Shown here: piece after piece, positions 1 through 64,000 of the stretch
Position numbering within the stretch: position 1 is the first letter of the stretch
Layout: each line of letters begins with the position of its first letter
From: Bacilli bacterium
Lineage (GTDB): Bacteria > Bacillota_I > Bacilli_A > ML615J-28 > CAG-698
Reading direction: 5' to 3'
DNA: 64,000 nt
Assembly: GCA_050953085.1 (NCBI GenBank)
Contig: JBMNLX010000005.1
Coordinates: 65,800 to 129,799 of the forward strand
Position numbers and translations under genes: made by a program
The notes under the pieces: generated by a model
Seen by the model: only the letters and a program-made list of their open reading frames with translations
What the model was told of the DNA's origin: nothing
The model's database searches: none

Positions 1-1436
1 ATGATTAAATAGTCAAGCTTTTTAACGCCCCGCCTTTTTAAATAAGCTGTTACTTCATTGTTTTTACCGTCTCCCGTGTCAATTAAAACATTGCAGCGAT
101 TGCAACAATCGGAAATTAACGTCGATTCGCCATTATATAAATCCAAGAAAACAATCTCGGGATAAGATTTGAAGTAAAGCGAGTTGGACGCCGCGAACAA
201 AAACAACAATAATAGCGAAACAAAAAAATAACGATATTTTTTCCGCGCGTAGCTTTTTATAATTGCCGCCAAAAACAAGTAATATACTATTATCGCGACA
301 AACGGTAAATCCGGGAACCTAATCCTTAAAGCAAAATTGTCCGAAAGAAAGACGGTAAAATCTATAAATGCTTTAACGAAATAAAAATAAATCCACGAAA
401 GAATTGGGAGAAACAATACCAAAAAAGATAATGGCAAAATGATATATCCGACAAAATCTATATATACGGCGTTAACGAGCGGACTTAGAAAATTTATCTC
501 GTTGTTAAGATTTACGATTATCGGCAATGTGATGATCCAGGAGAATAATGATGTTAAAAGCAACTGGATGAGATGCTTGGTTTTATAAAGCAAAGGAGCC
601 GTCGTAACGATTATCAACGTGACCGTAAAGCTAAGAACAAATCCGCTGTGATAAAGGTAATATGGATTCCACAATACTAGCAGGACAAATATCAAGGACA
701 ACAAATCCAGGGACGAAAAACCTAATTTCAGTCTCTTGTTTAAATAGTAACCGTCGTAAAGCAAAACCGCCCTTACTATCGAGGGGGTAAAATTAACCAA
801 CAGGGCGTACAAAAAAAGAATTCCCAGAATAATCGTTTCCGACCGGCCTTGATTAATTTTAATCAAGCGAAAAAAACGGTTTAGGAAAATTATCAATAAG
901 CCGACATGCAAACCCGATATCGCAAAGAGATGCGAAATGCCGTTAATCTTAATCGCTTCCTGAAAATCGTCCGCGAACCCTCCCGATTCCCCGAGAATAA
1001 TCGCCTGAAGAAAACTTAGAACGGGTTCGTCAAAAAGCGAATCAAGATGCCGGTATAATTTCTGCCTGATAAGACCGGGGTCGAAACGTTTGCCGACAAC
1101 CTTTACCGAGCCGGCTTTAACGACTCCGTTAACCCTCCTTTGTTTCAAATAATTCCGGTAATCAAAACCGCCTTCAATGCGGGCGCCTTCAACATTTCCG
1201 CGCGAACCTTTCACCTCGATCTTGTCGCCAATGTCAAGGGGCTTGAAGGAAGCGTCATAAACATAATACTTTTTATTGCCGCTTGCGAGCGTTATTCGGT
1301 TATAATGTTTGTACGATTTCACGTCCGTGACGAAACCAATCGCATCATCGACCGGCGCCGGTTCATACTTCTTTTCCTCATAAGCAAATCGCGTTATAAA
1401 AAGCAATGTAACCGTAAGACCGGCGTAAAATATCAT
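1..1436 (-). CDS. comEC: DNA internalization competence protein ComEC (N-terminal ~478 aa; 3' end runs off the window start)
   Basis: My reverse-strand translation from the ATG at 1436 gives a polytopic membrane protein with the competence motif 'GISHLFAISGLHVGLL' and the start of an MBL domain ('VFLDLYNGESTLI'). It lies directly downstream of comEA. It is absent from the ORF track because it is open at the window edge. Confidence 0.8.
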   Translation of the reverse strand, partial: MIFYAGLTVTLLFITRFAYEEKKYEPAPVDDAIGFVTDVKSYKHYNRITLASGNKKYYVYDASFKPLDIGDKIEVKGSRGNVEGARIEGGFDYRNYLKQRRVNGVVKAGSVKVVGKRFDPGLIRQKLYRHLDSLFDEPVLSFLQAIILGESGGFADDFQEAIKINGISHLFAISGLHVGLLIIFLNRFFRLIKINQGRSETIILGILFLYALLVNFTPSIVRAVLLYDGYYLNKRLKLGFSSLDLLSLIFVLLVLWNPYYLYHSGFVLSFTVTLIIVTTAPLLYKTKHLIQLLLTSLFSWIITLPIIVNLNNEINFLSPLVNAVYIDFVGYIILPLSFLVLFLPILSWIYFYFVKAFIDFTVFLSDNFALRIRFPDLPFVAIIVYYLFLAAIIKSYARKKYRYFFVSLLLLFLFAASNSLYFKSYPEIVFLDLYNGESTLISDCCNRCNVLIDTGDGKNNEVTAYLKRRGVKKLDYLI

Positions 1437-1560
1437 TCTGTTTTTCTTAAAAAGGTAAAGCGCATACGCGATGAATAAAAACACGGCAACAATACATTTA
1501 TAGGCTATAATAAATAAAAGCAGAAAAAACGCTACAAGAAACCAATTATTCAGAAGCGCC

Positions 1561-2082
1561 TTATAGGCAGATGAATTCTTTAATTTGTTCCAGAATATTT
1601 TTCGATATGCCGTTAACATTCGTCAAATCCTCGATAGCGTTGAACCTGCCGTTTTTATTCCGGTAATCAACGATGCCGCGGGCGCGACTTTCACCGATGC
1701 CGGGCAATTGCATCAATTCTTCGATCGTCGCCGAATTAATTGATATTTTGCCTTCGCTTTTCTCTTCGGATTTGGCGGTGATATAAACCACCATTCCGTC
1801 GGATAGCTTTGCCGCGAGATTTATGCCGGCGGTGTCGGCATTGGCGGTGAAACCGCCCGCCAAAAAGATTAAATCGTTGACGCGGGAATCTATGTCAAGT
1901 ATGTAAAGGCCTGGTCTTTTAACCTCGCCCTTCACTTCCACGACCACACCGGCAACGCCGTTCCGTTCCTCGTTGACAACGGGAACCGGTAATTCTTTTC
2001 CTCCTTTCTTTGGCCAAAAACCGATAAACGCGATAACGCCGACAACGGCGATAGTCGCTATTTTATGCCATGTTTTCTTCAT
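1561..2082 (-). CDS. comEA: Competence protein ComEA (membrane-anchored helix-hairpin-helix DNA-binding protein)
   Basis: It has an N-terminal TM segment and a SLBB-like region. The C-terminus carries tandem HhH repeats ('INSATIEELMQLPGIGESRARGIVDYRNKNGRFNAIEDLTNVNGISKNI'). Confidence 0.85.
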   Translation of the reverse strand: MKKTWHKIATIAVVGVIAFIGFWPKKGGKELPVPVVNEERNGVAGVVVEVKGEVKRPGLYILDIDSRVNDLIFLAGGFTANADTAGINLAAKLSDGMVVYITAKSEEKSEGKISINSATIEELMQLPGIGESRARGIVDYRNKNGRFNAIEDLTNVNGISKNILEQIKEFICL

Positions 2083-2201
2083 TTTATCACCTCATCACTA
2101 TATTATTATTGGGGAACTTTTTTTCCGTTTGTATTTTCTTTTAACCAAAATTGTGATATAATATTTATGGCAAAAATAAAAATTATAAAGAGGGAGTATG
2201 T

Positions 2202-4148
2202 ATGAGAAGAGATGCATTTTTTCTTGTTTTCTTAGTTTTTCTGTTTGGCTTGGTCTTGTTCGGATGCAAAAAGGAGCCGGACAAAGACAACGGAAAAGAA
2301 ACGAAACCGACAATTTCCGTTTCTGTTAACCAGTTTAAGTTAAAAGAAGGTGAAACCGCAACTATCGAGCCAAGCTTATCGAACACTAGCGAGAACCTGA
2401 AGATTTTGTTTTCTTCGGAAGATCCCGACGTCGCGACTGTCGATGAGAACGGCGTGATAGTCGCCATAGGCGAGGGTGAAACAACCGTCACCGTTTCCCT
2501 GGAAGAATATCCCGACGTAAAGACCACCGTGACGGTTGTCGTCGAAGCTCAGGAAGAGGAAGTAGTTTTGGCGATTAATGGTCCCGATTCCGTTTATGTC
2601 GGCCAAACCATCCAATTGACGGTAACCGACCCGGAACCGGAAGGCAACATTATTTATTGGGATACGAAAGATCAAAGCATAATCTCGGTTACACAAACGG
2701 GGATCGTTACCGGGTTAAAAGGCGGCACGGCCGTTGTTAGGGTTATTTCCGGAAACACAGGAGAATCGGTTGAAAAAACGATCACGGTCTTGATTCCCGA
2801 TCCCGAATCCTTAGAGATTGGCGGTCTCGACGGCAAACGCGTCACTTACAACTCCGTAATAAGACTCGTGGCGAAAATTTCGCCCCAAGGCGCGACCGGC
2901 GAAATCGAATGGGAATCATACGACGAGGATGTCTGCGTTATTGACGAGACGGGCAAAATTCAGCCGTTACGCCCGGGAGAAGTAACGATTCGCGCGACGA
3001 TTAAAAATACCAATATTTCCGGAGAAATTACATTCGCTATCGAACCGACGCTTTTGGAATTCCTGGAATATCATCACAATGAAGACCCGCATGTTCAGGA
3101 CATCAGGGTATACGGTTTCGAAAGCAGTTTGCCGTATCACGATCCATCTAAAGGCGCTTACTACTACAATCTCACGCTTTTAGGAAGCGTCAATAATTAT
3201 CTGAACTACGAACTGCAAATCATCGAATCGATTTTGGGCGCCAACAAAAAGAACCGCCCCGGCACCAAACAATCGGTAACAAAATATATAACGGTGCACG
3301 ATACCGGTTCGGCGGCTCCGGGAGCCGGCGCGTCCGCTCACAACGGCTATATCCACGGCGGCGCCGAATCCGCGGGAACGTCCTGGCATTACACGGTCGG
3401 AAACGACGGGGTTTATCATCACATCCCGGATGATGAAGTCGCCTGGCATGCCGGCGACGGAACCACAGACCCGTATGAGGCGTTTGACTCCGGAATCCCG
3501 TATACTTTTAAAAAGAAACCGGAAGTAACGATTACTCCCGACGGCTATTACGCCTTGGACGGCGTTAAATCAAATGTCGAAGCGCCAAGGAAAAATGACG
3601 GTTCAATCCCGAAAACCTCGGAGATCAACACTTTGGGAATCGAAGTTACCAAAGGCGAAAACGGCAACTGGTTTATCGGAAAAACATGGTGGAGCAACAC
3701 CTATGGATACATCGGCAACCGCGGCGGAAACAACAACAGTATTGGAATCGAATCCTGCGTTAACCAGGGATCCGACGTCTTCCTTACCTGGCAATTGCTT
3801 GCGAAGCTAGTGGCGAAACTGATGGAAGAAAACGGACTTTACTTTGAGCACGTTGTCCAGCATCATTATTTCAGCGGTAAAGATTGTCCGATGACGATGC
3901 GGAACTCGAACAATTTCGAGCGTTTCATGAAATTGGTTGAAGCCGAGTATTTCATCAGAACGATGTTCAATGATTACACGATCAGGTTTATCTCCAACAA
4001 TCCCGATTACATCGACAACCGGGGAAGAATCATTGACTTGCCGGTAACGCCTACGCGGGCAAGCTACACCGTGGAGGTCACCAATACGAAGACAAATAAA
4101 ACCGAGTTCAAGTTATTCTACGTTAACTTGCCGGCAAAATCTCAATAA
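2202..4148 (+). CDS. Lipoprotein cell-wall hydrolase: Big_2 (Ig-like) domains followed by an N-acetylmuramoyl-L-alanine amidase (Amidase_2/PGRP) domain carrying a large insertion
   Basis: The signal peptide ends in a lipobox ('LVLFGC'). Repeated Ig-like segments are present ('TATIEPSLSN', 'VTVSLEEYPDVKTTVTVVV'). The Amidase_2 core reads 'YITVHDTGS...SWHYTVGNDGVYHHIPDDEVAWHAGDG ... NSIGIESC'. Confidence 0.75.
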   Translation: MRRDAFFLVFLVFLFGLVLFGCKKEPDKDNGKETKPTISVSVNQFKLKEGETATIEPSLSNTSENLKILFSSEDPDVATVDENGVIVAIGEGETTVTVSLEEYPDVKTTVTVVVEAQEEEVVLAINGPDSVYVGQTIQLTVTDPEPEGNIIYWDTKDQSIISVTQTGIVTGLKGGTAVVRVISGNTGESVEKTITVLIPDPESLEIGGLDGKRVTYNSVIRLVAKISPQGATGEIEWESYDEDVCVIDETGKIQPLRPGEVTIRATIKNTNISGEITFAIEPTLLEFLEYHHNEDPHVQDIRVYGFESSLPYHDPSKGAYYYNLTLLGSVNNYLNYELQIIESILGANKKNRPGTKQSVTKYITVHDTGSAAPGAGASAHNGYIHGGAESAGTSWHYTVGNDGVYHHIPDDEVAWHAGDGTTDPYEAFDSGIPYTFKKKPEVTITPDGYYALDGVKSNVEAPRKNDGSIPKTSEINTLGIEVTKGENGNWFIGKTWWSNTYGYIGNRGGNNNSIGIESCVNQGSDVFLTWQLLAKLVAKLMEENGLYFEHVVQHHYFSGKDCPMTMRNSNNFERFMKLVEAEYFIRTMFNDYTIRFISNNPDYIDNRGRIIDLPVTPTRASYTVEVTNTKTNKTEFKLFYVNLPAKSQ

Positions 4149-4162
4149 TCATACGATAACAT

Positions 4163-4196
4163 AAAGCGCGAGTTTTATTGCTCGCGCTTTTTTTAT
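4163..4196 (+). terminator. Rho-independent terminator downstream of the amidase gene
   Basis: The stem is AAGCGCGAG...CTCGCGCTT and is followed by a T-run. Confidence 0.6.
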
Positions 4197-4256
4197 CTCG
4201 AAAAAAAAAAGACCGCTGAGTTTACTCAACGGCCTTGATTGCCAAAAGTGCATTAA

Positions 4257-4412
4257 CTACCTGAATGTTGCTTTAATCTTATCAACTTGCTTCATTCCTT
4301 CTTGTTTCATCCGCCACATGGCGTTTTGTATTTCCTTTTTGTTTTGTAAATAAAGAATGACCGCACCAGAACATAACGCGCCAATCATCATATATGATAA
4401 AGCTCTATTCAT
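4257..4412 (-). CDS. Small (51 aa) membrane protein, hypothetical; not in the ORF track because it is under 60 aa
   Basis: My translation is MNRALSYMMIGALCSGAVILYLQNKKEIQNAMWRMKQEGMKQVDKIKATFR. It has one hydrophobic helix and a GAGGTGG Shine-Dalgarno 8 nt upstream of the ATG. Confidence 0.4.
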   Translation of the reverse strand: MNRALSYMMIGALCSGAVILYLQNKKEIQNAMWRMKQEGMKQVDKIKATFR

Positions 4413-4457
4413 AGTTCCACCTCATTTCGATTAAAGCTGCACTTTTGTGCAAATTTA

Positions 4458-6740
4458 TTATTTCTCCAAATCCAAAAAATCATAAGGCGAAAGATTTACC
4501 ATTTCAGAATCGTCAAAATCATCGGTCATGACAAACTCATCCTCGGCGTTTATCCGTTCCACGAGTTTGGTTTTCCGTTTCGGCTCGATCCTCTTGACGC
4601 CGTAATACAAAGATTGAATATTGCCGAGCATAAGCAAATATTTTTTTGCTCTCGTGATGCTCGTGTATATCAACTTCCGTTTCAACATTATATAATGCTG
4701 ATTGGAAAACAAAACGATAACGAGATCAAATTCGCTTCCCTGGGCTTTATGAATCGAAATGGCGTAAGCGTGCGCCAAATCCTCCAACTCGTCAAGCGAA
4801 TAATCGACTTTGCCGACGTCAAAAAGCACCGTTACTCCCGCGTATTTGTCGTCTTCCTTTTTCAGCCCGACAACCCGGCCAACATCGCCGTTCATAACGT
4901 TTTTCTCGCTGCGGTTAACGAGTTGTATAACTTTGTCATTGACGCGGAAGACGCGGTTATAATGCTTTATCTCGCCCTCGCGCGCCGGGTTAAACCTTTC
5001 TTGCATCGCGGCGTTAATCGCGTTGATTCCCAGCGGTCCTTTATACATCGGGACAAGAATTTGAATGTCGCGGACCAAATCCATTCCCCGGGAGAGCGCT
5101 TTTTCAACAATCCCGCACGCCGTTTCAATTACCCTCTCGTCCGGGACGCGGAAAAATATTTTATCTCTCACGATATTATGCGGAACCATTCCCTGATTGA
5201 CGGCATGCGCGAGACTAACGATATGGGAGGATTCGGCCTGACGATGGATTTTATCGAGCCTGACCGTGGGAATCTTTTCGGAGAGAATCAAATCCTGAAG
5301 GACGTCGCCCGGCGATACCGAGGGCAACTGGTCGGCATCGCCTACGAGAATAACGCGGGCGTCGTTTTCCAAGGCGGAAAACAACCGGGAAGCAAGCGTC
5401 ACGTCAACCATCGAAAACTCATCAACAATCGCGATTTTCGCATCGACAGGATTATTAGGACCGTGACGATAGAAAGAGCCGCCCTCGTAGCCTAAATATT
5501 TATGAATGGTAACCGCGCCATGACCGGTGAGATCCCTTAGCCTTTTCGCCGCTTTCCCGGTCGGAGCCAACAGGGCGATTTTCCCCTTGATATCCGCTTC
5601 AGGAAGCAAGAGTTCAAAACTGTCGATAATCGCTTTTATAATCGTCGATTTGCCCGTTCCCGGTCCGCCGGTAATGATCACAAAAGATTCCGCGAGCGCC
5701 GTCGTTATCGCTTCTTTCTGTTTTTCCGTATACTTGATATTATTCTTTTTCATGACTTCGTTTAAAGTCATGATAATATCGTTATTATTATAATCGTTTT
5801 TCGTCTCGCGATTAAAAAATTGCCTCACTTTTTCTGCCAGGATCGTCTCCGCGCGATATAAAGTTATTTCGTAAACGTCGCCGCTTTTTTCGTCATAATG
5901 GATTTTTTTTGTTTCGGCCAAAAATCGAAGAATCCGCTTGAGATCGTCAAAAGTATATGATTGACGTAAGTCCGCGGATATTTTCTGATAAAGCTCTTTG
6001 TCGTTTATATACACGTCGCCGCTGGCAAAAAAATGAGAATTGATTACATACCTAATCAAAGCGCGGATGCGAATCTCGTTGTCGGCGGATATTCCCATCG
6101 CCATCGCGATTTTGTCGGCGCGCTTGAAACCGAATCCTTCCGCCAAATCGATTAACGAATACGGGTTTTCCCTAATCCTCTCCGCCGCATCAAACCCGAG
6201 CTTTTTGATTAAGTTTAAACTGGCGCGCATCGTAAGGCCAAAATTCAATAAATCAACCAGCGCCCGGCGATTGCTCTCGTGCCTCACGATATTTTCATAA
6301 ACCGTCGCCTTTTGTTTTGCGTTCATACCGGGCACTTTGTCCAAAACGGAACGGTCTTTCTCAATCAAATTAAGACATTCGGGACCCAGGGTTTGATAGA
6401 TTTTAGTCGCCGTGACTTTGCCGATGCCGGGAAAAAGATCGCTTGATAAAAAGGCGATGACGCCGCCTAAAGTACGCTCGGTAAGCCGCTCGAATTTATC
6501 CGCCTTGAATTGCAGACCGTAGCGATTCGTGATGAATTCGCCGGTAAAAACGAATTCCTCCCCAAAAATCGGTTTCCGGTCGACGTAACACAACACCGTC
6601 AGCGTTCTCGAAAGCAGCTTATCGCGCAAATGCGCCATTTTAATATCCTGGGTGTTAATGTTTAAAGAAATAATCGCGTAATAATTTTCTTCGTTATAAT
6701 AAATGACGTTATTGACCGTTCCCGTGATTTTTGTTTCCAT
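4458..6740 (-). CDS. recD2: ATP-dependent RecD-like DNA helicase (RecD2)
   Basis: The N-terminus has OB/HhH regions. Walker A reads 'ITGGPGTGKST'. The SF1 helicase motifs 'VLVGDADQLPSV' and 'ISIHKAQGSEF' are present. Confidence 0.85.
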   Translation of the reverse strand: METKITGTVNNVIYYNEENYYAIISLNINTQDIKMAHLRDKLLSRTLTVLCYVDRKPIFGEEFVFTGEFITNRYGLQFKADKFERLTERTLGGVIAFLSSDLFPGIGKVTATKIYQTLGPECLNLIEKDRSVLDKVPGMNAKQKATVYENIVRHESNRRALVDLLNFGLTMRASLNLIKKLGFDAAERIRENPYSLIDLAEGFGFKRADKIAMAMGISADNEIRIRALIRYVINSHFFASGDVYINDKELYQKISADLRQSYTFDDLKRILRFLAETKKIHYDEKSGDVYEITLYRAETILAEKVRQFFNRETKNDYNNNDIIMTLNEVMKKNNIKYTEKQKEAITTALAESFVIITGGPGTGKSTIIKAIIDSFELLLPEADIKGKIALLAPTGKAAKRLRDLTGHGAVTIHKYLGYEGGSFYRHGPNNPVDAKIAIVDEFSMVDVTLASRLFSALENDARVILVGDADQLPSVSPGDVLQDLILSEKIPTVRLDKIHRQAESSHIVSLAHAVNQGMVPHNIVRDKIFFRVPDERVIETACGIVEKALSRGMDLVRDIQILVPMYKGPLGINAINAAMQERFNPAREGEIKHYNRVFRVNDKVIQLVNRSEKNVMNGDVGRVVGLKKEDDKYAGVTVLFDVGKVDYSLDELEDLAHAYAISIHKAQGSEFDLVIVLFSNQHYIMLKRKLIYTSITRAKKYLLMLGNIQSLYYGVKRIEPKRKTKLVERINAEDEFVMTDDFDDSEMVNLSPYDFLDLEK

Positions 6741-6753
6741 ACTGCCCCCGCTC

Positions 6754-7887
6754 TTAATATTGTCGCCGCTCGTCGTTCATGTAGACTTCTTCAATCGTGC
6801 CTCCCCCCAACACTTCGTCTCCTAAATAAAACACGGCCGCTTGTCCCGGCGTGACCGACTTGGCTTTTCCGGGGTAGAACACTTCCAGTTTATTGTTTTC
6901 GATTTTTCGCGCCGTCGCTTCTATATCCTTGCTGCGATAGCGAAACTTAACCGTGCAACATATTTCCGAAAATTCCGGGCCGAGCCAGTTGACATCATTG
7001 ATTATCGCCCGGTTCGAATACAAATACTCATGATTGGAACCGCGGCCGACAATAAGCGCGTTTCGAGCCGCGTCCTTCCCCAAAACATACCACGGTTCGC
7101 CGGCGCCGCCCAACCCTAAACCGTGACGCTGGCCGATCGTATAATACATTGTTCCCTCGTGACGTCCGACTTTCGCGCCGTCAAGCGTTTCGATATCGCC
7201 GGGTTGCGCCGGAAGATAATTTTTCAAAAACTCCCGAAATTTTCTTTCGCCTATAAAACAGACGCCGGTAGAATCCTTCTTTGTCGCGACCGATTCAAGA
7301 TTGTGTTCGGCCGCGATCGCCCGAACCTCATATTTATGCAATCCGCCAATCGGAAACAAAGTTTTTCTCAACTGTTCCTTGGTTAACTGACAGAGAAAAT
7401 AACTTTGATCCTTGTTCGCGTCAACGCCCCTCAGAAGTTTTACCTCGGGATGATGCGCGACGCGGGCGTAATGCCCCATGGCGATATAATCCGCTCCCAT
7501 GTTTTCAGCCGCTTCTAAAAAAGACTTGAATTTGATTTCGCTGTTGCAGACGATGTCGGGATTGGGGGTGCGGTTTCTTTTGTATTCCTCTAAAAAATGA
7601 ACGAATACTTTCGACCAGTACTCCTCAACAAAATCAATCCTGCGCAGTTTGATGTTCAGTTTCTCGGCGACTTTCATGGCGTCGATGTAATCGGCTTCCT
7701 GCGGGCATACTTCGTCATAAATATGCGGGTTGCCGAGAATGTCCCTGTTAAGCGAGGAATCCCAATTGCGCATAAAAACGCCTTCAACTTCATAACCCTG
7801 TCGCAGGAGAAGAATGGCCGCGACCGCGCTGTCGACTCCTCCCGACAATCCCAAAATAACTTTCTTTTTTTTATTCATATTTATCAC
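6754..7887 (-). CDS. mnmA: tRNA-specific 2-thiouridylase MnmA
   Basis: The PP-loop 'LGLSGGVDSAVAA' is present. The full-length match continues through 'CNSEIKFKSFLE' and 'RSKDI'. Confidence 0.9.
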   Translation of the reverse strand: MINMNKKKKVILGLSGGVDSAVAAILLLRQGYEVEGVFMRNWDSSLNRDILGNPHIYDEVCPQEADYIDAMKVAEKLNIKLRRIDFVEEYWSKVFVHFLEEYKRNRTPNPDIVCNSEIKFKSFLEAAENMGADYIAMGHYARVAHHPEVKLLRGVDANKDQSYFLCQLTKEQLRKTLFPIGGLHKYEVRAIAAEHNLESVATKKDSTGVCFIGERKFREFLKNYLPAQPGDIETLDGAKVGRHEGTMYYTIGQRHGLGLGGAGEPWYVLGKDAARNALIVGRGSNHEYLYSNRAIINDVNWLGPEFSEICCTVKFRYRSKDIEATARKIENNKLEVFYPGKAKSVTPGQAAVFYLGDEVLGGGTIEEVYMNDERRQY

Positions 7888-7890
7888 CCA

Positions 7891-9864
7891 TTATTCGGTT
7901 CTCAGCTCAAAAATAATATCCCGCAAAACCATCGCTTGTTCAAAATCGAGTTTTTTCGCTGCTTCTTTCATTTGTTTCTCAAGACTTGCGATTAACTGTT
8001 TTCTCTCAAGAGAACTCATCTTCCCTATGTTATCCAAATCAACCGACTGTTTTTCTTCCTCTACTTCTTTGGTAATTATTAAACTATCGGTAATATGCTT
8101 ATAAACTGTCTTGGGTATTATTTTGTTTTCCTGATTATATTTTTCCTGGATTGAGCGGCGGCGATAAGTCTCGACAATCGCCCTTTCCATCGAGCCGGTT
8201 ACATTATCCGCATACATGATAACTTTCCCGTTAACGTTTCGCGCCGCCCGGCCGATAATTTGGATTAACGATGTTTCGCTGCGCAAAAACCCTTCTTTAT
8301 CGGCGTCAAGAATCGCGATTAACGAAACTTCGGGTATATCGAGCCCCTCGCGCAGCAAATTAATACCCACCAGGACGTCATATTTGCCTTGCCTTAGGTT
8401 TCTTATTATCTCCATTCTTTCCAACGATTTAATTTCCGAATGCAAATACGCGACCTTTATTTCCAGCTCTTCAAGGTACTTTGTTAAGTCCTCGCTCATT
8501 TTGATCGTCAGCGTAAGAACCATGACCCGTTCGTTAGCTTTTACCCGCTGGTGGATTTCCCTGATTAAATCGTCGATTTGCCCTTCGGTCGGGCGAACTT
8601 CGATTTGCGGGTCAAGAAGCCCCGTCGGCCTGATTATTTGCTCGACGATCACACCGCTGCGCGAGCGCTCGTACTCGCCCGGCGTGGCGCTGACATAGAT
8701 TATTTTATCGAGTTTTTGATAGAATTCATCAAATGTTAAGGGCCGGTTGTCCAGCGCCGAAGGCAGGCGAAACCCGTATTCGACCAAGGCCATCTTCCGA
8801 GCGCGGTCGCCGTTGTACATTCCTCTAACTTGGGGCAGGGTAACGTGTGATTCATCGATAATAATCAGAAAATCATCTCCGAAAAAATCAAGCAACGTAT
8901 ACGGAGTTTCCCCCTCGGCCCGCAAACTGATATGGCGGGAATAATTCTCGATTCCCGGACAAAAACCAATCTCCTCAAGCATCTCGATATCGTATTCGGT
9001 GCGTTGTTTTATTCTTTGCGCTTCGAGCAGTTTGTTTTCGCTTTCAAAATATTTGACTCGATCTTCAAGTTCAAGTTTAATTCGCCTAATCGCTTCCTTC
9101 ATTTTATCTTCGTCAACGGCGAATAGCGTGGCGGGGAAAACATTAAGAATCGTTTTTTCGTATAAGGTCTTGCCGGTTACGGTATCGTATTCCTTAATTT
9201 TTTCAATTTCGTCGTCAAAGAATTCAATACGGTAAGCGCGTTCTTGAACGTTGGCGGGAATAATATCCAAATATTCGCCTTTTACTCGGAATGAACCTCT
9301 TTTAAAATCATATTCACTGCGCTCGTATTGCATTTTGATAAGTTTTTCAAGCAATTCGCCCCGATCCACGATATCGCCGACCCGCAGGGTGAGCATTTTT
9401 TCTTTATAATCTTCCGGGGCGCCGATTCCGTAAATACAGGACACGCTGGCAACGACGATAACATCGTCGCGCTCCATCAGAGAGCTGACGGCGCTGTGAC
9501 GCATCTGATCGATGTCGTCGTTAATACTCGCGTCCTTTTCAATATATAAATCCCTTTTGACTACATATGCCTCCGGTTGATAGTAGTCATAATAAGAAAT
9601 AAAATATTCCACGCGATTTTGCGGAAAAAAACTCTTAAGTTCGCTGTAAAGCTGCCCGGCCAACGTCTTGTTATGAGCCAAGACAAGCGTTTTTTTGCCG
9701 GTTTCTTTGATAACGTTCGCGATCGTGAAAGTCTTGCCGGTACCGGTCGCTCCTAATAAAATTTGCTCTTTAACCCCGTTATTCAGATTGTCAATCAGTT
9801 GCTTTATCGCCCGGGGCTGGTCGCCCATCGGCGCGAAATTGCTACGCAGCTTAAAATTACTCAT
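7891..9864 (-). CDS. uvrB: Excinuclease ABC subunit B (UvrB)
   Basis: The sequence '[31 protein letters not shown]' is present, together with helicase motifs. The C-terminal UVR domain reads '[15 protein letters not shown]'. Confidence 0.95.
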
Positions 9865-9985
9865 ATACTATCGTCGCGGAAAATATCTCGCTTTTCCCGC
9901 TGAAATCTCCTTTCGGTATTTGAATTTTCTATATTTATATTATAACCGTTTCGCTTGTTATTTGCAATCGCGATATAAACTCGGT

Positions 9986-10017
9986 AAAAAAAATCTCCGG
10001 TAACCGGAGACTTTTTT
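9986..10017. terminator. Hairpin with flanking A and T runs (bidirectional terminator) at the 3' end of the 814-aa lipoprotein gene
   Basis: The sequence is AAAAAAAATCTCCGG-TAA-CCGGAGACTTTTTT. Confidence 0.55.
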
Positions 10018-12460
10018 ACTTGTATTTTAACGCTTTTTCCACGCGGGCGATTTGAATATCCAAATATCTCAGATAATCGGCCGCTTGGAAATCGTCGGTG
10101 CGGATATCGTATTGAAGCTCGCTCAAGACGGAATAAGTAATCTTCGCGACATTATTGCTTCCGGAAAGCTCGGTCCGAATCGGTTGGAAATATGTCGTGA
10201 TCGCGTTTTTAATTTCCGTCGTCAAACTCTTGTCGTTTTCGTTTTCCAGGTAAGTTTTAATCTTTTCCAGGGTTGGCAATACTTTTTCCTCATCGCCGTC
10301 TTTCCACTTCGGTATCTCGAAAGACTTCGTGTTTACATAAACATGATAACCGCGCGACGTGACGAGGTATTGATACCCGTCTTCGCTGTCTTTGCCATAC
10401 AAATACGGCGTCTCCGAATCGGGGTCCGCTAACCATATGGCGCGAACGACAGCGTCAAACTCGTCCCCGTACAGGCCGTTTTTAAACGTACCCAAGTCCT
10501 GGAACCGAATGACGAGACCCGCCGTCTTGAATTTTGACAATTCAACGCCCTTATAAACATAACTCAACCCTTCGAAAACCGGCTGGTCCTCGGTTGTTTG
10601 CGGGCGGCCGGGTAGGAAACGCGGCGCCTTTTTATAGGCGTCAACAAGGTCTTTCATTTTTTTCTCATAGGAACCCGGTTCTTCTTCCAAATAATCAATT
10701 ATTTGCCCGTATAATTCTTCCGCGAGTTCTCTTTGCTTGTCCGACCATTTTTCCGGATTCAAGGAGGTTTCGGACCGGTCCTGAATAGAAATTAATAACT
10801 GGATCCCGGAGACGTTATAAAACTTGTCGACTTGTTTATTCATTTGGTCCAAGTAGAATTGCCACAATTCGTCGTCTTCGTTGATCTCGCTGACATCGCC
10901 GACGGATGAGGAGTAATCCTTTTTAATATCTTGGAACAAGTAATAGAGCCGCAATTCCTCATCGTTATTTACCGAATAAAAGTCGCGCAAGAAATTTTTC
11001 CAACCGTATTTCTTCGGGTAACCGTGATCGGCATACATATTGTCATTGAAAGATTTTTTCTCGTCGGCGACATCGTCGACTATTACCGACCATTTTTCTT
11101 CGTCCAACGCCTTCTTGGCATTGACGTCATAGATCTTATTAAGATTTTTGTTATAAATGTAGCGCAGGTATTCCAATTCGGACGCGGCGACGCTTATGCC
11201 GTAATTATAATTCATCCGGGCGAACAAATCGTCAGCCGAGATTTCGTATCCGTCAAGTTCCGCGACCAGTTTGCCGTGGCCCTTTTTGGCTTGTTTGTAA
11301 TCGATAAAAGACTTTACCTGCGCCTCATATTTGGCGTCAAGTTCCCTGTCATAGATGATAAAACCTTTTTCCATGCGCAGCTCGGCAAATGTCGAGGAAA
11401 CATAAGTGTTGGTCAATTCCGACTCTATTAATTTTTCTTTTATCTCAGCTTTTACCTCTTCCAATTCCGGCTGTTCTTCGCCGATCTTTAAAACGAAGAC
11501 ATGACGGCTTCCGCTCTTATAGGCCAACGCCTGTTTGGTATACCAGAAATCGCCCTCCGGGTATGAGGACATCTGTTTGTCCATCATATCGCGAATTTCA
11601 ATCTGGTAAGCGGTAATTTCTTTATGGGTATAATGAAGAATATCGATTTTGTCGAGATCAAATACAATCTGCCCGTCAACAAGGTTATACTCGATTCCTT
11701 GCCTTAACGTCAATGTCTGGTTCGGGTATTCCTCGACAAAACGGGAATTGTTCATGTTATATAAATCAATGAACGCTTTTACGATTTCTTGTTCCGTTAG
11801 CGGCGTCGAATCGCTTATCCGACTCCATTCGCCCGCCTGGGAGATTTTAATGTCATGTTGTTTTAAAGCGTCTTGATATTGTTTTATTGATTCAAAATCG
11901 ATGATAATCGCGTAATAGTTCTTTTGATAATTATTCTTATAATATGTTTCGTAATCGTTTTCGGAAAAGTCTTCCTCTTCGTATTTCGCTTCTAATTTTT
12001 CCCGGGAGTATTTTTCCTTTGCGGCGATTAACCGGTAATAATCCAAAACATCCTGCTCGGATACGAGCCCGTAATTGATAAAAAGATCCTCCAAATATTC
12101 GGTCCTTTTGTCCGCGATCTCATCCTCGGTCAAATCGTCAGTGCCATCGGGGAAAATATCGTTCATTAGTTTTTCCTCGGCGACAGACTCGGTTATCGAG
12201 TCCCAATAACTGACTCCGTCTTTTTTCATGTTTTTCATTAAATACTCGTCGGCCAAATCAAGCAATATATTAATCCCGACTTGTTTTTTTAGTTTATCAT
12301 ACATCCGCTGGTTATATACCATGTAAGTAAATTCCCCGTCGACGGCTTCCAAATATACGGCATCGGGATCGGAGATGGTCGGCATCTTTCTTCCGCCGGC
12401 ACAACCGGATATAACAAATAAACTAATGAAAATCAACATTGACAACAGTATTTTCTTCAT
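10016..12460 (-). CDS. Large lipoprotein (814 aa) with a PrsA/SurA-N-like chaperone-type N-terminal region; paralog of 13372..16062
   Basis: The signal peptide plus lipobox is 'LFVISGC'. The segment 'TYMVYNQRMYDKLKKQVGINILLDLADEYLMKNM' resembles the PrsA N-domain. It shares long collinear blocks with the 896-aa neighbor ('IFPDG..L.E.EI..', 'ETYYK.NY.K.Y', 'PKW...'). I place no known catalytic domain. Confidence 0.5.
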   Translation of the reverse strand: MKKILLSMLIFISLFVISGCAGGRKMPTISDPDAVYLEAVDGEFTYMVYNQRMYDKLKKQVGINILLDLADEYLMKNMKKDGVSYWDSITESVAEEKLMNDIFPDGTDDLTEDEIADKRTEYLEDLFINYGLVSEQDVLDYYRLIAAKEKYSREKLEAKYEEEDFSENDYETYYKNNYQKNYYAIIIDFESIKQYQDALKQHDIKISQAGEWSRISDSTPLTEQEIVKAFIDLYNMNNSRFVEEYPNQTLTLRQGIEYNLVDGQIVFDLDKIDILHYTHKEITAYQIEIRDMMDKQMSSYPEGDFWYTKQALAYKSGSRHVFVLKIGEEQPELEEVKAEIKEKLIESELTNTYVSSTFAELRMEKGFIIYDRELDAKYEAQVKSFIDYKQAKKGHGKLVAELDGYEISADDLFARMNYNYGISVAASELEYLRYIYNKNLNKIYDVNAKKALDEEKWSVIVDDVADEKKSFNDNMYADHGYPKKYGWKNFLRDFYSVNNDEELRLYYLFQDIKKDYSSSVGDVSEINEDDELWQFYLDQMNKQVDKFYNVSGIQLLISIQDRSETSLNPEKWSDKQRELAEELYGQIIDYLEEEPGSYEKKMKDLVDAYKKAPRFLPGRPQTTEDQPVFEGLSYVYKGVELSKFKTAGLVIRFQDLGTFKNGLYGDEFDAVVRAIWLADPDSETPYLYGKDSEDGYQYLVTSRGYHVYVNTKSFEIPKWKDGDEEKVLPTLEKIKTYLENENDKSLTTEIKNAITTYFQPIRTELSGSNNVAKITYSVLSELQYDIRTDDFQAADYLRYLDIQIARVEKALKYK

Positions 12461-12486
12461 TTGTCTTAACTCCTTTAATCATGATT

Positions 12487-13263
12487 TTATATCTGATATA
12501 GTTTCAACGCCCGGAATTGTTCGGCTAAAGCAATCTCGCCGCCATATACTTTTTTAATCTCCGGAATTATTTGCGTTTCTAGAATTTCCGCGCTGTTGCA
12601 TTCAAGACTGATATGAGCTAATATCACTATTTTATGCCTGTCGTTAAGAACGGCTTGTAAAATTTGTTGGCATATCTGATTGGACATATGGCCGTTCGGC
12701 GACAAAATTCTTTCTTTCAGGACCCAAGGCCTATCGCTTTCAAGAAGCATTTCAATATCATGATTGCATTCGAAAATCAACGCGTCCACGTTCTTTATAA
12801 GTTCGATATATTTTAGCGGGAAAAAACCGGTGTCGGTAACATAAGCTAGTCTTTTCCCCTCGCTTATAAACACATAACCAAAATTATTCGCGCTGTCATG
12901 CGAGAGTTGAAGCGTCAACACATCCAAATCACCGATCTTGTAACGCGTGTCGGCTTCTAAAAATTTCACCTTTACCCGCGGCAGGCTTCCCCTGACCCGA
13001 TAATCCAAGTGTTCGAACGACCGCTTGTTGATATAAAGATCGGCTTTTGTTCTCTTCAATACCGTCGGCAGGAAGCTGACGTGATCATAATGCTCATGCG
13101 TAATAATGACCGCGGATATTTCCGATAAGTTAATATTTTGTTCTTCGACCCTTTTTTGCGCGGATGGAAAGGAGATGCCGGCGTCAAGCAACACTTTTGT
13201 TTTATTTGTCTCGATATAAGTCATGTTTCCCCTTGAGCCGCTTCCGATAACACAAAACTTCAT
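12487..13263 (-). CDS. MBL-fold metallo-hydrolase (YycJ/WalJ-like)
   Basis: The metal-binding motif 'ITHEHYDHVS' is present. The N-terminus 'MKFCVIGSGSRGN...YIET' matches the YycJ family. Confidence 0.8.
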   Translation of the reverse strand: MKFCVIGSGSRGNMTYIETNKTKVLLDAGISFPSAQKRVEEQNINLSEISAVIITHEHYDHVSFLPTVLKRTKADLYINKRSFEHLDYRVRGSLPRVKVKFLEADTRYKIGDLDVLTLQLSHDSANNFGYVFISEGKRLAYVTDTGFFPLKYIELIKNVDALIFECNHDIEMLLESDRPWVLKERILSPNGHMSNQICQQILQAVLNDRHKIVILAHISLECNSAEILETQIIPEIKKVYGGEIALAEQFRALKLYQI

Positions 13264-13371
13264 ACTGCCTCGAAAAATTCTCCTTTCACTATTATATAAA
13301 TTTTACCGGTGTTTTTCAAGTAATTTTAATAATTCCATGAGAAGAAAAACCTTGAGTTTCCCCAAGGTTTT

Positions 13372-16062
13372 CTACTTCTCATTAGTGCCGAAGTATTTCA
13401 ATTTGGAGTCGACGCTTTTTATTCTAAACTCCAGAAACTTCACAAACTCTTCTTTGGTATAGTGCGTATTAACCAAGTTAATGCCGGAATCCTCCGCTTT
13501 CATTTGTTCGTAAAGCGTGCGCGACGTGTTGTCGTTACCGGTGAGTTCGGTTTTCAGGGGATTGAAGTAAGAAGTTATCGCGTTTTTCATTTCGGCGGTA
13601 AATTCAATTTCGGTCTCATCGCCGTTCTCATCCAAGAGATATTTGCTGCTGCTGTCTTCCAAATACGTTTTTATCATCTGCAGCGTCGGGATAACATACC
13701 CGTTTTCTTCGTCCCATTTCGGGATGTCGATGGTGCTGGTGTTAACGTAGCAATGATAGCCGAACTCGGTAACTAAATAAGTCCATTCCCCCTCTTCGTT
13801 GGGCGCGGAGCCGTAAGGTATGTGGGTCTGAGAAGAGGGATTGGCTTCCCAAATCGACCGGACGGCGTCTTCAAACGGCTTTACCATCTTGCCATTGGTG
13901 AACTCGCCCAAACTTTCGAATTTTACGGACAAGCCGGCGGTTTTATATTTCGCTACCTCGATTGTATCTTTAAAAATATATTCCAATTCATCAACCGGGG
14001 GTTGTTCCTCGACTGTTTGTTCGAGTTTAGCCAAAAATCTTAACGAGTTCTTGAAGGCGTCGGCTATTTGTTCGAATTTTTCCTGCGAGGTGCCGGTTTG
14101 CTCGATATAGTATGCCCAAACCTGCTGGTATAACTCCTTGGCGTATTCCTTTTGCAAATCGGTCCATTCGTCGGGATGAACGGGATTCCCGTCCTCGTCC
14201 TCCACTTTTATCAGCAAGTGGATGCCGGTAACCTTGAAGTAATCGTCGGCCATCTCCTGCATTTTGGCCTCGATGCTTTGCCACAAATCCGACTCCTCGG
14301 TCAATTCGCTGACATCACCAAGCGAGTTCGAATAGTCCGTCATGATTTGCGTGTAAAGGAAGTGATACAGCAGTTCCTCGTCGTTATTCACTCCGTACAA
14401 ATCGCGAATAAAGTTTTTCCAGCCATACTGCGGCCCGTAGCCGTATTGAGCGTAAGCGCCGCTAATAAACATTTGTTTTTCGCGGATTGCCCTTTCCTTA
14501 ACCGATTTCCACTTTTCGGGATTAAGAATTCTTTCCGACATTTTAGCGTCGGTTAAGTAATAATCGAAAATTTTATTGAATTCCAAATTATTGAGCAAGC
14601 GCAAATTATTAATCTCGCTGATGGCGAATGTAATCCCGTACCTTTCGTCCATTAATTCAAATAATTTATCGGCGGAATACTCGACGTCCCCGACTTTGGC
14701 GACTTGGCTTTCGCTCTTAGCCTTTGTCTTCTTCATATCTTCATCGTATGATTTCGCCAGGTTGATGTACGCTTGTTCAAGATTGGGATCATAGATTGTC
14801 AGACCTTTGCGAGCGCGCAATTTAATCATTTCCTGGGCGATATACTTGTCGGTTAATTCTTCCTCGAACAACGCCTCGTAAATCTCGTCGCGAACGTCTT
14901 CCAATTTCGGCGCCGCCTCTTCAGCGATTTTTAAAACAAACACGTGCAAGGTATTGTTGTTATAAGAGCGCGGGTTAAGAGTAAACCAATTCGGTTTTTT
15001 TCCCACGGTTTCGGTTTCCGGGTCGTATGCTTTCATCGTCGTGCTCAGGTATCTTTGCAATTCGGCCTGGAAAGAACTAATTTCATCGTACGAATAATAC
15101 AATTCGTTTACGGACTCGTCTTCTTCCGATTTCGTGGTGTTGAACCTAATTGTAATATTGCCTTCTTCTTCCGTAACCGAGTAATGCTTGTCCTCGATTA
15201 AAGTCAGGCGGTTATCGGGATAACCCTCGACCTTGTGCGAATGAACGGTATTATACATGTCAATAAAAGCCATGATTATCTCGGACGGTGTGAGCGGGAT
15301 TTTCTCCCCGTCTACTGTTTTCACCCATTTATCGAAATCGTCGGAATCATCGGGGTCTTTAGCCTGGATTTCATAACCTAATTGCTTTAATGAGTTGATG
15401 GCTTCATCTTTTGTGGAAAAGGGTACGATAATCGTCCAGAAACCGTATTTCTTTTCATAATTTGCTTTATAATATGTTTCGTATTCGTCCTCGGTGAAAT
15501 AAGGCTTAAGCTCGTCGTCCTTTTCAGCGGCTTCGTCGGCGGCTCGAATCGCCTCTTCCAGACGCTTCGACGCGAACTTCTTTTTCGCCAAAGTCAGACG
15601 ATGATAATCCGCTACCGCTTCCTTGCTTCGCAGCCCGTAGCTTGTATACATATTCTCATAATATTGGGTCTCGGCTTCCTCAATCTCCTCTTCCGACAAA
15701 TTTTCTTTGCCGTCAGGGAAAATCTCTTTTTCCAAAACCTCGTTAATCTCATCGTCGGTTACTAAAGCCCAATAGTTTTCATCCCCATGAACGCCCTGTA
15801 AAATATCCTTATCGATCGCGTCGATTAAAATGCTTAATCCGCTTGCTTTTTTCAGTTTTTCATAAATTTCTTTATTGGTAACTTGATAATTCCGCCCAGC
15901 CTCGCTGATAGTCAAATAAATGTCGTCCCCGTTTTCGATTGTCGGTATCGGTTTATCCTTAGAAAAAACCGTGCACGACACGGCAATAATTATAACGACT
16001 ATGATTGTGATTAATATCGGCAAGGTTCTCTTGACTGCGGTTGTGCTATCCATATTTTTCAC
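13372..16062 (-). CDS. Large secreted/lipoprotein (896 aa), paralog of 10016..12460
   Basis: It has an N-terminal TM/signal segment with a possible lipobox 'IAVSC'. Its domain order matches the 814-aa paralog, including the PrsA-N-like segment 'QVTNKEIYEKLKKASGLSILIDAIDKDIL'. Confidence 0.5.
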   Translation of the reverse strand: MKNMDSTTAVKRTLPILITIIVVIIIAVSCTVFSKDKPIPTIENGDDIYLTISEAGRNYQVTNKEIYEKLKKASGLSILIDAIDKDILQGVHGDENYWALVTDDEINEVLEKEIFPDGKENLSEEEIEEAETQYYENMYTSYGLRSKEAVADYHRLTLAKKKFASKRLEEAIRAADEAAEKDDELKPYFTEDEYETYYKANYEKKYGFWTIIVPFSTKDEAINSLKQLGYEIQAKDPDDSDDFDKWVKTVDGEKIPLTPSEIIMAFIDMYNTVHSHKVEGYPDNRLTLIEDKHYSVTEEEGNITIRFNTTKSEEDESVNELYYSYDEISSFQAELQRYLSTTMKAYDPETETVGKKPNWFTLNPRSYNNNTLHVFVLKIAEEAAPKLEDVRDEIYEALFEEELTDKYIAQEMIKLRARKGLTIYDPNLEQAYINLAKSYDEDMKKTKAKSESQVAKVGDVEYSADKLFELMDERYGITFAISEINNLRLLNNLEFNKIFDYYLTDAKMSERILNPEKWKSVKERAIREKQMFISGAYAQYGYGPQYGWKNFIRDLYGVNNDEELLYHFLYTQIMTDYSNSLGDVSELTEESDLWQSIEAKMQEMADDYFKVTGIHLLIKVEDEDGNPVHPDEWTDLQKEYAKELYQQVWAYYIEQTGTSQEKFEQIADAFKNSLRFLAKLEQTVEEQPPVDELEYIFKDTIEVAKYKTAGLSVKFESLGEFTNGKMVKPFEDAVRSIWEANPSSQTHIPYGSAPNEEGEWTYLVTEFGYHCYVNTSTIDIPKWDEENGYVIPTLQMIKTYLEDSSSKYLLDENGDETEIEFTAEMKNAITSYFNPLKTELTGNDNTSRTLYEQMKAEDSGINLVNTHYTKEEFVKFLEFRIKSVDSKLKYFGTNEK

Positions 16063-16280
16063 TCCTTATCCAGAAATTGTCTCAAAAGACATATTTAGCC
16101 AGAAAATATTATCCTAAAAATGCAACATATATATTTTACTACTTTTTGTTTAATTTGTAAATGGTTTTTTGCTTCTAGTTGCCCGCATTCATGACAAAAA
16201 ACAGTAAATAGACATCGTCGGTAATATTCCTATTTTATGTCTATTGCGGTCAGATATACATGTTGTTATGAAAAGGCGGC

Positions 16281-17654
16281 TTATTCATCCGCCTGCGTGA
16301 TATATAATTCGACCGCCCTAATCCGGCGGTTTTCAACCTTTTTGACGGTAAATTCTAAAGTGTATTTAACCGTTTGTTTCTCATCGTCGCCTAACCGCTC
16401 GGCGAAAGAATCATAACGGACAACCTGGCCCTCGGCCGGCAAGCCCTCGCAAAGACTGTAAACGAACCCCCCGACGCTCGCGTATTTGGTTTCCGGCGCG
16501 TCGCCGAGGTCTAACGCGGAAAAGAGTTCTTCGATTTCCATGTCGACGGAAACCGCGTAACGGTTTTCGGAAATCTCCGTTATGCCGACTTCTTCCTCTT
16601 CGTCGTATTCATCGTATATTTCCCCGACCAACTCCTCCAACGCGTCTTCCATGGTAACAATCCCGCTTGTCCCGCCGTATTCGTCGGATACAACGGCGAA
16701 ATGCTTTTTCAGCAGCTGCATTTCTTTGATAAGATCGTTAACCTTCGTTGATTCCGACACGAAAAACGGTTTTGTCATTAATTTTTTAATATTAATTTCT
16801 TTCCCGCGCAGCAGGGCGGTAAAAAAATCCCTCTCGCTTAAAATCCCGACAATATTATCTTTATCATCCTTATAGACGGGAATCCGGGAAAACTGGTTTT
16901 CAAAGAAAATGTTTTTTATCGCTTCGATGGAATCATTGATATTGACGGCCACCACGTCAACGCGGGGCGTCATAATATCGTAAACCGTCGTCTCGTTCAA
17001 ACTAATCGCGCTTTGTAATAGGTCGGCGTCATCCTCGTCAATCACGCCCTCGGTCTCCATTACGTCGATTATAGTTTCCAAATCCTCTTCCGTTACTTTT
17101 GGTTGCTCCTCACGAGTTTCCGCGCGCCGATTGATTAATCTTTTCATTTTTACAAAAACATATGTTAACGGCCAAATTATTTTATAAACAAAATACATGA
17201 TAAAAGATGCGCGCAAGGCCATCTTTTCGGCGTTTTCCTTCGTGTATTGTTTAGGCAAAGTCTCGACAAATATAAGAATTAAAAATGATATCGCGACGAT
17301 ACCGACAATAAACGCGACCGGAAGGTTTTCGATTATGGACATAAAGAAAAAGAGCGAAAGCGCCGTCAAGCAAATGTTAGTAATCGTATGAGCGATTAAA
17401 ATGGAAGTCAGGGTAGAATCATACTTTTCAGCCAAGTACACGCTTTTTTTGGCGCCGCGCCTTTTTTCTTCCTTAAAATTTCTAAGCCTTATAATATTCG
17501 CGCTGGAATAAGCCGTTTCGGCAACGGAAAAAAAGACGGAAAAAAAGAATAAAATAATAAACAATGCTATTAAAAGAATGTCAGGAAGCAAATTTGACGC
17601 AAATAAATATAATGTTAGTCCGGCCTTAAGCGGAACCAATAAAAACCACCTCAT
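16281..17654 (-). CDS. CNNM/HlyC/CorC-family membrane protein (DUF21 TM domain, 2 CBS domains, CorC_HlyC domain)
   Basis: The N-terminal half has multiple TM helices. A CBS pair reads 'VYDIMTPRVDVVAV...IPVYKDDKDNIVGILSERDF' and 'FAVVSDEYGGTSGIVTMEDALEELVGEI'. The C-terminal transporter-associated domain follows. Confidence 0.8.
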   Translation of the reverse strand: MRWFLLVPLKAGLTLYLFASNLLPDILLIALFIILFFFSVFFSVAETAYSSANIIRLRNFKEEKRRGAKKSVYLAEKYDSTLTSILIAHTITNICLTALSLFFFMSIIENLPVAFIVGIVAISFLILIFVETLPKQYTKENAEKMALRASFIMYFVYKIIWPLTYVFVKMKRLINRRAETREEQPKVTEEDLETIIDVMETEGVIDEDDADLLQSAISLNETTVYDIMTPRVDVVAVNINDSIEAIKNIFFENQFSRIPVYKDDKDNIVGILSERDFFTALLRGKEINIKKLMTKPFFVSESTKVNDLIKEMQLLKKHFAVVSDEYGGTSGIVTMEDALEELVGEIYDEYDEEEEVGITEISENRYAVSVDMEIEELFSALDLGDAPETKYASVGGFVYSLCEGLPAEGQVVRYDSFAERLGDDEKQTVKYTLEFTVKKVENRRIRAVELYITQADE

Positions 17655-17671
17655 AATCTAAAAATATAAAT

Positions 17672-18616
17672 TTATAAATCGGGCTTATAAAAACTTTTCC
17701 GGTCAAGAGCGGATATAAAGTTTGTGTATTCGCCCTTCTCGGTATTATCCATTTCTTTTTCCAGGGCCGCCATGCGGGAATCGGCAAAGTCAAGCATGAA
17801 TACCAATAGCGCCTCAGCGGTTGCCGGCTCCTTCGGAGAACCGTACTCCAATAAACCGTGATGGGCGAGAACAATATGTTGTAGCATCAGGATCTCCTCG
17901 CTTTCCTCGCAGCCAAGGGCCGATGCGACGGAATTAATAATATTCGAAGCGATCGGGATATGGCCGAGAAACTGGCCTTTTCTCGTGTATTCCATGCTCT
18001 TGGCGTCGCTCAACTCAATCAGTTTGCCAATATCGTGAAGAATAATGCCGCCGTAGACCAAATCCTTATTCAGAAATTGATAGTGTGCGAGATATGCGTC
18101 GCTTAACCGCAACATCGAATATGTATGATAAGCGAGCCCGGAAATGTAATTATGATGCATCATGACGGCGGCCGGGTGGATATAAAACCTATCCGCGTAT
18201 TTGGCGATCACCGCCTTAACCGTATCTTTAATTATCGGATTATCGATTTTCTCGATATATGCTTCAATCGCGACCCTTAACTCGTCTTCCGTCATTTTAG
18301 CCGTCTCGTAATATATGCTCCTGTCTACTTCGCCGTCCCCGACCAAACGGAGTTCCTTGACGTTAAACTGCATTTTCCCCTGATAGTCTTTCATCACGCC
18401 GCTTAACTCATAAATCTCCCCGTTTTTTAATTGCGATTTAATCTCGTCGGTCAAAGCCCATATTTTCACGTCGATTAAATCATCGCCGTCAAAACCGATC
18501 AGACTCGCGTATTCGGCGTTAGCCGGCGTTTTTCTTATCTGGCAATCGGTAAGCCGTAATACGAGAGTCGCTTTGTCCGACGGTTGATAATTTCTAATTT
18601 TCATTTTCTTCCTCAT
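17672..18616 (-). CDS. yhaM: 3'-5' exoribonuclease YhaM (OB-fold plus HD domain)
   Basis: The N-terminal OB-fold reads 'ATLVLRLTDCQIRKT'. The HD domain carries 'HHNYISGLAYHT' and 'ILHDIGK'. Confidence 0.8.
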   Translation of the reverse strand: MRKKMKIRNYQPSDKATLVLRLTDCQIRKTPANAEYASLIGFDGDDLIDVKIWALTDEIKSQLKNGEIYELSGVMKDYQGKMQFNVKELRLVGDGEVDRSIYYETAKMTEDELRVAIEAYIEKIDNPIIKDTVKAVIAKYADRFYIHPAAVMMHHNYISGLAYHTYSMLRLSDAYLAHYQFLNKDLVYGGIILHDIGKLIELSDAKSMEYTRKGQFLGHIPIASNIINSVASALGCEESEEILMLQHIVLAHHGLLEYGSPKEPATAEALLVFMLDFADSRMAALEKEMDNTEKGEYTNFISALDRKSFYKPDL

Positions 18617-20213
18617 TTCTGTTTTTCTTCAAAATATTATATTTCGGGTCGACGCTGGTAATTATATTCCGATACATCTCGTTCAATTCGCGCGAGATCA
18701 TGACTTTCTCCGATCCCTTTTCAATATATTTCATATCGGTTAATAATTCGATATTTTGCCCGACCAAGTTTTTGATGTCGCTTTCCAATTTGTTTTCTAA
18801 AGTTATTCTTTCCAATTCGCGGATTTTCTTGTCTTTTTCTTGCAACATGCGCTCATGCTCGTACAGTTTTCTTTCCATTTCCCTTAGCTTATTTGCCGGG
18901 GCGAACGGAATTTCCTCGTCGGTTGGAACGAACTCCTCTTCGATCTCCATGCTTTCGCCGCTATATTCGGGATCTTCCTCTATGTATTCGTCCTGGTAAA
19001 AGTCTTCCCGGTCGACCGCTTCATCGTCGATTTTCGGCAAAATCCCCGCATCGCGGAGAAACACGAGGGAGTAATCGCGCAACTCTTCGTATTCATTGGG
19101 CAGGGTATTGTTGATAACCTGATGGGCCAAGTCATCAACAAGTTGCTGGACGTAATCGCCTTCCCGGTTGCCCGTTAACTGCAGGATATCAGCCGCCGCG
19201 AGCGCCAGTTCCCGAACGTCTTTGATCGGAAGGTTATTATATTCCTTGGTAATCTTGCGCGTTCTTTTGCGGGCTTTTTTCAACATGCAATTAATATGAT
19301 TGGCTTTTTTGCATATTTCCAAACCGTAATCGAAGAGTTGGTTCTTGGTGTATTTTCCCTTCGGCACCGAAAGCGCCAATTCCACGAGCAAACGCAGTTG
19401 TTCCTTATCCGCGGCCAGGTCCTCCCACTCATGCAAATATCTGCCGTTGCGGACAAAAACAAGCGCCAAAAACGTGTCCGGTTCCATCGGCCGGTAACGC
19501 TCGCTCAATATTCGCAAATCCTTCGCAAAGAAAGGAATCCTTTTGTATATCTTGGTCGCGTATAAATAACCCAAAGCTTTTTTAAAGTGTTTCCCGTGCA
19601 GTATTCTCCTGAACTCTTTGACTAGCGCGGGAATCTCAAGTTTTAAAAGCAGGCGCGATTTGGCGCGCATCGCCTTGAACGTCCTTTTCTCGATTCTAAA
19701 TCCCAACTCGCTAACCATCCGGATAGCGACAAGCAAGCGGAGCGGGTCCTCGGAAAACCGGATTCTCGGCGAGCCGATAGACCGGACGACGCGCCTTTGA
19801 ATATCTTCAAAACCTTTGTAAGCATCGGTAAGTTTACCCCCGAAAGTCATGGCGATGGCGTTGGCGGTAAAATCGCGGTTCGCCAGTTCCTCATGAAAAC
19901 TGCGGGAATAATGCATCCGTTTCGGTTGACGTTTGTCCTTAAATTGTGCGGCGCGGAAAGTGCTGACGGTAAATTCGTAACCCGAATAATACAGTCGCAC
20001 CGCGCCCGGGCTTTCATCCTCTACTTTCGTAAACGAGAAGATGCCCTTGATCACGTCTGGCGTGGCGTTCGTCGTTATATCTACTTCGGAAAAAGGAATC
20101 TGTAATATCGTTTTACAAACGGCATCGCCGATGATGTACGCTTCGCAACCGTTATTGATCAAATTACGCAATATTTCTTTCCCTTTTTCGAGATGGTTTT
20201 CGTAGCCGTTCAC
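18594..20213 (-). CDS. Class II nucleotidyltransferase of the Cca (tRNA CCA-adding / poly(A) polymerase) family, with a divergent head motif and a ~150-aa acidic/coiled-coil C-terminal extension
   Basis: The segment 'YIIGDAVCKTIL...SEVDITTNATPD...RDFTANAIA...EDPLRLLVAIRMVSELGF' aligns with Bacillus Cca, but the GGAVRD motif is replaced by GDAVCK. The C-terminal tail reads 'EEDPEYSGESMEIEEEFVPTDEE...KLREMERKLYEHERMLQEKDKKIRELERITLENKLE'. Confidence 0.7.
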   Translation of the reverse strand: MNGYENHLEKGKEILRNLINNGCEAYIIGDAVCKTILQIPFSEVDITTNATPDVIKGIFSFTKVEDESPGAVRLYYSGYEFTVSTFRAAQFKDKRQPKRMHYSRSFHEELANRDFTANAIAMTFGGKLTDAYKGFEDIQRRVVRSIGSPRIRFSEDPLRLLVAIRMVSELGFRIEKRTFKAMRAKSRLLLKLEIPALVKEFRRILHGKHFKKALGYLYATKIYKRIPFFAKDLRILSERYRPMEPDTFLALVFVRNGRYLHEWEDLAADKEQLRLLVELALSVPKGKYTKNQLFDYGLEICKKANHINCMLKKARKRTRKITKEYNNLPIKDVRELALAAADILQLTGNREGDYVQQLVDDLAHQVINNTLPNEYEELRDYSLVFLRDAGILPKIDDEAVDREDFYQDEYIEEDPEYSGESMEIEEEFVPTDEEIPFAPANKLREMERKLYEHERMLQEKDKKIRELERITLENKLESDIKNLVGQNIELLTDMKYIEKGSEKVMISRELNEMYRNIITSVDPKYNILKKNRNEEENEN

Positions 20214-20337
20214 CGATTACAACTCCTTTCCGAATTATTCGCCGACAAATATAGATTTGTTTGCAAATATAATTATACCCTAAAACGCGCGGAATTTCTA
20301 TATTATTGTCAATATTTTTACATGTTTTAATTTTTTC

Positions 20338-20366
20338 TTCACTTATGGGCCGAAATCCGTTATAAT
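20338..20366 (+). promoter_or_regulatory. Putative sigma-A promoter for yigZ (TTCACT-17-TATAAT)
   Basis: The -35 and -10 hexamers are correctly spaced, 16 nt upstream of the ATG. Confidence 0.4.
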
Positions 20367-20381
20367 AAATATGGTGATTTC

Positions 20382-20960
20382 ATGTATATTCTTGCCCAAG
20401 CGACGTCGTTTGAACAAATAATTAACCGCAGCCGTTTTATTTGTTATCTGTATCCGGCAAATACGGCCGACGAGGCGGCGGAGCTTTTAAAACAGATAAA
20501 AAAGCGCCATTATGACGCCACGCACCACTGTTACGCCTATATTCTCGGCGAAACCGGGGCGACCGCCAGGAACAACGATGACGGCGAGCCGGCCGGGACC
20601 GCCGGCGCCGTTATCTATGAAGTGTTAAAAAAAAATGAACTCACGAATACCTTGGCGATTGTGGTCCGTTATTTCGGGGGCATTAAACTGGGAGCGGGCG
20701 GATTAATCCGAGCTTACGGCGGCACCGTCGCGAAAGCGATTGAGACCGTAAATAAAATTAAAATTGAAAAAACCATTTCTCTAACCATTGAAGTCGATTA
20801 TGCATTCTACGATCAAATAGAAAAAAATCTGGAACCGTTCCAGACCGAAAAAATATTTTCAGATAAAGTTATCATTAAGCTAAAAGTTCCCGAAAATAGA
20901 AATGAGTCTTTGACGCGAGAATTAACTAATATCACGGGCGGAAACATTAAGATCTTATGA
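20382..20960 (+). CDS. yigZ: YigZ/IMPACT-family protein (UPF0029)
   Basis: The sequence 'IINRSRFICYLYPANTADEAAELLKQIKKRHYDATHHCYAYILGE' matches YigZ family motifs. Confidence 0.8.
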   Translation: MYILAQATSFEQIINRSRFICYLYPANTADEAAELLKQIKKRHYDATHHCYAYILGETGATARNNDDGEPAGTAGAVIYEVLKKNELTNTLAIVVRYFGGIKLGAGGLIRAYGGTVAKAIETVNKIKIEKTISLTIEVDYAFYDQIEKNLEPFQTEKIFSDKVIIKLKVPENRNESLTRELTNITGGNIKIL

Positions 20961-21230
20961 TTCTTGTTCCGCCTTTTCTTGTTTTTCTTTAATGAACCTT
21001 CTTCTGGTCGCTTCGCCGCCCCGGATGTGCCTGACGGATTTATTATATTCCAGGAGATTTCTTACTTCTAAAAAAAGATTTTTATTTAATAAAGGGAGCC
21101 GTTCTGTTAAATCCTTGTGAACCGTGCTTTTCGAACAATCCACCTTTTTCGCAACGCCCCGAACCGTGCTTTTATCGGCTAAGAAAATTTCAGCGGCTTT
21201 TAGAACTCTCAGCTTGATATCATAATCCAT
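20955..21230 (-). CDS. spoIIID: Sporulation transcriptional regulator SpoIIID
   Basis: The sequence 'MDYDIKLRVLKAAEIFLADKSTVRGVAKKVDCSKSTVHKDLTERLPLLNKNLFLEVRNLLEYNKSVRHIRGGEATRRRF' matches B. subtilis SpoIIID closely. A GGAGGT Shine-Dalgarno precedes the ATG at 21230, so the longer track ORF start is unlikely. Confidence 0.85.
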   Translation of the reverse strand: MDYDIKLRVLKAAEIFLADKSTVRGVAKKVDCSKSTVHKDLTERLPLLNKNLFLEVRNLLEYNKSVRHIRGGEATRRRFIKEKQEKAEQES

Positions 21231-21335
21231 ACTTCTTACCTCCACGCAATACAATATATGCATACCTTGATTAGATTATGAAATCAAAAAATATTCCAAA
21301 GGAATAATGCCTATTGAATTATCTCTTCGACGCGA

Positions 21336-21364
21336 TTGACTTTTACCTCGATTTAATGTATACT
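21336..21364 (+). promoter_or_regulatory. Putative sigma-A promoter (TTGACT-17-TATACT) for the ABC-like operon
   Basis: It has consensus hexamers and spacing, about 35 nt upstream of the ATG. Confidence 0.4.
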
Positions 21365-21397
21365 TAAAATAACTTATAAGAGAGGAATAGCGCGTAA

Positions 21398-22279
21398 ATG
21401 TCGGTTCTGGTGTGCGAAAAAATCACGAAAATTAGAAAAAAGCAACCCTCGATCCGGAATTTCAGTTACAATTTTCTCGACAACCAAATTTACGCGGTAG
21501 TCGGAAAAAGCGATTCCGGAAAGGAATTGCTTCTTGAGATTTTATCCGCCAGGACCAAAGCCGACTCGGGCAACATATACCTTGACGGCGAACCTTTCCC
21601 GAACAACAGGAAAATGAGCGGGCGGTTGTGTTACCTTGCCAACGATTCCGAATTTCCCGGTCATTTGCGCGTGAAAACTATTTGCAGGATTATGGAGTCG
21701 TTTTATCCCAAGTGGGATAACGGGTATGCGTATGAACTGCTTGATTTTTTTAAATTTGATCCGGGGAAAATGTTTAAAAACCTGGAAAAGAATCAAAAAC
21801 AATTATTAATCGGGATTCTTGGCCTGGCTTCCAGGGCGAACGTTACGGTGCTGAACAATCCGCTCGACAGCGTCGATATCAAGGACCGCTTTGAATATTT
21901 TAATTTTTTATACGACCATCACCTGCGCTACCCGCGCACCGTGATAATTTCAACCAACCATATCGACGAACTTGAGTCCATCGCCGGAAGGATTTTATTT
22001 CTCGACAAGGGAATCTTGTTCGAAAACTTCACGGTTGAAGAAATCCGCGATAATTTTCGCTATTTAAGCGGGAAATCGGAAGTGTTGCGCTCGCTTGTTT
22101 CCAACATAAAGATTATCGGCTACGAGGAAAGGGATAATTATTTGACCGTATGCGTCCCGCGGCGGCTCTCAAAAGACGAGACAAGAAAATTTCAAAGATA
22201 CTTGATTAACATATCGGAAGTCCCGGCGCATAAGGTCTTTATTTATCTTGTTAATTTACGCGAATTAAAAGGAATATAG
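21398..22279 (+). CDS. ABC-transporter ATPase-like protein with degenerate nucleotide-binding motifs
   Basis: It has the ABC fold. Walker A is 'VVGKSDSGKE', with E in place of S/T. The signature motif is degenerate ('LEKNQKQLL'). Walker B is 'VLNNPLDSVD', with no catalytic Glu. The H-loop 'STNHIDE' is retained. Confidence 0.55.
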   Translation: MSVLVCEKITKIRKKQPSIRNFSYNFLDNQIYAVVGKSDSGKELLLEILSARTKADSGNIYLDGEPFPNNRKMSGRLCYLANDSEFPGHLRVKTICRIMESFYPKWDNGYAYELLDFFKFDPGKMFKNLEKNQKQLLIGILGLASRANVTVLNNPLDSVDIKDRFEYFNFLYDHHLRYPRTVIISTNHIDELESIAGRILFLDKGILFENFTVEEIRDNFRYLSGKSEVLRSLVSNIKIIGYEERDNYLTVCVPRRLSKDETRKFQRYLINISEVPAHKVFIYLVNLRELKGI

Positions 22280-22280
22280 C

Positions 22281-22940
22281 ATGAATGTAATTCAATCGAT
22301 AAAGCTTCGTTATTTTACTTACCGGCTTTTTTACGTTTCTTTTCTTATTTTGAATTATCTCACGGCCGCCGTTGTTATGTTTGCCTTTAAAGATCCCGGC
22401 CGCCTGGCGCGTCATTTGACCGTCGGATACATAATCGCGTCCCTGATATTCAGCTTTTTGCTGGGTATTTACGAATATCAGGTTCTTTATCCCAAATATT
22501 TGAATTTAAGCAATATTAAACGCGATTTTTATTGGGGTTCGCTGTTGGGAAATATTATCAATTCCGTTGTCCTCGTTCTTAATTTTCTTATTTTCTATGT
22601 TTTCATCAACTCCCTTGTCGCTAACGAAATTACGTTTGTATTCCCTTATAAAACTTCGGTGTATTTTTTTTTCGGGGAAGCGTTGTGCCTCGCTTTTGTC
22701 GGGGCTAACGTTTTTACGGTAATGCTGAGAAAACTGGTCTTTGTTATTAAAATATCGCTTTTGGTCGCGATCGGTTTGTTCGGATATTATTTGCCGGGAA
22801 TAATAAAATTTTGGGATAATAATATTGTGGAATACATGACACGCATAAACGCGAGCGTCCGCTTGTTATTAATCGTCTTGAGCGGAAGCGTTCTACTATA
22901 CGCCGTTTTTTACTACGCTTTCTTTAAATATCGAAAGTAA
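22281..22940 (+). CDS. Integral membrane protein (~6 TM), probable ABC-2 type permease partner
   Basis: It is hydrophobic throughout and translationally coupled, with its ATG 2 nt after the upstream stop. Confidence 0.5.
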   Translation: MNVIQSIKLRYFTYRLFYVSFLILNYLTAAVVMFAFKDPGRLARHLTVGYIIASLIFSFLLGIYEYQVLYPKYLNLSNIKRDFYWGSLLGNIINSVVLVLNFLIFYVFINSLVANEITFVFPYKTSVYFFFGEALCLAFVGANVFTVMLRKLVFVIKISLLVAIGLFGYYLPGIIKFWDNNIVEYMTRINASVRLLLIVLSGSVLLYAVFYYAFFKYRK

Positions 22941-23066
22941 ACTAATAATAAAAAAAGCGCCGGCTTGTTTCCGCGCTCCTGTTTATAAGCAAAATAAAAA
23001 CTACTTTTACGGCTTATCCTAAAAAGTAGTTTATCGGCTGTCTTTATCTTTGGATAAAGACTTTTT

Positions 23067-23768
23067 TTATTGAAGAATGCCGGGTAGTTCGTCGACTTTT
23101 TTCCCAAATACGAGTTCTGGATTAATTTCAATATTATTGTATTTGAATTGGAAATGAACGTGATTCCCGGCGGAGCTGTCGTATTCGTTGGTGCCGCTTG
23201 TGCCGATGACCGCTCCTTGTTCGACTTCTTCGCCTTCGTTAACTGTGATCGAACCTAAACTCATATACTCGGTGACGATACCGTCGCCATGATCGATCGT
23301 CACGCATTTACCGTACACGGGACTGTCGGTTACCTTGCTCACCGTGCCGCTCAAACAAGCGACAACTTCAAACTCTTGGTCATTTATTGCGTAAGAAACC
23401 CCTTTGCTCATATAATATTTGGACCCGAAAACAATAATCGATATTAATTGATCTTCGGACGGGGAATCATAACTCCAAAACTTCCTTACTATTTCAAATT
23501 CCGTGCCCTTGTGCGGCATAATGACCGTCTCGTAAACGACATCGTCATCGTCGTCATCATCGTCGTCGTCGTTATTTTGGGTGGGTGGTTCTATCGGTTT
23601 TTCTTTAGGCTCCAGAAGATTTAATGAAATAAAAAACACGCTAAAAACCAATATCAATACGCCAATAAAAAGAAAGCGTTGCGCTTTTTCCTTGGACATT
23701 TTATTAATCCAATTCTTCAAAATTATCACCTCGCTTGTATTATTTACAACGCGGTGATAATTATACAA
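23067..23768 (-). CDS. M23/LytM-family peptidoglycan metalloendopeptidase, membrane-anchored, with a poly-Asp tract
   Basis: An N-terminal TM helix is present. The tract 'NNDDDDDDDDDD' is encoded by a (GAY)n repeat. The C-terminal LytM motifs are 'TIDHGDGIVTEYMSLGS' and 'GTSGTNEYDSSAGNHVHFQFKYNN'. Confidence 0.8.
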   Translation of the reverse strand: MYNYHRVVNNTSEVIILKNWINKMSKEKAQRFLFIGVLILVFSVFFISLNLLEPKEKPIEPPTQNNDDDDDDDDDDVVYETVIMPHKGTEFEIVRKFWSYDSPSEDQLISIIVFGSKYYMSKGVSYAINDQEFEVVACLSGTVSKVTDSPVYGKCVTIDHGDGIVTEYMSLGSITVNEGEEVEQGAVIGTSGTNEYDSSAGNHVHFQFKYNNIEINPELVFGKKVDELPGILQ

Positions 23769-23780
23769 AAAAATATTTAC

Positions 23781-23999
23781 TTATATTACCGAGGCGATTC
23801 TTTCGATGACATAAATAAAGGCAAAAGCTGTTAAAAATGCCATTAAAAAACTAATCAAAGTCATCAAAAAACGGATTTGCCAAGTTGATGCCCGGTGAAA
23901 AAGATTTGAAAACTTAAGAGCCATTAAAGCCCGGTAATTAAGGGGCACCAAAACAATAATAATAAACAAAAACCACATCGTAAGGATTTTGTCAAACAT
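23781..23999 (-). CDS. Small membrane protein (72 aa, 2 TM), hypothetical
   Basis: It starts at the internal Met of the 133-aa track ORF: 'MFDKILTMWFLFIIIVLVPLNYRALMALKFSNLFHRASTWQIRFLMTLISFLMAFLTAFAFIYVIERIASVI'. The upstream extension would overlap pduO. Confidence 0.35.
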   Translation of the reverse strand: MFDKILTMWFLFIIIVLVPLNYRALMALKFSNLFHRASTWQIRFLMTLISFLMAFLTAFAFIYVIERIASVI

Positions 24000-24486
24000 G
24001 TTTTTCCTCCGCGTATCTGGCCATGACAAACAATAAATCGGACAACCGATTGACATATGCGATAACGGCGGACGCGACTTCCGCCTGCCGGGAATAAGCC
24101 ACGATTCTTCTTTCCAAACGCCGCGCGACAACGCGGGCGGCGTGGAGAGAATTTCCCGAAAGCGTCTCTCCCGGCAAAACAAAATCGGTCAAAGGCGCTA
24201 TCTTCGCCTGATAATAATCGATTTTGTTTTCGACGCGGCTCACGCTCTCGGCGGTGATTTCCCCGTCTTTTCCCAGCAAAGCGCCGCTTAAGGATCTCAG
24301 CTTTCCGACAAGTTCTAAAAGTTCGTCTTTTAGCCCGCTATCCTTTTGATGATGCGATGCCGCCATAATCGCGACCGCCAATTCGTCAATCGCGCCCAGG
24401 CACTCGATAATAATATCGTCTTTATAAACGCGACCGCCGATGATATCTGTTTTCTTGTCATCGCCTTTTTTCGTATATATTTTCAT
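23992..24486 (-). CDS. ATP:cob(I)alamin adenosyltransferase, PduO type (YvqK-like)
   Basis: The sequence 'MKIYTKKGDDKKTDIIGGRVYKDDIIIECLGAIDELAVAI ... VAYVNRLSDLLFVMARY' matches PduO-type ATR. Confidence 0.85.
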   Translation of the reverse strand: MKIYTKKGDDKKTDIIGGRVYKDDIIIECLGAIDELAVAIMAASHHQKDSGLKDELLELVGKLRSLSGALLGKDGEITAESVSRVENKIDYYQAKIAPLTDFVLPGETLSGNSLHAARVVARRLERRIVAYSRQAEVASAVIAYVNRLSDLLFVMARYAEEKHV

Positions 24487-24546
24487 TATACCCTCCGGGT
24501 CTATAACCCGAATATATTATAACACGACAACGCCGTTCGCACAATA

Positions 24547-25743
24547 TTACCTTCGCCGACCGCGCGAAATGCCGATATCGATTTTTCTCTTAGAGTAAGT
24601 CGCGTTCACGGCCAAAACAAAAGCAAGCGCGAACCACACGAGATTTAAGTTAAGCAGATTGTGATTGAAGAGCGCCTCGACCGCGACGACGAGAAGAATC
24701 AAAGCGAAAAACCAACGAATACGCGGACTCGCATTCAAAAGCAACCGGATAATAAAATAACCGAGCAAGAGCAAAGCGGCGAGCATCAAAACTCCCGACT
24801 CGGCAAGCAGCTGCAAAACAAAATTATGACTTTCCAACCCGACGCCGGTATAAGCGGCAATTTCGGGAAGAACATTGCCGATCCCGACGCCGGAAAAAAG
24901 ATTGCGGAAGAAAATACGAAGCGCGGCGAGGGCGAGCGCTATCCTCTCGCCGGAGAAAATACTTGAAGGCGTCCCGGTCGGTCCCCCTTCCGTCGGAATA
25001 ACCGGACCGCCGGTATACGGGAAAATCCGATCTAAATCGATAATCCCGTGAATCGTTCCCCAAAACTTTACAGCAGTGTTATAAAAGATGAAATAAATAA
25101 GAATAAACGCGGTGACGGCGGCGGCCGCGACCCAGTTTTCGCCTTTGCGCGAGTAATAAAAAAGCATAAATACCAAAATAACCGCGGACCCGATATAACC
25201 GGAGCGGGAAACTGTCAAAAACACGCCGAAAACGATCAGGACGCGAAAGGCGATTAGGAAAAACGCGCGCGTGATTGTTGGCTTCCGGGGATTGTATAAA
25301 GATATTGCTAAGGTCGCGTTTAGGGCGAACGCGCAAACATTCGGATCAAGCAAAAGACCCGCGGGACGCATATTGGCGACGTCTAGAACGTAATGGCCAT
25401 AAACCATTTCGGCGACCGCGCTCACGGCCAAAAGCGCGCCTCCGAGAACGACCGCGTTTTTTATCACTCCAAGCAAGTCTCTTGTTTTCGCAAAATACGT
25501 AAATATGAATAAAATGAAAATATTCACCGCGTAAATCATGACGCGAAGCAAAAACTGATCGCGGTTAAAATTAAATAACGAAGTTAGCAAATTAACTATT
25601 ACAACGATTAATAGCGACCCGATAAGATAAATATTTTCCCTGGTAGTGATATATAACAACGATTTTTCTTTATAGGCGTCAATCGCGATTTTGATGATTA
25701 AAGCTAACGCGATAATCAATTCGTAAGAAAACTTAAAACTCAT
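24547..25743 (-). CDS. O-antigen/EPS polymerase or ligase-like membrane protein (Wzy/O-antigen ligase family); the annotated start probably truncates the N-terminus
   Basis: It has about 10 TM helices and a large periplasmic loop, which is typical Wzy-like topology. It is the last gene of the polysaccharide cluster. See the finding on the A6 tract for the start-site issue. Confidence 0.6.
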   Translation of the reverse strand: MSFKFSYELIIALALIIKIAIDAYKEKSLLYITTRENIYLIGSLLIVVIVNLLTSLFNFNRDQFLLRVMIYAVNIFILFIFTYFAKTRDLLGVIKNAVVLGGALLAVSAVAEMVYGHYVLDVANMRPAGLLLDPNVCAFALNATLAISLYNPRKPTITRAFFLIAFRVLIVFGVFLTVSRSGYIGSAVILVFMLFYYSRKGENWVAAAAVTAFILIYFIFYNTAVKFWGTIHGIIDLDRIFPYTGGPVIPTEGGPTGTPSSIFSGERIALALAALRIFFRNLFSGVGIGNVLPEIAAYTGVGLESHNFVLQLLAESGVLMLAALLLLGYFIIRLLLNASPRIRWFFALILLVVAVEALFNHNLLNLNLVWFALAFVLAVNATYSKRKIDIGISRGRRR

Positions 25744-25889
25744 GTAAAAGACGAGCGGCAGATTAGCGACGATCGATACCGCGTATAGACCGATAAGCCA
25801 TTTTTTGTTTAAGGAAAATAAATATTATTGGAAGGATCAATAATAGCGCGGCCAGGATATTTGTGACCGTCATGTTGTCGGCCAAAAGT

Positions 25890-26990
25890 TCATATTCGCC
25901 CGTTAGCATCGGATATCACCCGTTCGTAAAGTTTTTCGTATGATAAAACCAATTTCCCAATATCATACAGTTTGGCTTTTTCGATATTCCGTTTTGATAT
26001 CGCTTTTAACTTCTCCCCATTTACCAACAACTCGCGAATGGCGCCGGCAAAAGCGCTTATATCGTTACAATCGTCGATTAAATAGCCGTTTGCGCCATCC
26101 GCCACCAAATCGGGTATACCGCCGGTTTTGCTCGCCACGATCGCGCATCCCGCAGCCATTGCTTCAAGCAATGATAAAGGCAAACCCTCGTATACCGAGG
26201 GAAACAGAAATATATCGATTTGCGCGTAGTAATTTTCCGGTTTATCGGTTCCCCTGATTAAAACGGCGCGATCGCCAAAATCTTTTATCTCTTCTTTTAT
26301 GAAAGATAACAAGGAACCGTCGCCGACAAGCAGCAGGCGCAGATTCGGAAATGTTTTAAGCAAGTTTCGGTAGACGGCAACGATGACGCGATGATTCTTG
26401 ACCGGCTCAAGACGGCCAACATGACCGATAACGATATTCCCTTTTCCATCGCGCGACGGCGCTTGAAATCGATTGACATCGACGGCATTATATATTAACT
26501 CGACGCGATTATCCGGCAAACAATAAACGTCAATGATGCTCTTTTTTATGTACGGGGAAATCGCCACCGGAATGACCCGACCTTTGCGATAAAGAATACC
26601 CAAAAGCTTTCGCTTAAACGACCCGTATTCCAAATTAGCCAGGGTATGCGCCGTATGCACGGCGATTTTTTTCCGAAACATAAAAAGATACGGCAACAAA
26701 TACGTCATCCCGCCGACGTTCCCGTGTAAAACATCGGGAGAAAACCGCCACAGAAGCGCGGTAATTTTGATTAACGCCAGCGGACCGAAGCCTTCTTTTT
26801 TGTTCATGTAACGGATTATTATCGGCAATTTTTCGATTTCCGACTCGATAAACGTGCCGGATTTTTTGCTTAAGACAATCAGCAATACCTGGTATTTTTG
26901 ATAATTAAGCCGCTTCAGCAAATTTAATATAAATATTTCCGCGCCGCCTATTTCAAGACATCCGATTGTAATCGCCAGTTTGATCATCAA
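25890..26990 (-). CDS. Glycosyltransferase family 4
   Basis: It has the GT-B fold. The E-x7-E motif reads 'EGLPLSLLEAMAAGCAIVASKTGGIPDLV'. Confidence 0.85.
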   Translation of the reverse strand: MMIKLAITIGCLEIGGAEIFILNLLKRLNYQKYQVLLIVLSKKSGTFIESEIEKLPIIIRYMNKKEGFGPLALIKITALLWRFSPDVLHGNVGGMTYLLPYLFMFRKKIAVHTAHTLANLEYGSFKRKLLGILYRKGRVIPVAISPYIKKSIIDVYCLPDNRVELIYNAVDVNRFQAPSRDGKGNIVIGHVGRLEPVKNHRVIVAVYRNLLKTFPNLRLLLVGDGSLLSFIKEEIKDFGDRAVLIRGTDKPENYYAQIDIFLFPSVYEGLPLSLLEAMAAGCAIVASKTGGIPDLVADGANGYLIDDCNDISAFAGAIRELLVNGEKLKAISKRNIEKAKLYDIGKLVLSYEKLYERVISDANGRI

Positions 26991-28047
26991 TAACCCTCGA
27001 ATAAAAACGCAATATCTCCGCCGCGGACTTCTTCAAAGAAAATTTTCGCGCCGTCTTAACGGCTTCGGTCCTAACTGCTTCCAAATTGCGAATATTGTCT
27101 ATCACGGCCGTGATTTCCATATATAGCCTGTTAGGTTTATTCTCGATAATAAAACCGTTTTTACCGTGCGCGATAACTTCTTTCCCCCAATCGCTCGTTA
27201 TCACGATTAACCCGCAAGCCATCGCTTCCAAGAGCGCCAAAGGAAAGCCTTCGTATAAGGACGGCAAAACAAATATGTCCGCCCTTTTTAAATAATAATC
27301 AACTTTCGCGGTACAATCGATTAATTGCACGTTCCCGTTCATGCGGTGGCGGCGGATATATTTCAATATTTTTGGTTTGAGCCGCCCCGCGCCGATTAAA
27401 ATCAATTTGGCTTCGGGGTATGTTTTTAAAACCTTTCTGAATTCGGCAATAAGATACCCGTGATTTTTTACGGGAACAAATCTTCCGACATGACACACCG
27501 TAACATGGGGATGCGCGACCGGCTCATAGTTAAACGTCATCGTGTCGACGCCGTTATTAATAACGGTTATATCCGAACGGGGGTAGAGAGAGACAAGCTT
27601 AGATTTGATATTGTCCGAGACGGCGATTAATTTAACGTGTTTTCGATTATATAACGGGCGGTATAACAGCCTCCTGATGAAACCGGAATCAACTTGCGGG
27701 ATAGTATGAACCGTATGCAGCCAAATAAAGTCCCCGCGCCCGAAAAGGCGATAAAAATATATATAATCGGCCGCTTTTAGATGACTGTGAATAATGTCGG
27801 GGCGAAAACGGTTCATCGCTTTCCGTAATCTCAAAAATACAAAAGGATTAAAAACCGGCAGGAAATCACCGAAATAGGTGACGTCAATGCCGCGTTTTAA
27901 CGCTTCCCGGTCATAAATCGAGTCGTAATTTCGCCTGATCACGAATAGCTTTATCCGGCATTTTTTATTTAGCAATTTAGCCGTATCAATGACCGTTTTT
28001 TCGGCGCCGCCAACCTCCAAGGACGTTATTACAATCGCGATTTTCAT
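26953..28047 (-). CDS. Glycosyltransferase family 4
   Basis: The motif 'YEGFPLALLEAMACGLIVITSDWG' is present. Confidence 0.85.
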   Translation of the reverse strand: MKIAIVITSLEVGGAEKTVIDTAKLLNKKCRIKLFVIRRNYDSIYDREALKRGIDVTYFGDFLPVFNPFVFLRLRKAMNRFRPDIIHSHLKAADYIYFYRLFGRGDFIWLHTVHTIPQVDSGFIRRLLYRPLYNRKHVKLIAVSDNIKSKLVSLYPRSDITVINNGVDTMTFNYEPVAHPHVTVCHVGRFVPVKNHGYLIAEFRKVLKTYPEAKLILIGAGRLKPKILKYIRRHRMNGNVQLIDCTAKVDYYLKRADIFVLPSLYEGFPLALLEAMACGLIVITSDWGKEVIAHGKNGFIIENKPNRLYMEITAVIDNIRNLEAVRTEAVKTARKFSLKKSAAEILRFYSRVIDDQTGDYNRMS

Positions 28048-29129
28048 TATACCCCTTCGATTATTTTCTGCATTTCCTTTATCGTTATCGCGACGTCATA
28101 CTGCCGCGCCGTGTCGAGCGCGTTATTATGCAACTCTTCTTTATTTTGTGCGAAAATATATTTTTCGATTTTCACCGCCAAATCATAGCTGCTCCCGAGG
28201 GTAGTCAAAAAGCCGTTGTATCCGTCAATGACGACATCCTTGGAACCAACGGTATCGGCCGCAATAATTATTTTCTTGGAAGCAAGAGCTTCAACTAGAG
28301 AAATCGGCAACCCTTCGCGATAAGACGGCAAAACCACGCAGTGGACGCCGCGCAAGATTTCATTAATATCATGACAATAACCCAAATACTTAACGATTCC
28401 CTTTTTTTCGTAACGGCGAACCAACTCCCGGTCGACCGTTGAGTTTTTGCGATAAAACGCGCCGGCGATCAAAAAGCGCGTTCCCGGGAAACGCCTTTTG
28501 ATTAATTCCGCCGCCTCCAAATATTCGATTACTCCTTTTTCCTTGACCAACCGGCCGATAAAAATAAAAGTCAAAGGGCGGGAAAAGTCAACGTAAGGAT
28601 AGAAATTTTCCAAGTTCACACCCTCGCCTTTGATAATCGAGTGTGATTTTTTTAAAATTTTTAGCTTGGTGAAATAATTATAATCATCCGCGTTTAAAAA
28701 AACATAATGATCAACTTTTTTGGAAATAAGCCGGTAAAATAAAATAACGAAGCGGGACATAAGCGTGTTTTGGGTCAACGCCGAACTAACGCCGGTTACG
28801 ACATTGATAATTTTCGCCTTTCTCGGCGCGACCAAAGTCGCGTATAAATGCGGTTTTATCGTGTAATTGATAATAATATCCGGCCGGATTGTCCGGAATA
28901 TTTTCCTGTATCCTAGCAGGAGTTTTATTTCCTGCGTCAGTCTGGTCCCCGTATTATCGATATCAACGGCAATGACATCGACGTTTTCTCTTTTCAAAAA
29001 CTGAGTGTGCTCGTCAAAACCCGCGATGACGTAAACTTGATATTTCTCCCGTAATTTTTTAATTAAGTCCAAGCGGAACTTGTAAGCGGCAAAACAGTCA
29101 TTGCAATTAATAATGATTTTTTTCTTCAT
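28047..29129 (-). CDS. Glycosyltransferase family 4
   Basis: The motif 'REGLPISLVEALASKKIIIAADTVGSKDVV' is present. Confidence 0.85.
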   Translation of the reverse strand: MKKKIIINCNDCFAAYKFRLDLIKKLREKYQVYVIAGFDEHTQFLKRENVDVIAVDIDNTGTRLTQEIKLLLGYRKIFRTIRPDIIINYTIKPHLYATLVAPRKAKIINVVTGVSSALTQNTLMSRFVILFYRLISKKVDHYVFLNADDYNYFTKLKILKKSHSIIKGEGVNLENFYPYVDFSRPLTFIFIGRLVKEKGVIEYLEAAELIKRRFPGTRFLIAGAFYRKNSTVDRELVRRYEKKGIVKYLGYCHDINEILRGVHCVVLPSYREGLPISLVEALASKKIIIAADTVGSKDVVIDGYNGFLTTLGSSYDLAVKIEKYIFAQNKEELHNNALDTARQYDVAITIKEMQKIIEGV

Positions 29130-30135
29130 TATACAGCAGCTCCAATACTTCGGGTTTAATCTTTTTCAAGGCGAGACCCTTGTTTTTTATATTATCCAGA
29201 AACGTTCCCCCGACTCCCTCCGCGGCCTTCCCGTCAAAAAACATCGGCAATGTTTTAATAATAATAATCAAATCGCGAAAAAAACGATATCGGCTGATGT
29301 AGAGCAAATCAAAATGCAATTTATCCACATAGCCGGCGTTGTAACGGCAATTGATTTGCGCGAGTCCGGTAATTCCCGCCTTGACGTTAAACCGGTAACG
29401 ATAATAATCATTTTCTTTTTCATAAGTTTCCACAAAGCATTTTCTTTCCGGTCGCGGGCCAACCAACGACATATCTCCGATTAACACGTTGAAAATTTGC
29501 GGCAATTCGTCCAACCGGGATTTTCTCAGGAACTTCCCGATTTTCGTGACGCGGTCGTCATTAGCCGACGACAGCGTCGCGCCCGTGTTTTTTTCCGCGT
29601 TGTCAATCATCGTCCGAAACTTAAGCATGACGAATTCCCGGTGATTTACGGTAAGCCGCCTTTGCTTGTAAATAGCCGGGCCGGGGTCATAAATTTTAAT
29701 CGCGATAAATATCGTAGCCATTAACGGGAAAAATACAATTATCATCAAAAGGGAAAAAATAAAATCGAATACTCTTTTTACGGCTTTTTGACTCCATGTG
29801 AGCCTGAAACTAGATAAGGGGCAGGATAGGATATTTCCTTTTTTATAGAAACATTTTTTGCCGGCAAGCGTCATAATAGCCGGAATGACCGCTAAATCAA
29901 TCCCCTTTTTTAAGCAATAATGAAAAATCTCCTCCTTATAGTTTCGGTCCAAATTATCGTCTATATACAAACAATCAATCGAATCGAGAGCGTTTAGATC
30001 AACATTTTCCCACGCCAAAAATACAATACGTATTTTTTTGTTATCAAGCAGCGGAATGACGCGCTCCTTAATAGCTTCATCAATACCGATTATTGCAATT
30101 CGGGTCATAATTTCACCGGTCTTAGTTTTAGGCAA
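29107..30135 (-). CDS. Undecaprenyl-phosphate sugar phosphotransferase (bacterial sugar transferase, WbaP/CpsE-like)
   Basis: The C-terminal catalytic domain reads 'LDELPQIFNVLIGDMSLVGPRPE...AGITGLAQI'. The N-terminal domain is CoA-binding-like. Confidence 0.85.
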   Translation of the reverse strand: MPKTKTGEIMTRIAIIGIDEAIKERVIPLLDNKKIRIVFLAWENVDLNALDSIDCLYIDDNLDRNYKEEIFHYCLKKGIDLAVIPAIMTLAGKKCFYKKGNILSCPLSSFRLTWSQKAVKRVFDFIFSLLMIIVFFPLMATIFIAIKIYDPGPAIYKQRRLTVNHREFVMLKFRTMIDNAEKNTGATLSSANDDRVTKIGKFLRKSRLDELPQIFNVLIGDMSLVGPRPERKCFVETYEKENDYYRYRFNVKAGITGLAQINCRYNAGYVDKLHFDLLYISRYRFFRDLIIIIKTLPMFFDGKAAEGVGGTFLDNIKNKGLALKKIKPEVLELLYNEEKNHY

Positions 30136-30180
30136 AAAAAAAAGTTTATGCGATTAAAAGCATAAACTTTTCTTTCGAAC
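30136..30180 (-). terminator. Hairpin plus U-run between the capD-like gene and the sugar transferase gene
   Basis: On the minus strand the sequence is AAGTTTATGC-TTTTAATC-GCATAAACTT followed by T9. Confidence 0.45.
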
Positions 30181-30192
30181 TTCAGCATAGAT

Positions 30193-32025
30193 TTATTCGG
30201 GATGATAATCAAGATTATACGAGGAATTCATGCGATGAAGCATATTCTTGATTTCTTGATTGCTGGCTCGGTCAATAATCCCGTTTATTTCTTCGATGTA
30301 TTTTTCAATATTAACGATTTCTTTTTTTTCTTCGATATAGATTTTATTATTCGCGGTTTTAATGTTCTTGCTTACGTCAAGCAATAATTCCTCGAAAAGC
30401 TTTTCGCCCGGGCGCAGGCCGATAAATTCAATCTTGATATCACGGTTGGGAATCAACCCGGCAAGCCGGATCATTCGATCGGCCAAATCAACAATTTTAA
30501 CGGGCTCGCCCATATCTAAAATAAATATCTCCCCGCCTTTGGCGTAAACCGCGGACTGTAAAATCAGGCTAACGGCCTCGGTAATCGTCATAAAGAACCG
30601 GGTAATTTCGGGATGAGTTATCGTTATCGGCCCGCCTTCCTCGATTTGTTTTTTGAAAAGCGGAATGACGCTGCCGTGACTGCCGAGAACGTTCCCGAAA
30701 CGGACGGCGGCGTAATCGGTCGCGCTAATCGAGTCAAAATACTGCACGATTTGCTCGCAAATAGCTTTTGTGGCGCCCATCACGTTCGTCGGCCGAACCG
30801 CTTTGTCGCTTGACACCAAAATCATCTTCTCGCATTGATATTCGTCGGCGATTTTCGCGACATTATATGTTCCGAGAATATTGGTTCTGATCGCCTCAAC
30901 CGGATTAAATTCCATCAGCGGAACGTGCTTGTAAGCGGCGGCGTGGAAAATAAGCTGCGGCCGGTAACGATCAAAGACATCTTTTAACCGCTTGTAATTA
31001 TACACGCTGCCAATAATCACGACCAAGCGGGTTGGGAGTTTCTCGAGCTTGATTCTTTTCTCCAGTTCGATTTGCGTTTCATAAGTCGTGTTTTCATAAA
31101 TGTCGAACATGACGAGCGTATGAGGGTTCAGACCCAGGATTTGATGGCATAATTCCGAACCGATTGAACCCCCGGCGCCGGTGACGATAACCGACTTGCC
31201 GCGGATAAGTTGATTTAGCCCGTCATTGTCCAGTTCGATCACGCCCCGGTTTAATAAATCCTCGATTTTTACATCGACGATTTTCCGGTAGTCATCCGAT
31301 TCCACTTCAAGCATCAAAGGCAATCTTTTTATTTTAACGCTCTTCGTCGAGATAATTTCAATAATCTCGCTTAATCGTAATTTGTTAATATTGGCGATCG
31401 CAATAATTACTTCTTTAATTTTATATTTATCGATATATTCCGGAATATTGGAAATCGGTCCCAAAATCGGAAGCCCGTTTAGGCGATTATATTTCTTTTC
31501 CGGGCTGTCATCAACAAAGGCGATAATTTTATTGTGAAGACGGTCGTTCTTCTGAACTTCTTCATAGACAAATTTTCCCGCTGAGCCAGCGCCGATAATG
31601 AGCGTGTTTATGTATTTGTTGCCGTTGGAGAAATAACTGCGCGTCACAAGCCAACTGTAAATCCGCCGTATGAAGCGAACAAGCGTCATCAATAATACTT
31701 CCAAAGGCGTCGAATAGAAAAAAATAACCCATTCTATATCATACCCGATGACATCAAGCAAGAAAAAAATAACGACATTGCTAATAAATACAGCGAAACA
31801 AATGCGGAAGAACTCGTTCGCCCCGACATGCTTGAGGAGCATGTTATATAAGCGGAACAACGCGTACACCCCGATTTTAATGGATGTCGCTATAAGAATT
31901 ATAATAAAAAAGGGATCCGATATTTCTTCGGCGATTAAGCGCATGCCTAAAAAAAATGTGAAAAATATAATCGCGATATCGCCGAGAACCAAACCCAATA
32001 TTTTAAAGAACGTTATTTTTCTCAT
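30193..32025 (-). CDS. Polysaccharide biosynthesis protein CapD/WbpM/FlaA1 family (membrane-anchored UDP-sugar 4,6-dehydratase)
   Basis: It has 4 N-terminal TM helices. Two Rossmann motifs are present: 'IIGAGSAGKF' and 'VTGAGGSIGSELCHQI'. The epimerase/dehydratase core follows. Confidence 0.85.
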   Translation of the reverse strand: MRKITFFKILGLVLGDIAIIFFTFFLGMRLIAEEISDPFFIIILIATSIKIGVYALFRLYNMLLKHVGANEFFRICFAVFISNVVIFFLLDVIGYDIEWVIFFYSTPLEVLLMTLVRFIRRIYSWLVTRSYFSNGNKYINTLIIGAGSAGKFVYEEVQKNDRLHNKIIAFVDDSPEKKYNRLNGLPILGPISNIPEYIDKYKIKEVIIAIANINKLRLSEIIEIISTKSVKIKRLPLMLEVESDDYRKIVDVKIEDLLNRGVIELDNDGLNQLIRGKSVIVTGAGGSIGSELCHQILGLNPHTLVMFDIYENTTYETQIELEKRIKLEKLPTRLVVIIGSVYNYKRLKDVFDRYRPQLIFHAAAYKHVPLMEFNPVEAIRTNILGTYNVAKIADEYQCEKMILVSSDKAVRPTNVMGATKAICEQIVQYFDSISATDYAAVRFGNVLGSHGSVIPLFKKQIEEGGPITITHPEITRFFMTITEAVSLILQSAVYAKGGEIFILDMGEPVKIVDLADRMIRLAGLIPNRDIKIEFIGLRPGEKLFEELLLDVSKNIKTANNKIYIEEKKEIVNIEKYIEEINGIIDRASNQEIKNMLHRMNSSYNLDYHPE

Positions 32026-32137
32026 ACTTTCGCCTCTATTATTCTTTCATATATTATACCAATAATTTGGGTGAAAAACAATAGTTATTAATTTATAACA
32101 TAAAAAAACATCCCCGATAAAACGGGAACGTTTTTTC

Positions 32138-32767
32138 TTATTTCGTTCCGAACAAGCGATCGCCGCAATCCCCGAGTCCGGGAACGATAAAACCGTGTTC
32201 GTTTAGCTTTTCATCCAAGGCAGCTAAGAAAATATTGACGTCGGGATGAGATTGTTGGATTTTACGAACTCCTTCCGGCGCGCCAACCAACCCGACATAA
32301 CTAATGTCGGTAACGCCTTTGCTTTTCAAAATATCTATGGCATGCTTGACGCTGCCACCGGTCGCGAGCATTGGGTCGACGACCAAAACGGAGGCTTCCG
32401 AAACGATCCCCGGCAATTTCGCATAGTACTCGTGCGGCTCAAGCGTCCCCTCGTCGCGGTAAACGCCGATGTGCCCCACTTTTGCCGTCGGGATTAATGT
32501 CGTAATGCTATCGACCATTCCGAGGCCAGCCCGTAAAATGGGCACGATAACCACTTCTTTGGCCAGGACATATACTTCGGCTAACCCAACCGGCGTCTTC
32601 ACGCTCATCTTTCGGGTCGGGAGATCTCTCGTAACTTCATAAGCCATCAACATCGCGACTTCGGCGACCGTTTGCCGGAAATCCTTGGTTCCCGTCTTCT
32701 CGTCACGGATTAAAGCCAATTTGTGATGGATCAACGGATGATTCAAAATAATTAATTTCCCACTCAT
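32138..32767 (-). CDS. upp: Uracil phosphoribosyltransferase
   Basis: The sequence '[40 protein letters not shown] ... DPMLATGGS' matches Upp. Confidence 0.95.
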
Positions 32768-33207
32768 AATTCTTTTTCCCTTTCTATAATCATATCGACT
32801 CGTCTTTTATGCCTGCCGCCTTCAAAATCGGTATTTAAAAAGGTCTCCACAAAAAGACAAGCGTCCTCAAAACTAGTGTAATCCGCTGCCAGGCAGATGA
32901 TATTACAGTCGTTATGGGCGCGAGCGGAAGCCGCGGTTTTTTTATTTCCGACCAGGCCGGCGCGTATTCCCGGATATTTGTTTGCATAAATAGACATGCC
33001 AATTCCGGTTCTGCAAATCAGAATCCCGTAGTCGGATGATTTGTTAATGACGTCTTCGCAAACAAATCTCCCGTATACCGGATAATCAACGCTTTCAACG
33101 CTCGGACAGCCGTGATCGACTACTTCATACCCGCGTTCACGCAAATAATCGACTAAGTCAGTCCTCAAATTGAATCCGCCGTGATCGCTAGCGATGCTGA
33201 TTTTCAT
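32764..33207 (-). CDS. rpiB: Ribose-5-phosphate isomerase B
   Basis: The sequence '[33 protein letters not shown] ... [14 protein letters not shown]' matches RpiB. Confidence 0.9.
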
Positions 33208-33345
33208 TTATTCACCTCTTTAGTTAGTAATTATACCACAACACTTTATGTTTTTCCACAAAAAAATAAATTTTATGCCATGGGAATACGAAATGTTTTA
33301 TTTATTAAATAACGAGCCAACATAAGTTTCTGTTGACTCGTTAAT

Positions 33346-33837
33346 TTATGACTCGCAATAATAACTCAGTCTGCTTTCGTCAATATTTTTTAAAGTCTCC
33401 AAATAGCAACCCGCGTAATGTTTCGCCTTTTCCAAACTCATATCCCGATAGTTTCCGCACTCTTCCGGCTTCGCTCCCGGTATTTCCCCTTGATACCTCA
33501 CGATAAAATCAAAAAGCTCAATAATTAACGGAAGAACAGCCGTTGAAGTCAAATTTCCATGGAGAATGAGATAAAAACCGGTTCGACACCCCATCGGTCC
33601 GAAGTAAATAACCTTGTCACTCCACTCCTGATGATTACGAAGATAAACGGCACCCAAATGTTCGATGGCATGAATGCCATCCGTATCAAGCACGGGTTCT
33701 CTGTTGGGGGCAGTCATGCGAATATCAAAAGTTGTGAGAACGACATTATTCAAATAATCTTTTCTTGAAACATAGAACCCGGGTTGAAGCGTTAGATGGT
33801 TAACGGTAAAGCTGGGTATGTTATTCATAATTATCAC
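33346..33837 (-). CDS. luxS: S-ribosylhomocysteine lyase LuxS
   Basis: The sequence 'FTVNHLTLQPGFYVSRKD ... HAIEHLGAVYLRN ... GPMGCRTGFYL' contains the LuxS metal-binding HxxEH motif. Confidence 0.9.
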   Translation of the reverse strand: MIIMNNIPSFTVNHLTLQPGFYVSRKDYLNNVVLTTFDIRMTAPNREPVLDTDGIHAIEHLGAVYLRNHQEWSDKVIYFGPMGCRTGFYLILHGNLTSTAVLPLIIELFDFIVRYQGEIPGAKPEECGNYRDMSLEKAKHYAGCYLETLKNIDESRLSYYCES

Positions 33838-33843
33838 CGCGTT

Positions 33844-34275
33844 TCATGCTATATCATATTTTAAAACGACCGCGTTTTTAAATTTTGTGTCATTAAGATT
33901 AACTTCATCAATGTAAACGTCATTATTCTCAATTTCATAAAAGCCAATATGCTTAAAGATAATCCTGGCCTCTTTTTTTACAACGATCGCAATCAAATGT
34001 TTTACAGCCTTTTTTTTGGCTTTGTTAACAATTTTCTCGAACAATTCCATAATCAAATCATCAGTTATCGATTGGCGAAAAATAAAATAACGAATCAGGG
34101 CGTTGTCATTAAATTCTTCGAAAGAAAGCGTGCCGATGATTTGCTTGTCATATACGAATTCGCCGTTCATTAACGCTTCTTCGTTTATATCGCCAATGAG
34201 CGACACTTCTTTAAGGAATTCCGCAACATCGTTTTTGTTTTCCTCATTGACCGATATAATCTCCAAAAAATTCAC
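33844..34275 (-). CDS. Hypothetical protein (143 aa), small alpha/beta domain; sits in the positional slot of B. subtilis ywlA/ywlB
   Basis: It is an ORF with coding-like composition between luxS and spoIIR. I recognise no decisive motif. Confidence 0.4.
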   Translation of the reverse strand: MNFLEIISVNEENKNDVAEFLKEVSLIGDINEEALMNGEFVYDKQIIGTLSFEEFNDNALIRYFIFRQSITDDLIMELFEKIVNKAKKKAVKHLIAIVVKKEARIIFKHIGFYEIENNDVYIDEVNLNDTKFKNAVVLKYDIA

Positions 34276-34296
34276 CTCAAAAACAATATATGCGTC

Positions 34297-34788
34297 TTAT
34301 CCTCCTAAAAGAAGTTTTTTTAATTTCTCCCAGAAATAAAATTCATATTCAATATCGCCGCTTTCGGCATCCTCAAACGAGATTCCGTGATAATCGGGAT
34401 AAAGCAGGCTCCACCAGTTCTTGCCTTCGCCCTTTCCGATTACGACCAATAAAGTCCGGTATTTACCGCCGGGAATCACTCGGCCGTTTATTGTCTTCGC
34501 CGGGTACTTAATTTTTTTGATCGATAACAGATAATTATCATGACGCAGGACCCTTTTAACGTCGGCTTCCAAAATATCGATATTTGCGATTACCTCGCCG
34601 GCAATATCGTTTTGATCGAAGCCGGCGATCCTTTTTTGTAACGCGCTGACAACGGCCATTTTTTCGTTTTGATCGGCCGATGAGTCGCTATTGGCGATGA
34701 CGCGGATTCTAAATTCGTTGTTTTCCTCCGGGATAAGCAAGATGATGGCTATAATGACGATAACAATTAAAAATACCTTTTTGCGCAT
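34297..34788 (-). CDS. spoIIR: Stage II sporulation protein R (SpoIIR family)
   Basis: A signal peptide is followed by 'FRIRVIANSDS..DQ' and 'GEGKNWWSLLYP', the hallmark SpoIIR motifs. Confidence 0.75.
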   Translation of the reverse strand: MRKKVFLIVIVIIAIILLIPEENNEFRIRVIANSDSSADQNEKMAVVSALQKRIAGFDQNDIAGEVIANIDILEADVKRVLRHDNYLLSIKKIKYPAKTINGRVIPGGKYRTLLVVIGKGEGKNWWSLLYPDYHGISFEDAESGDIEYEFYFWEKLKKLLLGG

Positions 34789-34831
34789 ATAATCACCTTT
34801 TTATATTATTGGTGATTATTGCCATTTTATA

Positions 34832-35383
34832 CTATAATTTTATGCTTCCCTCTCTGATAACCACTATGTCGCCCCCCGCTAAATCGACCACAGTGGAAGG
34901 CTCGCCGAGCAAATCCCAGGGGTCGCTGATAAAATAATCAATGTCGTTCCCGAACCTGCTTTCGATTTCCTCATAATCATTCAATTCCGGTTCGCCGCTT
35001 TCGTTAACGGAGGTTGTGGCTAACGGCCCGAAACGGGAGAGCAAACGCAGGGCGGGCAGACAATCGGGCATCCGGAACGCGACTTTATTTTTTCCGGCGG
35101 GAAAAATGATCGTCAGAGGACCGGGCCAGAAACGTTCTATGAGATCACTTGCAAGGGGCGTGATTTCAATCCCCAGCGCTTTGATTTGCTCGATGCCGCC
35201 GCACAGATTAGCGATCGGCTTATCGCCGCGACGGTTTTTGAGACGAAATATTTTCTCGATCGCTTCCCGGTCATCATACAGGGCTCCGATCCCGTAAACC
35301 GTGTCGGTGGGAAAACAAATTACCTTTCCGCGCAAGTCGGCCTTGTTTAATTTTATAATTTCGTCTACTCGGATTTTTTCCAT
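34832..35383 (-). CDS. tsaC: L-threonylcarbamoyladenylate synthase (TsaC/YwlC/Sua5 family)
   Basis: The sequence 'KVICFPTDTVYGIGALYDDREAIEKIFRLKNRRGDKPIANL' matches the family. Confidence 0.85.
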   Translation of the reverse strand: MEKIRVDEIIKLNKADLRGKVICFPTDTVYGIGALYDDREAIEKIFRLKNRRGDKPIANLCGGIEQIKALGIEITPLASDLIERFWPGPLTIIFPAGKNKVAFRMPDCLPALRLLSRFGPLATTSVNESGEPELNDYEEIESRFGNDIDYFISDPWDLLGEPSTVVDLAGGDIVVIREGSIKL

Positions 35384-36351
35384 AGTTCGCTTACTTCATA
35401 TAAATAATCATCTTGGGTGATTGTTTTTTGCTCCTTAAGGCGCATTAACTCCAACATGATTTTATTCTTTTCTTCAGAATCTATAATCCGATAATCGGTG
35501 ATAAATCCCAATTCCTGCAAATGTTTTTTTATATTGAAGTCGCTTCTTACATCCTCGTCGCGAGCCCACGAATAATGAGGAACGTAGTTTTCCGCGTATG
35601 TTCCCGTTGTGGCTTCGCCGCTGTCCTCGTCTTCCGTCAAACTTTCCGCCTCGGCGGGGAAATATTCTTCCAATTCATTTTCTTTTTCTTGCAGGCTTTT
35701 TTCCACCGAGAGAATGAATTCCTTAAAGTTGAAAACATTCTTTTTCCGTTCGGATTCGGAAAACATGCCTTTGCGCTTTTTGTAATAAATCAATATCACT
35801 AACACGCAAGCGATAATAATCACCGCCGCAACAATCGCGATAATTCCCAACGGAGGAATAACGGCGCTTCTTAACGGCAACAGTTTTGCGGTTTTTATGC
35901 CGTTGCCTTGGCCTTGTTGTAAATCGGAGAGATTACTAAACTCTTCCGGGGAAAAGACTTTTATATTTTTAAAATCGTCAGTCCCCAAGGATTGCCGGAT
36001 ATTATTTTTATCATAAACGACAAGGGAAAATACGTCGCCGCTTTTCAGCGACAGAGCCACGACCTGCACGTCGTTTCGAGAGTTTGTCTCCAGACGGTAT
36101 AATTTATTGTTTAACTCAATCCGCAATTGATAATCTTTGGGCGTTTCGTTATAGAAACAGATAGCGTAATAGACTTTATCGTTGAATACGCCGTAATAAA
36201 CTTTGATCGCGTAATTGACGCCCGAATATTCGTCTCCCAACAAGCGATATTCCTCGTATGCGTCGCTAACTTTTTCATCAAATTCTGTTATAAAATCATC
36301 GCGAAACGAAGACATCGCGATTAGCGATAATGTCAATAAGATATATTTCAT
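35365..36351 (-). CDS. Bitopic membrane protein, hypothetical (signal peptide, extracytoplasmic domain, one TM, acidic cytoplasmic tail)
   Basis: The N-terminus is 'MKYILLTLSLIAMS'. The TM is 'IPPLGIIAIVAAVIIIACVLVILIYY'. I have no family assignment. Confidence 0.45.
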   Translation of the reverse strand: MKYILLTLSLIAMSSFRDDFITEFDEKVSDAYEEYRLLGDEYSGVNYAIKVYYGVFNDKVYYAICFYNETPKDYQLRIELNNKLYRLETNSRNDVQVVALSLKSGDVFSLVVYDKNNIRQSLGTDDFKNIKVFSPEEFSNLSDLQQGQGNGIKTAKLLPLRSAVIPPLGIIAIVAAVIIIACVLVILIYYKKRKGMFSESERKKNVFNFKEFILSVEKSLQEKENELEEYFPAEAESLTEDEDSGEATTGTYAENYVPHYSWARDEDVRSDFNIKKHLQELGFITDYRIIDSEEKNKIMLELMRLKEQKTITQDDYLYEVSELWKKSE

Positions 36352-36360
36352 ATTAAACCT

Positions 36361-37197
36361 CTAATCAGTTTTTATAATCATAACCCGATCGCGGTCGCTT
36401 AAGTCTTTTTCGACCGTCGCGCGGCCGGCAAGCCCCGATTTTGCCGCCAACGCCATGATCTCGTTTTTTTTGTTCGCGGGAATCTCCAAAATAATTATCC
36501 CCGCTTTTTTAAGATACCCCCGCGCCTCATCAAAAATCCGCGAATAAAAACGCAGACCTTGATCCGGCGCGTATAGAGCGCCGGGCGGCTCGTTGTCGCG
36601 AACGATCGGCTCGGCTTCGTGCTCGCCAGCCAAATACGGGGGGTTGGAGACAATAGCGTCATATTTTCCGGTAACTTCAGCAAATAAATCGCTTAAGATA
36701 AAACTTATTTCAAGATTATAATCCCGCGCGTTCTCGGCGGCCGTTTTCAGCGCCGCGGGCGAGATGTCGACCGCCGCGATATTGCTCGCCGGCAGGTTTT
36801 TCTTCAGCGCCAAGGCAATCGCGCCGCTCCCGCAGCAAAGATCCAATATCGCCGGGTTATCATACCCGCGCAACCGGTCGAGGGCAATATCGACCAATAT
36901 TTCCGTCTCCGGCCGGGGTATCAACACCGACTCGTTCACCTTAAGTCTCAGACCATAAAAATGGGCGAAACCGAAGATATATTGAACCGGGATATTTTTC
37001 TCCGCGTAAGCGGAAAAATTCTTGATTATTTTTTCGCGCGTTCCCGCGGGCGTCGGCGAATCAAAATTCATAATAAGTTCGCTAAGAGTAAACCCGGTCG
37101 TTTCCAAAATAATAATTTTTACCGCGCTTTCCTCTTTCCCGAGAGTATTCGCTTTTTCTTTAAGCTCGTTGTACAGCCGTCGATATGTCATCGTCAT
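36361..37197 (-). CDS. prmC: Release factor glutamine methyltransferase PrmC (HemK)
   Basis: The SAM motif 'ILDLCCGSGAIALAL' and the catalytic 'IVSNPPY' motif are present. Confidence 0.9.
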   Translation of the reverse strand: MTMTYRRLYNELKEKANTLGKEESAVKIIILETTGFTLSELIMNFDSPTPAGTREKIIKNFSAYAEKNIPVQYIFGFAHFYGLRLKVNESVLIPRPETEILVDIALDRLRGYDNPAILDLCCGSGAIALALKKNLPASNIAAVDISPAALKTAAENARDYNLEISFILSDLFAEVTGKYDAIVSNPPYLAGEHEAEPIVRDNEPPGALYAPDQGLRFYSRIFDEARGYLKKAGIIILEIPANKKNEIMALAAKSGLAGRATVEKDLSDRDRVMIIKTD

Positions 37198-38213
37198 TCC
37201 CCGACATATCTTTTATCCGCAATGTTTAACATGCAGAGAATCTCGTGCGGTACGGTATTTAAATAACTAGCCATCTCGCTCACCGTAAGCTCAGGCGATG
37301 TAATAATGAATTCCGTTTCGGTATCAACAGTCTCGTCAACCCGGGCAAATAAGTGATTCATGCATACCTTGCCGACGGTCGGGAAACGTTTCTTGTTCGC
37401 CATAACGGGAAAACCCGCGAGACTCCGTCGAAAACCGTTATAATAACCAATCGGAAGAACGGCGATGATTTCGTCCGCTTGGGCGCGATACGCGCGGTCA
37501 TAACCGACGGTCTCGCCTTTTTTTATTTTCCGGACGGCCAGCGGTTTTGTGATGATTCTTATTATTTGCTCCGTGTTTTGCTGCGCGCCGTAAAGATCAA
37601 TACCGACGCGAATATAATTTCCGCATGCGATCGAATCGTAAGTGATGCTGGCCGCGCAATGAATACATTCGAATTTCTGCTCGCCTATATACTCGGCAAA
37701 TTTTTTTTCCTGAAGCCGGGCGTTTTCCTTATCGGTAAAATGCGTGTATATGCCTTCGGGACGAAAAGCGGGATTTCCGGCAATGAGCCGATAAGACTCC
37801 CGGTATTCCGCTATATCGGAAAACCCGAGGCGATTCATCCCGGTATCGATTTGAAAATGAACCTTGACGGGACGTTTGAAAGAATAAGCGCGCAAACCTC
37901 TGGCTTCTTCAAGCGAATTGACGGTTATCGCGAAATTCCCATACCGATCGACCAAAGGGTAGTCGGCGGGGTCTATGCCGTTTAAAATCAAAATGTCAGC
38001 ATCGATCCCGGCGTCGGCCAAACGAATGGCTTCCCGAATGTCGACGACCGCCATCAGGGAAATGCCTTGCTTGGATAAGAATCGGGCGATCCGCTCGTCT
38101 CCCAAACGGTAGGCGTCGCTTTTAATAACCGGGATCACTTTCTTCCCGGATGCTTTGGCGACCTTCTCGAGATTATCTTTAAGCTTTCCTAAATCGATTT
38201 CGATATACAGCAT
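37194..38213 (-). CDS. alr: Alanine racemase-family PLP enzyme (short, 339 aa)
   Basis: The PLP-lysine region reads 'VIPVIKSDAYRLGD'. The motifs 'VHFQIDTGMNRLGF' and 'GETVGYDRAY' are present. Confidence 0.7.
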   Translation of the reverse strand: MLYIEIDLGKLKDNLEKVAKASGKKVIPVIKSDAYRLGDERIARFLSKQGISLMAVVDIREAIRLADAGIDADILILNGIDPADYPLVDRYGNFAITVNSLEEARGLRAYSFKRPVKVHFQIDTGMNRLGFSDIAEYRESYRLIAGNPAFRPEGIYTHFTDKENARLQEKKFAEYIGEQKFECIHCAASITYDSIACGNYIRVGIDLYGAQQNTEQIIRIITKPLAVRKIKKGETVGYDRAYRAQADEIIAVLPIGYYNGFRRSLAGFPVMANKKRFPTVGKVCMNHLFARVDETVDTETEFIITSPELTVSEMASYLNTVPHEILCMLNIADKRYVGE

Positions 38214-38227
38214 AAACGACTCCGGTT

Positions 38228-39301
38228 TTATTTTGCCTGCGCGAGCATTTGCTTTTGGTTTTCAAGCAACAAAGCGTCGATAATAATATCCAATTTACCT
38301 TCCATTATCCGGTCAAGTTGTTGTACGGTAAGGCCGATCCGATGGTCGGTAACCCGGTTCTGCGGGTAATTATAGGTTCTTATCTTCTCGCTGCGGTCGC
38401 CATGGCCGATTTTCGCCAGTCTTTCCTGCCCCTCTTTCTCCAACTGCTCCTGGAGCAGGCGGTCATAGAGGCGGGTCCGCAGCATTTTTAAGGCGTTGGC
38501 TTTGTTTTCATGCTGCGATTTCGCGTCTTGGCACGCCGCGACCACGCCCGTGGGGATATGCGTGGCCCGGACGGCGGATTTAGTCGTATTCACGCTTTGC
38601 CCGCCGGGCCCGGAAGAGCAATATACGTCGATCCGGACATCGGCCATGTTAAGTTCGAAGTCAATCTCATCGGCCTCGGGCATTACAAGCACCGTGGCGG
38701 TTGAAGTGTGAATCCTGCCCTGCGATTCGGTAACCGGAACCCGTTGAACGCGGTGCGCTCCCGATTCGTATTTTAATAACGAATAAACGCGGTCGCCCTC
38801 GATTTTAAATTCTATCAAGGAAAAACCGCCGCGTTCGGCCTCATAAGCGCTTAACACTTCAATCTTCCAGCCTTTTTCGGTGGCGTACCGCGAATACATC
38901 CGGAATAAGTCGCCCGCGAAAATATTGGCTTCGTCCCCTCCGGCGGCGCCCCTTATTTCCACAATAACGTTCTTTTCGTCATTGGGGTCTTTCGGCAGCA
39001 AAAGAATTTTCAATTCCTCTTCTAGCTCTCTTGTCCGCAAATTCAATTCTTCTTTTTCGGCGCGGGCAAGCTCGGCGATTTCTTTATCCCCGGAGCCCGC
39101 CAGTTCCTGAAGATCGGCAATCTGTTTTATGGCGATCTTATATTCGCGATATAAGTGCACCGTTTTCTCAAGCGCGCGCTGGCGGCGCATTAATTCCGTC
39201 ATTTTTTTTATATCGCTTATGACTTCCTCTTTTTGCAAGTCTTCATTAATCTTCTCATATTCTTTTTCCAGTAATTCAAGTCTTTCTTGCAAATTGTTCA
39301 C
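38228..39301 (-). CDS. prfA: Peptide chain release factor 1
   Basis: The GGQ motif 'SGPGGQSVNTT' is present. The PxT-type region 'RVQRVPVTESQGRIHTS' is present. Confidence 0.95.
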   Translation of the reverse strand: MNNLQERLELLEKEYEKINEDLQKEEVISDIKKMTELMRRQRALEKTVHLYREYKIAIKQIADLQELAGSGDKEIAELARAEKEELNLRTRELEEELKILLLPKDPNDEKNVIVEIRGAAGGDEANIFAGDLFRMYSRYATEKGWKIEVLSAYEAERGGFSLIEFKIEGDRVYSLLKYESGAHRVQRVPVTESQGRIHTSTATVLVMPEADEIDFELNMADVRIDVYCSSGPGGQSVNTTKSAVRATHIPTGVVAACQDAKSQHENKANALKMLRTRLYDRLLQEQLEKEGQERLAKIGHGDRSEKIRTYNYPQNRVTDHRIGLTVQQLDRIMEGKLDIIIDALLLENQKQMLAQAK

Positions 39302-39310
39302 CCCTTATTA

Positions 39311-40654
39311 TTATTCAGCGTCTTCTACGCTGCAAAACATCGAGTACGCGCCTTTGAAGACCAGTCGAATACTGTCGGTTACGCCCTGACGGTTTTTGGC
39401 GACAATCAATTCCGTTTGCACGTTGCGGAATTTTCGCGTCGTATCCTCGTCGCCCTTTGCCGGCTCGCGATGCAAAAACATTACGATATCGGCGTCCTGC
39501 TCGATACTGCCCGACTCGCGCAAGTCGGAAAGAATCGGCCTCTTATTCTCGCGCTGCTCGATGAGACGCGAAAGTTGCGATAATGCCAAAACGGGAACGT
39601 CAAGCTCGCGGGACATCATTTTCAATTGTCGCGAGATTTTAGAGACTTCGTCAACGCGGTTCATCGTCCTTCTTCTCGTCGTGAGCAACTGTAAATAGTC
39701 GATAATAACGAGATCCAGTTTCCCGTCGCGCTTGAGCTTCCGGCATACCGTGACGAGTTCCTCGACGTCGGTCGCGCCCGCTTCGTCCAAATACAGATTA
39801 AAGCGGTCAAGTTTTGTTTTTGCGGCGTAAAGCGAGGCCATTTCCGTTTCGTTAAGTTTGCCGCTCCTAATTTTATTTAGCGTTAAACCCGAATGCGAGC
39901 TGTAAAGCCGCATCAATAATTGGTCGATTCCCATCTCCAAGGAGAAAAAAGCCACGTGGGCATCCATCAGCTCGCAAGCATTTGTGGCGACGTTAAGCGC
40001 GAAAGCCGATTTCCCAATCCCGGGCCGCGCCGCGAGAATTATCAGCTCGCCTTTTTGAAAACCAAAAGTTAATTTATTCAAAGCCTTAAATCCGGTATCT
40101 AACCCGGTCAGGGTGTCGCCCGTTTTTTGCTTGTTTCGCTCAATAATCGATAAAACTTTATCGGTCACGTTGTCGATGCGGATTAAATCGACCGTCTTGC
40201 GCTTGTTAAGCGTCTCGATGATATTGCGCTCGGCGGTATCGATTATTTCTTCAAAAGAAAGTTTGCGGTCGAGAATTTGATTCGACAGTTCCTGCATTTT
40301 GCGCAGCAACTCGCGCTCGACCGATTTTTCTTTAATAATTTGAATATAAGCCGCGACATTCGCGACCGAAGGAATGGCGTCCATAAGCTCGAATAAATAC
40401 TCGCCGCCGCCCGTAGCCTCGTAAAGACCTTTCTGTTTTAAATACTCGATTACGGAACTGACGTCGATTTCTTTTTTGGCTTTGTCCAGGGCGATAATCG
40501 CGTTCATAATATTGATATTTTCCTGAAAATAAAAATCAGTGTAATCGAGTTGGCTGACCACTTCCGACACAAGGCGGTTTTCAATCAGGACCGAACCCAA
40601 CACATAATTTTCCGCTTCTCTGCTGCTGGGAATTTGTCTTTGCATTTCCATCAT
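39311..40654 (-). CDS. dnaB: Replicative DNA helicase (DnaB family; DnaC in B. subtilis nomenclature)
   Basis: The N-terminal domain reads 'REAENYVLGSVL'. Walker A is 'ARPGIGKSAF'. The segment 'SLEM' and a RecA-like core follow. Confidence 0.95.
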   Translation of the reverse strand: MMEMQRQIPSSREAENYVLGSVLIENRLVSEVVSQLDYTDFYFQENINIMNAIIALDKAKKEIDVSSVIEYLKQKGLYEATGGGEYLFELMDAIPSVANVAAYIQIIKEKSVERELLRKMQELSNQILDRKLSFEEIIDTAERNIIETLNKRKTVDLIRIDNVTDKVLSIIERNKQKTGDTLTGLDTGFKALNKLTFGFQKGELIILAARPGIGKSAFALNVATNACELMDAHVAFFSLEMGIDQLLMRLYSSHSGLTLNKIRSGKLNETEMASLYAAKTKLDRFNLYLDEAGATDVEELVTVCRKLKRDGKLDLVIIDYLQLLTTRRRTMNRVDEVSKISRQLKMMSRELDVPVLALSQLSRLIEQRENKRPILSDLRESGSIEQDADIVMFLHREPAKGDEDTTRKFRNVQTELIVAKNRQGVTDSIRLVFKGAYSMFCSVEDAE

Positions 40655-41097
40655 TTCTTCTCCACGACATGAATAGTCATTAGCGCCGTTACTTCTTTAT
40701 GCAGTTGAATGGGGATTTCATATGTCCCCAATGAGTTTATAATTTTATCGGGCAGCATCTTGCGTTTGTCGAGAATAAGATCGTGCTGCGCCTTAAACTC
40801 ATCCGCGATTTGCTTGGTGCTGACGCTGCCGAATAATTTGCCTTCTTTCCCGACGCGAACATGAATGTGAACCGGTTTGCTTTCAATAACGGATTTCAAC
40901 TCCCGCATCTCGTTAAGATGCTTTTCCATCGCCTCTTTCTCTTCCCGTTTTTTCTTTTCCAATTGCTTGATATTATCCACGGTCGCCAAAACGGCTTGAT
41001 CGGTCCTGATCAAGAAATTCGCGTGACCGGCGGGAATATCTATAATGTCGCCTGCTTTCCCTTTCCCCTTAACGTCCTTCGTTAATATGATTTTCAT
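40651..41097 (-). CDS. rplI: Ribosomal protein L9 (translated from the internal SD+ATG of the 811-aa ORF)
   Basis: The sequence 'MKIILTKDVKGKGKAGDIIDIPAGHANFLIRTDQA' is the L9 N-domain. It is preceded by GGAGGT N10 ATG. Confidence 0.8.
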   Translation of the reverse strand: MKIILTKDVKGKGKAGDIIDIPAGHANFLIRTDQAVLATVDNIKQLEKKKREEKEAMEKHLNEMRELKSVIESKPVHIHVRVGKEGKLFGSVSTKQIADEFKAQHDLILDKRKMLPDKIINSLGTYEIPIQLHKEVTALMTIHVVEKK

Positions 41098-43086
41098 CGT
41101 CGTCATACCTCCATCCTCAAGTCTTGAGAGTTTGTCAATCAGCATTTCCTTCGCCTGTTCGACCGTTACGTCTTTTATCTGGGTCGCCGCATTATTGAAA
41201 TGCCCGCCCCCGTTCAGCTGTTCCATGATTACTTGCACGTTTACTTCGTTTAAACTGCGGGCGCTGATTCCGATTTCGTTCTCGTCGATCCGCCCAATGC
41301 AGAAAGAGGCTTTAATATCATGAACGGAAATAATGTTATCGGCAATTTTCGCCAGGAAGGCTCGGGAATAAATCTCGTCGGCGGAACACGCCGCGATCGC
41401 GTATTTGCCGTCGACTATTTCCAAATTATTCAGGATTGACATCCTCTTTACATATTCCCCGAAATTCTCCCGCAAATAACGCTGGGCGCGGGGAATTTCC
41501 GCGCCGATTTTTTGGAGAACCGCGAGCACGTTGAAAGTCCGATACGATGTCCTATACATCAAATTATTGGTGTCGACAAGAATCCCCATCAACATCCAGG
41601 TCGCCTCGATCTCGCTTATTTCAATCTCGTTGGAGATATATTGAAACATTTCCGCAACGAGTTCGACGGTCGAAGACGCGGACGACTGCGAATACAAATA
41701 ATCGTAATTGGAAATCGCGTTATTGTTTCGGCGGTGGTGATCGATTATCGCTATTTTGTTTGCTGATTTATATAGCTTTTCGCTTGTTAACAACGTTTGA
41801 TATTGACAGTCAACAATGACTAACAAAGTATCGTTCGTTATATTATCGACCGCTTTCCGCGGCGCGACGAAATAGTCCAAGATATTGATATGCTCTTTTT
41901 GGATTATGTTATGGATAGCCCTAATCGTTTCGTCAACCGACGACTCGTCAAAAACAATCTTGCTTTCCTTTTTCAAAGCGGCGACTATCTTATGAATGGC
42001 AAGGCAAGACCCGAAAGCGTCGGCGTCCATATCCTTATGCGACATGATTAAAACGTCGCGGGAATGTTTTATCATATCCGCAAGCATTTCCGCCTTCACC
42101 CGAACGAAGATCGGCGATCTTGTTTCAAGCGAAGTCGTTTTCGCCCCGAAATAATGGATCTGATTATCAATGAGGACAACGCCCTGGTTACCGCCGCGAT
42201 TAAGCGCCAACTCCAGCTGCTCTTCCGCCAATTCCACCAATCTGGTAATCCCGTCGTCCTTGCAGGCAATACCCAAAGACGCGGTAATCCGTAGGTCTTC
42301 TTTCTGGCAGTAATTTTGAATATCGTCAAGAACGCTAAATTTATCGTCCATTAATTCCCGCAACTGCGCAAAAGTCATAAACAACAAATACCGCGCTTCG
42401 CTTAAGCCGCGCAGATAGATGTCGTGTTTGTTGCTCCAATCGCTCAACAAACCGATAAGATTACTCATTTGCATGGCCCTTTCCTGCGCGTCAAGGGCCG
42501 TCAAAGCCGTGTCCAAGTTATCAAGGTTTAAAAAACCGACGGCGAGCAATGAGCGCCTGTATTTTTGTTGCAAGTCTTTTAGGTCGGTCTGGTCCAGAAA
42601 ATACAAGATATTATGATCGCTAATGACATTGCATCGATAATGACGGCCATAAATAGTCATTTCAAAATTTTCTTCGCCGTTAATTTTATCAAATAACTCG
42701 GGGTTAATAATCTCGATTTTCCGGTCGACAAGCGGGCTCATGAATATTTCCTTCGCGTAAGCGTTAGCCCATTCGATGACTTTCTCCTCGTTATAAATAA
42801 TAATGCCGATCGGGAGATGATTAAAGGCGTACTCGCCGGCTTTTTTCACCCGGTATGAGATCAAATTCCACAGTTTAAGCCGGTTTTCCAACCAGCGCAA
42901 TCGTTTTATATTCCTGTTCGCCTTGCCTATCATGTAAAAATACGTCAATGACGCGACGATTACGGACAGCGAAATATAGGAAATTGAGACGTGGAAATTT
43001 TCATCTATAAAAGAATAGACAAAGAGAAAGGTTGCCAAGCAAAATAATACTATGATGATTTTTTGAATAGGCAGTTTCATTTTCAT
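41098..43086 (-). CDS. gdpP: Cyclic-di-AMP phosphodiesterase GdpP (2 TM, PAS-like, degenerate GGDEF, DHH, DHHA1); reading frame continues without a stop codon into rplI
   Basis: It has 2 N-terminal TM helices. The motifs 'AIIDHHRR' (DHH) and 'GGGHFNNAATQ' (DHHA1) are present. It ends '...KLSRLEDGG' and then reads 'MTTMKIIL', which is L9, in the same frame. Confidence 0.8.
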
Positions 43087-43179
43087 AAGTTATCACCGCT
43101 GTTTTATAAATATTATAACACAATCGAAATAAAAAATAAAACAATATCCGGGCAAAAATAGACAACATATCGATTATTA

Positions 43180-43214
43180 TCATAAAAAAACCATAGTTCA
43201 AGCCTATGGTTTTT
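43180..43214. terminator. Hairpin with flanking A and T runs at the 3' end of the NlpC/P60 gene
   Basis: The sequence is AAAAAAACCATAG-TTCAAGC-CTATGGTTTTTTT. Confidence 0.5.
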
Positions 43215-45179
43215 TTAATACAATTTCAAATAAGCGATAATATTACCGCTGAAAGTTCTGAATTGTTGGACGACACACTTGTTGTGGCCGGAAGTGGTGT
43301 TGTGAAAAATGTAGGCGTTACCGCTATCGTCATCGCCGATATACATCATCACGTGGCCCTTAGCGAATATCAAAGCCCCCGGACGCAAATTGTTCTTAAT
43401 GAAATTCTCGTTGATATTCCCGCTTTGCGAATATTGGGGAATCGAGCGTTGTTGTGTGGTGTTGCGCGGCATTTTAAACCCGAAACACGAATAAATGGCG
43501 TTTTGCGTCGACGAGCAATCGCGGCCGGTAATATACGCGTCGCCCCAACTGTAAGGACTGTTCAGCATTTTAAACGCTTGATATAAGACATTCCGGAGCG
43601 TGTACGGCAAATACCCGTCATGCACTTCCTCCTCGTTTTTGGCGACGGCAACTTGGCGAAGAACCAATCCGCCTTCATCATCGCGCCGCGGCATCAGAAC
43701 GACATATTCGTCCTCGTTTTCGGATAGATAAGGGAGCGCCTGACCCATCCTGACACGCTGCGAACCAATCGTGAGAACATTGGCGACAACAACGATAAAT
43801 CTTTCGGCGTCAAGGAACGCTCGCATTTCCTCGCGATTGCACACCCCGATCTTCGCGGCTTCAACCCAGCCGTAATAATTCGTCGCCTGGACAAAAAACC
43901 ACTTTCCATCATTGGTTTCGTGATAGATTACAACTCCTTCTCCAACATTTAAGCCGGTCTCCTGAAAATAGTCCTGCGTCCGGGAATACGCGTAATAGTT
44001 GGTCGGAAAGCTGCGCACCGCGGCGAACTCGGTTATAATCCCGTAACGCGCCAAGACCGTCGCCGGGATCGCGTCCATATTCCGGTATTCTTTTATTTCA
44101 TCTTTTTCAAGCTCTGATAACGCCTTGCCGTCAGGCCGGTAAACGGACCTAGAGTCGATTATTTCATTATAGGCATTTATTTTTTGCTTTACTTCCGCGC
44201 CGGGCGCGGTTTCCGGGGACGCGAGCAAATTGACGACTTTGGTAAGGTGATTGTTATTATAAATATTTTGATTGTATTGGCTAATTTCCGACGGGGTGAA
44301 AATGACCTCGTCCGGGTCATACTCGGGAGAAAGGCGCTCAATCCAATATTCCGGATCCTCTACCGTATAATTTCTCGGCTTGACAACTATTAAGATGCTC
44401 GCGGTCACCGTCTCGTCGGAGGCCAACGCGGCCGTAAGCGCGGTCTCGCCCGCCTTTAAACCCGTAACGGTTAATTCGTCAACTTCCGCGATTCCTGCGA
44501 CGCTGAAAGAAAATATTATTTCCGTTAAATCCGGTATCCCTTCGGTAATCAAAGGTAAAAAGGCGCTCTCACCCGCTTCGATCTCAAGTTTAGACTTAAA
44601 AAAAGAAAGACTCTTTTCCTCCTCGACAAATACCGCGATTTCTGAAAAAACGGAATTGTCAAAGACATAATAGGCCGTTATTATAACCTCGCCGGTTTTC
44701 TGCGCGATAATCTCCTCATCATCGAAAAAAACGATCCCTTCGGCGCTTAAAAGGAAAGCCAGTTCCTCAAATCCGGCGATGTTTTCATACTCAAGCGGAA
44801 GCGGCGCGCGCTCGCCGACCGTCAAAACGATGCTTTCCCTGGTAAACTTCACGCGCGGCCGGCCAATAACCTCGATCGTGACCTTATCAAATATTGTTTC
44901 ATTTTTCACGTAACTTACTGTCAAGACGGTTGTTCCCGGCGCCAGGCCAAGAATCGTGAATCCTTCCGCTCTCGCGATACTTTCGTCGCTAAACGCGTGC
45001 TCGATTTCATCCTTGCCGATGCCGGTTAATTGATAAGCGAGCGTATAGGTCTCGCCCACTTCGATTTGCACGCGAGATTCCGTTATGGCGATTTTTTTCT
45101 CATCGCTTTTGCCTAAGCATCCCGAAAAACATAGCACAATTATAAACAGAATAATAATACGCCTAATTTTTCTTCCCAT
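43215..45179 (-). CDS. Lipoprotein peptidoglycan hydrolase: Ig-like (Big_2) domains, an SH3-like region and a C-terminal NlpC/P60 cysteine peptidase
   Basis: The signal peptide plus lipobox is 'VLCFSGC'. The C-terminal 'SPYSWGDAYITGRDCSSTQNAIYSCFG...GALIF...GHVMMYIG' matches the NlpC/P60 Cys-His catalytic motifs. Confidence 0.8.
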   Translation of the reverse strand: MGRKIRRIIILFIIVLCFSGCLGKSDEKKIAITESRVQIEVGETYTLAYQLTGIGKDEIEHAFSDESIARAEGFTILGLAPGTTVLTVSYVKNETIFDKVTIEVIGRPRVKFTRESIVLTVGERAPLPLEYENIAGFEELAFLLSAEGIVFFDDEEIIAQKTGEVIITAYYVFDNSVFSEIAVFVEEEKSLSFFKSKLEIEAGESAFLPLITEGIPDLTEIIFSFSVAGIAEVDELTVTGLKAGETALTAALASDETVTASILIVVKPRNYTVEDPEYWIERLSPEYDPDEVIFTPSEISQYNQNIYNNNHLTKVVNLLASPETAPGAEVKQKINAYNEIIDSRSVYRPDGKALSELEKDEIKEYRNMDAIPATVLARYGIITEFAAVRSFPTNYYAYSRTQDYFQETGLNVGEGVVIYHETNDGKWFFVQATNYYGWVEAAKIGVCNREEMRAFLDAERFIVVVANVLTIGSQRVRMGQALPYLSENEDEYVVLMPRRDDEGGLVLRQVAVAKNEEEVHDGYLPYTLRNVLYQAFKMLNSPYSWGDAYITGRDCSSTQNAIYSCFGFKMPRNTTQQRSIPQYSQSGNINENFIKNNLRPGALIFAKGHVMMYIGDDDSGNAYIFHNTTSGHNKCVVQQFRTFSGNIIAYLKLY

Positions 45180-45195
45180 CGTTCTCTCCTCATAT

Positions 45196-45236
45196 TAATA
45201 AAAAACCATAGAAACATTTAATCTATGGTTTTGTTA
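45196..45236. terminator. Hairpin terminator downstream of rpsR; its stem sequence is shared with the 43180 hairpin
   Basis: The sequence is AAAAAACCATAG-AAACATTTAAT-CTATGGTTTTGTT. Confidence 0.5.
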
Positions 45237-45241
45237 TTCCT

Positions 45242-45463
45242 TTATTCCTTTACAAAAGGCAATAAGGCCATATGCCGCGCTCTTTTGATAGCTACCGCCA
45301 ATTGTCTTTGATATTTGGCTTTCGTTCCGGTAACCCGGCGCGGGAGAATTTTACCGCGATCGGAAACAAACCTTCTTAATAATTCGTAATCTTTCCAATC
45401 GATATGTTCTATTTTATTCTCGGTAAAATAACAGACTTTTTTTCGCCTGCGATAACCTGACAT
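45242..45463 (-). CDS. rpsR: Ribosomal protein S18
   Basis: The sequence '[63 protein letters not shown]' matches S18. Confidence 0.95.
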
Positions 45464-45478
45464 ATTAATCTAACCTCC

Positions 45479-45976
45479 TTAAAATGGCAAATCGTCGTTG
45501 GAAACATTAAAATCGCTTCTAATGTCCTCAAACGGGCTCTTCTCTTCTTTTTTACTTTTTTCTTTATCGTAACTACCTCTATCGTATTGTCGATAATCAT
45601 CAGGGACATCATATGGGCTGACGTCATTGTATTCCGAATAATAGTCGCCGCCGCGAGCTGACTTCGGTTCCAAAAACTGAACGTTGTCACAAACGACTTC
45701 GGTGATGAAACGGCGGACGCCGTTCGGGTCGTCATAACTGCGCGTCTGCAACGAGCCCTCAACGCCGACTAAATTGCCTTTGCGTTGATAGCGAGCCAAG
45801 TTTTCTGCTTGATTGCGCCAAGCCACGCAGTTGATAAAATCAGTTTGTCTTTCCCCGGCTTTGTTTACGTAAGTGCGGTTTATGGCAACCGTAAACAAGA
45901 CGAAGGGGATGTCGCTGGACGTTCTCCTTAACTCAGGATCCTTGGTCAATCTGCCAACCAATATAACTTTATTCAC
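45479..45976 (-). CDS. ssb: Single-stranded DNA-binding protein
   Basis: The OB-fold reads 'MNKVILVGRLTKDPELR'. The acidic C-terminal tail ends 'DDLPF'. Confidence 0.95.
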   Translation of the reverse strand: MNKVILVGRLTKDPELRRTSSDIPFVLFTVAINRTYVNKAGERQTDFINCVAWRNQAENLARYQRKGNLVGVEGSLQTRSYDDPNGVRRFITEVVCDNVQFLEPKSARGGDYYSEYNDVSPYDVPDDYRQYDRGSYDKEKSKKEEKSPFEDIRSDFNVSNDDLPF

Positions 45977-45983
45977 TTGCCCA

Positions 45984-46268
45984 TCACTGCTCCTTAACTA
46001 TGATATGCCGAAGAACGTCTTCCCGGATGTTACATATCCGGTCGTATTCCGCTACGGCTTCAGGCGTGGCCTCGGCTTTAAAAACGACATAATAGCCTTT
46101 TCTCAAGTCCTGGATTTCGTATGCCAGGTCCTTCATTCCCCAAACGTCGACGGCGGTTAATTTGCTTCCGTGATCGGTAAATATCTTTTCGATTTCCTCA
46201 ATCAAAGCCTTATAACCGTCCTCGTCTAAATCCGGGCGAACGATAAACATGCCTTCGTATTTTCTCAT
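45984..46268 (-). CDS. rpsF: Ribosomal protein S6
   Basis: The sequence is 'MRKYEGMFIVRPDLDEDG...'. I chose the ATG at 46268 because AAGGAGGTG lies 6 nt upstream of it. The longer track ORF would begin inside the leader. Confidence 0.9.
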   Translation of the reverse strand: MRKYEGMFIVRPDLDEDGYKALIEEIEKIFTDHGSKLTAVDVWGMKDLAYEIQDLRKGYYVVFKAEATPEAVAEYDRICNIREDVLRHIIVKEQ

Positions 46269-46335
46269 TTGCTGCACCTCCTTATGGTCTGTTGGCTTCA
46301 TGCGAAGCAAGGATTTATTTTTTTATAACCAAGAT

Positions 46336-46364
46336 ATTATACTACATTATAGTCAATATGTAAA
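46336..46364 (-). promoter_or_regulatory. Putative sigma-A promoter of the rpsF-ssb-rpsR operon (TTTACA-17-TATAAT), overlapping the 3' end of the ATPase gene
   Basis: On the minus strand the sequence reads TCTTTACATATTGACTATAATGTAGTATAATATC. It is followed by a 60-nt leader. Confidence 0.45.
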
Positions 46365-46367
46365 GAA

Positions 46368-49300
46368 TTATTCTGGAGCGATTCTCAATTTTTTGAAAGA
46401 ATTCGAGATTAGGAGCATTAACGGGATCACGAAATGAATCAATAATAATGTCACGAGAATCTCCTTTATCATTAACGCGCCTTCGGCTTTGACCGCGGTG
46501 GTAACGCCGTTAAGTTGCCAATAGCCTCCCCGGCTTATCGAAAGCGTCGGTTCAACGTAATCGGTTGCGACGTCACCGTCGGTTATTTTTCTCGCCTTTA
46601 AGGAAGTGCGCTCGCCGTTAATCGCCCAATACCCGCTCGGGTCGATCGTCAATTCAATTTGATCGCCGAGGCCCGCGGGAATATCCGTCTCGATATCATT
46701 GATGGTGAATTTGCCGTCCTTTATCGCCACAACCGGGATTTCATATTCATCCGGGTTGGCGGGCAATTTTACCGCTTTCGCCGTTGTTTCGCGGCCGTTA
46801 AGCCACCAAAAGCCGCCGGAGACATTAAAAACTAATTCGTCGACGCTGCTATGAATGATAGTCGGATGACCGTCGATAACCCAATGATTATCGATAATCG
46901 TGATTTCGGGGCGACGATAACCCTCTGCCGCTGCGGTGTAGGTTATCCCGGGAACCCGGAACGCTTTAACGTTCGTCTTTTGACCGTTAATATGCCAATA
47001 CTTATTGACAACGTCAAGCACGAGACGGTTTTCCTCGAAAGCGTTAATCGACGTTTTCACGCCGTTTAAACACCAGTAATAATCGCCGTTGAGAGTAATA
47101 TTGGGGGTAAGGTAAGTTCCGTTGGACAAATTCTCGACTATCGGCATTTCAATCGCCCGTATCGTCGTCGCCTTGCCGTTGAGAGACCAATTATTGTGTT
47201 CGTTCACTTCCAGGATAATATCCTTGGAAAGCTCGTCGATATTTCTATAATAACTTAGGTCAAGCCGCGCGAATTTAACCGGCAATAAATTAAATCCCAT
47301 CAAAAAGCAACATATGACCATCGCTGCGAAAATGACTTTCCTAACCCAGTTAAACGGGTGGGAGACTTGAAACAAAACGAATAACATGACCGCCGTCGTT
47401 ACCACCGTCGCAATCGTCGTATACACGGCGTTGTTGTGTTGTAACGACTCGAATCCCGGGGTAATGCGAAGGAAACTTAAAATGAGATGCAAAATCACGA
47501 TTGTGAGAGCCCCGGGCAGCGTCGATTTAATAACGTTCGATAAAAACTTACCCTTGACAATCTGCCGGTTGCGTTGCAGCGCCAGATACATCGACGGGAA
47601 CCCGAGCACAAACCATTCGATCATGTATAAATGCTTGGCCGTGAACGGATAAGTTATGCTAATCGGGCCCTTCTGCATTCCCAAGATAATATACATTATC
47701 GTGAGCAATATCGCGAACATCGTCTTAACGAGAAAGAGCGTCGATGTTTTTTGAATATTATTAATGACTCGCCGGCCCTCGATGACGACTTCGGGCATGC
47801 TGGAAAAAGTGGAATTAACCAAAACCAGATGCGACGCGTAACGGACGGCGTCGCTCCCCGAAGCCATGGCGATACTGCAATCAGCTTCCTTGAGCGCCAA
47901 TATGTCGTTAACCCCGTCGCCGGTCATCGCTACGGTTTTATCGTGCTCTTTTAGGGTTTGAACAATAACTCTTTTTTGTTGGGGGCTGACCCGGCCGAAA
48001 ACCGTGTAGTCAAATACGATCTCGCGGACTTCGTCGTCGGTCATCCCCGCCAGGCTGACATATCGTTCGGCGCCTTCGACGCCGACCCGCATCGCGATCT
48101 GCGATACCGTTACGGGGTTGTCTCCCGATATAATCTTGATATCAACATTGTTTTGCTTGAAGAAATCAATCGTGTCGGCCGCGTCTTCGCGGATATGGTC
48201 ATGCAACACAATCAACGCGAGCGGTCTTGCGTTGCGGGGAATATCGTCGCCTTTTACCTGCGCGGTGACATGTCCCAAAACCAACACGCGGCCGCCTTCG
48301 CTCGCGAATCTCTCGACCCTTTCTTTAACGGAGTCATAGTATTGATTCAACACGAATTCCGGCGCCCCGAGATAAAAGGTTCCCTGCTCGCCAAAAACAA
48401 CGCCGCTGAATTTGCGTTTGGACGAAAACGGGATGACCCGCGTCGGTTCCAAAACATTGTTTTTATCAAAGAAACGGATCAAGGCTTCCGAAGTCGGGTT
48501 TGTGTCTTGAAACGCGTTCATCATCGAACCGACTATCTCGCGGATAGTATAGTCGGTATAGTTTTTCAGTTCTATGCAGTCGAACACACGCATCGATCCG
48601 TCGGTTATCGTCCCGGTTTTGTCAAGACACAAAACGTTGGCTCTGGCAAGCATCTCGATGCAATATAATTCCTGGACCAATGTCTTTCGTTTTCCCAGCC
48701 GGATTACGCCGTAAAACAACGAAACGCTGGTGAGAAGGAACAACCCCGCGGGAATCATCGCTAAAACGGAGCTTCCGGCCCTGATTAAGCCGTCTCGGCT
48801 TAATATTGACAGGAAATCCTTCGGCATCCCGTTGGTCGTCGTTATGTATGTTAACACGGCCAAGGGTAAAATAATTATGGAAACAAATTTAATAATAATA
48901 TTCAACGAACGCAATAACTGCGATTTGGGTTTTTGATAAACCCTGGCGTCTTTAGCCAGTTTTTCGATATAATTATCCTTGCCGACTTTATCGATCCTGG
49001 CCACCGCGGCGCCGCTAATAATAAAACTTCCCGAAAACAACTCGTCGCCCACGCTCTTGACAATCGCGTCGGATTCTCCGGTCAAGAGCGATTCATTAAC
49101 CTCGATCGTTCCTTCCAGTATAACGCTATCGGCGCAGATTTGTTTCCCGGGAGTATAAAAAACGATATCGTCAAGCACGACTTCGTCGACGGGAATTTCC
49201 ACTTTATCGCCGTCGCGAATAACGGTGGTCGTCGGCGCCGACATCAAGGATAATTTATCAACCAATAATTTTGCCTTGATCTCCTGGTAAAGCCCGATTA

Positions 49301-57751: not shown

Positions 57752-57839
57752 GACTTCACCTTTTTCTATTACTTATGTATAGTATACCATTATATGGGGA
57801 AAAATAATATAGCAAATCATATAAAAAGGAGAAAATAAT

Positions 57840-58046
57840 ATGAATATTGATATCAGGCAAGCAGTAAAAAACAACTTAAACAATTCTTCATTCGAAGACG
57901 TCAAAAGCACAATTGTTGACGCGATGAATATCAAGGAAGAAAAAGTTCTCCCGGGTTTGGGCGCGCTTTTTGAAGTTTATTGGAAAAGCGTCGGGGAAGA
58001 AGAAAGAAACAAAATTGTGCAGACGATTACCGAAAAAATAAATTAA
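57840..58046 (+). CDS. sspI: Small acid-soluble spore protein SspI
   Basis: The sequence 'NIDIRQAVKNNLNNSSFEDVKSTIVDAMNIKEEKVLPGLGALFEVYWK' matches B. subtilis SspI closely. Confidence 0.8.
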   Translation: MNIDIRQAVKNNLNNSSFEDVKSTIVDAMNIKEEKVLPGLGALFEVYWKSVGEEERNKIVQTITEKIN

Positions 58047-58053
58047 TAAAAAA

Positions 58054-58087
58054 GGCTAGATTATTGGTTGATATCTAGCTTTTTTTA
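58054..58087. terminator. Bidirectional hairpin terminator between sspI and tkt
   Basis: The sequence is GGCTAGAT-N11-ATCTAGC followed by T7. It overlaps the tkt stop codon. Confidence 0.5.
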
Positions 58088-60048
58088 TTAACGGCGCGAA
58101 TAAATGCTTCAACAATATGATTAACGGTAAACCCGTAGCTTTCGATTAGCTGTTTGCCCGGAGCGCTGGCGCCGAAACGGTCGATGTTTATTAAGATCCC
58201 GGAAGGGCCGATGAACTTATGCCAATGAGCCCCCTCGCCCATCTCGATTGCGACTCTCGCCGTGGCGTTTTCCGGCAAAACCGAGTTTTGATACTCCCGT
58301 TCCTGCCGCGCGAAAAGATCGAGGCTGGGGATGCTCGCGACGCGAACGTCAAACCCTCTCGCAAGCAATTCGCGTTTCGCCTGCAACGCAAGTTGAACTT
58401 CCGATCCCGAGGCCATTAATATCCCGTCGATTGTTTTTTCCTCATAAGCGAGCACGTACCCGCCTTTACCAAAAGATGAAAACGCGACTCCGGGGGCGAC
58501 GTTGGGAACGGCTTGCCTTGTAAGAACGATTGCGGTCGGGGCGTTTTTATTTTCAAAAGCATAACGGAACGCGAGCTTAGTTTCATACCCGTCGGCCGGG
58601 CGGAACGTCGTCAAGTTGGGAACGCTTCTTAACATCGTCAGCTGCTCGACGGGCTGATGCGTTGGCCCGTCCTCGCCAACGGCGACCGAATCATGCGTGA
58701 AAACATAAATAACCGGTAGGCTCATCAACGCCGACATCCGTATCGCCGGTTTCATGTAATCGGAAAACACGAAAAACGTGCCGCACACCGGCCTTAACCC
58801 GTGCAACGCCAAACCGTTGCTGATCGCGCCCATGACATGCTCGCGAACGCCAAAATTAATATTTCTCCCGGTTCGGTTGCCTTCGCCGAAACTCCCGTCC
58901 GGTCCTTTGATTTTTGTTGAGGAGGAAAGATCGGCCGAACCGCCGATCAGGCCGGCGTGAATTTTACCGACCGCGTCAATAACCGCGCCCCCGTATTCGC
59001 GGGTCGCTTTCGCGTCGTCAGCGGAGACGGGGATAATTTCCTCAAAGTCAATCGTAAACTCGTCTTTTATTATTGACTCGAACAACGCGAATTCCTCGGG
59101 AAATTCTTTTTGATAATCCGTTTTTATCTTTTCCCAATCCCGGTATTTTTCCCGTCCGCGCTCGTACACCGCGCGACGGAAATAATCATAGACTTCCCGC
59201 GATACTTCGAAATGTTCCCCGCCGAGCGCCGCCCGCATTTTTTTCACGTCTTCCGCCGGAAGCGGGCTGCCGTGGCTCTTGTGCGAGCCAGCCAGGCTCG
59301 AGCCGACGCCGATAACCGTTTTAATCTCGATAATGGTCGGCCTGTCGCTTGCTTTCGCTTTAATGACGGCTTTCTCAATTTCGCTAATATTCTCACCGTC
59401 AGAGACGAGGATATGATTCCAACCCATCGCCCGGTATTTGCCGGCGACGTCTTCGCCGGTAGTATCTTTTACCGGCCCGTCCAATTGAATGTCGTTGGAA
59501 TCATAAAGAACAATTAGCCGAGACAGGCGCAAATGGCCGGCAAGGCTCATCGCTTCCTGCGTTACGCCTTCCTGCAAATCGCCGTCGCCGCATAAGACGT
59601 AAGTATAGTGATCGATTAAGGGCAAGCCCTCTTTGTTAAAACGGCCGCGCAAGTATTCCTCGGCAATCGCCATTCCGGTCCCGATTGCGATTCCTTGGCC
59701 GAGCGGACCGCTTGTGGAATCGACGCCGGGAGTGTCTCCGCGCTCGGGATGACCGGGGGTTATGCTTCCGAGTTGACGGAAGTTTTTCAAATCGGAGATC
59801 ATAATGCCGAAACCGGATAAATGCAGGATCGAATATAAAAGGGCGGAACCGTGGCCGGCCGCCATGACAAAGCGGTCGCGGTTAACCCAACGGTCATCGC
59901 CGGGAAACACGTTCATAATTTTGGTGTAAAGAGTATAAATAAGCGGCGCCGCGCCCAAAGCTATTCCCGGGTGCCCGGACTTGGCCTTGTGGACCTGTTC
60001 GACCGATAAAACCCTTAATGTTTCCAAGGCTTTCATCGTATCTTTCAT
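58075..60048 (-). CDS. tkt: Transketolase
   Basis: The TPP motifs 'SGHPGIALGAA' and 'GDGDLQEG' are present. It is full length at 657 aa. Confidence 0.95.
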   Translation of the reverse strand: MKDTMKALETLRVLSVEQVHKAKSGHPGIALGAAPLIYTLYTKIMNVFPGDDRWVNRDRFVMAAGHGSALLYSILHLSGFGIMISDLKNFRQLGSITPGHPERGDTPGVDSTSGPLGQGIAIGTGMAIAEEYLRGRFNKEGLPLIDHYTYVLCGDGDLQEGVTQEAMSLAGHLRLSRLIVLYDSNDIQLDGPVKDTTGEDVAGKYRAMGWNHILVSDGENISEIEKAVIKAKASDRPTIIEIKTVIGVGSSLAGSHKSHGSPLPAEDVKKMRAALGGEHFEVSREVYDYFRRAVYERGREKYRDWEKIKTDYQKEFPEEFALFESIIKDEFTIDFEEIIPVSADDAKATREYGGAVIDAVGKIHAGLIGGSADLSSSTKIKGPDGSFGEGNRTGRNINFGVREHVMGAISNGLALHGLRPVCGTFFVFSDYMKPAIRMSALMSLPVIYVFTHDSVAVGEDGPTHQPVEQLTMLRSVPNLTTFRPADGYETKLAFRYAFENKNAPTAIVLTRQAVPNVAPGVAFSSFGKGGYVLAYEEKTIDGILMASGSEVQLALQAKRELLARGFDVRVASIPSLDLFARQEREYQNSVLPENATARVAIEMGEGAHWHKFIGPSGILINIDRFGASAPGKQLIESYGFTVNHIVEAFIRAVNKKS

Positions 60049-60437
60049 TCCTTCTCCTTTATAAGCAATCGGTAAATATATGAAGCCCGGTCACCAAAAC
60101 TGCATTTCACGACATCGTCTACCAACAAGATGCCTTTCGCGCCAGTTTCTTTTAATTCCTCAACCAAGACTTTATCAATGTCCTTGACGCGGACGCTAAT
60201 CCGGCTTAATTCCCTGGTCACGCTTTCGATATTGTTCGCGCCGCCGTATAAGCGGTAAAACAATTCCTTTTGCGTGTTGTCCTTGTCGACGTCAATTTCT
60301 TGGGAGCGGGCCGCGGCCAACTTTCTTTTCTTTCTGATTGTCATTATCAAAGCATATACGATTAGCAACATTATCGGCACTATGCAAATCGCCAGGATAA
60401 TGATTGTCCAATCATCTACTGTAAGCGTAAAAATCAT
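60045..60437 (-). CDS. Membrane-anchored PTS EIIB-like domain protein lacking the phospho-cysteine
   Basis: It has an N-terminal TM helix. The segment 'LYGGANNIESVTRELSRISVRVKDIDKV...LKETGAKGILL' matches the glucose-type EIIB fold. The catalytic 'HCATRLR' is replaced by 'TRELSRIS', with Glu at the Cys position. Confidence 0.6.
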   Translation of the reverse strand: MIFTLTVDDWTIIILAICIVPIMLLIVYALIMTIRKKRKLAAARSQEIDVDKDNTQKELFYRLYGGANNIESVTRELSRISVRVKDIDKVLVEELKETGAKGILLVDDVVKCSFGDRASYIYRLLIKEKE

Positions 60438-60588
60438 ATAAAGTACTCCTTCATTTTTAATTTACTTAATTATAGCATTTTTTATCCCGTTTGTTAATAC
60501 ATTTGTTTTTTCATGATGGGATTATCGCTAATTCTTTACAATTCGCCTTCTTCATGATATAATTGTTTCAATATTAAAAAGGTGAGCT

Positions 60589-61431
60589 ATGGATATAATT
60601 GAGCTATTAAAATACTTGGCCTTAGGCCTTATTCAAGGGGTAACAGAGCCTTTGCCGGTTTCGTCAAGCGGGCACATGGTGATTCTGAATTCAATTTTCG
60701 GGGAAATCCTGTCGAGCGCCGATATGAATAACTTTCAGATTATCACCAATCTCGCCTCGCTTTTGGCCATTGTTTTTTATTACCGTCAACTAATCAAGCA
60801 AATCGCCGTGGGAAGTTGGCGGTACTTAATCAAAAAGGATAAAGAATATCAAGGTGATTTTAAATACTTGATTTATATTATAATCGCGACAATTCCGGCG
60901 GGAGTCATCGGTATTATAATAAAATTATTGGAACTAGATACCTATTACACCAATATAGTATGCGTCGGCATTTGTCTCTTTATAACCGGCAACTTGCTTT
61001 TGTACACCCACCGCGTCGCCCCGCACGCGGAAAGGGACGATATTACCCTGAAGGACAGTTTGTTGATGGGGGGCGCGCAGGTAATCGGTTTGTTGCCCGG
61101 AATCAGCCGATCCGGCGTCACGACATCCTTCGGCGTCGGAAACAAAGTAAAACTTGATAAAGCGTTTCGGTTTTCTTTTTTGATGTACATCCCGGCGAGC
61201 GTCGGCGCCGCCGCGATCGGCGTTTATGACCTTACAAAACTGAGTCATTCCGATAACGCCGTTTTTATTCCCGGATATATCGGAGCCTTTGTCGTCAGTT
61301 TGATCGCAACATACTTTGCGATATGGCTTTTCTTTAAGTTAATTAAAAACAGAAACCTGAAATATTTCGGCTATTACTGTCTGGCGGCGTCGCTCGTCGT
61401 TATGGCGCTCGTCGTCGCGGGAGTATTTTAA
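60589..61431 (+). CDS. uppP: Undecaprenyl-diphosphate phosphatase (UppP/BacA)
   Basis: The sequence 'GLIQGVTEPLPVSSSGHMVIL ... GISRSGVT' matches UppP. Confidence 0.9.
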   Translation: MDIIELLKYLALGLIQGVTEPLPVSSSGHMVILNSIFGEILSSADMNNFQIITNLASLLAIVFYYRQLIKQIAVGSWRYLIKKDKEYQGDFKYLIYIIIATIPAGVIGIIIKLLELDTYYTNIVCVGICLFITGNLLLYTHRVAPHAERDDITLKDSLLMGGAQVIGLLPGISRSGVTTSFGVGNKVKLDKAFRFSFLMYIPASVGAAAIGVYDLTKLSHSDNAVFIPGYIGAFVVSLIATYFAIWLFFKLIKNRNLKYFGYYCLAASLVVMALVVAGVF

Positions 61432-61466
61432 AAACCGGAAGCTCATTCGTTTGCTTCCGGTTTTTT
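61432..61466 (+). terminator. Rho-independent terminator of uppP
   Basis: The sequence is AACCGGAAGC-TCATTCGTTTG-CTTCCGGTT followed by T7. Confidence 0.6.
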
Positions 61467-61556
61467 TCTTTACCTTCACTTTCACTTATTAAATGACATA
61501 CAACCATACAATTATTAACCGGCCAACATATTCTATACTGAAAGTGAGGTGAATCA

Positions 61557-61961
61557 ATGACTCGAGAAAGATGCTCTTCCTTCCCCACATGCCGCAATTG
61601 CATCCATGATGTCGTGTTAAAAATCGATCAATTGCAAAAGGAGGCAATCCTTGAAGACGAGTGCGAAGGTTGCGAGAGCCCGTTGACAAAAAAACTTTTC
61701 AACACGAGACCTATTACTTTTTATCTTTGCAACGGGTCAGCGTTTACGGTCGAGATCCCGGAAACCACCGAGACCACAAGCGTATTCCGAATCGAGGAAC
61801 TAAGGGGCGATTGCGTCACTCTTAGGATTCTCAAGCAGTGCGGGCCGAAATTTATTTGTACAAATCATACAGTTATCCTTAATCTTTGCTGCGTTTGCGG
61901 ATTACAATGCTTCGATCCGATTTGCTGCGAAGAATGCAAAAGAAGATGCAAGCCCCACTAG
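61557..61961 (+). CDS. Cys-rich spore coat protein of the CotY/CotZ family
   Basis: It has 16 Cys in 134 aa. The segment 'CRNCIHDVVLKIDQLQKEAILEDECEGCESPL...SVFRIEELRGDCVTLRIL' parallels CotZ 'CVREAVENIEDLQ...CPTGC...FFRVERVHGSCATLSLL'. Confidence 0.6.
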   Translation: MTRERCSSFPTCRNCIHDVVLKIDQLQKEAILEDECEGCESPLTKKLFNTRPITFYLCNGSAFTVEIPETTETTSVFRIEELRGDCVTLRILKQCGPKFICTNHTVILNLCCVCGLQCFDPICCEECKRRCKPH

Positions 61962-62314
61962 AACCTGATTATTACAATATCAGTGATATTGTTTAAATAA
62001 ATCTCCTCTATGTTTTCTTCATCGGTTTTAATGAATAACTTGCGGTCTGTTTTTTTAAATGGAATACCGATAATTTCCTCTCCCTCACATACGATATTGC
62101 ATAATACCGGTCGGTTTTTGTGATACATTTCAATGATATTATTTAGCTTTCTTTCTTCCAGGAATTCCAGTTTTGATCTTGTTTTGACATTCCGCACTTT
62201 TTGTGTCCGGCTATCGAATATTTTTTGATGCGGGACTCCGTTTACCTGAGTGCTAACCGTGTTAATAAACATCAACGGACCATTGTCTTTAAGCAAAAAC
62301 ATCACCCTTATCAT
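61958..62314 (-). CDS. Hypothetical protein (118 aa)
   Basis: It is an ORF convergent with the coat-protein gene. I recognise no motif. Confidence 0.35.
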   Translation of the reverse strand: MIRVMFLLKDNGPLMFINTVSTQVNGVPHQKIFDSRTQKVRNVKTRSKLEFLEERKLNNIIEMYHKNRPVLCNIVCEGEEIIGIPFKKTDRKLFIKTDEENIEEIYLNNITDIVIIRF

Positions 62315-62340
62315 TATATGAGCGGGGTGATGTTTTCATT

Positions 62341-63111
62341 CTAATTTTTGTTTTTGCCGTATAACACGGCGAGTCCGTCAAGAATTAAGTTTTCGTCATA
62401 AATCGCCTTCTCTTCAAGAAAAGGAAAGATAATTTTCGCCTCGCCGCCGGTAATAACGACATTGATATCCTCGCCCATTTCCTTTTTGATTTTTCTGATG
62501 ATACCGTCGATCATCGAGGCCGTCCCGTAAATCATGGCGCTTTGGATGGAAGTCGCGGTATCCTTGCCGATAATGTGGGGAGGAACGTCAATTTTCACGC
62601 CTTCAAGTTTTGAGGTCTTTGAGACAAGATTGGAAAAAGAAGTGGAAATTCCCGGAGCGATAATCCCGCCGAGCAATTCTTTCTCCCGGTTTAAATAAAA
62701 GAATTTGATTGCCGTGCCCATGTCAATTACCAAAAGCGGCGCGCCGTATTTATTGTAACCGCCGACGATTCCCACCAAGATATCGGCGCCCAGCTGCTTG
62801 GGATGATCTATTTTAATCTTGATTCCCGTCTTTATGCCGGGTCCGACGAAAAGCGGCGTAATTCCGAGATATTTTATGACCGTCTTTTCAAACACGTGAT
62901 CAAGCTCGGGTACGACGCTTGATATTATCGCCCCGATAACCTGCCGGGAATCATACCCGTAAAACCGCAATATCTCAATCAATTTCACGCCGTACTCGTC
63001 GGCGGTTTGACGCGTATTGGTGTGAATGCGAAAACTGCCGATCAGCGTGTTTTTTCCGTCAATCAAACCGATAACGATATTAGTGTTGCCGATGTCAATT
63101 CCCAAAATCAT
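62341..63111 (-). CDS. coaX: Type III pantothenate kinase
   Basis: The N-terminus 'MILGIDIGNTNIVIGL' is present. A second ASKHA motif, 'VITGGEA', is present. Confidence 0.9.
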   Translation of the reverse strand: MILGIDIGNTNIVIGLIDGKNTLIGSFRIHTNTRQTADEYGVKLIEILRFYGYDSRQVIGAIISSVVPELDHVFEKTVIKYLGITPLFVGPGIKTGIKIKIDHPKQLGADILVGIVGGYNKYGAPLLVIDMGTAIKFFYLNREKELLGGIIAPGISTSFSNLVSKTSKLEGVKIDVPPHIIGKDTATSIQSAMIYGTASMIDGIIRKIKKEMGEDINVVITGGEAKIIFPFLEEKAIYDENLILDGLAVLYGKNKN

Positions 63112-63123
63112 ATACTATTACCT

Positions 63124-63681
63124 TCATGCGCGGGAATGATATTTTCCGTCGATGGTGCTGACGATAATTTTATCGCCGACCTCGATAAACAAGGGAACCA
63201 AAACCCGGTATCCCGTCTCCACAATCGCGTCCTTGGTTGCGTTGGCGGCGGTGTTACCTTTCACGCCGGGGGCGCATTCGATAACCTCGAGCGTCACCTT
63301 TTCCGGAAGTTGGACGCCTAAAATCTCGCCCTGGTAATCGATAATCGTAACCATCGTTCCTTCCAGGATAAAGTTTTTCTCATACTCGAGCATTCCCTTG
63401 GGAATATCGAACTGCTCGTACGTTTCCATGTCCATAAAGGACAAGTTCGTCCCGTCGTCATACAAATATTGGACCTTCTTTTTCTCGATGATCGCGCGAT
63501 TAACTTTCTCGTCGGCGTTGAAAGTATAATCAATCGTCGCCCCGGTCCGCAGGTTTTTTAATTTTGTCCGGACGAACGCCTGGCCCTTTCCCGGTTTAAC
63601 GTGTTGAAACTCAATAACTTGATAGATGTTTCCATCATATTCGATTGTAATGCCCGTTTTAAAATCATTTGTTGAAACCAT
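63124..63681 (-). CDS. efp: Elongation factor P
   Basis: The sequence 'MVSTNDFKTGITIEYDGNIYQVIEFQHVKPGKGQAFVRTKLKNLRTG' matches EF-P. Confidence 0.95.
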   Translation of the reverse strand: MVSTNDFKTGITIEYDGNIYQVIEFQHVKPGKGQAFVRTKLKNLRTGATIDYTFNADEKVNRAIIEKKKVQYLYDDGTNLSFMDMETYEQFDIPKGMLEYEKNFILEGTMVTIIDYQGEILGVQLPEKVTLEVIECAPGVKGNTAANATKDAIVETGYRVLVPLFIEVGDKIIVSTIDGKYHSRA

Positions 63682-63691
63682 AATTACCTCC

Positions 63692-64000
63692 TTAATCTAT
63701 TATTTCGATATCATAATGGGCCGTGAACTCTTCGAGCGTGTTCAATATCAACAAATTATCTTTTTTCATGAAATCATAATCGCTGTCGTAGCGGTCTCCG
63801 TAACCGATCCACGGTTCAAGGCAAACAAAAGGCGCTTGTTTCCCGGGGGGCGACCACACGGCGAAAGTGATGAACTGAGGAAAAGAAAAGCAAATCCCTT
63901 TGTCTTTTTTGTTCAATAGCTTAACTTTTTTTGATTTGACGCGCGGGATTATAATCGTGTCAATATCAAACAACCCGTAATCCAACCTTAACTCTTTTAA
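63692..64000 (-). CDS. Aldose 1-epimerase-family protein (C-terminal part; ORF remains open past the window end)
   Basis: The sequence 'WSPPGKQAPFVCLEPWIGYGD' is the C-terminal mutarotase-family motif. There is no in-frame stop upstream up to position 64000. Confidence 0.5.
   Translation of the reverse strand, partial: LKELRLDYGLFDIDTIIIPRVKSKKVKLLNKKDKGICFSFPQFITFAVWSPPGKQAPFVCLEPWIGYGDRYDSDYDFMKKDNLLILNTLEEFTAHYDIEIID

Follow-up and report, generated by a model that had tools for sequence, protein, structure and literature searches.

The window, by which we mean the whole stretch of 64,000 nucleotides analysed here, carries on its minus strand at positions 46368..49805 a complete open reading frame for a protein of 1145 amino acids (plus stop codon), in which a CtpE/P6-like P-type ATPase is combined with an inserted ectodomain. 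The protein is a P-type ATPase, as the motifs DKTGT (aa 395-399), TGES (aa 242-245) and GDGxND (GDGVND, aa 629-634) are all present. Matches to Pfam families PF00122 (E1-E2_ATPase, 144.6 bits) and PF00702 (Hydrolase, 79.6 bits) lie above the cut-offs, and the NCBIfam model TIGR01494 scores 223.6 bits against a cut-off of 62.3. When the full-length AF2 model was compared by Foldseek with LMCA1, SERCA and Pma1, all of which are 10-TM pumps, E values of ~1e-27 were obtained over ~860 aligned columns. The pump core (47271..49520, minus strand; aa 96-845) comprises M1-M9 together with the A, P and N domains. Its membrane part features PAGL in M4 (aa 352-355), K694 in M5 and both E730 and L734 in M6. 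The core is preceded by an N-terminal extension (49521..49805, minus strand; aa 1-95), and the preliminary description of this DNA was right in calling it Lys-rich (18% K over ~95 aa). The extension is predicted to be disordered and cytoplasmic, with AF2 pLDDT values below 50 across residues 1-87. It is also poorly conserved, sharing 49-52% amino acid identity with the two nearest relatives, compared with 87-92% for the core.

Search scores and motifs suggest that the pump belongs to the CtpE ('P6') family. Pumps from Nocardia, Corynebacterium, Gordonia and Streptomyces rank among the best genome matches listed (34-37% identity, E ~1e-135 to 1e-145) in a scan of genome contigs with the pump alignment, where the matches listed were mostly distant short forms. 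The nearest solved pump, LMCA1, reaches an E value of only 1e-51, and the homologues carry the JGI name 'cation-transporting ATPase E'. With the CtpE/P6 pumps (TC family 23; CtpE of M. smegmatis, for which Ca2+ uptake is reported) the protein shares the 10-TM type II topology, the invariant M5 lysine and the exchange of the M6 aspartate for a hydrophobic residue. In P6 pumps, Ile, a bulky hydrophobic residue, takes the place of the aspartate that Ca2+ pumps have in TM6 (PMC10654040). The corresponding position, which precedes the M6 G-x-P and is equivalent to SERCA D800 by manual alignment, is occupied by Leu734 in our protein and by Ile (mostly), Val or, in a single case, Thr in the remaining 78 members of the family, and never by Asp. 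In M4, however, CtpE has (V/I)PEGL, whereas our protein and every sequence of alignment A2 have IPAGL with an invariant A353; PEGL occurs in ~55 of 79 members of the wider family. The protein has an acidic residue at M6 position 730 instead, which may amount to a swap of acids between M4 and M6. Since M4 reads PAGL rather than PEGL, the ion specificity may differ from that of CtpE. A further difference concerns size: CtpE has 791 aa with neither ectodomain nor N-terminal tail, while the protein studied here has a 267-aa ectodomain between M9 and M10 as well as the disordered tail of ~95 aa.

Hydropathy analysis yielded nine peaks ahead of the repeats that fill this ectodomain. M9, the last helix before the insertion (47280..47348, minus strand; aa 820-842, WVRKVIFAAMVICCFLMGFNLLP), was assigned on the basis of a hydropathy peak at residues 824-842, an AF2 helix at residues 820-837 and alignment with M9 of shorter orthologues. 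In these repeat-less orthologues (885-912 aa, 56-59% identical; alignment A2), M9 (PFNWFRKI...) is followed by a loop of ~15 aa and a helix ending in ...FKKLRII, and this helix aligns with the terminal EILVTLLLIHFVIPLMLLISNSFKKLRIAPE of our protein. Because nine helices precede the repeats and the terminal helix aligns with M10, the repeat region represents a 267-aa insertion in the M9-M10 loop, which is predicted to face outwards (46470..47270, minus strand; aa 846-1112). Its boundaries were set by alignment with the short orthologues; it is predicted to be all-beta and has a net charge of -11. The last segment of the gene (46371..46469, minus strand) encodes M10 (aa 1113-1139), for which AF2 predicts helices at 1113-1124 and 1126-1139, and a short basic cytoplasmic tail (...FKKLRIAPE) carrying three K/R residues. 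Exactly ten TM helices are seen in the full-length AF2 model, in the order M1-M9, beta strands between residues 865 and 1106, and M10 at 1113-1139. The short loops fit the positive-inside rule, with 3-4 K/R on the inner and 0-1 on the outer side. Judged by alignment and structure prediction, the terminal helix is the canonical M10 and not an eleventh helix, and the type II 10-TM topology with cytoplasmic termini appears to be kept, the repeats being predicted to face outwards.

The same region had been read differently in the preliminary description, namely as a complete 10-helix pump followed by C-terminal repeats and an additional, eleventh helix, with the repeats lying in the cytoplasm or the topology being flipped. 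Repeats and final helix do sit at the C-terminal end of the polypeptide, the hydrophobic C-terminal end ILVTLLLIHFVIPLMLLI is present, and the notion of a module tethered to the membrane at both ends holds true. However, the set of canonical TM helices is not yet complete where the repeats begin, as only nine hydrophobic helices come before them, and the supposedly extra helix is M10 by its alignment, including the KKLRI tail, with the repeat-less orthologues. A cytoplasmic or flipped arrangement is contradicted by that same alignment and by the AF2 model. The combination of an acidic domain with a basic flanking tail also speaks against an eleventh helix, and we regard this reading as highly improbable.

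The ectodomain is built from copies of a short motif with the unit core [YF]-W-x-[LIV]-N-G-x-x-T-x-x-K-A. The pattern W.[LIV][ND]G..T occurs seven times, compared with a mean of 0.00185 per composition-preserving shuffle and a maximum of one in 20,000 shuffles. The seven copies, all of which had been spotted before, start at aa 872, 910, 936, 974, 999, 1059 and 1095 (window 46485-47192). An eighth copy had been overlooked because it lacks the tryptophan. This copy, unit 6 (46674..46736, minus strand; aa 1024-1044, PVVAIKDGKFTINDIETDIPA), has F1033 in place of W but aligns in register with the other units and has strands at residues 1026-1029, 1032-1035 and 1038-1043, i.e., the same three-strand pattern. 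The other units, likewise on the minus strand, are unit 1 (47154..47228; aa 860-884, SKDIILEVNEHNNWSLNGKATTIRA; strands at 865-867, 872-875 and 878-883), unit 2 (47040..47114; aa 898-922, YLTPNITLNGDYYWCLNGVKTSINA), unit 3 (46962..47030; aa 926-948, NRLVLDVVNKYWHINGQKTNVKA), unit 4 (46848..46916; aa 964-986, RRPEITIIDNHWVIDGHPTIIHS), unit 5 (46773..46841; aa 989-1011, DELVFNVSGGFWWLNGRETTAKA), unit 7 (46593..46661; aa 1049-1071, QIELTIDPSGYWAINGERTSLKA) and unit 8 (46485..46550; aa 1086-1107, PTLSISRGGYWQLNGVTTAVKA). Once the eighth copy is counted, the spacing that had been described as irregular (27-60 aa) turns out to alternate, with steps of 38, 26, 38, 25, 33, 27 and 36 aa. This alternation arises because the units form four double units of ~60 aa, which align with each other with hhalign probabilities of 99.0-99.7% (E 4e-18 to 5e-26).

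The repeat had been thought to match no named family. It does correspond to one that is named though uncharacterised, DUF4988 (PF16378). The C-terminal 280 aa score 22.4 bits on this model (E 1.2e-4) and the whole protein 18.1 bits, values that stay below the gathering threshold of 30 bits, with a match limited to model positions 74/75-130. Unit 7 is the best match both to the DUF4988 model and to a unit profile built from lipoproteins. When the ectodomain alone was used in a word-indexed search for homologues, a single partial protein came up, and an exhaustive search with an HMM of the ectodomain was used instead. It gave 448 representative proteins at E ≤1e-3, with E values down to 3.5e-53. 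Among the 150 representatives listed, one (P0026) is a full-length ATPase; the 149 newly returned ones include ~100 with a lipobox, 102 with collagen-like GXY runs and only about eight ATPase fragments. ATPases are thus rare among the matches listed, and the domain is not routinely fused to pumps. Seven of ten HMM matches checked exceed the DUF4988 threshold, with LRR_5, Flg_new, Collagen or Trypsin_2 domains in the same proteins, several of the retrieved lipoproteins score 37-104 bits on PF16378, and the same repeat is also found in phage tail proteins. The unit profile built from lipoproteins matches the ectodomain profile with an hhalign probability of 97.2% (E 4e-11). A scan of genome contigs with ectodomain peptides yielded no relative. 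At the level of sequence profiles, the ectodomain units are homologous to the DUF4988-type repeat that is common in phage tail fibres, in BspA-type and collagen-like adhesins and in surface lipoproteins.

The likeness to DUF4988-type proteins extends to the unit consensus, P-x-I-x-I-x-x-x-G-Y-W-x-I-N-G-x-x-T-x-x-K-A in both, and to the extracellular location that is predicted for the pump ectodomain. A signal or lipobox-type N-terminus is found in ~117 of the 149 non-query carriers listed, and several of the remaining ones match phage tail families and are hence extracellular; both observations count against cytoplasmic repeats followed by an eleventh helix. Together with the outward orientation of the M9-M10 loop, they suggest an extracytoplasmic ectodomain. 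There are also clear differences. In DUF4988-type proteins, among them surface lipoproteins of Bacteroidota and Firmicutes, the repeats form a stalk behind a lipid anchor or collagen segment and bear C-terminal functional domains, while in the pump eight units are looped between two helices. The pump units moreover alternate between two subtypes that make up the double unit, and their Pfam score is below threshold. Choline-binding repeats resemble the ectodomain in being short, aromatic-rich repeats of the beta-hairpin type in surface proteins of Firmicutes, but they have another consensus and a period of ~20 aa, as compared with the alternating ~26/~37 aa in the pump. In full agreement with the earlier statement that the repeat is not of the choline-binding type, no Pfam match to PF01473 (CW_binding_1) was found in our protein at E ≤1.

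AF2 modelling of the ectodomain alone resulted in a pLDDT of 83.6 and a pTM of 0.65. In this model, the domain consists of eight small three-stranded beta units arranged in four double units. Foldseek comparison of the model with PDB and BFVD gave no significant neighbour (TM-scores ≤0.16), which leaves the earlier suggestion of a beta-solenoid or propeller without support from that comparison. The sequence profile of the ectodomain found no match in the PDB. The unit profile produced a borderline single-copy match to the upper fibre protein gp68 of phage 80alpha (6v8i_BN, 'KMWQIDGKDTDIKAE', E 0.033), which is to be taken as a lead only. Weak Pfam/NCBIfam matches to YabP/YqfC (E 0.005-0.07) were also noted. 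They were dismissed as a chance resemblance of beta-rich segments.

The same architecture is shared by over 80 full-length homologues from many assemblies, which have 1122-1212 aa and 56-84% identity. One seemingly long match (L059) was set aside, as it consists of two adjacent pumps, CopA and a CtpE-like pump. Tandem Repeats Finder detected no DNA-level tandem repeat in the gene, where only a motif core of 17-24 nt recurs, and a recent duplication or slippage of the DNA was rejected. Across the 22 ectodomains aligned (alignment A1), the length is held at 265-280 aa down to 33% identity. The ectodomain has a dN/dS ratio of ~0.07, and in dN it exceeds the core by a factor of 2.6-3, the dN/dS values being approximate because dS is saturated among all available relatives. 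These figures point to purifying selection on an ectodomain whose rate of evolution is about three times that of the core. Nearly all conserved positions belong to the scaffold (W, T, A, P, N, G), and no conserved surface patch that would favour specific binding was found among them.

Long forms and the short orthologues (886-906 aa) share the gene order DJ-1 / patatin / ATPase / rpsF / ssb / rpsR / GdpP-L9 / DnaB. When a tree of the pump core was built by neighbour joining, the long forms came out as monophyletic, which argues for a single gain. The module was apparently acquired once, at the base of a clade of uncultured Bacilli / Acholeplasmatales-like bacteria of gut type, and sister lineages have the orthologous gene at the same locus without it. 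A homologue is also present in the Mollicutes UMGS268, and the insertion in L001 is of a Y type, as distinct from the W type. The idea that the gene of another protein with repeats, located downstream, has been fused to the pump reading frame by a lost stop codon, frameshift or mis-assembly draws on nothing but the unusual architecture and can be dismissed, since that architecture persists in the >80 homologues down to 56% identity, an independent assembly from Logan contains an identical protein, M10 is located behind the repeats such that the pump would be incomplete without this part of the frame, and the repeat region is under purifying selection.

We thus propose, with a probability of roughly 85% for the explanation as a whole, that the gene encodes a 10-helix CtpE/P6 pump with a once-gained DUF4988-type ectodomain between M9 and M10, which we infer to serve as an accessory cap or stalk. 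Given that some orthologues lack the repeats, the ectodomain should be accessory and stand outside the transport machinery. Most likely it would be exposed at the cell surface as a rigid cap or stalk above M7-M10 on their exoplasmic side, where it may touch a partner or the cell envelope and could influence the access of ions or the stability of the pump. By analogy, its role might be comparable to that of a covalently attached beta-subunit or CDC50-type ectodomain. The beta-subunit of Na,K- and H,K-ATPases and CDC50 provide a working analogy in that they, too, place a sizeable exoplasmic domain near M7-M10, outside the catalytic core, that is dispensable in some members. However, they are separate polypeptides with unrelated folds, whereas the pump ectodomain is a covalent M9-M10 insertion with no sequence or fold similarity to either. 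A second comparison is offered by mammalian PepT1 and PepT2, which have a beta-rich extracellular domain between TM9 and TM10 that is absent from bacterial homologues (PMC4597091). The evolutionary logic may be the same, a beta-rich domain put into one external loop of a transporter, but PepT1 and PepT2 belong to the MFS/POT superfamily and their domain has an immunoglobulin-like fold, both unrelated to the pump and its ectodomain.

Two other functions were considered, each of which we judge unlikely. In principle, the acidic ectodomain could act as an antenna that concentrates a cation such as Ca2+ and hands it over at the exoplasmic entrance, thereby taking a direct part in uptake. All 22 ectodomains indeed have a net charge between -7 and -28, the domain is anchored beside the exoplasmic face, and for pumps of the CtpE family, import of Ca2+ under conditions of scarcity has been reported (PMC5615198, PMC10654040). 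Nevertheless, the ectodomains contain no recognisable Ca2+-binding motif and no conserved acidic cluster, the conserved positions being those of the scaffold. The repeats of the lipoproteins are acidic, too, so that acidity looks like a trait of the family and not an adaptation. In addition, the short orthologues would work without the domain, and in a PAGL variant the ion specificity may not be that of CtpE.

Equally doubtful is a role of the pump mainly as a membrane anchor that displays a DUF4988-type module for surface interactions, be it in adhesion, in contacts with glycans of the envelope or in encounters with phages or host antibodies, for which it could be a target or a decoy. In line with this, phage tail fibres as well as adhesins of the BspA-type LRR and collagen-like kinds contain the same repeat. 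Antibodies specific to P. vulgatus were traced to a DUF4988 protein of this bacterium as their antigen (PMC12078515), and the pump ectodomain changes ~3 times faster than the core with its scaffold residues fixed. On the other hand, the repeats of the lipoproteins resemble a membrane-proximal stalk that bears other functional domains, while the pump ectodomain bears nothing. There is no sign of diversifying selection either, dN/dS being well below 1 (with dS saturated), and an ATP-driven pump would be an odd choice of anchor.

P-type ATPases generally have minimal exoplasmic loops, and those that require an exoplasmic domain, such as the Na,K-, H,K- and P4-ATPases, obtain it from a separate subunit. 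In the literature searched, we came across no bacterial pump with an ectodomain of 267 aa between M9 and M10. For annotation, a likely trap in topology prediction, the '11 TM' reading, is corrected. The orthologues with and without the domain, which reside at the same locus and are ~57-59% identical overall, constitute a natural experiment with ready-made controls. The CtpE/P6 family, for which transport direction and ion site are still debated, gains a new structural context. The widespread, uncharacterised DUF4988 repeat is found here in a defined, monomeric, membrane-anchored setting that could suit structural work. A bolder possibility, which we put forward only tentatively, is that the ectodomain is a built-in regulatory subunit that either gates or feeds the exoplasmic ion pathway or couples binding of an extracellular ligand or of a polymer of the envelope via M9 and M10 to the E1-E2 cycle. 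If so, the protein would be the first P-type ATPase from bacteria to have an exoplasmic domain of its own that resembles a receptor or a beta-subunit, and the DUF4988 repeat would have its first assigned function.

The pump is encoded on the reverse strand (46368..49805) and comprises 1145 amino acids. It matches the Pfam families E1-E2_ATPase (residues 188-373) and HAD hydrolase (residues 391-642), exceeds the cut-off of the NCBIfam model TIGR01494 and carries a complete set of catalytic motifs (TGES, 242-245; DKTGT, 395-399; GDGVND, 629-634). A Lys-rich N-terminal extension of about 95 residues and a hydrophobic C-terminal end, both mentioned in the preliminary description, are indeed present in the protein. 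More than 80 homologues of 1122-1212 residues (56-84% identity, 92-100% query coverage) were found in numerous assemblies of uncultured 'Bacilli', 'Acholeplasmatales' and 'Acholeplasmataceae' bacteria, and an independently assembled Logan contig encodes the identical 1145-residue protein. When the window was compared with its two closest relatives, dN in the repeat region amounted to 2.6-3 times the value for the pump core, while dN/dS in the repeat region was about 0.07, an approximate value since dS is saturated. The repeat-bearing segment (residues 846-1112, hereafter termed the ectodomain) has a length of 265-280 residues in the 22 aligned sequences, with identities down to 33%; this alignment leaves out one 967-residue fragment, whose segment comprises 248 residues. 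The recurrence of the architecture, the independent contig, the low dN/dS and the steady ectodomain length exclude an assembly artefact or a separate gene merged in frame, an option originally kept in view.

All seven repeat motifs reported earlier were recovered, starting at residues 872, 910, 936, 974, 999, 1059 and 1095. The pattern W.[LIV][ND]G..T occurs seven times, compared with a mean of 0.00185 expected from 20,000 composition-preserving shuffles, and eight of the 11 tryptophans of the protein fall into the repeat segment. The count nevertheless has to be raised to eight units, because PVVAIKDGKFTINDIETDIPA at residues 1024-1044 is a further copy with Phe replacing Trp. Once it is included, the spacing, previously called irregular, becomes a regular alternation of 38, 26, 38, 25, 33, 27 and 36 residues. 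Six-frame translation of the window revealed no copy of the motif elsewhere. A tandem repeat was not detected at the DNA level, where only a motif core of 17-24 nt is shared; the repeats are therefore old and have been kept at the protein level.

Hydropathy analysis places nine helices N-terminal to the repeats. The same homologue search yielded a second group of proteins of 885-912 residues that lack the repeats and share 56-59% identity with the query in an alignment of the pump. In these short forms, M9 (…PFNWFRKI…) leads into a loop of about 15 residues, after which comes a helix ending in …FKKLRII; this helix aligns with EILVTLLLIHFVIPLMLLISNSFKKLRIAPE of the query. Over the M9-M10 region, long and short forms have 346 and 86 residues, respectively, a difference of about 260. 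The full-length AlphaFold2 model (pLDDT 67.7) contains helices at 137-151, 155-188, 296-324, 337-371, 670-710, 723-743, 754-781, 792-814 and 820-837, then beta strands spanning 865-1106 and a final helix at 1113-1139, and over about 860 columns Foldseek aligned it with 10-TM pumps, among them LMCA1, SERCA and Pma1. Short inner loops contain 3-4 Lys/Arg residues, outer ones 0-1; the inserted segment has a net charge of -11, and the C-terminal tail is basic. Since the A and P/N domains are cytoplasmic, M9 runs from inside to outside. This places the insertion outside the cytoplasm, which the chain re-enters through M10. The topology of the pump is therefore canonical, and the repeats are an insertion between M9 and M10 and not a tail. 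Thus, the repeats of the preliminary description stand, while its reading of an 11th helix with cytoplasmic or topology-flipping repeats is unsupported: hydropathy and AlphaFold2, the kind of check it had proposed, agree on nine helices ahead of the repeats.

AlphaFold2 modelling of residues 846-1112, with 22 homologues as input, resulted in an all-beta structure (pLDDT 83.6, pTM 0.65) in which each repeat unit forms a three-stranded meander. Two unit subtypes alternate, one preceded by h-x-L-x-V and the other by Y-x-x-P-x-h-t-h, giving four double units (residues 858-925, 926-988, 989-1047 and 1048-1109) that match each other over 57-60 columns with hhalign probabilities of 99.0-99.7% (E 4e-18 to 5e-26). 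Scaffold residues, namely W, T, A, P, N and G, make up nearly all conserved columns. Each of the 22 ectodomains is acidic (net charge -7 to -28); that this acidity serves as an antenna for cations appears unlikely.

In Pfam, the query matched DUF4988 (PF16378) below threshold (22 bits vs a cut-off of 30). An exhaustive HMM search of 1.84 billion representative proteins with the ectodomain alignment returned 448 matches at E <=1e-3 and 113 at E <=1e-10. The best 150 of the 448 include a full-length pump (P0026) and about eight pump fragments; of the remaining proteins, about 100 have both a signal peptide and a lipobox cysteine, and 102 contain runs of collagen-like GXY triplets. Non-pump carriers among these 150 have 2-15 copies of TPTIEISEDGYWVINGVKTEYKA or IGENGNWYINGKDTGVKA, mostly directly after the lipid anchor. 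Seven of ten carriers checked exceeded the DUF4988 threshold, and the repeat is joined there to BspA-type LRR_5, Flg_new, collagen, trypsin-like and CarboxypepD_reg domains. Some carriers match NCBIfam models for collagen-like and LRR adhesins; further carriers are tail or tail-fibre proteins of phages. When 86 lipoprotein repeats were combined into a unit profile, it matched the ectodomain profile with an hhalign probability of 97.2% (E 4e-11). Given these lipoprotein, adhesin and phage-tail carriers, the repeat is a common extracellular one, unusual as the partner of a pump. The lipoprotein unit profile reached a borderline E of 0.033 with one copy of the repeat core, KMWQIDGKDTDIKAE, in the upper fibre protein gp68 of phage 80alpha (PDB 6v8i chain BN, residues 218-234), perhaps the only example of the unit with a solved structure. 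For antibodies specific to Phocaeicola vulgatus, the antigen was identified as a DUF4988 protein of this species (PMC12078515). For the ectodomain of the pump, a role as interface for adhesion, phage or immune contact is doubtful.

The syntenic position is shared between long and short forms (DJ-1/patatin/ATPase/rpsF/ssb/rpsR/(NlpC-P60)/GdpP-L9/DnaB), which are therefore orthologous. When the pump core was analysed by neighbour joining, all long forms grouped in one clade, sister to the short forms. Since the wider pump family lacks the insertion, the simplest explanation is that it was gained once. A 1273-residue homologue with 46% identity (L001, 5689-9510, uncultured Mollicutes bacterium UMGS268) has an insertion of about 380 residues at M9-M10 with degenerate repeats in which Tyr replaces Trp, e.g., TPQIEISADYYYVYDGKVTTYQKV and GYYIIDGYYTNFKAIS. 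This insertion is weakly similar to the query ectodomain profile, and the two are likely of common origin.

The neighbourhood has features of its own. At 40651-43086 (reverse strand), a single 811-residue reading frame fuses a GdpP-type c-di-AMP phosphodiesterase (PAS_GdpP, GGDEF_GdpP, DHH, DHHA1) in frame with ribosomal protein L9 (L9_N, 664-709; L9_C, 726-809), both parts being complete. Fusions of 811/812 residues were also called in the relatives L083, L084 and L085/L086, so this is a conserved arrangement and not an assembly error. The patatin gene (52753-53589) is separated from the pump by two reverse-strand genes (49885-52174), for a 332-residue protein with MqsA-antitoxin and SocA/Panacea domains (51176-52174) and a 342-residue protein without Pfam match (49885-50913). 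Relatives L084 and L081 lack both, and L083 has the latter alone, which identifies a small variable island. A 654-residue protein (43215-45179, reverse strand) with an N-terminal signal or lipobox-like sequence, an SH3_6 domain and, at the C-terminus, a peptidoglycan hydrolase domain of the NlpC/P60 type implies, judged by its predicted domains, that the organism is walled, although relatives are labelled 'Acholeplasmatales/Mollicutes'. An SSPI spore protein is encoded nearby in relatives.

The nearest solved relative of the pump is the Listeria Ca2+-ATPase (E 1e-51); among the matches listed, actinobacterial pumps (Nocardia, Corynebacterium, Gordonia, Streptomyces) reach E values of about 1e-135 to 1e-145, and homologues carry the JGI label 'cation-transporting ATPase E'. 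By sequence, the pump probably belongs to the CtpE family (TC family 23; proposed name 'P6 ATPases'), for which Ca2+ uptake was reported in M. smegmatis (PMC5615198, PMC10654040). As published for this family, it has a hydrophobic residue at the position of the M6 aspartate of Ca2+ pumps (Leu734; Ile in most relatives), and the M5 lysine K694 is invariant in 79 family members. In contrast to the (V/I)PEGL of the family, M4 of the query reads IPAGL (PAGL, 48741-48752, reverse strand), and M6 contains E730 (47616-47618, reverse strand). Among the 79 members, PEGL pairs with S, G, T, A or N at position 730, whereas 12 of 14 proteins with PAGL, PSGL or PAGM, i.e., Ala/Ser for Glu, have Glu or Asp there. 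It looks as if the acidic ligand had moved from M4 to M6 in PAGL-type members, an 'acid swap', which suggests a rearranged ion site in the query clade. M4 of L001 reads PSGL.

The analyses show the ectodomain to be an outward-facing, folded and selectively maintained accessory domain in the M9-M10 loop. We put the probability that anatomy, topology, repeat homology and single origin hold jointly at roughly 85%. As repeat-less orthologues exist, the ectodomain would be dispensable for catalysis. As the leading but tentative reading, it could sit near M7-M10 on the exoplasmic side as a rigid cap or stalk, because relatives of the repeat act as stalk modules close to the membrane in surface proteins and fibres. 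Such a structure may touch the envelope or a partner, and it may modulate ion access. The ectodomain would resemble beta-subunit and CDC50 ectodomains by analogy and not by homology, and a parallel is provided by mammalian PepT1/2, which carry an inserted domain between TM9 and TM10 (PMC4597091). Rather than a new type of system, the protein is a new architecture within a known pump family, built with a known surface repeat.
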